A DNA stretch of 64,000 nucleotides, taken from assembly GCA_976226885.1 (NCBI GenBank), contig OZ320314.1, forward strand, positions 111,662,001-111,726,000, read 5' to 3'. Origin of the DNA: Iphione sp. A-MEVVRFRX5 (Eukaryota). A program made the position numbers and the translations under genes. Of the stretch, positions 1 through 64,000 are shown one piece after another (positions within the stretch are counted from its first letter, which is position 1; each line of letters starts with the position of its first letter). The notes under the pieces were generated by a model, which saw nothing but the letters and a program-made list of their open reading frames with translations, was not told where the DNA came from and searched no databases.

Positions 1-452
1 CCTTCCGGGTCCAATTCAGAAAGGCATATACAATGATTAGGACAATGAGAGCAGTCAAAACGGATGGACCGAGTGTCAGTGGTCCTTGGGTTGTGGTCCA
101 GTACCTTAGTTCTACTCTGCTTGTGGGAGAACTTTCTAGGGCAGAGAGGGTGAGATTTAACCACATGATATCTAAGGCTCTTGACCCATCCCAATCTTTC
201 CTCTGGCTGCTGCATCAAGGGCCGAGTCAGGATTAGGAGGAACCCTTTTTTATCGAAATCGGGGGAGGGAGGGGGCACGGGCGGATCACAGAGGAAAGGA
301 CTAGGGTCATTGGGTTTCGACAAATGGGGATTCTGGGGGGTTCTACAATCTAAATGAAAGTGGGCCAAAGTATCTTTCATAGCTTTGTCCCAAGGGTCAC
401 CAGTGTGGGACTCCCAACACTTGGGCTCGTTAGGAGCCACACCTAGTTTCCC
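1..452 (-). CDS. -1 frame ORF downstream of gag (expected pol N-terminus), open to the window edge
   Basis: Manual translation GKLGVAPNEPKCWESHTGDPW...FDCSHCPNHCICLSELDPE has no stop in 150 codons; the other two frames stop within 22 codons of the gag end. No protease motif seen yet. Confidence 0.6.
389..452 (-). promoter_or_regulatory. -1 programmed ribosomal frameshift signal: G GGA AAC heptamer plus H-type pseudoknot
   Basis: Slippery site 446-452 directly before the gag TAG. Stem 1 CTCCTAAC/GTTGGGAG (429-436 with 411-418); stem 2 CCCAAG/CTTGGG (420-425 with 389-394). Confidence 0.8.
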
Positions 453-2107
453 TTCTCTGGAGCTTTCGCCTTAGCAAGATGGTCAATTTCCCTTCTCATT
501 TGATCTATCATGTGCTCCATTGCCATGATTTGGCCATTACGGGGGTCAGAAATGTAAGGTTCTGGCTGGAGGGGGTAGCGTTCCGATTGAAATGGAACCG
601 CGGGGCTCTGATAGCCAGGGGGGTAAGGATTGAAGGGAGAGGGGGAGGGGTATCGACGGGGGTTTGGGCCACGAGGGCGAGGAGGTCCTCGCGGTCGGGC
701 CTGAGTTAGGCCTCCTCGAAATGGGGGTCGAAGGCCGGCAGCCCGCTCCAGGTCTCTTTTCTTAGTGTTACATTCTCGAGCAAAGTGTCCTAGGTTATGA
801 CAATAGTAACAGACCACCGCTGGGTTGTCTGTGAGTGGAGAGGGGCCTTGGGGGGTTCCCTGGAGGGGAGCGGATGAGGGTGAGGCCTGACTTTGAGTGG
901 TAGGGCCAGACGAGGGCTGGGGTAGAACCTCGGCCTGGGCCTTTGTGGCAGGGAGGGCGGATGCAGGAGTGACAGGCAATGTCCCACCGAGAGTCTTAAG
1001 GGCGTAGGTCATTATTTCTCCTGACAAATCTTTCATAACCTCCTTTTTCAAGGCATCGACAATGGATTCCATGTCGGAAAGCCTTTTACAAAAGCCTCCT
1101 TGTCGTCGCCACCGCTTGCAGGCGTCTTGGACTGCGTGATGGAAGGAGGGAACATCCCTGTGGTCCATCATTTCTCTAAGCTCAGGGAGGATATTTTCCA
1201 TAAATATTCTACCTGCTGGTTCATCGCTGTCCTGCCCTGCTGCGATACACACCTTCATGAGTCGATCAGCGAACTCACTGGGGGTCTCATCCCTTCGCTG
1301 CTTACACCCTCTTAACCTTTCTGAGATCTCAGAACCTGAGGGGCCCTTTTCCTTCAAAAGGAATGCCCTAAGGGTGTCCCAGTCTCTATGACAGGCAATG
1401 TGGATGTGAAGAGTCCGGGGACAAAAGGCACCAATTTTCTCAAAGCACCTATGAATGTAGGCGGGTCTGCGGGCATTTCCTTCCCCTTCTAGCTGGGTTC
1501 CATAAACAGCCTTCATGTAATCCTCATATTGGTGAATCCAATCAGCTACTGCATAAGGATCATTAGGGAACATGCCTGGCCTTCTCGGCATAACAGTTAA
1601 CCTTTTGGTTAGAGCCTCAATGATATTACCCTCTGCCATTCTAACGCGTGTGGACCTAGCTCCCACAGAGATAGCAGGGTTAGAACTTACTGATGGTCTG
1701 GGACCAGGCGAATGGATTTGCACAGGACTTGGTTGTGGCTCCCTGGACGTTCCGGGTTGAGGAGAAGAACTTCGAGGGGTGATGAAGACTTGTCGACGGC
1801 TTGAAACAGATGGTGTGGTAGTCGACTTGGGAGTTGACGCCTTGGGAAGACGAGGGAAGGAGATTTCGCCAGAAGAATCGTCGCTCTGGACGGAAGGCGG
1901 TGTTGATCGTCCGGAAGATGATGAGGAAGCATGTCTAGTGGCGAGTCGAGGGGCGTGAATTCCCAAAGGAGTTCGAGGACTATCGGTGGGAGATGGGGAA
2001 CGAACAGTGCAGCCTCTAGTCAAGGAGCGACTGCGTCGTTCTGCGGAGGTCGTGGGCGGTTTCCTAGAGGTGATGCTTCTAGTAACAGGTCGAGGGGTAT
2101 CTGCCAT
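443..2107 (-). CDS. gag: Gag polyprotein (554 aa) with an S/P/R/T-rich N-terminal extension, capsid-like core and CCHC zinc knuckle
   Basis: Uninterrupted ORF. Contains LRGCKQRRDETPSEFADRL (retrotransposon gag core motif) and CYYCHNLGHFAREC (CX2CX4HX4C). Confidence 0.9.
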   Translation of the reverse strand: MADTPRPVTRSITSRKPPTTSAERRSRSLTRGCTVRSPSPTDSPRTPLGIHAPRLATRHASSSSSGRSTPPSVQSDDSSGEISFPRLPKASTPKSTTTPSVSSRRQVFITPRSSSPQPGTSREPQPSPVQIHSPGPRPSVSSNPAISVGARSTRVRMAEGNIIEALTKRLTVMPRRPGMFPNDPYAVADWIHQYEDYMKAVYGTQLEGEGNARRPAYIHRCFEKIGAFCPRTLHIHIACHRDWDTLRAFLLKEKGPSGSEISERLRGCKQRRDETPSEFADRLMKVCIAAGQDSDEPAGRIFMENILPELREMMDHRDVPSFHHAVQDACKRWRRQGGFCKRLSDMESIVDALKKEVMKDLSGEIMTYALKTLGGTLPVTPASALPATKAQAEVLPQPSSGPTTQSQASPSSAPLQGTPQGPSPLTDNPAVVCYYCHNLGHFARECNTKKRDLERAAGLRPPFRGGLTQARPRGPPRPRGPNPRRYPSPSPFNPYPPGYQSPAVPFQSERYPLQPEPYISDPRNGQIMAMEHMIDQMRREIDHLAKAKAPEKGN

Positions 2108-2140
2108 GCAATAAGCATGGTCAAGAGAGGTACCCGGGTT

Positions 2141-2150
2141 TTCTCCACCA
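2141..2150 (-). promoter_or_regulatory. Primer binding site of element A, tRNA-Ala-like
   Basis: TGGTGGAGAA one base after the LTR end; complementary to the ...TTCTCCACCA 3' end known for animal tRNA-Ala. Only a 10-nt match. Confidence 0.55.
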
Positions 2151-2151
2151 G

Positions 2152-3621
2152 TGTGAAATTGTGACTTGTCTGTGTGTGTGGTTGTTTTGAAATTTCTCCA
2201 CTACACTACACCGCCGTCGGTGTGATGTTGTCGAGAGGTGAGGATTCCACTTTCCTCGGGGATCGTTTGGGGTGGGTAGTGATGAATGAAGCACCTCTTA
2301 TCTCGGGGCGTCCTCGAGTCCGTGATGATCTTCTTCTTCTGCTGCCCGTGCTGATTCCAGTCTCGGGCCTTCAATCCGATGATTCCCTTCTTCGATAGGG
2401 ACTAATAAAGCTTCATAACAGGTCACACGTCCCGTGTTGCTTTATTCTAAGTGGTCAAAGAGTTCTTAGTCGGTCTCTTCGAGTGGGGTGATATGCTGGT
2501 GGAAACGAGGAACGCTAATACCGAGTGTGAGTTTTAAAGAGGGCTTTATTCCGAGCACATCAGAGGGATGATACTCTCCTCCCTTGACAGCGACCTAAGG
2601 ATGGCAGATCAGTGGCAGAGCTGAGCTTACATATTGGGGAGAAATGCGGGCTTGTGAGGCAGACCAGAGCCTGTGGGTTCGAACATCTGGATGGAGAGCT
2701 AGAGTCTTTCTGGATGCGAAGTCCTTCCTATTGAGCGGGTGCTTGATGAAGATTGCGAGGTGGATGACTCCTCCAGCAGGGCTCTGGTCTGGTCTCAGCC
2801 GCCTAGGTAGTAGTGGCTAGCTAGCTCCTTCTCTCAAGAAGGTGTTGTCTAAGAAGGTGGTCTCTCTTGAAGGGGATGTGGAGCTCTTTCTTATATACAA
2901 ACTCTGTCCCAAGTCCTTACTTCCCATTGGCCGAAAAGGGACTATTCCGATTGGAGGGTTGGGAGAGGGGACTCTTCCCATTGGCTCACATAAGTAAACA
3001 CTGCACGGCGGATCCCAAAAGATCAAAGGGATTCCAGGAAAAGACAAATGAGGGCCCTGAGAATTGCACAATCTTCTGACGAAGATTGATGAGAGTCATA
3101 AACGTCAGTTTAAGCTAAAAGGGGGCCCAAAACTGTCATGACGGTCATAACACTTGGTTTATGGGCAGGGAAACTAGTTAGATGGATGATGAGAAGGGGC
3201 CCAGCCTCTTTGAAGGGGCCGGCGTCCGAGCTCAGCTCATTCGGGGAGGAATTCGGACCGGAGTTACACAGGTGGGAGTTTGGCAGGTATGCCTATAGAA
3301 AGAGGAGAAATATTCCTCACCTGTCGGATCCCTCTCAGATTGAGTCATGGCAAGGTGTGAGTTCTCTTTGATCTAGTGACTGCCTTTCAGATGGGTTTGC
3401 GAAAGAGGGGGATTGCTCACTCCTGCCTGGATTGCTTTGAATTGCGTCATGAAATGTTGGAAACTTGCTGACTATGCATTTGAAGAGGAACGTTGATGTT
3501 CCCGAGATAAGGAAAAGCAAGATGGGCATGCTGGGTATGCCGAGTCGGCCTGGAGGGCTTGGGCTTGGTCACTCCAGTTTTTGCAATGGAGTCGATCTTT
3601 AAGGGAGTCGTTGATCTAACA
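2152..3621 (-). repeat. 5' LTR of element A (about 1.47 kb)
   Basis: TG...CA termini; on the minus strand CCAAT boxes near 2925 and 2980, TATATAAG near 2895, AATAAA near 2550 and 2445. The partner LTR is outside the window. Confidence 0.7.
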
Positions 3622-5599
3622 AATGACACAGCCAATGCAGTGAGCTGTGGTCCATGCGAATCACCAATTTCTGGCCCCCTACATAGGAATGGAACTTACG
3701 CAGGCTGAACACCACCGCCAGTACCTCCTTTCGAGTCACGCAGTAGTTGTGCTCCGGCCGGGTAAGACTCCGACTCACGTAGGCCAAGACACGCTCCTTT
3801 CCATCCTGCTCCTGCGAGAGCACCACTCCCAGTCCAGCGGCGGAGGCGTCGGTGTCCAATGTCATCTGCCCCTCCGGCCGGGGGTAGGCCAACACTGGGG
3901 TGGAGACCAACTTCGCCTTCAAGGTGACGAAGGCCTGCTGGCAGACCGGGGTCCAACGATACTCTCTGCCCTTCTCCAGTAATTCGTGCAGGGGGGTGGC
4001 CACTGCAGTGAATCCTTTGACAAAGCTGCAATGATAAGAGCAAAGGCCGACGAAGCTCCGGAGCTCCGTAATACAGCAGGGGACTGGCCAGGCTTGTACA
4101 GACGCGATCTTCTCGGGGTCTGGTCCGACACCCTCGGCGGGCACCTGGTGCCCCAGGTACGCCACCTTCTCCCAGAACAGCTGACATTTTTGTGGCTTGA
4201 CCTTGAGTCAGACCCCTCATAGCCTACTGAAGACCTCATCCAGATGCCGTGTCATCTCTTCCACTGTCCAACCTATCACGATTACGTCGTCGAAGTAAAC
4301 CAAGCAGAACTGTCCCACCAGTCCCCGCAAGACAGCCTCCATGAGGCGCTCAAAGGTAGACGGCGCGTTGCACAACCCGAAGGGCATAACACGAAATTGG
4401 TAGAGCCCCCCAGGCATGCATACCGCCGTCTTCTCTCTATCCTCCAGCCACATTCCCACCTGCCAATAGCCACTGGTCAGGTTGATCGCCGAGAAATAAT
4501 GCTCACCCTGGAGAGCATCCAGCATCTCGTCGATGCACGGTAGGGGATACGCATCCTTTTTTGTCACTCCCTTCAATGCCCGGTAGTCTATACAGAACCT
4601 CCAGCTCTGATTCTTCTTGCACACCAACACAACGGGGGAGGCCCAAGGACTCATCGAGGGATCTAACTCCCCTTGCTGTAACATCTTGTCTACTTCCTGC
4701 TGCACCAGGACCTTCTTGGCTGGTGGGAGGCGTCGAACTCTCTGCCGGATCGGCCTGTGGTCCTGTGTGTCAATCTGTTGCTGGACCACTTCACTCCTTC
4801 CCAGGGCATCCCCTTCTTCCTGGAAGCAATCGGCATTCCTCCGCAGCATCTGTCCTACTTTCCTCCTTTGCATCTCACTCAGCTCTTCTGTCAACTGCTC
4901 TAGTAGACCTCGCAGTGCAGGTCCAAGCCCGCGGCCTGTGCCCATCCCAGCTTCTCCCTCCTGTTCTGGTCCACTTGTCCCTTCAACCAGCTGGACTCTC
5001 GCGACAACCGTTCCTTGCCGCAAGATATGCCCCTGGGCACCCACATTGGCGATCTCCACTGCTCCGTCCCGACTGCCTGCCGGGCACACCGTGCATGCTA
5101 GCACCATGCCTGAGCGGCCCTCCCACTTGGGGGAGGGCTCCACCAACACCGGCCGGTCTCCGCTATCCAGCTCCTCCCAGCGGACGCGGGCCTGTACCAC
5201 GCTCCACCCGTCCAGCTGATAATCCTCAACCAGCACAGCCCAACATCCTTCCGTTCTGTCATCCTCGGGGACCCGCACCCACAGTATGGTCCCCTCAGTG
5301 TCCACCTGTGCCCTCCAGCGACGTAGCATGTCCAGCCCCAATATTGCAGGACAGTCTATCCGAGCCATCCAGGCCTTGACCTCCAGTTCCACACCAACGA
5401 ACCTCACTCCCAACCGGGTCCGCCCCCACACCCGAAGGGGCTGCCCATCGGTACACAGAATCCGTCCCGCGGCTGGTTCCAGCTCTCCCAGAGTCAGGGC
5501 ATCGGCCATCTCCTTGGACAGCAGCATGAGGGAGGCCCCTGTGTCCACCAACCATGGAACCTGAAGCCCGGTCACCTCGCTGGGGAGCACGATGTTCAT
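3622..5599 (-). pseudogene. pol: pol of element B (protease, RT, RNase H), frameshifted and truncated by element A
   Basis: ORFs 4217-5599 and 3599-4165 carry the motifs listed for element B; FDD replaces LDD and there is a stop after the RT core. Confidence 0.88.
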
Positions 5600-6900
5600 G
5601 CCCTGGTTCTGAGATTACCTCCTCCCCTGCCTTCAGGCGTAGCTTCCGCAGGTGCTCTTCCAGTGCGCCTTCCTCCTTTGCCTGCCTCTCCTCGGCCACC
5701 ACCCTCACTGCTGGCCGTCCCCCCGTTTCCCGACGGTTGCTCTTTGGGGGGATGGGGGCAGTTCCGCCTGAAATGCCTCAATTCACTACAGTTAAAGCAC
5801 TTCTTACTTGCAGGAAGCCGATTCTTCTTGTTACCTTCAGTCTGGCCCGCCAACAGCTGCTGTAGTAGCTGTTCCAAGCATTCCCACCTGCCAGGCGGGG
5901 CTTCCTTCTTCGGAGCTGGAGCGGGAGGGGTGGGGACCTGTCCCGTCGCCTCCAGTTTATGCACCTTCTTGGGGCCCCCGCGGTCCATCTTGTTCTGGTA
6001 ATAAGACTCCGCGACCTGGGAAGCAGAGAGAGCTTCCCTAAAGGTGGACACCCTAGCCTGGGTCACCCACTTCCGAATCTTCTCATTGGCCAGGGCTCCC
6101 ACATAATATTCCTGGCACATCCGATCTTTCCATACTCCCTTCGCTTCCGGGTAGGCCAGCTGGACCAACCTCTCTACCTTGTCAGCCAGGTTGGCCAGCG
6201 CCTCAGCTTTCTCCTGTCGTCGCCATTTCAACTGTTGGATGTAGGCATCTGTCTGGTGCTTTGACTGGAAACGCTCTGTGAGGGTGCCCACCAGCTGTTG
6301 GTATGCCCCGGCCTGTGCTACATCAATTCCGGTACTCCGTAAAACCGCTCACGCCGATTTCCGAAGGGTGATGCCCAACTGCAGGGCCTTATCTGCCTCC
6401 GTCCAGTGGTTGGCCAACGCCACCAATTCGAAATGCTGCAGGAAGTCCCTGAGCGGGGTACTACCATCATAGGTGTCTGGCTTCACTTGGCTCTTCCGAG
6501 TGCCCTCTGGCCGGAGCGCGGAGCGCAGCTCTTCCACAAATCCTGTCCAAGAGGGGCGGAATGTCCATGTCCGCCTCTCCCTCCCTGTCACTCTCCCTGG
6601 GGAGTGGGTCATTAACTTCCACATTGCTGTCCAACGGGGTGTGGGGAGCAGAGCCTGGAGGTGGAGGCTGCCCCTCCACCTCCCCTTCCGGTCTGGCTCC
6701 TCCATTCCGTGGGTTATCCTCACCCCCAGGGGGCAGATGTCCTCTTCCTCGGCGGATCCGCGAACCACGGCGGGCTTCGGCCGGAACTGGGCGGACTCCG
6801 GCCACCCCGCAGCGAGCTCGGCTCCCTTGCCGCATTCCGCTGGCTTGGCCGACTCCGCCCACAGCTTGGAGAACTCCGCCGCTTCCTCCGCCAATTTCCC
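5596..6900 (-). pseudogene. gag: gag of element B, frameshifted
   Basis: Pieces lie in ORFs 6349-6954 and 5596-6291; degenerate zinc knuckle; ends near GGGAAAC at 5725-5731. Confidence 0.8.
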
Positions 6901-6910
6901 CAGGGGAAGG

Positions 6911-6928
6911 ATCCCACCGGTGCCACCA
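6911..6928 (-). promoter_or_regulatory. PBS of element B, tRNA-Leu type
   Basis: TGGTGGCACCGGTGGGAT, one mismatch from the PBS of element D. Confidence 0.75.
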
Positions 6929-6930
6929 AT

Positions 6931-7145
6931 TGTACGCCCCAAACAAAGAGACATAACAAACTGGTTCTCTTTTGTGAAGTTTATTCCTAAACATGCAGGA
7001 AGTTAATGACACCCATACTCCGCCTGGCTTGCATTTATACATAAAACGTAATCCCGGGCAGAGCCTAGCAAACTCCAGTGAACGATACTGTGCTGAAGGC
7101 GGAATCCAACATTAACCCAAATACAATCCCAGGCGGAGCCCAACA
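6931..7145 (-). repeat. 5' LTR of element B (215 bp)
   Basis: TG...CA termini, internal TATA-like and AATAAA motifs; abuts AT-rich host intron at 7146. Confidence 0.75.
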
Positions 7146-7350
7146 ATAGATTATTTTCTTAACTAGAGGTTTATTCAGAAATTTCCACTAGTATCTCAAA
7201 TTGAAAGAGATATTTGATGGAACCAATAAGTAAATAGCAATGGTAATGGAAAAGTCTATAAGATTATGTGTTAACATAGATAAAATCCAAGATAAAGAAA
7301 TGCCTATTGAAACTCATAATCAAATTAGCCAAAGAAAGTATTGTTAATTA

Positions 7351-7527
7351 CAGTGGAGACTCTATTTGTAACTTTTGCTGTTTGTGACCATTCTCTATTT
7401 GCAACTACCTGTGGTGGCAACCAAAATGCTTATTTTTATACATTTGATATCCTATTTGCAATTTAATTTGCCAAAGTGACCATTTGAGCTTGGACCAGAG
7501 TGGTGGTCACAAAGAGAGTTTTGATTG
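7351..7527. mobile_element. Small Tc1/mariner-pogo-like MITE
   Basis: Imperfect TIRs CAGTGGAGACTCTATTTGTAAC and (reverse complement) CAATCAAAACTCTCTTTGTGAC, flanked by TA on both sides. Confidence 0.4.
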
Positions 7528-8985
7528 TATATCATCAACATATTCTATATAATTTTTATGAATATTTGTGGCAAAAATAGTGAGTTATATAGCTGACTGA
7601 GGATATCAACATATTTGCAAAAGATTTACATATGAATTAAAGTTACTCATTGAATGCAAGAAAAACAGGTGGCAATCCCTTAAACAAATTCAATGGTAAA
7701 AAATATCTCTCATCTCAAAAATGGTAAAGTAAACTAAATAGTATCATCCAAAAATGTTCTGCTATCACTACACATGATGTTTACTCCAATGAAATTAACA
7801 GTATATTGGCATCCTCAATATGCTGAGGTAGTTTTTTTTAAAAAAAGAAATTTGTCTTGTCTTATGGATAACTGCTTTATCCTAGGAAGGGGAACAAGGT
7901 ATCTCTGCCAAACCACTAGACGGCCTGTCTACTCAGCCTAGGATCCAGTACAAAGCCTAGGCTACTCAGTCTTGAATGTTTGTCATGGTGACTCCAGCTC
8001 TCCACACTCTCAAGGATGTATTTTCAATATTGTGGTTGGCTTTGGATTAAACCATACAAAATCTTTGATATTAAGCTGTAATTTTGTCCTCAGTGAGGAA
8101 ATATCACTGTTTCCATGTTCCACTAGGCATGGTGTTATATTCACAAATACTCATCTTCAATCAGGCTAGCAAAGTCATATGAGTCAAATATTGTCAATGA
8201 ATTATTTCAATTTCATTTTTTTATTCAATATCTCCATAATGTAAATAAAGGTTTCCAAGTGAATAAACATGAAAAAGAAAAGCAGTTTAGAAGGGTAATT
8301 AATATATAAATTGTTTAGTAGGAAATCTATAATACATAAAGATAATACTGGTAGTTCAATATCATGGCACATTATGAGTGCAGTGCAGTGGTACATAGTT
8401 GTAAACATTGGGATATAACAATTAATTAATTGACATTACAAGAGTTGTACAAAAATGTCTTTGTTATAAATTAACTAATGCTATCACAATTAGCACTACT
8501 ACATTGGTTTGCCATAAGCCTGGTTGTAGGGCCACAGAACATAGGCAATACTCCTCCTTGATTCAGTCATTCTCAGCACAGGCTTACTCATGGCATTACA
8601 GTTTTAGCATATCCTTGTGGATAGCTAGCCATGAAATATCAATACAATAATCATGGTCACAGAAGACCACCTCTGTTGTGATCTTAATACAGCATCATGT
8701 TTGTGTAGACCTGTAAACATTTTTGCTAATGGTAACCTCTTGAGTGTGTTGTTGTATGGGTCATTTAGTTATATAATGGTTTGTAATCCCAAATGCAGGG
8801 AGAGGCTCTTATTTTGCATTCACCAGATTCCCTCCTCCCTAGGTGTCAAACCTCTTAAGAATCCCTAACTATTTTGTTGAGAGATCAGACTGACCCATGA
8901 CAGCTGTGAATCTAGTAATAAGTCATGTCCCTTCTAAAATAACTGATTTGAGGACCTTCCAATTAGTTATTAAAGAGGGCAGCCC

Positions 8986-9900
8986 ATGGAGCTGTTAAAT
9001 GTTAGGAGGTACATCAGCTTCATTGCTTTTGATATGCAAAAAGTGTTTAACCTGGTTCCCAATCATAACATCAACCATAGACTTTCTAACCTAGGTGCTG
9101 CACTGAGAACAAGTAGTATGATCACAAGCTACTTGAGTAATAGACATCAGATTGTTGGCTGTGGAAATGTATCATCAACACTCCTAACACTTGAACAAGG
9201 AGTCCCACAAGGAAGTATCTTTGGGCCAGTAGCATTCAATCTAGTAATGGAAAATTTGGTCAGCTACCTCCCTACAGGCTCTAAGCCTGTGATGTATGTA
9301 GAATATCTATCTGTGCTGGTCCAGAAAGAGACTTGGTAAGACTCCTGACAATTCTGCACATGGTCCTCAACTCAGTATCACAATGTTTGCGAAGAGGCAC
9401 GACTGCTACTAAGCACAATCAAATGCTGTGATATAAATTTTAGAAAGGCAGGTAATATTGATTTGGAGATAACTTTCCTTAGAGAAAAGCTAAATCTGGT
9501 GAAAGAGATGGAGCTGCTGGGCTTCTTGATTGACAGCAAGTTCAAGTTCATTGCTAGGATGTAATCAAGAATGTGTCTAACAGCACCCAGTGTAGGGAGA
9601 CTGAAGCATCTTCTTCATCTACAATGAAGCAGAGTACTGTTCCACCCACTGGTGCTGTCCCTCTTGTACTACCAAGCATCTATGTTGTTTGGTATGTCCA
9701 AATCAGCCAAGGGAAGGCTGAAGATCTTCCTGAATTGATGCACAATGGTGGCTTTCCAATCTAACCTATCTCAAATGGTCAAAGTGTTGCAAGGAAACTC
9801 TGGTATCCAGAGGGGTGAACAGATTTTGGTGGTAAGGGGCCTTCTATCTGTGTATAAACTGATGAGGATGGCATTGGTACCATCCATGGTAAAGACTAGA
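8986..9900 (+). mobile_element. Decayed non-LTR retrotransposon (LINE) RT fragment
   Basis: IAFDMQKVFNLV and GVPQGSIFGP motifs, degenerate YADD, stops downstream; resembles the LINE at 49.6-52.2 kb. Right end approximate. Confidence 0.75.
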
Positions 9901-10364
9901 ACTAGAGCTGACAGTACACTCAGGGCGGTCATTTCTAAACTTAGGAGTACATTATGTTATGTTCACATCACAGTGTTTGTTGAAGATAATGATAAAATAT
10001 ATATCTGTAACTAGTTTATGCAAGCAAAGAGACCATGGTATGACTCAGGAACATACCAGCTCATGAAAAATACCTCTATTATTATTATAAGCAGGTAGTA
10101 TTATAAGATATTAGTAAAAAAAGAAGCTTTTCATTTTATTCCTATACTTTTTTCTCTTTTCCTCATTCTGGTCTCTATAGCAGATAAATATCTCAAGCAG
10201 ACAGATATCTCAAATATTTGTCCAGTGATATTGTGGTCATCTAATCTATTACCCTACATTTTCAAAGTCAAGTATATCCAAGGACCTTCAACTTACTTTG
10301 TCAATTTCTGAATTATAATTAATATGAAGATTCAATGAATATTATGAAGGTTGTTTTTACTTAC

Positions 10365-10470
10365 TTAAAAGTGATTCCTTGTATTTCTGGATTAAACACT
10401 TGTATTTTAATAAAGACAGAACTATTTTCATTTACATGATATGTTGCCTCTGAGAGCTGGAGTAGTGGAT
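10365..10470 (-). CDS. Exon Z1a (first half of domain Z): DPLLQLSEATYHVNENSSVFIKIQVFNPEIQGITFN
   Basis: tttgttgcag acceptor, gtaagt donor, 106 nt, phase 1-2; one codon shorter than the other Z1 exons. Confidence 0.85.
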
Positions 10471-10696
10471 CTGCAACAAAAAATAATTTCAATATGGTTT
10501 TATAATATTTATCATGATACTCTTTCTATTACATAAAACAGAGTCAAATATAGCAAATTAGAGGATACATTCTCTCAGAAGCATTACAGAACCTTCTTTA
10601 CATTCTGAAAGGAAACATTCAAACAAAGTGTTTACACTGACTAATGAATATAGCCATCAATTAACTAAAAAGGCCAAATCATAAAATGATACTCAC

Positions 10697-10923
10697 CATT
10701 ATCCTGGATCAATACTTCTAATGAAGCAGTGTTGAAAATGACATTGGAAATATTACATCTTGCAGTTATATTGAATGTTTCTCTAAGTTCTGCTGTTTGA
10801 TCATCAGTAACATTGAAAGAAAATGGAAACTGACTTCCATTTGAGCTACCGGCTACTATTGTAATATCATAGTCATTCAATAAAACATCAGAGTTGGTTG
10901 TATCTCCATGTACAAGTGTAAGA
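10697..10923 (-). CDS. Exon Y2a (second half of domain Y)
   Basis: tttttcgtag acceptor, gtgagt donor, 227 nt, phase 2-1; GSQFPFSFNVTDD...IQDN. Confidence 0.9.
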
Positions 10924-11149
10924 CTACGAAAAATAGAAAAAATAATTGAAATCAATCAACTAATCGAACCAATACCATGAAATACAATTTATCTATATTA
11001 CTTAGATATTTAAGTAAAACAAAAGAGAAATGACCAAATTACTGGCTAAATAATACATGTTATTGTAACCTACATAAGTAATGAAAAGATGCCAATCTTA
11101 TCATCTATAATAAAAGATAAATAATTCAGAAACTAAATAAATTCCTTGC

Positions 11150-11264
11150 CTTATATCAATGCTTGAGTCAATTCCTCCAGCTGGTACATTACTGATTTCA
11201 AGTGTTCCATTTTCTTGTGAACCTTCCACTGTAGTCAGAATCTTTGGTTCAAAATCAACAGTAA
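11150..11264 (-). CDS. Exon Y1a (first half of domain Y), GC donor
   Basis: tttcag acceptor, AG/gcaagg donor, 115 nt, phase 1-2; ITVDFEPKILTTVEG...IDIS. Confidence 0.8.
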
Positions 11265-11867
11265 CTGAAACCATAAATATGTTAGTGAAGCAATGTAAAA
11301 CTATTGAAATTTGTGTAATAAATCCAATACTCAGATAGAATTGTAATTTTCCACTGGGGAATCTTACTATATTTTATGATACATTTTTCAAAAAGGTTAT
11401 AGACTACTGTAATTGAAGTTTTACCCTATAATTAATGGATTAATGAATGGATTTAATATGAAAACTGAAACTTAAGAAATTACTATTTACATCCTAGAGC
11501 TTTAAGAATTACACATGTGCTTTAGTGAAATAATGATACAAAGACAGAACAAGTGAGTATTCTTGCACCTTGTTATATATTTAGACCAAGGAATTTATGA
11601 TATATTTGTGGGAATGATTGATAGGTGACTGACTTAGACTAAATATATATTTTCAATTTAAGTTACATTTGACAAAATAAATAGAGACGAACAAAATATG
11701 AATGAAGAATGAACTCTCACTTTCATTTCATACATCTCATTCCATATTGTTAATCTTGACAAAAGAATTCCTCCTATCATAATTTAGGTAATCAAATGCA
11801 GCACACATATTCTTACTTAAATACTATGTACTTAGTATATATTCTAAGAAGAAAAGATAATACTCAC

Positions 11868-25815: not shown

Positions 25816-26751
25816 GGCGTTGGGCAGCACCGTGCGTAGAACAGGCCTGCGTCGATTGTCACTACTGTGACCGAAGCTGCGCCGATTGTCACTGCGCCTA
25901 TCGCAGATGCGGCAATTGTCAGGACACCAAACCACGTTGTGTCCACCGAAGCTGCGCTGACTGTGGCTGTGTTGCTCGCGGTTGCACCGGGTCGTAGTGC
26001 ACGGAAGGTCAGCGCACCGTGCGTCTGTGGAGACAAAACAGGAGTCAGCGAGGGTTGTTTTCACCACAGGACAAAAGTAGCTCAGCCTCCCTACTGGCGA
26101 GCAACTGGCTTCAGCACGTTTATCCTTATGACCGTTGCCGCCCTTACATTCAACACATTCGAGGTCTGTTCCCACCATTACTGCAAGCACAATTGTGAAA
26201 GTTACTTGTGCAACAATCATTCAACGTTCCTACCCCTAAGCCATAACCGCAGGCACTCTCCCAGCCACCGCCTTCTCTGGTTGTGTGACTGTCGCACGTC
26301 CCAACCCCGCTACGACAAAGCTGGCCAACGCCAATGTTGCGGCCCCCATTATCGCTCATGAGCAGGCTGTGGGCCACACAGAATAAAGCGCCTACCTGGC
26401 TTGGAATGGACCGACAGGGGTTATCTGCAGTGCCCTCCCTACTAACGTTGCGGCGTGCTTTTCCTTAAGTCGTGGCTCCTTTTGTTGTGATGCTCGGATT
26501 CCGACTTGGTCAAACGCTCCAGAGGGGACAGCACAAGGTCTGCGGTAGAGAGATGCAACCGTGGGTGGCGCCACTCCATTTCCTGCAGCTTAGTTCAGCG
26601 GAACTCCGAACGGGGGCACCATGTGCTGGCATTGCACGCACTGACGCTGCTCGCAATGATGCAGCTTCATTCCCCGCTCCCTCACATGCACTGTCCTGTT
26701 GCGGCGAGTGCCACAGCACACTTACATTCCCTGCCGCGCCCTTTCCAGCAG

Positions 26752-29445
26752 CTACAGTCCCAGCCTTGACATAGCCGGCCGGGCCCTACTGACTGTTACT
26801 TGGGCATCTTCATGTGCTGGCTTGAGCCGGTCTGCATGGACCACCCGCCTCTTGGGGCCCTTCCTGATCCGGTAAGTGACGGCCGACAGTTTCTCCTCCA
26901 CCTGCCAGGGCCCTTCCCACCAGTTCTGCAACGTGTGGGGGACTCCCTTGCGACGAAGGGGGGAAAACAACCAGACCCTCTGTCCGACCGCGTACCCTTG
27001 CGGCCTGACTCTCTAATTGTACCAATCGCGCCGGTGCTCTGCCACGCGGCTCAGACGTTGCGCCACCCGCCGATGGTCCTGCTGGACCTTGTCCTCCACC
27101 TGACTGATGAAATGGTTCCGCTGCACCGTGTTGGGCTCGGGGTACCCGTACCGGAGCTCCACTGGCAGATTAACCTCTCGGTGGAACATGAGCCGGTTTG
27201 GCGACATGTTGGTCGAGCCCTGGGGGGTGGCCCGGTATGCAGCCATCACGTAGGGGAGGGCCAGGTCCCAGTCGGCCCTTCGCTCCTCCCCCAGGGTGCC
27301 CAACATGTTAGCCAACGTCCTGTTGAAACTCTCCACCACACCGTCGCTCTGGGGGTGGTACGGAGTAGTCCGGGACTTCTCCACCCCTAAGAGCTGCAAC
27401 ACCTCGGTGAAGAGTGCCGACTCGAAGTTGCGGCCCTGGTCGGAATGGAACACCCAGGGGGGACCGAACCAACATACCACCTCCTGCACGATGACCTCTG
27501 CGGAAGCCTTAGAGGTGGCTTCGGCCAGGGGGAACGCCTCAGTCCACTTGGTGAAGTGGTCTGCCACCACTAGGACATACCGGTTCCCCCGGGGAGTCTC
27601 TGGCAGAGGTCCCAGTATGTCGGCAGCCACTGACTCCAACGGTTCATTCACTGGGCGGGACTGTAGCGGAGCTCGCTTCGAGCAGGGCGGCGCCTTGCGC
27701 TGCTGGCAAGCCTGGCATGCTGCTGTCCAGCGCCCCACGTCTCGGCGCATCCCGGGCCAGAACCACTTCTGCCACAGTAGCCCAAGGGTCTTCTCCGCAC
27801 CCAGATGGCCTCCCAGCACGCCAGCATGCACATCCTGCCACAGCTCGGCCCGAAGAGCGCGGGGGACGTAAGCCTGGTACACCGCTTGCCCACCGTCAGC
27901 CTCCCAGCGCTGTATCAGCACTCCACCTATCAATGACAGATGGCCACCCTCTGCTCGCAGCTGGTGCTCTTCCCATGGCAAACCGACTTCCAGCCCTGGG
28001 GGATTGTTTCCCGCCGCCAAAGCCTGGCGGACGGCCTCGGTACCTTCCTCCCCGCTTGTGCGTTGCTCAGCCGTTTGGCACTCGCCAACGGGGTCACCGC
28101 AACCACAGCCACTTCGACAACTTCGGGTGCCATCTCCCTGGTGCACTGCTTGCACCGCTGCCGTGACAGGCGGTCCGCATTCCCGTGTTTCCAGCCCGGC
28201 CAATGGATAATCTCTAGATCATGGCAGAAGATTTCCTCCAGCCAGCGCGCCAACTGCCCTTGAGGCTCACGGAAACTGCAGAGCCACCGCAACAAGTCGT
28301 GGTCAGTCCGGATCTCGATGCTCCGCCCTCCCACATAGCAGCGGAATTTGCGCAGTGCGAACACCACAGCAAGCAACTCTCGCCACGTGACGCAGTAGTT
28401 TGTTCTGGCTTGGTAAGGGTCCGGCTCGCATAGGCCAGGACCCTCTCCTGACTGTCCTGGACCTTGGATAGGACCGCGCCGATGCCGGTGTCTGAGGCAT
28501 CTGTATCCAACAACAGCCTCCCCTGCAGGCAGGGGTAGCCAAGGATAGGTGCCGAACACAGCCGCTGCTTCAGGTGGTCGAAGGCCCGTTGGCACTCCTC
28601 GGTCCAGGTGAACTCAGCCAGCCGGTCTGCCATCGTGTGGAGGGGGGCTGCAATCCGGGCAAAGCCCTCCACGAAGCTCCGGTAGTACGAGCACAGGCCG
28701 AGGAACCCACGTAATTCCTCTTGGCAGCGCGGCAGGGCCCAAGCCTCCACGGCGGCGATCTTCTCGGGGTCCACCCCCACGCCACGGGCCGACACCAGGT
28801 GGCCCAGATACGCCACCTCCTCCTGGAACAACTGACACTTCGAGGCTTTTACCCGCAGCCCTGCCTGCTGGAGATGGTCGAAAACTCATCTGAGACGTTC
28901 GCACATCTCCTCGACTGTGTGACCTAGCACAATAATATCGTCCAGGTATACGAAGCAGTCCACGCCCACCATGCCACGCAGTACAGATTCCATGAGGCGC
29001 TCCTGCCATCCTTTTTCTTGACGAGGACTAGGGGGGAAGCCTAAGGAGTGGTCGAGTGTTCCAGGACCCCTTGTTCCAGCAGCCCCTCTACCTCCCGCTC
29101 TACCTCCGCCTTCCGGCGGGGTGGGAGACGGTGCACTCGCTGGCGGATGGGGGCGTGTCCCTGCGTGTCAATCCGGTGTTGGACCACGGGGGTACAGCCC
29201 AGGGGCCCACTCAGAGTCTGGAAGACGCTGCGGTGCGCCTCCAACATCGCCCGGATGCCAGCTTGGTCATCAGTCGGGAGCCCTTCCGGTAGTTGGTCCA
29301 ACAGCTGTTATACCACCTCCCACTGCTCGGCTTCAGTCGCTTCCGTTGATACCGCATGGACAACCGCGAGGTCGCTCACCGCATGACCAATTCCCAGCTG
29401 CGTACTGCGAAATACACAGGCCGTGACAGGCCCCGGGTTCCAGAG
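26752..29445 (-). pseudogene. pol: pol of element D (RT part, RNase H, integrase), frameshifted, RT partly deleted
   Basis: YLDD at about 28950; DTDASD; HAGVLGGH...CQAC; ADILGP, HSDQGRNFES, TTPYHPQSDG; WEGPW...VVHADRLK. Confidence 0.93.
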
Positions 29446-29451
29446 AGGTAT

Positions 29452-30443
29452 TGAGTTTAATGGAATTTTATCTTAAAAACAGATTACAGATCACAAAGGT
29501 TGGTAACGAGAAATCATCCCCTATGAGCATTTCATGTGGAGTGCCACAAGGGTCCATTCTTGGACCTTTATTGTTTGTAATATTTATAAATGATCTACCA
29601 TCATGTGTAAGAGGCAACAACACATGTTTCCTATACGCTGATGATGTGGCTATTGTCGCAGAAGGGATCACCCCCTCGTCTGCACAATCCAATCTCCAAA
29701 TAGGGATTGATTCTATATCAGCTTGGACATTGGAGAATAAGATTCTGATAAATGGTACCAAGACTAAAATTATGACGTTTGGATATGGAAATCCGAAATT
29801 TAAAGCCAATGTCTTATTAAATGGTAAGCAGATAGAGCAAGTATACAGGTTCAAATACTTGGGTGTTCTATTTAGTAGTAACCTCCGTTGGAATGAAAAT
29901 CTCAATGAAATTCTCCGACGTGGATATGCAAGATATAGACATCTAGCAATAATCCGTAAATACTTAAATGTGAAATATGCATTATTGATTGCAAGAACCA
30001 TGATCTTTCCAGTTTTAGACTACGGAAGTTATCTGTGTGTAGATCAAAAAGGGTCGAGTTTTCAAAAGATTATTACACTAAGAAGAAGAATATATGGCTT
30101 GTGTTTCTACCCAGGTCCACCGCCAACCAGAACAGAAATAGTTGATGAGGTAACAAGTGTAAGAGATTCAACAATTCTAAGAATAGGGTATGTAAATAAT
30201 GTGATTTTAGAAAAGAATCTAGCTGAACCTGCAATTAGGAGGACAAGATCAATGTCAAGGCGTAAGCTTACTAAAATATGGCCAATTAAAGAGGGTTTTA
30301 AACATAGTATTACCTACAAATTTCAAGTTATATGGGATAACCTAAGTCCCTTAGAGACACATTATAATATAAAACAAATGCAATCCTTGTGGAAAAGAAT
30401 TCGACGAGAAAAACGTATTAAGTGCAATTTTATGGTCCCTTGA
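29452..30443 (+). CDS. C-terminal part of LINE reverse transcriptase, uninterrupted
   Basis: GVPQGSILGPLLFVIFINDLP, LYADD, FKYLGV motifs. Confidence 0.9.
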
Positions 30444-31105
30444 AAAAGTAAAATATGATAGTGAAGCCTTGTATGTTTTGTTATTTGGCCGCGAAGTAAC
30501 ATTTATTACAGTGAGGATGTCAGCAAATATGGGTGTGGCCCATCCACTCATCATCATCGGGAGTGTGACCCTGATGCCCAATGTATTATTGCTAAAAACC
30601 ATAATGGAACACAAATTATGGTGGAGAACGAAAAGGATGACTGATTTGGGTGTGGCCCTCTTAATTAGTATTTATCAGTATGATTAACTTACAAATAAAG
30701 ATTTGTAATTCAGTGTGTGACCCTGGATCGATTACAAGTGCTGAGTACCATGTAAGGACCTACTACTACATGGTGGAGACCAGACTGCAGAAAACATAAC
30801 AAGGACGTGGTCCTATATTAAATTAAATATTTATGTTAATCATATTAAATTTAATAACACGTATATTATACTACTATGTGATATACTCGGTATTGAGGAA
30901 ATAAGTAAAACCAGAAGTCACGGTGATACCCTATGCTTCGACAGTTACCTTAGAAGTTGGATTACTCTGCAATGATTGTATTATGCTCACCTTACTAACA
31001 CAATTCTTTTGTATTGAAAAATTATGTTAGAGAAATGCTGACTCTGGTTACATATACGTTTTTCTGTATGCATATTACCAGAATAAAGAACGTTTAATAA
31101 TAATA
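29452..31105 (+). mobile_element. 5'-truncated LINE inserted in element D pol
   Basis: AGGTAT TSD (29446-29451 and 31106-31111), AATAAA and a (TAA)n tail; the Gypsy frame is continuous across the empty site (LDVDTSLEP). Confidence 0.92.
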
Positions 31106-31111
31106 AGGTAT

Positions 31112-31795
31112 CCACATCCAGCTGTCTTGCGGGCGCACCACAGCCCTAGCCACTCATAATCCCGACCTCTCCTCGAACCGGCTGTTAGCCTCAGTGATGA
31201 TGCTCTCGCCCAGGGGTACTTCCCCCCACCATTCAGCTTGCATCCAGGCGACCTGTCCTGCTGGAACCGTGGCGTCGGCCACTGCGGCCAGGGGAGCCGC
31301 TACCTCTCCTGGCGTCCGGCCCAAAGCCACCTGTGCCTTCCGGGAGTCCACCACCGCTTCCCAGCGGTCCAGCCAGTCTAACCCCAATATGGCAGGCACC
31401 TCCATGTCCACCACTCAAGCCCGAATGGGGATCGCCGCCTCCTGGAAGTACACCGTACCGGCCACCGACCCCCGCACAGCAAGAGGGGCCCCATCCATGC
31501 CATACACGCGGGCATCCACCGGTCCAAGTGGTATTCCATGTAGCGACTCGAACACCTTGGCGGAGAGGAGCAACGCTGAAGCGCCGGTGTCAATCAGCCA
31601 GTCGATCACTCGACCCCCCAACTGTCCTGACAGGAGCAGTCCATTAAATTCTCGCCTCCGGTGGCCCTGCAGTGTGACCACGGTGTCCCCCTGGACCATT
31701 CCTGCCAAAACCTGCAGGTGCTCCGGCAGTCCCAGGGGAGCATCAGGTGCTGCCGCCCGCCCTACTGGGCCGGGGCGGGTGGCTGTCCGTTTCCC
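31112..31795 (-). pseudogene. pol: Protease region of element D, reached by -1 frameshift from gag
   Basis: GGGAAAC at 31789-31795; the -1 frame is open to WLIDTGAS; a later frameshift precedes AILGLDWL. Confidence 0.85.
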
Positions 31796-33182
31796 GCTCC
31801 ACTGGCTGATGCTGTCAGAGGGGCTGTCGCCTCGCCCTCCTCGGCCGCCTTGCGTGCAGGGCAATCACGCTTGAAGTGTCCCTTCTCGTGGCAGTAAAAG
31901 CATCCCCCTTCTGCATTCCCACCTCGGCGGCCCCGCCGGGCTGGGGCAGCTGCTGGGGCCTCCAGCAGGCGTACGAGCAGCTGCTCAATCCAAGCCCAAG
32001 CTGGCGGGGCAGCCGTGGGTGTGGTACGAGCTGCTGCCACCACTGCTTCCTCTTCTTCCATGCGCGCTGCGCGCACTCGCTTCTGCGTGGGAGGGGGGTG
32101 CGCTCCTTCTCCGCCCGGTGGAACGACTCCGCCAGGAGGGCCTCCAACACCGCCACTTGGAATGTCTTGGCTTTGGCTTGCACAACCCAGCGGCGGCTTC
32201 GCTCGTCCCACAGGGCATTGATGAAAGAATCCTTACACATGCGGTCGAGCCAGACCCCCTCGGCCTCCGGGTATGCCTGCCTGGCCAACCACTCGATTTC
32301 CTCAGCCAGCTTCTGGGCATCTTCCTCCTTGCCCTGGCGCCGCTGCTTGAGCTCTTGCTTGAAGAAGGTAACGCGGTCCTCTGACTGGAACCTCTATTTC
32401 AGCACTTCCTCAATCCGGGCGTACACCCCAGGTGCAGTCACATCAATGGCGGCCGACCGGAGGGCCAACTGGGCTGATTTCTGCAAGCACACGCTCAACT
32501 GGAGGGCCTTCTCTGAGTCGTCCCACCTATTGGTCTGAGGGACAAGTCCAAAATGGTGTATGAACTCCACTAAGGGCATGGACCCGTCGAACGGCTCCGG
32601 CTTCACGTGGTGCCGGCGTGGCGGTGCCATAGGCGCGGCCTGGGACTGTAATGCAGCCTGCAACCCCGACACCAATCCTTGAACCAGGTTGGCCGCGGCA
32701 TCGGCCGGGGCATTGACAGCTGGCCCGTCCGTTCCCCGCGGGTCACGCCGGGGAGCTGGAGGGGAGGGCCCCTGAGCATCCGACGGGCCCTGGCTGTGGT
32801 CGTGGCCGGAGAAACCCTGCGGCTCACCCTTGGGGTGGGCGGCTCCCGGTTGGCCGGCGTGACGTCCTCCGCCGCTTCCGGTGGTGGCATTGGGGGGGCA
32901 GGGAGTTGGCGTTCGGCCCCCTGCCGGCACGGTGGCGTTCATCAAGGTACCCGTCCCTCTTGCATTGGGCGTCACCGCCACCTTTGTCAGCGCGCCATGC
33001 ACCTGGCCCCCACGCAGCGGAGCGTCGAACGTAGGTGCGTCGGATGATGAAGCGTCGGGTGCCATCGCATCAGGCGTTGTTGCACCAATCGTCAGTTCGA
33101 CCTCGCTGTCGGAACTCAGGGTGCCCTCGGTACCCCAGGACCCTGAGTCGCTATCCCTTCCTGGTGCGGGCGGTGACTGCAA
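31762..33182 (-). pseudogene. gag: gag of element D, frameshifted
   Basis: VKPEPFDGSMPLVEFIHHF, RRQGKEEDA and CFYCHEKGHFKRDC across three frames. Confidence 0.88.
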
Positions 33183-33228
33183 GCGTCAACGCCCTCTTCC
33201 TACGGGGGGCCGACAAGCGGGTGGGGAG

Positions 33229-33246
33229 ATCCCACCGCTGCCACCA
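33229..33246 (-). promoter_or_regulatory. PBS of element D, tRNA-Leu type
   Basis: TGGTGGCAGCGGTGGGAT, 18 nt complementary to the ...ATCCCACCGCTGCCACCA 3' end known for animal tRNA-Leu(AAG/UAG). Confidence 0.85.
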
Positions 33247-33247
33247 A

Positions 33248-33574
33248 TGTAGGGTCAGCCACTCCATAAATAAGACATAACCAGGAAGTACAATAGGAGA
33301 TCTTTATTACTGAAGTAGAACTGTACTGTAAGGCTCCCAGCTCTAGACTGACCCAGGGGGCTCCAGCTCCTGCTTTATATAGGCTGGAGCCCCAGCGGTG
33401 CATGGTGCAACATTGCACGATGCGTCAAACCGAGATGCATGAAGCATAAGGCACAAAGCATGAGGCGACACTGCAACACTGCACTCCGCGCTGAAGCATC
33501 AATGCGCAGTGCACAGTGCCACCTCGCACAATGCAACCTTGCACCGTGCAACGTTGCCACATGACACCGCTACA
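33248..33574 (-). repeat. 5' LTR of element D
   Basis: TGTAGCGG...CCCTACA, TATATAAA and AATAAA present. Confidence 0.97.
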
Positions 33575-35605
33575 AATGTTTTAAAATAACATTTACTGAA
33601 AACCCTTTTAAAACCTTTTTAAAATGTAAAAACATTTTACAATAACATTTATGAAAACCTTTTCAAAATTGTTTGAAAATGTGAAAACATTATGTGTTTC
33701 CTGGGTTCTCATGGTATTCAAGATAGGCATTTGTGACCACAGTTTCTACTGATTAAGTGTTACAGATATTGATTATTATATTTTCTATTTGAAATAATAA
33801 AAATGTTTCTTAGCTGTTGGATTAATACCGCTGTCTAGACAGTTGAAGTCTTATCTAGGTTAATCCGCAAATGAATAGTAATGTACTTATATTATTGTAG
33901 AATATAGTTGAATCAAAGTTATATGCATCTGCATTTTTACTATCTTACTCATGTCTTTTATTGAGGAGTCTATATTCAAATTGTTACCCTATGCTTATTA
34001 GATAAGACCTGTGACTTGTTGTATACCCTATAGGTGGTAAGAATCCTAACTCAATACCACCATGCAAAAGTTTCATAGCCTGGCGTCCTCATAGTTAAGA
34101 CCTATGACCTGATGCACTACTGTTGAGGCTTCATAGCCTCCTGCACCTAGTCTGCAGGAAATATCCACCACTACTGTACCAGCACCTGATTGGCTGGTAA
34201 GGTAATCTATATTTAGACAATGGGGTTCTATTTACTGGGATTTGTTTATAAGAGATTCTTTGCAGAGATACAATAATTCATGTCACAAACAAGATAAGCT
34301 GATTGCTTGACAAAGAGATATTATGTAATATATGTTGGAAGACTCATTGTATTGGTTGAACCACAACAGGTGACCAATGAATGGTAATTAGTCAAAAGGG
34401 AAGTTTTACTATTATATAAGGAGGCTGTAAGTTTCTAATAAACATTTTTCAAAACTAGAGTCTAGCATTCATGTCTTAATCATTTACATTCCTGACTTTA
34501 TTTTGGTTTATCCCTAGGATACCTGGCTTATGTATATAGGAACTATAACTAAATAGAAAAAAAACTATAGGAATGTTTTGCTTTGAAATTTAAATATCTA
34601 TATGAGAAATATGAGATTAATAGGCTAAATAACCCATGTTGCAATAAAAATCTGCATACTGATAAATGCAGTGCGATGTCCCCCTATAGATATGTCTACA
34701 ATGTGGATGTGTCCAAAATGCACATGATATGAAGAAAAATCAATTTACTCCTATAGTTAACCATTATAAAGGGAAGTCTCTAATGAGGACAGCTAATTTG
34801 AGAGAGTGTCCCCCTATGGACACTGTTGTTGTGTGAATTTGAGTCATCAGAGAAGGCTCAGAAGTCATTTGTAAAGTTAGACATGAATACCCCCCTGTGG
34901 ACAAGTTGTTGTCACACGAATTTGGGTCACCAGTGAAGGCTTAGAAGTCATTTTCAAAGGTAGACATGAATCCCCCCCCTGTGGATGAGATGTTGCTAAA
35001 CTCATCAAATTCAGCACTTTTAGAACTTTTATTCATTAAATTTAATCATAATGTGTACACATCTCATAAGCTTCTAAGTGATCAGCTTCTATAATCAGGA
35101 CACATCTGAAATCTAGATAGTTTCAGATAGAACCAAGGGTCTCTGCATTTGTGATGTTCAACTGTACATGTGGCAGTTAATCATTTGACCCTTCTGCAGC
35201 TTTTGTGATCTTATTACTCAGTTTTACTTAAGGAATAAGATAATATAAATCAGGTATTACTTCACTAGATAAAAATAACTCATCTTATATATTATATAAT
35301 TAAAACACTCATCTTAATATATCATCACTAAAACAACTCTTACACATATCAATTAATAGAGGAGGTTCTTATATAATGTATAATCAAAGACCACAATGTA
35401 AAAAGCCCTTCATTTCTTTACAGAAAACATCTGATGGATTGTTCTTACTTCAAAATGATAAATTATTACTGTTACATTTCAGACTAGATTAGTCTAATTT
35501 AGTTTATATATTGACAACCTCCTAGGCATAAGAAGATTTGAAAGAGAAAAACATTATCTCCAAAGTAATTTGAAGAAGGATGAAGGAAAATAAGATTAAA
35601 CTTAC

Positions 35606-35708
35606 TTTAAAGTAAAATCTCGGTCTGAATTAGAGACATTTATGCAAATATCAGTAGTGCCAACATCTTCTTGTACATTTACAATTCCAGGTTGGGATAT
35701 CATTGGCT
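35606..35708 (-). CDS. Exon X1b
   Basis: cattttag acceptor, gtaagt donor, 103 nt; one substitution relative to X1a. Confidence 0.85.
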
Positions 35709-35977
35709 CTAAAATGAAACATAGTAGAATTTATTGAATAAAGTTATAAGGAAAATCATACAAATAGTCATATTAAAATTTCATGGATACAAGAAGATTA
35801 AATACAACATACAAACGAGAAATTCAACTGTATATTTTGCAATTATTTACTTTGATAGAAATTCATTGCATGTAGGCTTCAAATACATTTGAACATGTGA
35901 AAGTATAATGATTATCTTAGAGATATAAGTTGTTTGTATAATTTCTCTTTACATGCAGTTTTCCTTCATCAAATCTG

Positions 35978-38900
35978 TTGGAGTCATATCATTGCATTTA
36001 CACAGCAGACGCTACACTGGTGGCAGCGATGGGATAGAGCTCATCACCACATTGGGATGGCTGGCCTCGGTTGGGAGGGGGTGCCAGGGGCAGATACAGA
36101 GTCCACCACAGCCCGCCTCAAAAGCAGAGTTCTGGGAATTGGAGGCACTTTCTAGTTTGAACAGCGAATGGATTTGCATGGCTGCAGTGGAGGTAGCACT
36201 GTGCCTGCCAACAGCCACATGCTGCTGAAGAAACAGCAAGAAGACCCAGCAACACCAAGGGCCGGTGACCCTGGAGCCCTCCACTAGCCCCTGGGCCCCT
36301 TTGGTGCTGGTCCAGAAGAAAGATGGCAGCACCCGGCTCTGCATTGATTACTATAAACTCCATGCAGTAACGCAGAAGGATGCCTATGCTTGCCATGCAT
36401 TGATGATACCTTGGATGTGCCCTAGGGGAATCGATACTTATCTGCGATTGACCTGGTCAGTGGGTACTGGCAAGTCCAAATGGATCTTGCCAACACAAGA
36501 AGATGGCTGTGTGTACATGCGGAGGATTATACCAGTTCCAGGTGATGCCTTTTGGCCTTTGCAATTCTCCCTCCACATTTGAGCATCTGATAGAGTTGGT
36601 GTTGCAGGTCCTGATTGGAAGAGAGTCCCTGGTCTACCTAAGGTGGAGCAGATGTGCAAGTGCAAGTTGCATGTCAAGGCATCTAAGTGCCAGTTGTTCT
36701 GGAGTGACGTCTCCTACCTGGGGCACTGGGATCAGTGCAGGGGATCAGAGTGGACCCCCAGAAGGTGACAACTATGGTCGACTGGGCCCGACCCTGCTGC
36801 TCCTACTACAGCAGCTTTGTGCAGGGATTTGCTACCATCTCCGTGCTGCTGCATGCTCTGGTGGACCATAATGCAGAGTTCCTGTGGACAGCAGCGGGCC
36901 AGGAAGCATTCAAGGAACTGAAGCAGCAGCTGCTGTCAGCCCCGATTCTGGCCTTTTCCTTCCCAGAGGGGCAGCTGCTTATGGATACTGACGCATCAGA
37001 TACAGGGATTGGGGCAGTCCTCTCCCAGATCCAAGACGGGCAGGAGCAAGAGCTGGCATATGCTAGCCAGTCCCTGACAGAACTGGAATGCAACTACTGT
37101 GTTACCTGGAAGGAACTCTTAGCAGTGGTGTTTGTGCATAGGAAGTTTTGCTGCTATGTTAGGGGCTGCAAGTTGGAGATACGCATGGATCATGATTCCG
37201 TCCATTGGTTGTGTCACTTCCGAGAGTCCCAGGGCCAGTTGGCATCTTGGCTAACGGAGATCTACTGCCATGATATCACCATCATACACAGGCCTGGGTG
37301 TAAGCACAGTAATGCAACGGATTTTCAAGAAAGAGCTGCAAACAGTCAGGTGGTGATGGAGGATGGACTTCCTATGCTCCTGACCATGGCAAACCAGGTA
37401 CAGCTCAAGACTGCTCAGGAAGTGGCATGGCCTGATCCAGGCTCTGGCAGACAGGGTGCACTTGCCAGGGTTAGAGCCTGGACTGACGTGGGAGGACTGC
37501 AAACTATACACAGAGGCCCCGCAGCTCTTCTTGTATCAGAGCCTCTGCCAGGAGGTGTGGCAGGAACTTCATGCCGTGCCTGTGGGTGGCCACCTGTGGG
37601 CAGAAAAAATGCTGACAGCAATCAGACCATGGCTGGAACTTCGAGGCCACCCTGTTCATGGAGGTACTCCAACTCATGGGTATCAACAAGTCATACACAA
37701 TGTTGTACCAGCTCCAGAGTGATGGGGTGGTGGAGTGGTTTAACCACACCTCAACCAACATCCTGGCCATGCTGGGAGAGGAGTAGCGAGAGGATTGGCT
37801 GCATACCATGCCACCCCACACAACATCACTTGAGTTTCTCCCAACTGGCTTATGCCAGCCAGGCTGCGCTATGGGTATCCTGAGCCATGGAGCATCGAGA
37901 GTATGCCTGCCAGATAATGGAAGAGGTGAGCCAGGCACACCAGCAGGTGGTGCAGCAGCTCAACAAGTTGGTGGAACACTGGAAGGACTGGTATGACCGG
38001 TGGGCACAGGAGCTGGATTTCCAAGTTGGCCAAGACGTGTGGTTGTTCACTCCACTGCAGAATCGGGAGTGTCCCCCAAGTTGCAGAGCTGGTGGAGATG
38101 ACCCTGCTGGATAGCAGAGTGCTTGTCAGCAGTCACCTACCAGATCAGCAAGGGGCCCTGCCACCAGGTAGTGCATGCTGATTGACTGAAGCCGGCCCAC
38201 CAGGACCCTCAAGTTCCATGTGTCGCAACAGAGGAGAACTCTTCTGCGCATTTGGTTGCCGCAGAGGCATCCAGCATGATGAACACCACTGCAGAGTACA
38301 GGGGGATTTTCTGCATTGGTGGCCCAGTGGACTTACTGAGGCAGAACGAGCTGGTGCAAGCAGCGGTGGAAGATGCCTGCCACAATGGACATGGACGGAA
38401 GAGACAGAATCTGCAGCAGGCAGGAAAAGAGAGTGCTGGCCACAACACCGGTCTGGGGTTGTCGGCTGCCAACTGTGGTGGCTCCACCATCCCACCAGGA
38501 GCATCAGTATATGGGGGCTATAAGTGAAAACTTGGTGGCCCTGAAGCAGTTGTCAGAGGAGGTGGGCGAGGACCTGGATGAAGGTGATTACCAGGGTTCC
38601 CCTCGTACTTCCACACTGGAGCCTGCAGCTGAGATGTTGGTGACCACACTGGAGATGCCGGCAGGCCCACACCAGGGGCCACACATGCCCGAGGGCACGC
38701 CAAGGTCCAGCTCGCCTTCCCAAGTAATGCAGCCCACAATAGAAAGACGCTGACCCTGGACCTACAAGGGGAGCGACGGGCTCCCGACCCATCACCTACC
38801 TGTGGCAGGACCATGCCCTAGGTCCCTACACCAACATCAACCTCCTCCCAGATCACTGCACACACCAGGGACATCGCTTATTTGCCTTGTTTGACCCCAG

Positions 38901-39438
38901 CGGTAAGCAGCATTCTGAAGCTCCTCAGGGCTCCTCCTCTGACCCACTGGGTCTTGGGGCCCATTGGACTGGGAGGACTCTCTGGGCCCCATGATTATGT
39001 TAAGGGACTCACCAGAACCTTCACTGCAAGCAAAGAAGAGGGCCAAATCGACAGTCCCGGTAACCCACGACACCCAAGAGGCCCTGACCGCTTCTGCAGT
39101 GCTATCAGCCACAGCCATCTCTGTTCCCCAGGGGCCGGGCCCAGGCACCGCTGCTGCGGTAGCAGCAGCCTCCACCCATGCATCAGCACCAGGTGCTGCC
39201 ACTGCTCCTATCAGCACCCTCTGCTGGGTGTTTGTGGAAACAGTAGGAGAGGTACTCTAGTTGAGCGACATCTCGTCAGGGGAGGTCTCCCAACTGGATA
39301 TGAGTGCCGTGATGCTGGCCCCTCCACCCAGCCCCCCCCCCCCCTTGCCAGGGCACTCAGTGATAGTCGGATGAGCAAGTCGGTGGGCGAGCCCACTGCT
39401 GCAGGGACAACCACCACAGTAAGGGGGTCAGCGGCATC
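35978..39438 (+). mobile_element. Gypsy element E, paralogous copy of element C
   Basis: Same LTR end, PBS (36018-36035), same gag-less deletion junction and same position between X1 and Z2; retains more RNase H/integrase sequence. Confidence 0.85.
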
Positions 39439-39780
39439 CCTACAATTACCTAGGGATCACACTGAACAGTGTAATGAACATTTTTGTACATTCAAAAGGA
39501 ATAAATACCACAATCTCCACAAAATATACTCATGTACTATATATATATACTATATGCTCATATACACCCACCCTTACCCTTCTTTTTCAAATTTTTTTCA
39601 TTTTTTCACAATTATGACAGTTTTTTCTAATGTACTCATCACCTTGAATGTTCTTCACTGATCCATTACATTGTTCAGGTCTTTAAAATTATTATTTTGT
39701 GGAGATTGTGGTATTTATTCCTTTTGAATGTACAAAAATGTTCATTACACTGTTCAGTGTGATCCCTAGGTAATTGTAGG
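39439..39780. repeat. 88-bp inverted repeat (39439-39526 and 39693-39780)
   Basis: The arms are reverse complements by eye, with a 166-bp spacer. Confidence 0.85.
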
Positions 39781-39870
39781 CATTAATTTTTGTAGTATTG
39801 AATCTTAGTTTAAGCTAAGAATACAAAGAAAATAGCAGACAAAAACATTCCTTATAAACCTATTACTTAC

Positions 39871-40094
39871 CATCATCATCAATGATTTTAACAACAGCAG
39901 TGGAGGGATACCCTATTATTATATCAGGATTTGACGAAGTTAGTGTGACATTGAAGTATTCATCAAACTCAAAGTTGATGTCATTAACTATAGGGATCTC
40001 AATTTTATGTGTACTGGAGCCATTTAGTAACCTTTCTATAGTTTCTGTGCTGTCATAATCACTGTTAAGAGCAGTCTGTGAGATAATGCTTAAA
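39871..40094 (-). CDS. Exon Z2c
   Basis: cattacag acceptor, gtaagt donor, 224 nt, open. Confidence 0.9.
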
Positions 40095-41191
40095 CTGTAA
40101 TGAGAAACCATAGAAATGTAAAAGAAAACTAGACAATGACAGGAATTAAGTTCAAGTTTATTATTGATGTCTCTGCACAAGATTGCAAATATTTTCAGCA
40201 CAATGCAAAATAGCCAGGACAATGCAAATTAACTACTGTTTATCACATCTCTTAAACAAAAGACATTTTTAAAATGATGAAACAATTAGACATACCAGTG
40301 GTAATAAACTAGGAATTGTAAACATGTTAAGTAAGAAGAACATTCAACGAGGTATGGGATGAAGTGCATGTAGTAGATCTAATGAATGACACAGCTATAA
40401 AATATATAAGATAAAATTCAGAAGAGAAGTGCAAATAGAAATACAAGGGAAACATTGATACTTTTAGATAAATATTTAGCATTTTCATTAATCTTCCATC
40501 AATTTTCTTCCAAAAATATAGGTTTTTTTCTGAAGCAGAGCATTATAGATAATTTTCACTAGTATTTTAAATATAAAAAGAGATATTCCTAGAAGCTATA
40601 AGTAAACAGCATTGGTAATGAAAAAGTTTATAACAGAGTCTAAAATCGAAGATAAAGAAATGTCATAAAACATTTTAAGCACTTTTAGGAAAAAAGTATA
40701 ATACAGTGGAACCCCTCCTCAACGGATAGTAGCAGGACTGGCCTTAGAGCATCCATTGACGGGGGTGTCAGCTGTGTCCAAGCTACCCCTTCTCCCTTTC
40801 TCTCTATCATGTTTCAGGCTGTCGGGTGTTTGGGTGGGGTCACACCTCTGCCAGGTGTGGAGACTCATCAAAGGAGGGTCAGGAGTGGGTTCTCTAGGGT
40901 GTCGGAACAGGGTCACACCTCTGCTGGGTGTGTGGAGACTCACTGAAGAATCGTTTGGAGCAGGTTCTCCAGGGTGTTTGTCCACAGTAAACATCTTAAA
41001 ATAAATGTCTGGGACTGTCAATGGACTGTCCAAAGGTGGATGTCCGTTATTCATGAGTATCTTCTGTGTCCGAGCAGTGTTAAACATGATAAAGAGGGTT
41101 TTCAGTTGAAACTGTCCTCCTGGTGTCCATTGTAGGGGCTGTCTGCTTTGTCTGGGCATCCGTTGTGAGGGTCTCTAGTGTAACAAGTTCT

Positions 41192-41770
41192 GGACAGGAT
41201 TTAAACCCGGTTATTTAGTATGAGCTGTCTCTCCATAGATTGTCTATGTCAAGTCTGGCACTCCTAACCACTGCACCACAGGGTCAGTACAAATATTTTA
41301 GTCCCCACACCTCTCAAGGGGCTCCCTGACCTCCAGGTCCTCATCTCATCAGGTGTTTCCCTGTCTTTGGAACTCTTTCTGTTGCCCTCAGAAGTCCCCA
41401 CACCTTGTTAGGTACTACCTTGGCCTTGGAACTCCTCCTGTCACCCTCAGAACTCCCCACACCTCATCAGGTGTCCCTCCTTCCTTAGAACTCCTCCTGT
41501 CACCCTCAGAAGTCCCACACCTCTTCAGATACTCCCCCAGCTTTGGAACTCTTCCTATTGCCCTTAGAAGACCCACACCTTGTTAGGTGTTCCTCCATCC
41601 GAGGAATTCCTCCTGTTACCCAAGAAGTCCCCTCACCTTGTCAGGTACTACCCCAGCCTTGGCCATCCTCTTGTTGAAAAATGTTCTTAATGTGTTTTAA
41701 AATGATTCCAAACATTATACCTGAATGAAAATGTTATAAAATGTTTTAAGAATGCTGTTTGCTAGCTTGG
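41192..41770. mobile_element. CCCAGC-terminus family element with a tRNA-like Pol III head (41192-41285, minus strand) and tandem repeats
   Basis: A box TGGTGCAGTGGTTAG, B box GGTTTAAATCC; ends GCTAGCTTGG; positional paralog of 18473-18934. Confidence 0.55.
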
Positions 41771-43741
41771 TCCTCTCTAATGGATAACGGTAAAATATGA
41801 CCTTTGAAGTTTGTCTTTTTCTTATTCCAGTCTCTAAAGCTATTACTAAGATATTACCACAAATCTTTAGTTGCTGTGTTACACTGCCATGCAAGGCTGT
41901 CTGTGCACTATACACTGCGAATGGTGTACAAATTTTGTATGGGTTTTTATTAGGCACTCTGGCACTTCTGGTCAGGTTCTTGAAAAAAGTACATCTCTCT
42001 GATGAATGAGCCATTCACCTCTCAGTTTATGGCTTGGGATTATTCCAGGGGAGAAATCAAGGGAAGAATGGGGTACCCAAGCTAAGTCATCAAATTTAGA
42101 TGAGGAGGCTGAGGTTGGCCTTCATCTGAGGGTGGCAGTGCAGGGAGAGTCTCGCATGGAGTGCACTAGATTAATGTGTGTCCAGGAGTAGTGCATGCTG
42201 CATCAATGTGCTCCCCATTGACACATGATATATCCAGGCATATTATACTGGTACACACCATACTTGTGCATGGCATGCCACTACATGCCACTTAAGGACA
42301 AACTGCACCAATTCACACCATTCCAGTGTATGTCACAAAAACCGTGCATGTGCACATACCACACCAGTTCCTACCACACCAGTGCACACCTTGGCTGTGC
42401 AACTCATGACTGGGTATCCTCCACCAGCATAATGGAATCAACAGGAGGATGACCATCAACCAAGACAGCCAGGAAGGAGTTCTCCAACACTTTAGATACA
42501 GTCATTGATGCTCATCTTTGGCCAGAGTGGTACCAAACCTTCCCAAAAACCAGCATTCAGATGATGTGAGCAAAGTAGCTGGCCTCTTAAACCAGCTCCA
42601 GTACATAAGAGCAAGAAGGATAAGGGAATACAAGCTCCCCCTCCATTTCATTGGACCAGCCCTTTGCCACCAGGAATCATCTTCAGAAACAGGCAATGCC
42701 AACAGTGCCTGAAGAGCAGATAGAAGTTCCCCCACTAGTAAGTGCCAAGACTATGACTTCAGCCATGGATGGGGTAGCCCCACACCAGTCATCCTTGGGA
42801 ACACCCCATCTTGTTGATGACATCAATTGTATGGGTCCCCCTACTATACTCAGGGGGAGGGCAGTAACCAAGAGCTGAAGGTATGTTCTCCTAAGGTACC
42901 CCATCAGAAGAAGACTGTGTCACAAGAGATTAAGGGCCAGCAGGAACAGATCAGCTAGGGAGATATCTCCCTGGTCCCGACCTTGGGGAAATTTGCTGTA
43001 CAACTATGCTGTCAGAGCAGAACAGGAAGGTACAGAGGGACAGAGCTACAGCACTATAGGTTAAGCCACAACACCCCCCCCCCCCCCCGTCCAGGTTTTG
43101 GACTGTATACCACCCAAGTGACTTCCCTTATGGTCCAGGTGACCTTTGCATTGAGATACTCTCCATTTATCCAGCCCTGTTGTAGCACTCCCACAATAAT
43201 CTACAAGGATATCTCAGACACTCTCCCATGAGGAAGAGGCTTCTGCCATGGGGCTGTTGTATTTGAACTGTTACAGCTCTTGGAACAAGAGCCAGGCTGG
43301 GAGGGAGTGGTATAACTGGATTGCACTGCCATGCAGGACTGTACATATAGAAATCATCATGCACCATGCACTTTGCCAAAGATTTTGTGTGGGGTTGTAT
43401 TAGGTTCTAATGCTACCTGTAGAGTGTTCCTTGCAAACGTATATACTATGATATAAGGAGAGCTAGCTGGGTGCTCTGGCACTTCTGGCCATGTTCTTGA
43501 ATAAAGCACACATCTCTTGAATTCTAGTTTCTTTTCATGTCAAATATTAGACTACACAATATGTCCAGTGCTATTGTGTTTATCCAATCTGTTAGCCTAC
43601 ATTTTCAAAGCCAAGTACATGTATATAGAAGGAGCTGAAGTTTACTTAGTCAATTTCTAAATTATTATTTATAAGTAGGTAAAAAATATCAAAGATAACA
43701 GTAACAAATTAAACTACTATTATGAAGATTGTTTTACTCAC

Positions 43742-43850
43742 TTAAAAGTGACTCCTTGAATTTGTGGATTTAACACTTGTACCTCAATAAAAACAGAAGA
43801 ATCATTTTCATTCACATCATATGTTGCTCTAGAAAACTGCAGAAGTGGAT
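43742..43850 (-). CDS. Exon Z1c
   Basis: tattgcag acceptor, gtgagt donor, 109 nt; DPLLQFSRATYDVNEND. Confidence 0.9.
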
Positions 43851-44169
43851 CTGCAATAAAAACCACACATTTTTAGAATACTTTTGTAATATTGGTACAG
43901 ATTTATCATTGCACTATTTCTATTAAATAAATCAGGTCAAATGTAACAAATTAGGGGATACATTTTCTTAGAAGCTATTCCTTTTTATGTATAAATTGCA
44001 TTCTACAGTACATCACACAAGCTTTTTGCTAATCTGAGATAGTGTATAGCTATATTATAAACTGAACATAGACTGAATGCAAACATTCATATAACGTTTT
44101 AAGACTAGTCATTTTACATGTAAATAGCTGTAGATAAAGTAAAATGCCACATCATTAATAGACACTAAC

Positions 44170-44396
44170 CATTATCCTGGATTGATACTTTTAATAAAGC
44201 AGTGTTGAAAATGACATTTGAAATATTGCTTCCTGCTGTTATATTGAATGTTTCTGTAAGTTCCACTGCTAGATCATCAGTAACATTGAAAGAAAATGGA
44301 AACTGACTTCCATTTGAACTACCAGCCACTATTGTAATACCATAATCATTTAATAAAACATCAGCGTTGTTTGTATCTCCATGTACAAGTGTAAGA
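44170..44396 (-). CDS. Exon Y2c
   Basis: tttttctag acceptor, gttagt donor, 227 nt, open. Confidence 0.88.
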
Positions 44397-44667
44397 CTAG
44401 AAAAATAGAAATGATTGAAATTAATTTATTTATTTTTCTACAAGTTATCGATATTACCTATATATTTAAGTAAAACAAAGGAGAAATGATCAAATTAATA
44501 GCTAAAAAACACAAATATCCTCTTCCTCTTCCAAACATTCTAATATTGAAATCCATTTATTCTTTATATAATACATGTTATTGTATCCTACATAAGGAAT
44601 GAAAAGATGTCAATCCTATGATCTATAATGTAAAATGGATAATTCAAAGACTATATTTATATCTTGC

Positions 44668-44782
44668 CTTATATCAATGCTTGAGTCAATTCCTCCAGTT
44701 GGTACATTACTGATTTCAAGTGTTCCATTTCCTTGAGAACCTTCTATTGTAGTTAGAATCTTTGGTTCAAAATCAATAGTAA
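44668..44782 (-). CDS. Exon Y1c, GC donor
   Basis: tttttcag acceptor, AG/gcaaga donor, 115 nt, open. Confidence 0.8.
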
Positions 44783-45424
44783 CTGAAAAAATTAATATAT
44801 TTATGTAGCAATGTAAAAGTATTGGAATTTGTTTAACAAATCTAACACTTAGATATTATTGTAGTTTTCCTCTGGGGAATCTAACTATATTGTATGATAC
44901 AGTTTTCTAAAAGGTTATAGACTACTGCAATTCAAGTTCTACCCTATATTTAATATGAAAATTGAAACTTAAGAAATTACTATTTACATACCAGAGCTTT
45001 AATAATTACACATTGGCTTTAGTGAAATAATGATACAAACACGCAGAACAAGTGAGTATTTTCTTGCACATTGTATTGTATATAGACAAAGAAATTTATG
45101 ATATCTTTACAGACTTAGAGTAAACATTTATTTTCAATGTTGAAGTTACATTTTGTAAAATAAATAGAGAAGAATAAAAGATGAACAAAGATTCCAAAAC
45201 TTTCTGCACTTTCATTACATGCATGTCATTCCATATTAAGCTTAATGTCTAATATATTTTGTATCTCTTGTACATCCTGTATATCTTGCAGACTGATTAT
45301 CAACAATTAATCTTGACAAAATAATTCCTCCTATTATAATTCAAGTAATAAAATGTAGCACACATATTTTTACTAAAATACAAAGTACTTAGTATATATA
45401 CTAAGAAGAAAAGGTAATACTCAC

Positions 45425-45633
45425 TGTACTCATTATCTTGAATAATAACTTCAGTAGATACAGTATTGTTCAAGTAGAATCCACTGAATTGTATAATGAA
45501 CATCTCATCTGGATCAAATACATCATCATCAATGATATTTATCTGGACACAACCTCCAGAGGCATTTACTGAAATGGCAGAATTGCCTGTGAAGTCTGAT
45601 TCTAGAGTATCATTACTTTCAGGATAAGTGATG
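45425..45633 (-). CDS. Exon X2c (its partner X1c is inverted)
   Basis: ttttttcag acceptor, gtgagt donor, 209 nt, open. Confidence 0.85.
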
Positions 45634-46585
45634 CTGAAAAAATTATATATACTTTAGTTGACAATTAATCATATTAATCTCCATTAAGCTTCATCTTCTA
45701 GTACAAGTCTCATTTTAGGATCTTGTAATATTTGTCCTTTCTTTGATGTAGATATTAATTTCTCATGGTATTCAAGATAAGCATTTATGACCACAGTTTC
45801 TACTTATTAAGTGATACAGATATTTATAAATATCATTACATTCTCTATTTGAAATAATAACAATGCTTCTAGCTGTTGAATTAATAATGCCTTCTAAACA
45901 ATTGATGTCTTATCTAGGCTAATCTCATATTATTCTTGAATATAGTTGAATCAAAGTTATATGCATCTGTATTTTTATCATCTCTGTTAACTTATATCTA
46001 TTAAGGAGTAGTCTATATTCAAATTGTTATCGTATGCATATTAGATAAGACCCGTGACTTGTTGTATACCCTATAGATGGTAAGAACCCTAACCTCATAC
46101 TACCATGCTAAAGTTACATAACTTGGTGCCCACATAGTTAAGACCCAGAGTCTGGTGCACTAATGGTGAGGCTTCATAGCTGCACCTAGTCTGCAGGAAA
46201 TATCCACTGCTACTCTACCAGTATCTGACTGGCTGGTGAGGTAATCTAAATTTAGACATTGGGGTTCTATTTACTGTGTTTGGTTTATAAGAGATTCTTT
46301 GCAGACAATATTTCACTTCACAAACAAGATAAGCTGATTGGTTGACAAACAGTTATTATGCAAAAAGTGTTGGAAGACTCATTTTATTGGTTGATCCATA
46401 ACAGATGACCAATGCCAGAGAGGTAATTAGTCAAAAGGGAAGTTTTACTATTATATAAGGAGACTGCAAGTGTTTAATAAACAGTTTGGAAACCAGAGTA
46501 TAGCCTTCATGTCTTAGTCATTCACATGCCTTACACTATTTTGGTATATCTCTAGGATACCTAGCTTCGGTATATAGGAACTGCA

Positions 46586-48059
46586 ATTAAGTAGAAAAAA
46601 AAACCATCAAACCTTTTTGCTTTTGAATATTGTATATCTATTTGAAGCTGAGGATGAGAAGAGAAGGAGCAGGAGGAAGAAGAGAAAGCAGGGTAAGAAA
46701 TTCAAGAAATTCAATATTCTGCATTATGCTGATGGTGACGAGGTAGAGACATTCAAGCAGCTCATGGGTGGCTCCCTTGGGCTTTTGAAGAAAATGCTGT
46801 CCAAGGGCAAAGGGGTGGAATCCTATGTGGATCACCTATTGTTCATGGCTTCGAAAGCATCAACAAGGGTTTATAACCAGAAATCCTTGGTCAAGTACGA
46901 CTCCGAGATGAGAAGGAAGGCTTTGCATGATGGTCTACAGGCGTTTTGCTATGGGGACACCAAGCTCATCCATAAACATCTGGGCGTTGATGCCACTACA
47001 GGAGTGGGCAGATCGAAGCAGTTCAGCAGCAAGAAGACCAAGAAGTTTAATAGGATTTGCTATAAATTTAATGCAGGGGAACGCTTGGTGGACGGTTGTA
47101 TCTACAAGCACTCGTGCCTCAACTTTGGGGTAGGGGGACACAGAGCAGCTGATTGTTTCAGCGCTAAGCAAGCAGCAGTGACAGTGTCAGGAAGATGATG
47201 ATAAACTGATCTACAACGAGGTATTCGCTATTGAATTACGGGATAGATTTATTCTGTCTACTGACCTTAGGGGGGAGACCGGTTTGGATGACTCATCTTG
47301 TTCAATAACCCCCAATGATGTGTGTTCTCCTATGGATTCATCGCTGGTGGGCGATGATGGACGTTGTTGCGGTGGTGGTAAGAACGGTGATTACTTAACT
47401 GCTATTAGTAACTCTTTCTTTGGAAATTTATTGGACTTCACGGATAGTAAGGATGATGACTACATTGTATCCATCAAGTCGCCAGAGTCAGATGTAACCA
47501 TTGATGTGTCTATTAAATGTATTGAAGGTGTGTGTAATTGTGCACATACACTAGGTGGTATAAATGTTGACTTGCTCCCATGTCGTAGTGTTTATGCCCT
47601 GTGTAAGAGTAAACAATCTGTGGATGACAAAATCTTCATTTGGGGTGGCATCTGTGAAGGCTTCAAAATTGTTGATGAAGGTTGTGATACGTCTTATTTT
47701 TGCAAATATTACAAATCCATTACAGAGGGTAATTTCTGTAATGACATGTCGCAAAAAATTAATGACGAATTGATGGCTGGTTTCATTGAAGAAGTTAGAT
47801 CCCCACCAAGATGTGTAAACGCTTTAGGAGGGGTCAGTAAATCGGATGGGTCTTTAAGACCCATCACAGACTGTTCGATGCCCCCCAAAAGAGGGATTAA
47901 TAATTTTATGTGTGACACCCATAGAGATTTCCACTATAATAGTGTTGATGATGTGGGTGATTTACTGTGTGAAGGGGATTTCATGATGGTGGTAGACCTA
48001 TTAAGTAGAAAAAAAACCCATCAAACCTTTTTGCTTTTGAATATTGTATATCTATTTGA
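46586..48059 (+). repeat. 60-bp direct duplication of host intron (46586-46645 and 48000-48059) flanking the DIRS fragment
   Basis: ATTAAGTAG...ATCTATTTGA, one mismatch between copies; single copy in paralogous introns. Confidence 0.9.
46646..47999 (+). mobile_element. Internal fragment of a DIRS/Ngaro-like tyrosine-recombinase retrotransposon (gag C-terminus and RT N-terminus)
   Basis: ICYKFN...CIYKHSC...GGHRAADC knuckle; then GFKI, ELMAGFI, VNALGGVSKSDGSLRPITDCSMP, INNF, HYNSVDD, MMVVDL, which fits the DIRS-type RT N-terminus. Confidence 0.75.
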
Positions 48060-49599
48060 GATTTGTTTACCAATTTTTATAGGCTCAATAACCCATATTA
48101 CAATAAAAATCTGTATACTAATAAATATAGTGTGAGGCCCCCCTGTGGACATGTACCAAATGCTGACAATTTGAAGAACCAGCTTAATTTCTATAGTTAA
48201 TCATTATAAAGGCATGTCTCCAATGTGGACAGCTAATTTGAGAGAGCTTCCCCCTACAGACACTGTTGTCATATGAATTTGAGTCACTAGAGAAGGCTTA
48301 GAAGTCATTTTCAAAGGTAGACATGAATACTTTGAATACTGAGAACATGGTGTTAGAGAAATTTCACTAATTAACCCCAGTAAGCTGTAATTGTTGCCTT
48401 AACAGTACCTGTGGATAGGTTCTGCAAACAGTAATGGAAGCTTTTCTTCAAACAAACACTTACAATGAAATTGTACTATCTTGACTGGTGTTGCCCTATA
48501 TATGTTAATTGGCAGTTGTATCACTGCCGTGAGAGGGGCGTGGGCATTACTTTTTGGTATACTATAATATCATGTAACACTGTAGGACGTATACTTCATA
48601 CAAAATCATGGCAGATTGTATATATACACACTGACTGTAGTGGTTTACAACAGGAAAAGATGTTTGAACGAGGTATAAATGTAATTCTTCACTTAATATA
48701 TGAGTTGCATGTAATTGGTAATGATATGGTGCCAGCTTAAATGACTAAGGTAGAAACCTGCCAGTAAATATGATCAGAACAGGCAATTTTTTCATAGTGA
48801 TTATGACCTGTGACAGCATTTGATTTTGATGGGTTAAAGCCGATGATCTTGGATGGCACTGAAGATTAACTAAGGAACTTTTCAGGTTGTCAGAAAGTTA
48901 CTAAAACACTCCTGTGCAACGGACAGCTGTATTGTTGCCTAAGAAAGAATATATTTGTTATAGGGACTGTGATATGACACACTATAACATACAATTGCTA
49001 TTCCATCATAGTCTAGCAGCGGTCATGCCATGAATACAATTTGTGATAATCTATCTATGCATGGTGATGATAATAAACAAGAGTTTTCAACTTGTTCAAT
49101 TTAGGTGGCTGTTGCCTAGCCAATAAATGACTTTTGCTCTACTACTCAACCACAATTTAGGAATGTGCATTTGTAATCTACACAGCAGGTATCGTGGTTA
49201 GTCTCAGAACTACTATGAAAATTAGTAATCCCACATAGAATGATTCAGTATGATGACAGGATTTCATAATGGTCATCATCGATTATACTGTTAAGCCTTA
49301 TGTCTTTGTCAAATGGAAACATGTCTTTGTGTTTGGTATGAAACTGTATAATGTGCTTGGTCTAGTTCCCACGTGTGTAACTGGGTGCCAACGACTCCTC
49401 CCTATGACATGACCTACCGTGTTATGAATGTCATGCAATACGTGGAATAAGGGCTAGGGCCTACAAATATATGCCGCTTGGTCGCTCTCGCACTACACTG
49501 CCTTGACCCGGTAAAGCATCTTACGCTGTCACTAGCCGGGAGTGCATACATATGCTCAAGGGTGCAGGCATACTAGTTCCATAATCGACACAATTGATA

Positions 49600-52250
49600 G
49601 CAAAACATGTCACGCAAGTGTCTAGTGGTGGGGAATTACAATGTACGAAGCTTGGGTCACAAACTCAACAATCTGAAATGCTACCTGGAGGAGGATGGGG
49701 TTGGCATCGGTTGTCTAACAGAGACTTGGTTAACCCTGGAAATCAGAGACAAAGAGGTAGCCATTCCCGGTTTCCACCTGATCCGTGGTGATAGGGTTGG
49801 GTCTCAGAAAAAGAGAGGAGGAGGGCTACTGATTTACTATTGCAGTGATTATGTCATACCTGTCATATCTAACGGAAGTTACAAGAATGATAACTCTGTG
49901 TGAATTCTTGGGAGCCACTCTAAAGTGTGGCAAAGGTAGACCGATCGATCCAAATACTTCTTGTATACCGCCCACCAGAGGATAAGTCAAGTGCATCAGC
50001 TGAAGCACTGGACCAAGCAACTAATGCACTACTAACCCACAGAAGGGCAGACAAGGTGGTGCTGGGAGACTTCAATTATGACTTTAAGAAGCTGGGCAAG
50101 AGCGGGTCTGGAATCTCCAATCTTCCGCGCGGCAAAGGTCTCACGCAATTAGTCCAAGTAAGCACAATGGTGGCTACTGATTCGTCCTTAGATCATGTGT
50201 GGATGAACATCGACATGAGGGGCGATACACACACATTGGGATGGTTTCCTTAGCGACCACTTGGCAGTCCCAGCGAGATTGAGAAGACGCAGATCAAGAT
50301 ACGGAGGTGGAATAAGGTTGACCATAATGAAGACTAAATCTCATTTACGTGCCAATGGTGTGTTGAGACAGGGGATCACTGTGAGTCCTGGAATGACCTA
50401 ATGGACTTGATGTAGGACTATCTGAACAGCGTGTGTCTGGCAGAAGAGGTGTCACGGAAACAAGATGAAAAAGGATTCCAACCCTCGAAAAGCTTTCTCT
50501 AGCTCATCCGGGACAGAATGCACCTTTTTCTCATCTGGAAAAAGGATCCTTGTGTGGATAGCTGGCGCATATTCAGACAGCCGCAAGCTATGGCAAGTGC
50601 GAAGCTTTAAGCAATAAAGAAGGCATGTTAAAACTCCCGCACACGTGGGAATCTAGTGACAATGATGACCAAACAATGGCTGGTGTTTTCAACAATCATT
50701 TTGTGGATGAGGTGCTTCACTTGAGAGCCTCACTACAACCCTGTTATACTCATCAGGCACAAAAATCAAGGCTTGAGGGTACTTTTGGCATCCCACCCCC
50801 ATCACCAATTCATGTGCAAGAACTGGTGAGGAAAATCAACACACGGAAGTCATCGGGCATAGATGGAATTCTAACCAAGATATTAAAGCAGGTATTACTA
50901 AATTGGAGTGACTATGTGACCTGGCTCTTTGGTCAAGTATACAAGACCAGTGTGTTTCCTAGCAGATGGAAGACTGCTAGAGTGGTGCCCATTCACAAGA
51001 AGGGTGAGGTAAATGACATTGCCAACTATAGGCCAGTATCAATACTCTGGCTCATTGGGAAATGGTGTCAGAGATGGTTCGTCAGTGACATCATGAGCAT
51101 AGTGGAAAAAAAGGGTTATCTGACCGCACACCAACACGGGTTCAGAGCAGGTAGAGGCATGGAGACCACTGTTACGATAATCCTCTGCAAGGTATGCAAC
51201 ATGATCAACTGCGGAGAGTACGTAGTCCTTCTTGCATTCAATCTCAAGAAGGCCTTTGATCTGCATCATGGCCAGATTGGTGGAAGTTGGGGCCAGCAAT
51301 CGAATAAGGAATCTAGTGACTAGTTATCTGTCTGCAAGGAAGCAATTTGTAGAGTATGTGGGCACGAGGTCAGGCTTGCGCGAAGTGATCTACGGGGCGC
51401 CACAAGGGTCGATATTTGGCCCGCACGCATTTAACTTGGTGATTAATGGTGTGGTGTCAGCCCTTCGAGCTTCCTGTGTCCCAGTCCTCTATGCAGTCGA
51501 CTTATTGGTGTTGGTCCATGCACAAGACCTGCTTTGACTCAGAACGGAAGGGGCTCAGGTTATCTCATGTCTGATGAACTGGTGTGCAGCAGAGGGCTTA
51601 TTGTGTGCCTACATAACCATGGGTAAAGGATGTGGAGAACCTCTTGATCTGCACATTAATGGAACTGAACTGAAACATGAACGCACTATGAGCCTCCTAG
51701 GATATACGGTCGATGACAGGATGACATTCACCGACGCCTGCACTGTGGTAACAAAGAGGATGTGGGCTGCAGCAAGAAAAATAGGCCGAACCAAGCGTCT
51801 GTTCCTGTGTCTGGGAGAAAACTGTTATTCAAAGCACTGGCGGGTGTGCATAGGGACTACCAAGCAGTTCTAACCTTTGGTGCCAGTGCAAGTACTAAGG
51901 CCAAGCTCCAGATACAGTTCGATCAGTGCACATGAATAATGCTCCAAACAGGTGAGCTTCTCTCTGCTAGAGCCCTGCAGAGTAAATTTGGTCTTGAGCG
52001 TGTGGAGGATAACACTAAACAGAAATTTGTCTTAGCCATATACAAGCTGGTGAAACTCTGACTACTCGACATGGCCAAGGAGACAGGTATTAGAGGAGGT
52101 GAGGAGAAGAGAGTGTTTATTCCAAGGCTGAGAACCAGCAGGATGGCATCATCAATTAGGCATCTTGCGGCGAGGGAATGGAATAAGCTACCAGCAAGTA
52201 TGAAACATCAGACAAGACTGAGGATAGGGCAGACCTAATGAGGGACAGTG
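49600..52250 (+). mobile_element. Decayed LINE ORF2 (AP endonuclease and RT)
   Basis: NVRSL...CLTETWL, GGGLLIY, VYRPP, GDFN, LDHVW; then YRPVSIL, QHGFR, KKAFD, PQGSIFGP; many stops and frameshifts. Ends approximate. Confidence 0.88.
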
Positions 52251-52947
52251 TGGTAAGGTGTTTTGCCTGGTCAATGAGGCTATGCTGCTAAAAACATTTT
52301 GTCATCCATCTATTACTCATACTATCTAAATAATTTAGGTGAATAACTAAGTTTCAATAAAGTGATGTTATTTGGAATCTTTGTAACTCTTTATGGGACT
52401 TTTTAAAACCATGTATTGAGATATTAAATACAGCATATGATGTATTTTTGATGATGATGGTGAAGTAATGTAGAAATAACTGGGGAATTTTTGTATTAAC
52501 ATTAAGGGATCATGGATTTTGTATATAGCCACTTACAGAATTATGGAAAAAAATATTAGAGTCAGTAGGATTGTAGCTTGGACTTACTTTTAGAGAAATC
52601 TGTGAAGAAGGGCTAATAATTTTATAATTAATAGGTAACTAGGTAAGAATATCTCATATCAATTTGCCAGCTACATAGTTTTATTATTTGGAATTATACA
52701 AAAAGCATATATCTATAAGATAATCATTATACCTTCATATGTTCAAATGTATTTGAAGCCTACATACAATGAATTTGTGTCAATGTGAGTAATTGCAAAA
52801 TATACAGTTGAATTTCTCATATGTATTTTGTATTTAATCTCTTATCCATGAGATTTCAATTTGACTATTTGTATTGATCTGTTTAAGTAATTATTTGATT
52901 TTTCCTTTTAACCTTTTTTAAATAAATCATAATCTATTTCATTTAAG

Positions 52948-53050
52948 AGCCAATAATCTCTCCACCTGGAATTGTAAATGTACAAGAAGATGCTGGTCAT
53001 ACTGATATTTGCATAAATGTCTCTAATTCCGAAAGAGATTTCACTTTAAA
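52948..53050 (+). CDS. Exon X1c, intact but inverted: EPIISPPGIVNVQEDAGHTDICINVSNSERDFTLN
   Basis: catttaag acceptor, gtaagt donor, 103 nt; lies in a block (about 52270-53635) that is the reverse complement of about 13505-14765. Confidence 0.8.
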
Positions 53051-55713
53051 GTAAGTTTAATTTTATTTTCATTCATCCTACTTGAGACTTTGGAAAATAA
53101 TACTTTTTTCTTTCAAATCCTTTTATACATAGAAGGTTGTCAATATGTAAAGCAAATTAGACTAATCAATTAGACTAAATCTAATAAAAAATGCAACAGT
53201 TTTGGTTTATGATTTTGAAGTCAGAACTTTCCATCAGATGTTTTCTGTAAATGAAGGGCTTTTTACATTGTGGTCTTTGAATGTACATTTTACAAGAAAC
53301 CTTAGAAACAAAGACCTGAAATTGCTTCTCTCATGAACTTCCTGTCATCACAATACTTCATAACAAGATGGTTAATTCATGTGTGTAAGAGTTATGTTGT
53401 TTTAATGGTGAAATATTAAGATGAGTCCTTTCATTCAATAATTTATTACCTAAGTTATTTTATCTAGCAAAGTAATGCTTGATTAATATTATCTTATTGT
53501 TTAAGTAAAAATGTGTTATAAGATTACAAAAGACTTAAGAAGGGTCAAATCATTATCTACTACATGTACAAGTAAACATCTCAAATGCGGACACCCTTGG
53601 TTCTATCCTTAAGTATCCAGGTTTCAGATGTGTCCTGACTCTAAAGTCATTTTTACTTATCTCTGAGATATAGCAAAACCAAAAATATAGACTCTGACAT
53701 AAAAAGTAACAACATATATTTTCAGCTACTTTCAGGTCAAAGATATATAGTTCATAATGATTGTCATACCCTTTGCTTTACAAGAGCCACCAATATGTCT
53801 ATCTTTCTTTTATGCATAGCTGGTACCTTAAAATTGTCCTTATAGTGAAAATCCATAGAATTATGATCACTTATAATAACTTTATGTGTCTTGTTCATTA
53901 TAGGTAAAAGTTTTCAAAGGATGATTAGCAGTGTTATGCTTGTTTTGGTTTTCCTTTTAGAATACATTCATTTGTGATTCATGAGATAGCATGTCTCAGG
54001 TTAGATTGTCTGAACATAATGCTGCTAGAATGTCTTAAAATAATTATTTGCAACACCAACATACATTTAAGATATAAAATAAAATTCTTAAAAAGAAATT
54101 ATTGTTATTCATTGAACAGTTTAGACAGATAATGGAATAAATGGGAATTTTCCTCAATTCTTCATGTGTGAAGTTGAAAAAGGCCACCCTTCATTTATAA
54201 TACCTGTAGGATTAAATATAGTATCTAATAACTATATGTAACTATGTGTTACAACCAGAAATACAATTGGAAATGGTGTGACAGACTGTATGTATTTCCT
54301 TTACATTTAAGTAATTCAAAACTTTAAAATTGCTGGACAAATAAATACTCAATGCATTACTAAAAAAATTGAGGATGTCAGAATATATTGATATTTTAGC
54401 TCAAGATATCAAATAGATTTCTAATAGTTTAAAACGCTAGACATCTTGGCAACATTGATATAATTTTGAGCTGCATAGAGGTTATGTACTTTTCCATGAA
54501 AACCCTATGTTCTCACTAACAGCATGGACTAGACCTAAGTTTATATGATTTTAAACCACCCCTGCCACCCTCTTCTCTCTTTGTCCCTACCATCTCCCCG
54601 AGTACACCAACACTCCCCTTGTTCCAAATATTTTTATGAATTTAATGCATCTTGCCACCTTTTCATATAGTCAATGCATCTTTAGCCAAATCTCTGGTAG
54701 TATTTGCCACTATTCATGAATTAAGCATATCTTTAGCACTAGCTCCGGAAATATTCACTGCCTTTTCATGACTGAATGCATCTTTCGCATAGCCTCCAGA
54801 AATATATTTTTCCCTTTCATTAATGTGGGGAGAGACTCCCCACACACCCCTCTTTCCCTTCTTTTTTAATTTCTTTCTTTTTTTACAATTATGACAGTCT
54901 TCTCTAATTTACTCATCACTTTGATTGTTCTTCACTGAATTATCACATTGTTCAGGTGAGCCTCGGTGGACTCAACCCTCTTGACCGGGTCAGCAAATTG
55001 CTCAGTTGTAGGATGGGGTAGTTTGAATTAGATAAAGTCCTCAGTCACACTACTATAATGTACTCATTGCTAAAATGACCTTGAACATTGTAGTATGTAA
55101 TCATGTGGACTCATTCTTTATCTAATACTTGTCATGACATCAATTTAAACCAAAGAGACTAACTTTTGCTACCTAAATATTGATCTATATTTAAAAGATT
55201 TGGCCACAGACTGGTTGAAAATAGTATACTACATATTTTCTCTCCAAAGTAGCTTTCTTTAAAATTATTATTTTCAGGAGATTGTGGTATTTATTCTGAT
55301 TGAATATGCAAAAAATGTTCATTACACTGCTCTGTGAGATACCTAGGTAATTGTAGGCATTAATGTTTGTAGTATTGATTATCAGTTTAAGAGTAACAAT
55401 TTTATCATTCAAAGATTAGGTTGATATAAATAGAATGCTTTGATTAAACATGAGATAGGTATTTTTAGATTAGGAAATGTTAATATTTGCTATGGTCAAT
55501 CAATGTTATAGCATATCTAGAAAATAGCAACAGTTATAATATGTTATCAAAAATTAACAGCCTGTAGAATACTAGTGGTACCTTTGACAAAGATACATAG
55601 TAAATCTTAATTGAATTGTTGGCTTGAAATAAACTAATCATATTAGTGTTATTATCATTGTAGAACACAAAGAAAAGAGCAGACAATACATTTCTTATAA
55701 ATCCATTACTTAC

Positions 55714-55940
55714 CATCATCATCATCAATGATATTAACAACAGCAGTGGAGGGATATCCAAATATTATATCAGGATTTGATGAAGTTAATGTGACATTGA
55801 AGTATTCATCAAACTCAAAGTTGATGTCAATTACTATAGGGATCTCAATTTGATATGTACCAGAGCCATTTAGTAACCTTTCTATAGTTTCTGGGCTGTC
55901 ATAATCACTGTTAAGAGCAGTCTGTGAGATGATGCTTAAA
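55714..55940 (-). CDS. Exon Z2d
   Basis: cattacag acceptor, gtaagt donor, 227 nt (one extra Asp codon), open. Confidence 0.88.
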
Positions 55941-56377
55941 CTGTAATGAGAAACCATAGAAATGTAAAAGAAACTGGACAATGACATGTTATATAATTGG
56001 AAAGATAAAGTTTAGAAGAGAAGTGGAAATATAAAAACATGTAGAAAGTAAACATTAAAAATTTTAGAAACAAAATTTAGTCATATTATTAATGTTGTCT
56101 TCAAAGTCATCCCATGAATGTAGGTTATTTTTCTGAGTATTGTACAGAGTTGTCTATTAGTATCATAGTTTGAAAAAGAGATATTGCTAGAGATATAACA
56201 GATGATAATTTTGGAAGCACTGTTACATTATTGTGCCTAATTTTAGAGTCAGTCTCTGTATATGAGGGCCAGATTTTCTTGAATAAAGGGAGTTTCTCAT
56301 TGCACTGGAAGAGAACAACACCAGACTCATCTACTTTATGAACATTCTTCATTTTGTCAAGTCATCCATTCCGAACA

Positions 56378-57431
56378 TCAGAGACACTTTACAGTGTGAT
56401 AGGTGGTGAAACACCCTGGCAGGCATAAGTGAACACCACACTCTCTACACCCATACATTGTTTGACATTTGGTTGCCTGACACCCAATCACATGACACTT
56501 ATAGCAAATCCTGCAGAAACTCTTGTTGACTAAATCAGCAGGAGAGCACCTGTTAGTTAACGGCCTCTCATCTGTTTTTGCCAGATTCATTATCCTTTGC
56601 TGTTCTAAACACACTTGAAGAGCATGCTTAATGGATAGATGACGGAACATGGATTAACCTTTTATCTTTCCACAGGGATAGGATGAGATGAGCTTTACAT
56701 GCAAAATACATTGATCCCATAGCTGTCACGAATGATACCTTCTTTTTCATGAGATTTTTTGGAGGCCTGCGTGATTCAGCCTCACAGTTCCACAAAAGAA
56801 TGTGAAGAACTGAATCAATCTTTGGAACAATGGTATGCTTGAAAAATGATTATCTATATATGTACGATAATTTTGCTCTATTGTCCACCATGGTTCTTCC
56901 CTCCCTCTATCTTAGCCCTGCTGCTCACACTGTCCACAATTCTGCTGATGAACTCAGTAGACAGGAAGAGCCGATAGAAATCAAACAGTGTTTTTGTCTT
57001 TTCCAAATTGACTTCATCAGCTAGGCCTGTTTTCTCATTGAAATCATTCTTGAGCATCTTCTGATGGAGTCCTCTTGTGCTCTATCTACCTGCCATTATT
57101 GATGTTCTTAGCTTCGTCGGTGAGATCATCCAGAGACATATCGTCATCAAAGATGGCTGGGTCTTCATTCACTTTCATTGCTGCTGTTCTCCCATTCCGA
57201 ATCATCTTTGTTGGCATTATTAAGCAGCTTATAAGTCCAGCTCATCCTCTGAATCTGACTGGACATCCGAGAATTCCTCGTCTGATGCCATTTTCAATAG
57301 GCCAACACACCTAGTTCAAATGTTGTTGGCTGCCTCAGCAGGGCTGGGCAGGGAAAGCAGTGCAGAAAGCACATCATTCGAAAATGTCATGACTTGGATT
57401 GCTATGGAATTCATAGTTCCTCCCAAACCAT
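56378..57431 (-). mobile_element. piggyBac transposase remnant, internally deleted
   Basis: Acidic N-terminus MASDEEFSDVQSDSEDELD from ATG at 57291; WKDKRLIHVPSSIH (the piggyBac W.D.R.V..LS..H motif); C-terminal CRICY...YGCRECGVHLCLPGCFTTYH domain. TIRs and TTAA not found. Confidence 0.85.
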
Positions 57432-57776
57432 CTAAAACAATACATATTTATCTATTTTTTATCAAAATTATTAATTTACTTATATTATTTCTATATTAAA
57501 TCGTTATGCAAAAAATAATAGTCTATTTAATGCCTCAAGACTTCATTGGCACCCTGATAATATATATTGATGTAAAGAATAAATGGTTTTCAATATTAAA
57601 ATATGCAGGAGTGCTACAGGATAGCTGGTTTTGTTAGCAATAAAATGGATACCTCCTCACCTCTACTTAAATATCCTGGTAATGTAGATAACTTGAATTT
57701 AAAGATATTATTCCAATAGTTAAATTTACGTTATAATCATCACTTTAATGAGACAAATTGATTTATAATTTTCTAG

Positions 57777-58003
57777 TCTTGGACTTCTCCATGGAGAAAC
57801 AGACAATACTGATGTCTTCTTAAATGATCACAGTGTCACAATAATGTCTGGTAGTTTAACTGGCAGTCAGTTTCCATTTTCTTTCAATGTCACTGATGAT
57901 CAAACAGTGGAATTTGGAGAAACATTCAATATAACTGCAAGAAGTAATATTTCAAATGTCATTTTCAATGCTGTTCCATTAATAGTGTCAATCCAGGATA
58001 ATG
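57777..58003 (+). CDS. Exon Y2d, intact but inverted
   Basis: ttttctag acceptor, gtgagt donor, 227 nt, open; LGLLHGETDN...GSQFPFSFNVTDD...IQDN. Confidence 0.82.
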
Positions 58004-58030
58004 GTGAGTATTTATCTTTGACTTGGCCTT

Positions 58031-58997
58031 CCCAGCCAACACAAAAATTTTCAAATATTCAAAAACTGAGAGTATGCAATAATGTTTTCTTATCTAGATT
58101 AGAAAACATTTTTTGAAATGTTTGTAGCACAATTTTGAAAAACATTTCTTAGAATTTTGTATAAAAAGTGTCAACAGGTCTGGACAGGGTTTGAACCTGG
58201 ATCTTCCACATGTCAGTCTCCACACATTGTCCATGCATGTAGAGGCCGGTACTTTTACCCACAGGGCCACAGGAGCTAGGCAAAATTCATTCATTGCAGG
58301 GTTAAAGCTGTACTGTGGTTAGGGCTTTCACTACATTTACTTTATTTAATTATACTTTCATCCAGTGTATTAATGGGGGGCAGGTCTTCACAGCTTCCCT
58401 ATTTCTTTGCCATATTTTCAGGAATTGCAAGCATGTTTAGCATGACCTCCAAAAATAATTTTTTTCTTACAAATTCAGTGCCACTTTAGAGGAACCTCCA
58501 GTAATATATGCCACTCTTCATAATTTAAACAGATCTTCAGAATAGCTTGCAAAAGTATTTTTCCCATTCATTTTTAAAAATTTTAACCATGTCTGCCTAA
58601 AATATCATATAAAGTAAGTTGTGCATTATTCTTCGTAGTCTGTCCTCCTGTCACATTTAGTAGTTCCCACACTTTGTCAGGTGCTCCCCCCTCTCTTTGA
58701 CATCCTCCTGTCACCCTCAGAAGTCGCTATACTTTGCCAGGTACTTCCTGTGCTTTTGCTGTCCTCCTGCCACTTTTGGAAGCCCCAACACTTCATCAGG
58801 TACCCCCCTGCCTTGGTTACCTCCTGTTGCCCTCAGAAGTCTCTACACTTTATCAGGTGCTCCCCCAGCCTTGACCAATCTCCTGTCACTAAAATTTTCT
58901 TATATTTATATATTTTCTAATATTTAAAGTGCTTGCAGACGTTAATACCAAATGAAAACATTAAAAAACATTCTGAAAGCATTCTGTGCTGGCTGGG
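58031..58997. mobile_element. Complete 967-bp CCC...GGG non-autonomous DNA element with a tRNA-like head (58177-58276, minus strand) and tandem repeats
   Basis: TIRs CCCAGCCAACAC and CCCAGCCAGCAC, TT TSD; A box TGGCCCTGTGGGTAA, B box GGTTCAAACCC. Confidence 0.75.
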
Positions 58998-59451
58998 TTT
59001 TTACTTAATCTCTGGATATATGCATTACTCAACAAAAACACTTTATATAAATATTTGCATTCAGTCTATGTTAGTTTATAATATAGCTCCATATCATAAT
59101 GTAAAAACGAAGGTTCTATAACATACTGTAGAACGTAATCTTATGCATAAAAAGCATCTGCATCTGAGAGAATGTATGCCCTAGTTTGTTATATTTGACC
59201 ATGATTTATTTGATAGAAATAGTACCATGGTGAATCTGTACCAATAGAGTAGCAACTCACCAATGCCACCACCTAAGGGACAGTATGAAACTGCCCACCA
59301 CTGTTGGTGTTACATTTTTGAATGCATTCTGTATACTAAAGTTATGCAAAACTATTTACTACTGTAGAATGCCCCCTCAGTGGAGATGCCTGTAAAGTGA
59401 CATGCCACTGTATTACAAAACCATACTGAAGCTACATTCTTCTTCCTCCAG

Positions 59452-59560
59452 ATCCACTACTCCAGTTGTCAGGGCCATCATATGATGTGAATGAAAATGA
59501 TAGTTCTGTCATTATACAAGTACAAGTGCTAAATACACAAATAGAAGGAGTCACTTTCAA
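59452..59560 (+). CDS. Exon Z1d, intact but inverted: DPLLQLSGPSYDVNENDSSVIIQVQVLNTQIEGVTF
   Basis: ttcttcttcctccag acceptor, gtgagt donor, 109 nt, open. Confidence 0.82.
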
Positions 59561-60299
59561 GTGAGTAAAATCAATCTGCATAATATTAGTTCAATTCATT
59601 TCTTTTTATCTTAAATAATTTGTTTTATCTTCTTGATTCAGAAATTTACAATGTTACCATATGGTCCTTCCATATACTGGACTTTGAAGGGTAGGCTAAT
59701 AGAATAGATGAGCATAATAGCACCGGACATATATTTGAGGTAAGATGTCTGGAACAGCGTTAGAAACCAGAATATGGAATACAGAAAAAACTACGAAAGT
59801 AAAATGAAAAGCTTCTTCATTTAGATTCGATTGTAGTACTCACTTAATACAATAAGAGATGTATTTTTCATTTGAAGGGTATGTTTCTGAGTCATATTTT
59901 GATAATACTTTATAGTTTACATTGTCTTTTTTAAGATGACAGCTATTTCTTACTTGTGAATTTCTTAAAGGATATTGTTGGCTTCTGCCATAATAAAGAC
60001 GACATGTATCTGTGAGGATGGTTGTTTATTGCTGAAGAGCTCAAACACAACTGACACTAGAATCGTGAATAGGCACACTTATATAGCAAAATGATCATCC
60101 TTCAACTTAAGTAATCCCCCCCTCCGCAGTATTGCATGAATCTGCCGCCCCTCCGCTGAAGTTTCCTCTGCAATTACATCTCTTGCTACATTACCCCCTC
60201 CTTATTCTAATCCTGTCCCAGGATATTGTAACACTCATGAACTTCGAAATCAACATCACTATCATTAAAAAAACTCTAACCTGATATCAAACTCATCAA

Positions 60300-63200
60300 T
60301 TTGTAAACCTAGGGGTACCGGGCGTACCCCTCTATACCAGTCCAAGAAAATGAACCCTTTCTCTCCTTGGGGGGGAGTGCCAACCTCCCTCTTTGTAACC
60401 AGACTCAGCTTTCTACAACCATGCACATTCTCCCCCTCCTCCATGCAATTCGTCCTTTACCCACTGAAAGAAGTATAGTCCAACCACAGGGGGGTCGGTA
60501 AATAATGTCACTGGCCTCCGTGAGGCCCTACAGATCCAGTCTGTGAGAATGAGAGTCTGCGTACTATTGCGGCGGTTCAGCCTACCAGGCGAAAGTGGTT
60601 GTGACAGTTCAGCCCCCCCCAAGGAGTCCGACCCCCCAGCCGACCTGACAGGGGGAGGTATCTCTACCCTGCTGCACCGTCTGGGAGGAGGTTACATCTT
60701 CCTCCCCTCCGAGTTGGTCACCCTCTGCCGTTTGGAGGGGTGCCCTCCTCCCTTCGTTGCTGGGGCACGGAACGGCGTGGGAGGAGGTCCCGTCACCTTC
60801 CCTCCCATGTTTGTCACCCTCCGCTGGTTGGAGTGGCACCTTCCTTCTGGCTCGGTTTGGGCCCAGGTCGGTGTGGGAGGAGGTCCCATCACCTTCCCTC
60901 CCATGTTCGTCACCCTACTCCAGATGGAGGGGCACATTCTCAACGATGTTGTCGTGGGAAGGGGGCCCTGCCCCCCCACTCCCTTTGCCCCCCCCCATCC
61001 TCTGAGGCAGAGGGGCTGGCCAGCTGGTGTGGCATGTCATCGTGGGAAGGGGGCCTGGCCCCCCCAATCCCATCTTGGCCCCCCTCCCCCCCGTCACAGG
61101 GGGGGGCTTACTTTCGGTCACGGCCAGAGCAGGAGGTTGTGGCAGTCTCTCCCCTGCTCCCATGGCCCTCCGTGGTGGAAGAGGGCTCGGTCGCAGCTAT
61201 GCTTGGGGTTCGGAGGAGCGCTAGCCCCTCACAAACCAGACTGGAGCTTGGAGGGGGAAGCAGCTTCCCCCCTCCCCTTGTTGGTGTCGGAGGTGGGTCC
61301 CCAGCCTCCAGTCCCTCCCCGGTGGGGACGGTCTCTGGTGCTCGTCGGGCGTCAGCTGCTGCTGGGCTTCCCAGTCCAACACTTGCCGGGCAATTCATCT
61401 CGACTTCTCCACCTCCTCATGGCCGATCTGAACGGTGATGGTTCATGTCCCCCCACCACCCCACCCATTTCCACGTACTGGACTTCTTGTGGGGGCTTCT
61501 CAGGGCTCTGGCCTCCCTCACTGGAATGGATGGGTGGGCCCACCAAGGATCCGAAGGAGGAATCTCCTCCCTCTGCGGCCCCAGGCTGACTGGCCATCTC
61601 TCCCGTCCAGGGCTTCTCTTCCGAGGTTGGCAGAGGAACTGACAGTGGATGCACGGCTGCTAGCAACGTGCCCATGTCCACGGCCCCAAACAGGTCCACC
61701 AGGACCTGGGCCGCTTGATCTACTTCTGCCTGCGGGGCTTTAGGCCCCTCCCCTGCGGAGGAGACAAAGGTTTGGATGGCAACATTGAGTTCATCAGGTC
61801 TCAGGGGCATAGTGGGAGTCCAGAGGAGAGGTGAGGGCACTGTCCACTGATGCATTGGGGTCTTGAGAAGGGGGGATAGGGCCTTATCTGGTAGCCCCCC
61901 CCCTTTCTTTCCTGTCAATTCCGTTTGGGTGGCCGTCGTCTTCCCAGGGGTGCTCCCTGTCCTCTTCCCCTTCAGCAGTTCTGGCGTATGGAGGGATGGC
62001 TTGGAGGGAGTCAGCCCTAGCCCCTTGCCGGGCATCAAGGGGCTAGAGGCTGACAGGCCGGGTCTTAGGTTGGCCATACACATGGCCACCTCGAGGTCAC
62101 TGGCTGCGGCAAGCAGCTTTTCCATGGCCACTGGTGTCAACGGGGAGCCGGGGAATTCCGCTGCGTTGATTCGCTCGATAGCTTCCTGTAATTGGGCATA
62201 GCTTCCCCCATCCCCTCTTTATTGGCCAACTGTCGTACCCGTGGGTGTGCTGGTGGATCAACGTCCGCCTCCTTTGGCTCTGTTTTTTTCCCCTTGGGGG
62301 CGGCAGCATCTTCTTGGAGGGGCCCGCCGCCTTGGTCTGCTTGGTGGGGTTGGCTCTGGTCACCTCTTCTTGGGCACTTCCTCTTCCTCCTTCTTCTTGG
62401 GCCCAGTTTGATGCAACCAGACGCAGGCGGCCAAGTGCGATCGGCGAGGTGGGACACTCTCCTCTGAGGAAGTAGTTTGGATAACTGGCCTCCGCCGCAG
62501 ACTTTCTCTGTGACCCGTGGAGGTTCCGAGCTGGGGGAAAGACGGTGCCCGGCCTGGAGCTCAAAGCGATGGCATTGGGAGGGTTGGCCCAGCGGGCTCG
62601 TTGTCGGAGGTCGAGGGGAGTCATGGCTTCTTTCTTTTCAGTGGTGTCTGGGTATCGGCTCGCTGGGGGGACTTTGGATGAGGATAACTCTACTCCTCCC
62701 TCTTCTGACTTCTTTTCTTCTCCTTATTGCAACAGCTGTGGTGGGATGCCAAGGTTGCTGAGGCTGCTTCTCTGAACTTTCTTCAGTTGAGGTGCCCTCA
62801 CGCCGGGCTGCCGCAAGTGCCCCCACAGGTTTTGTGACCCCGGCTTCCAGTAGAACTCATAGTATTCTTCCTTGAGGGTCGGCATAATTTTCTGGGACCC
62901 TCCCTCAGTGAGATGGGTCTTCGAGCCCCTCAGCATCCCCATGCAAATCCTTCAGAACTGTGTGTATGCACGTGCCGCTTGAGGTTGTCTTTTCAATCAC
63001 ACTCGAATGATTGAAGATCCTGGGGACCACTGTTGCTTATATTTGAATTTCGTGCCGCACCTCCCTCTGCTTCAATCTCATTGGCAAAGGGGGCTCCTCC
63101 GCATTTCTGCCTCCTCTGCACCTTCCGTTTGGCCCTCTGATTGGTTGCTTTTCTTTGAACCCCAATGGTCATGGAATCGCGGAGGGACAGCGGTTTTCTC

Positions 63201-64000
63201 CGCATTCTGTCCAAGTCATCTCGTTTGATGCGGAGTGTTGCTATGATGATGCTGAGTTCCCCCCGGACTCCCTGCTTCAGAAGATCGGCATGTACCACCT
63301 TCTCTCGGCGCCCTTTCTTGATACGGTAGACAGCTTCTGGTAGTTGCTTGCTAACTCGCCATTGGCCTTACCAGTATCATTGCAGCTTCGGTGACAGCCC
63401 TTGTCTCTTCAGTGGAAGGAAGAGGTAGACCTCCTTGCCCTCCGTGAACTTTTGGGGCCTCACTTGCTGGTTGTACCAGTCCGTCTGCTGGTGAATTCCC
63501 TCAGCTAGTCACTGGTTGGCTAGCTGGTAGGCCTGTCTCATTCACTCCATCTGCTGTCACGCCTAAGGCCCAACCTCCATACCCTCCTCTTGCAGAGGGC
63601 CCCCATAGGCAACTTCGATGGGGAGCGTGGTTTCTCGGTTCAACAGAAGGAAATTTGGGGAGAACTTAGTGGTCCGGTGGGGGGTTGCCCAATAGGCAGC
63701 TGTGATTAAGGGAAGCCGGAGATCCCAACCGCGTTGGTCCTCCCGCATGGTGGTAGCGAGCATGTGTTCCAGGGTCCAGTTAAACCTCTCAAGCATCCCA
63801 TCTGCCTGAGGATGGTAGGGGGTCGTTCTGGTTTTCTGAACTCCACAATGCGCAAGCAGTTGTCCCACCAACTCTGCCTCAAAGTTCTGCCCTTGGTCGC
63901 TATGAATGACCTGCGGAGGGCCGAACCTGCAAATTACTTCCTTGATCAGTACTTCTGCTGTAGCCTCCACGGTTTGCTCCTTGAGTGGGAAAGCCTCTAC
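60300..64000 (-). mobile_element. Gypsy element F, 3' part: integrase plus about 2.8 kb of post-integrase GC-rich coding-like region; continues off the right edge
   Basis: HSDQGQNFE, TTPYHPQADG, VVHADLLK. Left boundary and 3' LTR not resolved. Confidence 0.85.
60660..60950. repeat. Three 96-bp tandem repeats inside element F
   Basis: TGGGAGGAGGT anchors at 60682, 60778 and 60874. Confidence 0.85.

What the first reader, a model, noticed from the sequence alone, without database searches (positions are those of the whole stretch)
57535..60050. Second in-place inversion removes a second-half plus first-half pair (Y2d, Z1d), which would create an in-frame chimeric Y1-Z2 domain
Seen: Y2d and Z1d with their introns lie on the plus strand, open and with good splice sites, between a piggyBac remnant and Gypsy F; flipping restores Y2d-Z1d-Z2d. 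Because Y1 ends and Z2 begins in phase 2, an upstream Y1 (expected beyond the window) could splice directly to Z2d in frame. Two independent exon-containing inversions within 8 kb is striking. Inference: inversions act as a domain-shuffling mechanism in this gene.
Basis: partly seen in the sequence, partly recalled or inferred. Interest (0 to 1): 0.7.

Follow-up and report, generated by a model that had tools for sequence, protein, structure and literature searches.

The report
Large inversion inside a repeat-domain gene
The two plus-strand exons are real, but they are the first 2.5 kb of a 19.7-kb, eight-exon inversion inside a giant Calx-beta repeat gene, and that inversion sits at the edge of a 40-kb-arm palindrome that is either very recent or an assembly error.

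Summary
Observation confirmed.

The inverted DNA does not stop at Gypsy F. The plus-strand exons continue as Z2, X1, X2, Y1, Y2 and Z1 up to ext 77287, 13.3 kb beyond the window.

The breakpoints are reciprocal. One lies about 75 nt into a Y1-Y2 intron. The other lies about 80 nt inside a piggyBac, whose two parts now sit 19.7 kb apart in opposite orientation. Un-flipping the 19.7 kb restores a perfect X-Y-Z exon order.

A sense Y1 does exist upstream. Y1 to Z2d splicing would be in frame, but this was not tested.

The inverted segment is also the outer end of an inverted repeat with 40-kb arms. The arms flank one full LINE as a 6.6-kb spacer. The inner 35,343 bp of the arms are perfectly identical, and the outer 4.7 kb differ by 1.4%. 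The ancestral junction survives on the other arm.

This could be a LINE-bridged fold-back duplication or an assembly error. No reads could be obtained to decide.

The parts
55714..55940 (-). Z2d, a second-half Calx-beta exon. It is the first sense exon downstream of the inversion.
   Evidence: Pfam Calx-beta E 0.0049, profile positions 67-119. Acceptor cattacag|T is phase 2 and donor GATG|GTAAGT is phase 1.
56199..57553 (-). Internally deleted piggyBac remnant that lacks its 5' terminal ~80 nt. Its truncated 5' end is breakpoint J1.
   Evidence: 67% protein identity to a PF13843 transposase of the same family in L036. Family homology starts at 57545. Homology of the gene unit to the other units stops at 56198.
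57553..57556 (.). Breakpoint J1, where piggyBac interior is joined to the Y1-Y2 intron (the Y2 side) in inverted orientation.
   Evidence: Homology to the mirror arm and to units b and c starts here. The reciprocal junction JB lies at ext 77287.
57777..58003 (+). Y2d, a second-half exon on the plus strand.
   Evidence: It has one amino-acid difference from the mirror copy (F versus L).
58030..59035 (.). About 1 kb of interspersed and tandem-like repeat inserted in the Y2d-Z1d intron.
   Evidence: Absent from units a, b and c. Many copies lie on other chromosomes.
59452..59560 (+). Z1d, a first-half exon on the plus strand.
   Evidence: Its homolog Z1c matches Pfam Calx-beta positions 7-37 (E 0.019).
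60050..64000 (-). Gypsy F, which continues to about ext 66000. It is an insertion in the Z1d-Z2 intron, not an inversion boundary.
   Evidence: rve hit E 5e-7. The same Z1-Gypsy-Z2 arrangement is present on the mirror arm next to the ancestral junction.
57555..62236 (.). Outer part of the left palindrome arm, 1.37% diverged from the right arm.
   Evidence: 64 differences, all in this interval. The first mismatch counting from the centre is at 62236.
62237..64000 (.). Start of the 35,343-bp stretch that is perfectly identical to its mirror copy. It runs on to ext 97579.

Best explanation
Coordinates: 'ext' continues window numbering beyond 64000 (ext 1 = G000:C2:111662001).

The gene. It lies on the minus strand and is a long tandem array of three Calx-beta domains, X, Y and Z. 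Each domain is split into a first-half exon (phase 1 to 2) and a second-half exon (phase 2 to 1).

The inversion. On the haplotype in the window, a two-break, nearly conservative inversion flipped 19.7 kb (window 57554 to ext 77287). One break was about 75 nt into the Y1-Y2 intron. The other was about 80 nt inside the 5' end of a piggyBac sitting in a Z1-Z2 intron. The flipped piece carries Y2d, Z1d, Gypsy F, Z2, X1, X2, Y1, Y2 and Z1. The sense exons left at the edges are Y1 and Z2d, which are phase-compatible, so the gene could still be read through as a chimeric Y1-Z2 domain. That last step is inferred, not shown.

The palindrome. In the assembly, the inverted segment together with the next 20 kb (the left arm, LA, 57555-97579) is repeated as a mirror image (the right arm, RA, ext 104170-144122). 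One intact three-ORF LINE lies between the arms as the spacer. The far end of the mirror arm keeps the ancestral, un-inverted Y1-Y2 intron.

Most likely reading (inferred). Two haplotypes that differ by the inversion are both represented. They were joined either by a real LINE-bridged fold-back duplication, resolved by exchange with the homolog inside the inverted segment, or by a mis-walk of the assembler.
For: 1. Plus-strand exons continue past Gypsy F. They are Z2 66210-66436, X1 69169-69273, X2 70147-70338, Y1 70561-70677, Y2 70992-71213 and Z1 72119-72226. Orientation returns to minus at 77287.
2. Junction JB at ext 77287 reads TTAA plus 72 nt of piggyBac end joined to intron. Junction J1 at 57553 reads piggyBac interior joined to the other side of the same intron. 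In at least 8 other copies of this piggyBac family the two pieces are contiguous to within 14 nt or less.
3. The junction JA on the mirror arm (ext 144123) is collinear with units b and c across the whole Y1-Y2 intron. JB keeps its left part and J1 its right part, with about 1 nt unaccounted for.
4. Un-flipping gives ...X2 Y1|Y2 Z1 Z2 X1 X2 Y1 Y2 Z1|Z2d, the exact period of the array.
5. Palindrome: left arm 57555-97579 against right arm 104170-144122. The inner 35,343 bp are identical, and all 64 differences lie in the outer 4.7 kb.
6. The spacer is a complete LINE with APE and RT domains and a NADAR-bearing ORF1. It is unique in the genome, with the next best copy at 72%.
7. Exons match Calx-beta in Pfam, and one exceeds the gathering score (28.6 against 27).
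Against: No sequencing run was listed, so neither the junctions nor the copy number could be checked against reads.

A stretch of 35 kb with zero differences is what an assembler produces when it walks the same sequence twice. The palindrome, though not junctions J1 and JB, may therefore be artificial.

No RNA evidence exists that the gene is expressed or that Y1 splices to Z2d across a 21-kb intron full of antisense exons and transposons.

Another inverted exon (X1c) 4.5 kb downstream could by itself disturb the reading frame.
Confidence: 0.8

Rival explanations
1. A 2.5-kb segment (57535-60050) carrying only Y2d and Z1d flipped in place between the piggyBac remnant and Gypsy F. Z2d is its downstream partner and Y1d lies on the minus strand beyond Gypsy F.
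For: Flipping 2.5 kb locally gives the order Y2d-Z1d-Z2d. Homology to units a, b and c covers just this block within the window.
Against: A plus-strand Z2 follows Gypsy F at ext 66210-66436, and five more plus-strand exons follow it. The Z1-Gypsy-Z2 arrangement is uninterrupted on the arm that carries the ancestral junction. No breakpoint signature exists at 60050. The reciprocal partner of J1 is at ext 77287.
Confidence: 0.03
2. Pure assembly artefact. The real genome has no inversion here, and the plus-strand block results from a mis-oriented or chimeric join.
For: 35,343 bp of perfect mirror identity. The ancestral junction JA is present in the same contig. An unplaced contig, C82, holds a 94.8% copy of a nearby unit, so leftover haplotigs may exist. 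No reads were available.
Against: J1 and JB join non-homologous sequences. They are reciprocal to within about 1 nt in the intron and about 8 nt in the piggyBac. Assemblers join on overlaps and do not create reciprocal non-homologous junction pairs. The hairpin turn is a unique LINE, not a collapsed repeat. There are no N gaps anywhere in the 264 kb examined.
Confidence: 0.08
3. The inversion is real but the palindrome is not. The individual is heterozygous for the inverted and ancestral arrangements. The assembler threaded both haplotypes into one contig and used about 35 kb of haplotype B twice.
For: Zero differences over 35 kb followed by an abrupt rise to 1.4%. The copy called S (ext 144124-169551), which adjoins JA, is 98.7-99.1% identical to the arm copies, an allele-like level. 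The ancestral junction J0 and a second piggyBac remnant are absent from the assembly, as expected if the other haplotype was purged.
Against: It needs a hairpin turn supported by reads. Both LINE ends abut the same nucleotide of the same unique flank in opposite orientation, and the LINE is single-copy. This is hard to obtain without a real molecule. Most assemblers do not reuse a 35-kb unique unitig.
Confidence: 0.4
4. The plus-strand exons belong to a separate, independently transcribed paralog lying head to head with the minus-strand gene.
For: Eight consecutive intact plus-strand exons with good splice sites.
Against: The block starts with a second-half exon right at a breakpoint and ends with a first-half exon followed by a 72-nt transposon stump. 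No 5' or 3' terminal exons were seen. Its mirror copy is collinear with the minus-strand array.
Confidence: 0.03

Closest known systems
Simple two-break (NHEJ-type) intragenic inversion
   Same: The two novel junctions, J1 and JB, are reciprocal products of two old ones, with only a few nucleotides lost.
   Different: One break lies inside a piggyBac, about 80 nt from its end and not at the TTAA/TIR boundary. It is therefore not a transposase-made 'alternative transposition' inversion. The ancestral junction also survives in the same contig.
Fold-back inverted duplications with a single-copy spacer (Hermetz et al. 2014, PMC3907307)
   Same: Inverted arms are separated by a non-duplicated spacer. 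That paper reports spacers of 0.77-70 kb with a median of 3.4 kb. The spacer here is 6.6 kb.
   Different: There is no terminal deletion, translocation or ring here. The far arm runs back into normal upstream sequence through an inverted segment. The spacer is exactly one LINE. Copy number is unverified.
L1-bridged fold-back inversion of sister chromatids in human tumours (Rodriguez-Martin et al. 2020, PMC7058536, Fig. 7c-d)
   Same: A LINE insertion bridges two head-to-head copies of the same sequence. No target-site duplication is present, and both arms end at the same nucleotide.
   Different: This would be germline, in an invertebrate, with a full-length three-ORF LINE. No endonuclease motif or poly(A) tail was recognised. 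It would have been resolved without telomere loss.
DUP-TRP/INV-DUP rearrangements mediated by inverted repeats (PMC4352052)
   Same: One segment is present three times with the middle copy inverted: S (ext 144124-169551) and its copies S' and S''. A flanking segment, R1 (the 19.7-kb inverted segment), is present twice. One junction lies inside inverted homologous sequence.
   Different: The inverted homologous sequences here would be the two orientations of a polymorphic inversion on homologs, not fixed low-copy repeats.
Sponge aggregation-factor genes (Calx-beta arrays thought to evolve by exon shuffling; Grice et al. 2017, PMC5400394)
   Same: Long arrays of Calx-beta domains bounded by phase-1 introns, with within-gene repeats that include introns.
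   Different: In AqAF genes all introns but one are phase 1 and domains have a three-exon structure. Here each domain has two exons with an internal phase-2 intron. No Wreath domain was looked for.

Membership tests
Calx-beta domain (PF03160) | Match to the Pfam profile at or above the gathering score | tested here: met
   Tested exon by exon only, with no joined model. The plus-strand Z2 (L011:2217-2435) scores 28.6 bits against a cutoff of 27. Other second halves score 17-25 bits on profile positions 53-119, and first half Z1 scores 15.4 bits on positions 7-37. Atlas feature hits are mostly Calx-beta.
Sponge aggregation factor (AF) genes | Three-exon Calx-beta modules with all introns in phase 1 | tested here: not met
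   Here there are two exons per domain with phases 1/2/1, against the description in PMC5400394.
Sponge aggregation factor (AF) genes | C-terminal Wreath domain | not tested
   The gene ends were not located.
Reciprocal two-break inversion | The two novel junctions together contain both sides of two ancestral junctions | tested here: met
   Intron side: JA against J1 and JB. piggyBac side: intact family copies against J1 and JB.
Transposase-mediated (alternative transposition) inversion | Breakpoint exactly at the element terminus, with a new TTAA target duplication at the other breakpoint | tested here: not met
   The break lies about 80 nt inside the element, between subterminal repeats. No TTAA is present at the intron breakpoint.
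Fold-back inverted duplication | Inverted arms separated by a single-copy spacer | tested here: met
   Arms 57555-97579 and 104170-144122, with spacer 97580-104169.
Fold-back inverted duplication | Arms present at twice the copy number of the flanks in the actual DNA | not testable with these tools
   No sequencing run was listed.
LINE-bridged fold-back | LINE insertion at the arm-to-arm junction without a target-site duplication | tested here: met
   The spacer is one LINE with ORF1-NADAR, an esterase-like ORF (by motif only) and APE-RT. Its two flanks are exact reverse complements of each other.
LINE-bridged fold-back | Endonuclease target motif and 3' tail at the priming site | tested here: inconclusive
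   No poly(A) or simple-repeat tail is seen at ext 97580. The family's true 3' end could not be defined because other copies are only 72% alike.

The most novel reading that the evidence does not exclude
The palindrome is real. In the germline of a carrier heterozygous for the 19.7-kb inversion, a LINE integration bridged the two sister chromatids head to head at one nucleotide. The resulting fold-back chromosome was then rescued to a normal monocentric one by an exchange with the un-inverted homolog inside the inverted segment. The switch point is at 62236, within Gypsy F. The outcome is a 40-kb-arm palindrome inside a Calx-beta array gene. This would be a germline counterpart of the L1-bridged fold-back known so far from tumours. 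It would also show a polymorphic inversion acting as the 'inverted repeat' that resolves the fold-back.
Probability: 0.35. Interest if true: 0.75.

Novelty: new member of a known kind. Interest (0 to 1): 0.5.

Why it matters
The gene is built from half-domain exons with symmetric phases. Because of this, large rearrangements such as an eight-exon inversion need not destroy the reading frame. Any first half can splice to any second half. The locus is therefore a natural test of whether structural variants create chimeric or shortened domain arrays.

Both breakpoints are defined to within a few nucleotides, and a split piggyBac serves as an internal marker. This makes the inversion directly testable by PCR in populations.

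If the palindrome is real, it documents a LINE-bridged fold-back in a germline genome. If it is not, it is a useful example of how a heterozygous inversion can produce a false 35-kb mirror duplication inside a gap-free chromosome-level contig.

Tried and rejected
- The look-up of sequencing runs on window:56200-59600 (kind any) listed no run. Read laying could therefore not be used, and no DNA or RNA check was possible.
Later genome-search runs returned coordinates only.
- The look-up of encoding contigs with ORFs spanning JB and J1 found nothing on record.
- Pfam on the small ORFs of the piggyBac remnant gave no hit. Family identity was established instead through an intact copy.
- No clear LTR pair was found for Gypsy F.
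- The idea that the hairpin turn comes from a collapsed young LINE family was rejected, because the LINE is single-copy and the next best copy is 72%.
- The idea that piggyBac transposase made the inversion was rejected, because the break is internal and not at the terminus.
All protein evidence is exon by exon.
- The large protein searches were not used, because exon-level family scans had already settled the domain type.

Full report
**Coordinates.** The window is G000:C2:111662001-111726000. I fetched 200 kb to its right and use 'ext' coordinates that continue window numbering (ext 64001-264000). There are no N runs in these 264 kb.

**1. The observation.**
- Y2d is at 57777-58003 on the plus strand and Z1d at 59452-59560 on the plus strand. 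Both are open, with canonical acceptors and GTGAGT donors.
- They are clear homologs of minus-strand exons at 10916/10468, 20471/19934 and 44389/43848 (tblastn E 1e-11 to 1e-32).
- Exon-level Pfam scans place second-half exons on Calx-beta profile positions 53-119 and first halves on positions 7-37. One exon passes the gathering score. An Atlas feature search agrees.
- Profile searches of all six frames give a repeating unit X1 X2 Y1 Y2 Z1 Z2.
- First halves start in phase 1 and end in phase 2. Second halves start in phase 2 and end in phase 1.
- All eleven Y1 copies use a conserved AG|GCAAG (GC-type) donor.

**2. The extent of the inversion.** The plus-strand orientation does not end at Gypsy F.
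- After the Gypsy (rve hit) come six more plus-strand exons: Z2 at ext 66210-66436, X1 at 69169-69273, X2 at 70147-70338, Y1 at 70561-70677, Y2 at 70992-71213 and Z1 at 72119-72226.
- Minus-strand exons resume only at ext 77287: Y1 77476-77362, X2 78264-78073, X1 79227-79123 and Z2 81575-81360.
- Gypsy F is thus an ordinary insertion in the Z1d-Z2 intron.

**3. The breakpoints.**
- At ext 77211-77287 there is TTAA followed by 72 nt of a piggyBac 5' end (CCCTATCCAGG...), on the plus strand. It is abruptly joined to the Y1-Y2 intron about 75 nt downstream of the Y1 donor. This is junction JB.
- At window 57553 the internally deleted piggyBac remnant (minus strand) ends without its terminus and is joined to the other side of the same intron. 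This is junction J1. The remnant is 67% identical in protein to a PF13843 transposase of the same family.
- In at least eight other genomic copies of this family, the 72-nt end and the sequence that begins the remnant are contiguous. At most about 8 nt is unaccounted for.
- On the mirror arm, junction JA (ext 144123) is collinear with units b and c throughout the Y1 exon, its donor and the whole intron. JB keeps the part up to ...CAGTCCATAT and J1 keeps the part from TGATAATATAT... onward, leaving about 1 nt unassigned.
- J1 and JB are therefore the reciprocal products of two breaks, one in an intron and one inside a piggyBac. This is a 19.7-kb inversion.
- Un-flipping it gives ...X2 Y1 | Y2 Z1 [Gypsy] Z2 X1 X2 Y1 Y2 Z1 | [piggyBac] Z2d..., the exact period of the array.
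- The ancestral partner of Z2d is the Z1 at ext 72119-72226, not Z1d.
- An assembler cannot plausibly invent a reciprocal pair of non-homologous junctions. I take the inversion as real on at least one haplotype.

**4.
- The sense exons left at the edges are Y1 (ext 77476-77362) and Z2d (55940-55714).
- Y1 ends with two nucleotides of a codon and Z2d starts with one. Direct splicing would therefore be in frame and would build a chimeric Y1-Z2 Calx-beta domain.
- This would skip four domain-equivalents, not one.
- It follows from the sequence but is untested. The intron would be about 21 kb long and full of antisense exons and transposons.

**5. The palindrome.**
- The block 57555-97579 (left arm, LA) is an inverted repeat of ext 104170-144122 (right arm, RA).
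- All 64 differences lie between 57555 and 62236, a divergence of 1.37%.
- From 62237 to the centre, 35,343 bp are identical base for base.
- The 6,590-bp spacer is one complete LINE on the minus strand. It has an ORF1 with a NADAR domain, a 220-aa ORF with an SGNH-esterase-like motif (by eye only), and a 943-aa APE-RT ORF.
- This is the three-ORF LINE type already noted in this genome (s1-320262, s1-327777).
- The LINE is single-copy. The next best match in its 5' region is 72%.
- Its two flanks are exact reverse complements ending at the same nucleotide, with no target-site duplication.
- Each arm contains the inverted segment R1 plus a copy of the upstream region, here called S. S itself follows the right arm in direct orientation at 98.7-99.1% identity. 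It carries an extra 11.4-kb LTR element.
- The order along the assembly is: D, J1, R1 inverted, JB, S', T3, LINE, T3 inverted, S'' inverted, JB, R1, JA, S, upstream. D is the window sequence to the left of J1. T3 is the 5.5-kb innermost part of each arm (ext 92085-97579 and its mirror).
- The contig thus holds both the derived junctions (J1, and JB twice) and one ancestral junction (JA), but not J0.

**6. Reading the palindrome.** Two explanations fit, and I could not separate them.
- (a) Real. A LINE-bridged fold-back of sister chromatids, as described for human tumours (PMC7058536), with a spacer of typical size for fold-back duplications (PMC3907307). It would then have been resolved by exchange with an un-inverted homolog inside R1. 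The switch from 1.4% to 0% divergence at 62236 would mark that exchange.
- (b) Artefact. The individual is heterozygous for the inversion, and the assembler threaded both haplotypes and reused 35 kb.
- For (a): the hairpin turn is unique sequence with both junctions at the same base, and there are no gaps.
- For (b): identity is perfect over 35 kb, the divergence of the outer parts is allele-like, and an unplaced contig (C82) holds a 94.8% copy of a nearby unit.
- I put the real palindrome at roughly 0.35-0.5.
Depth, spanning reads and RNA could not be examined.

**7. Comparison with known systems.**
- The gene resembles other metazoan Calx-beta arrays with phase-1 domain boundaries. It differs from sponge aggregation-factor genes, which have three-exon modules and all-phase-1 introns (PMC5400394).
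- The rearrangement types are known: a two-break inversion, a fold-back or LINE-bridged inverted duplication, and a DUP-TRP/INV-DUP-like copy pattern.
- What would be new is their combination in a germline invertebrate genome.

**Verdict.**
- The in-frame Y1-Z2d possibility stands as an inference.
- The surrounding palindrome needs read-level validation before any biological claim is made.

Noticed in passing
window 52947-53051 (+), within 52302-53638: Exon X1c is intact, with splice sites, on the plus strand. All other copies in same-sense parts of the array are on the minus strand. The block is an inverted homolog of unit a 13506-14731 at 79-87% identity, so it is much older than the 19.7-kb inversion. 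If X1c alone were skipped, Z2d (ends in phase 1) to X2c (starts in phase 2) would be out of frame.
   Followed up: partly
ext 97580-104169 (C2:111759580-111766169), minus strand: A full-length three-ORF LINE lies exactly at the palindrome centre: ORF1 with a NADAR domain (E 3e-28), a 220-aa ORF with an esterase-like motif, and a 943-aa APE-RT ORF. It is single-copy at high identity. It is of the same design as the LINEs noted elsewhere in this genome.
   Followed up: partly
window 11149-11265, 20752-20868, 44667-44783 and eight further Y1 copies: Every Y1 exon ends with a conserved AG|GCAAG donor. The Y1-Y2 intron is therefore a GC-AG intron, kept through all duplications of the unit.
   Followed up: partly
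ext 146281-157704 (C2:111808281-111819704): An 11.4-kb LTR retrotransposon with 830-bp LTRs that are 98.3% identical. It is present in copy S but absent, with no solo LTR, from the two arm copies S' and S''.
   Followed up: no
L010 = G000:C82:8651-11478: A small unplaced contig carries a 94.8% identical copy of unit f (ext 174972-177791). It may be a leftover divergent haplotig of this locus or a further paralog.
   Followed up: partly
window 58064-58890: An interspersed repeat of about 0.8 kb in the Y2d-Z1d intron has dozens of 66-75% copies on many chromosomes. Its 58643-58902 part resembles the tandem-like repeat at 41262-41730.
   Followed up: no
ext 92084/92085 versus ext 169551 and 170673-171268: Homology between S' and S ends at a sharp breakpoint. 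The next 630 bp of the arm match S-side sequence 1.1 kb further on, in inverted orientation and at 93%. This is either another structural difference between the copies or a different insertion of the same transposon family.
   Followed up: no
L035, L036, L040 5' ends; ext 77215-77287: This piggyBac family has three subterminal direct repeats of about 24 nt (GGGTGATGCCC.AGGCACTCCCGG) just inside the TTAA/CCCTA terminus. The inversion break fell between the second and third repeats.
   Followed up: no
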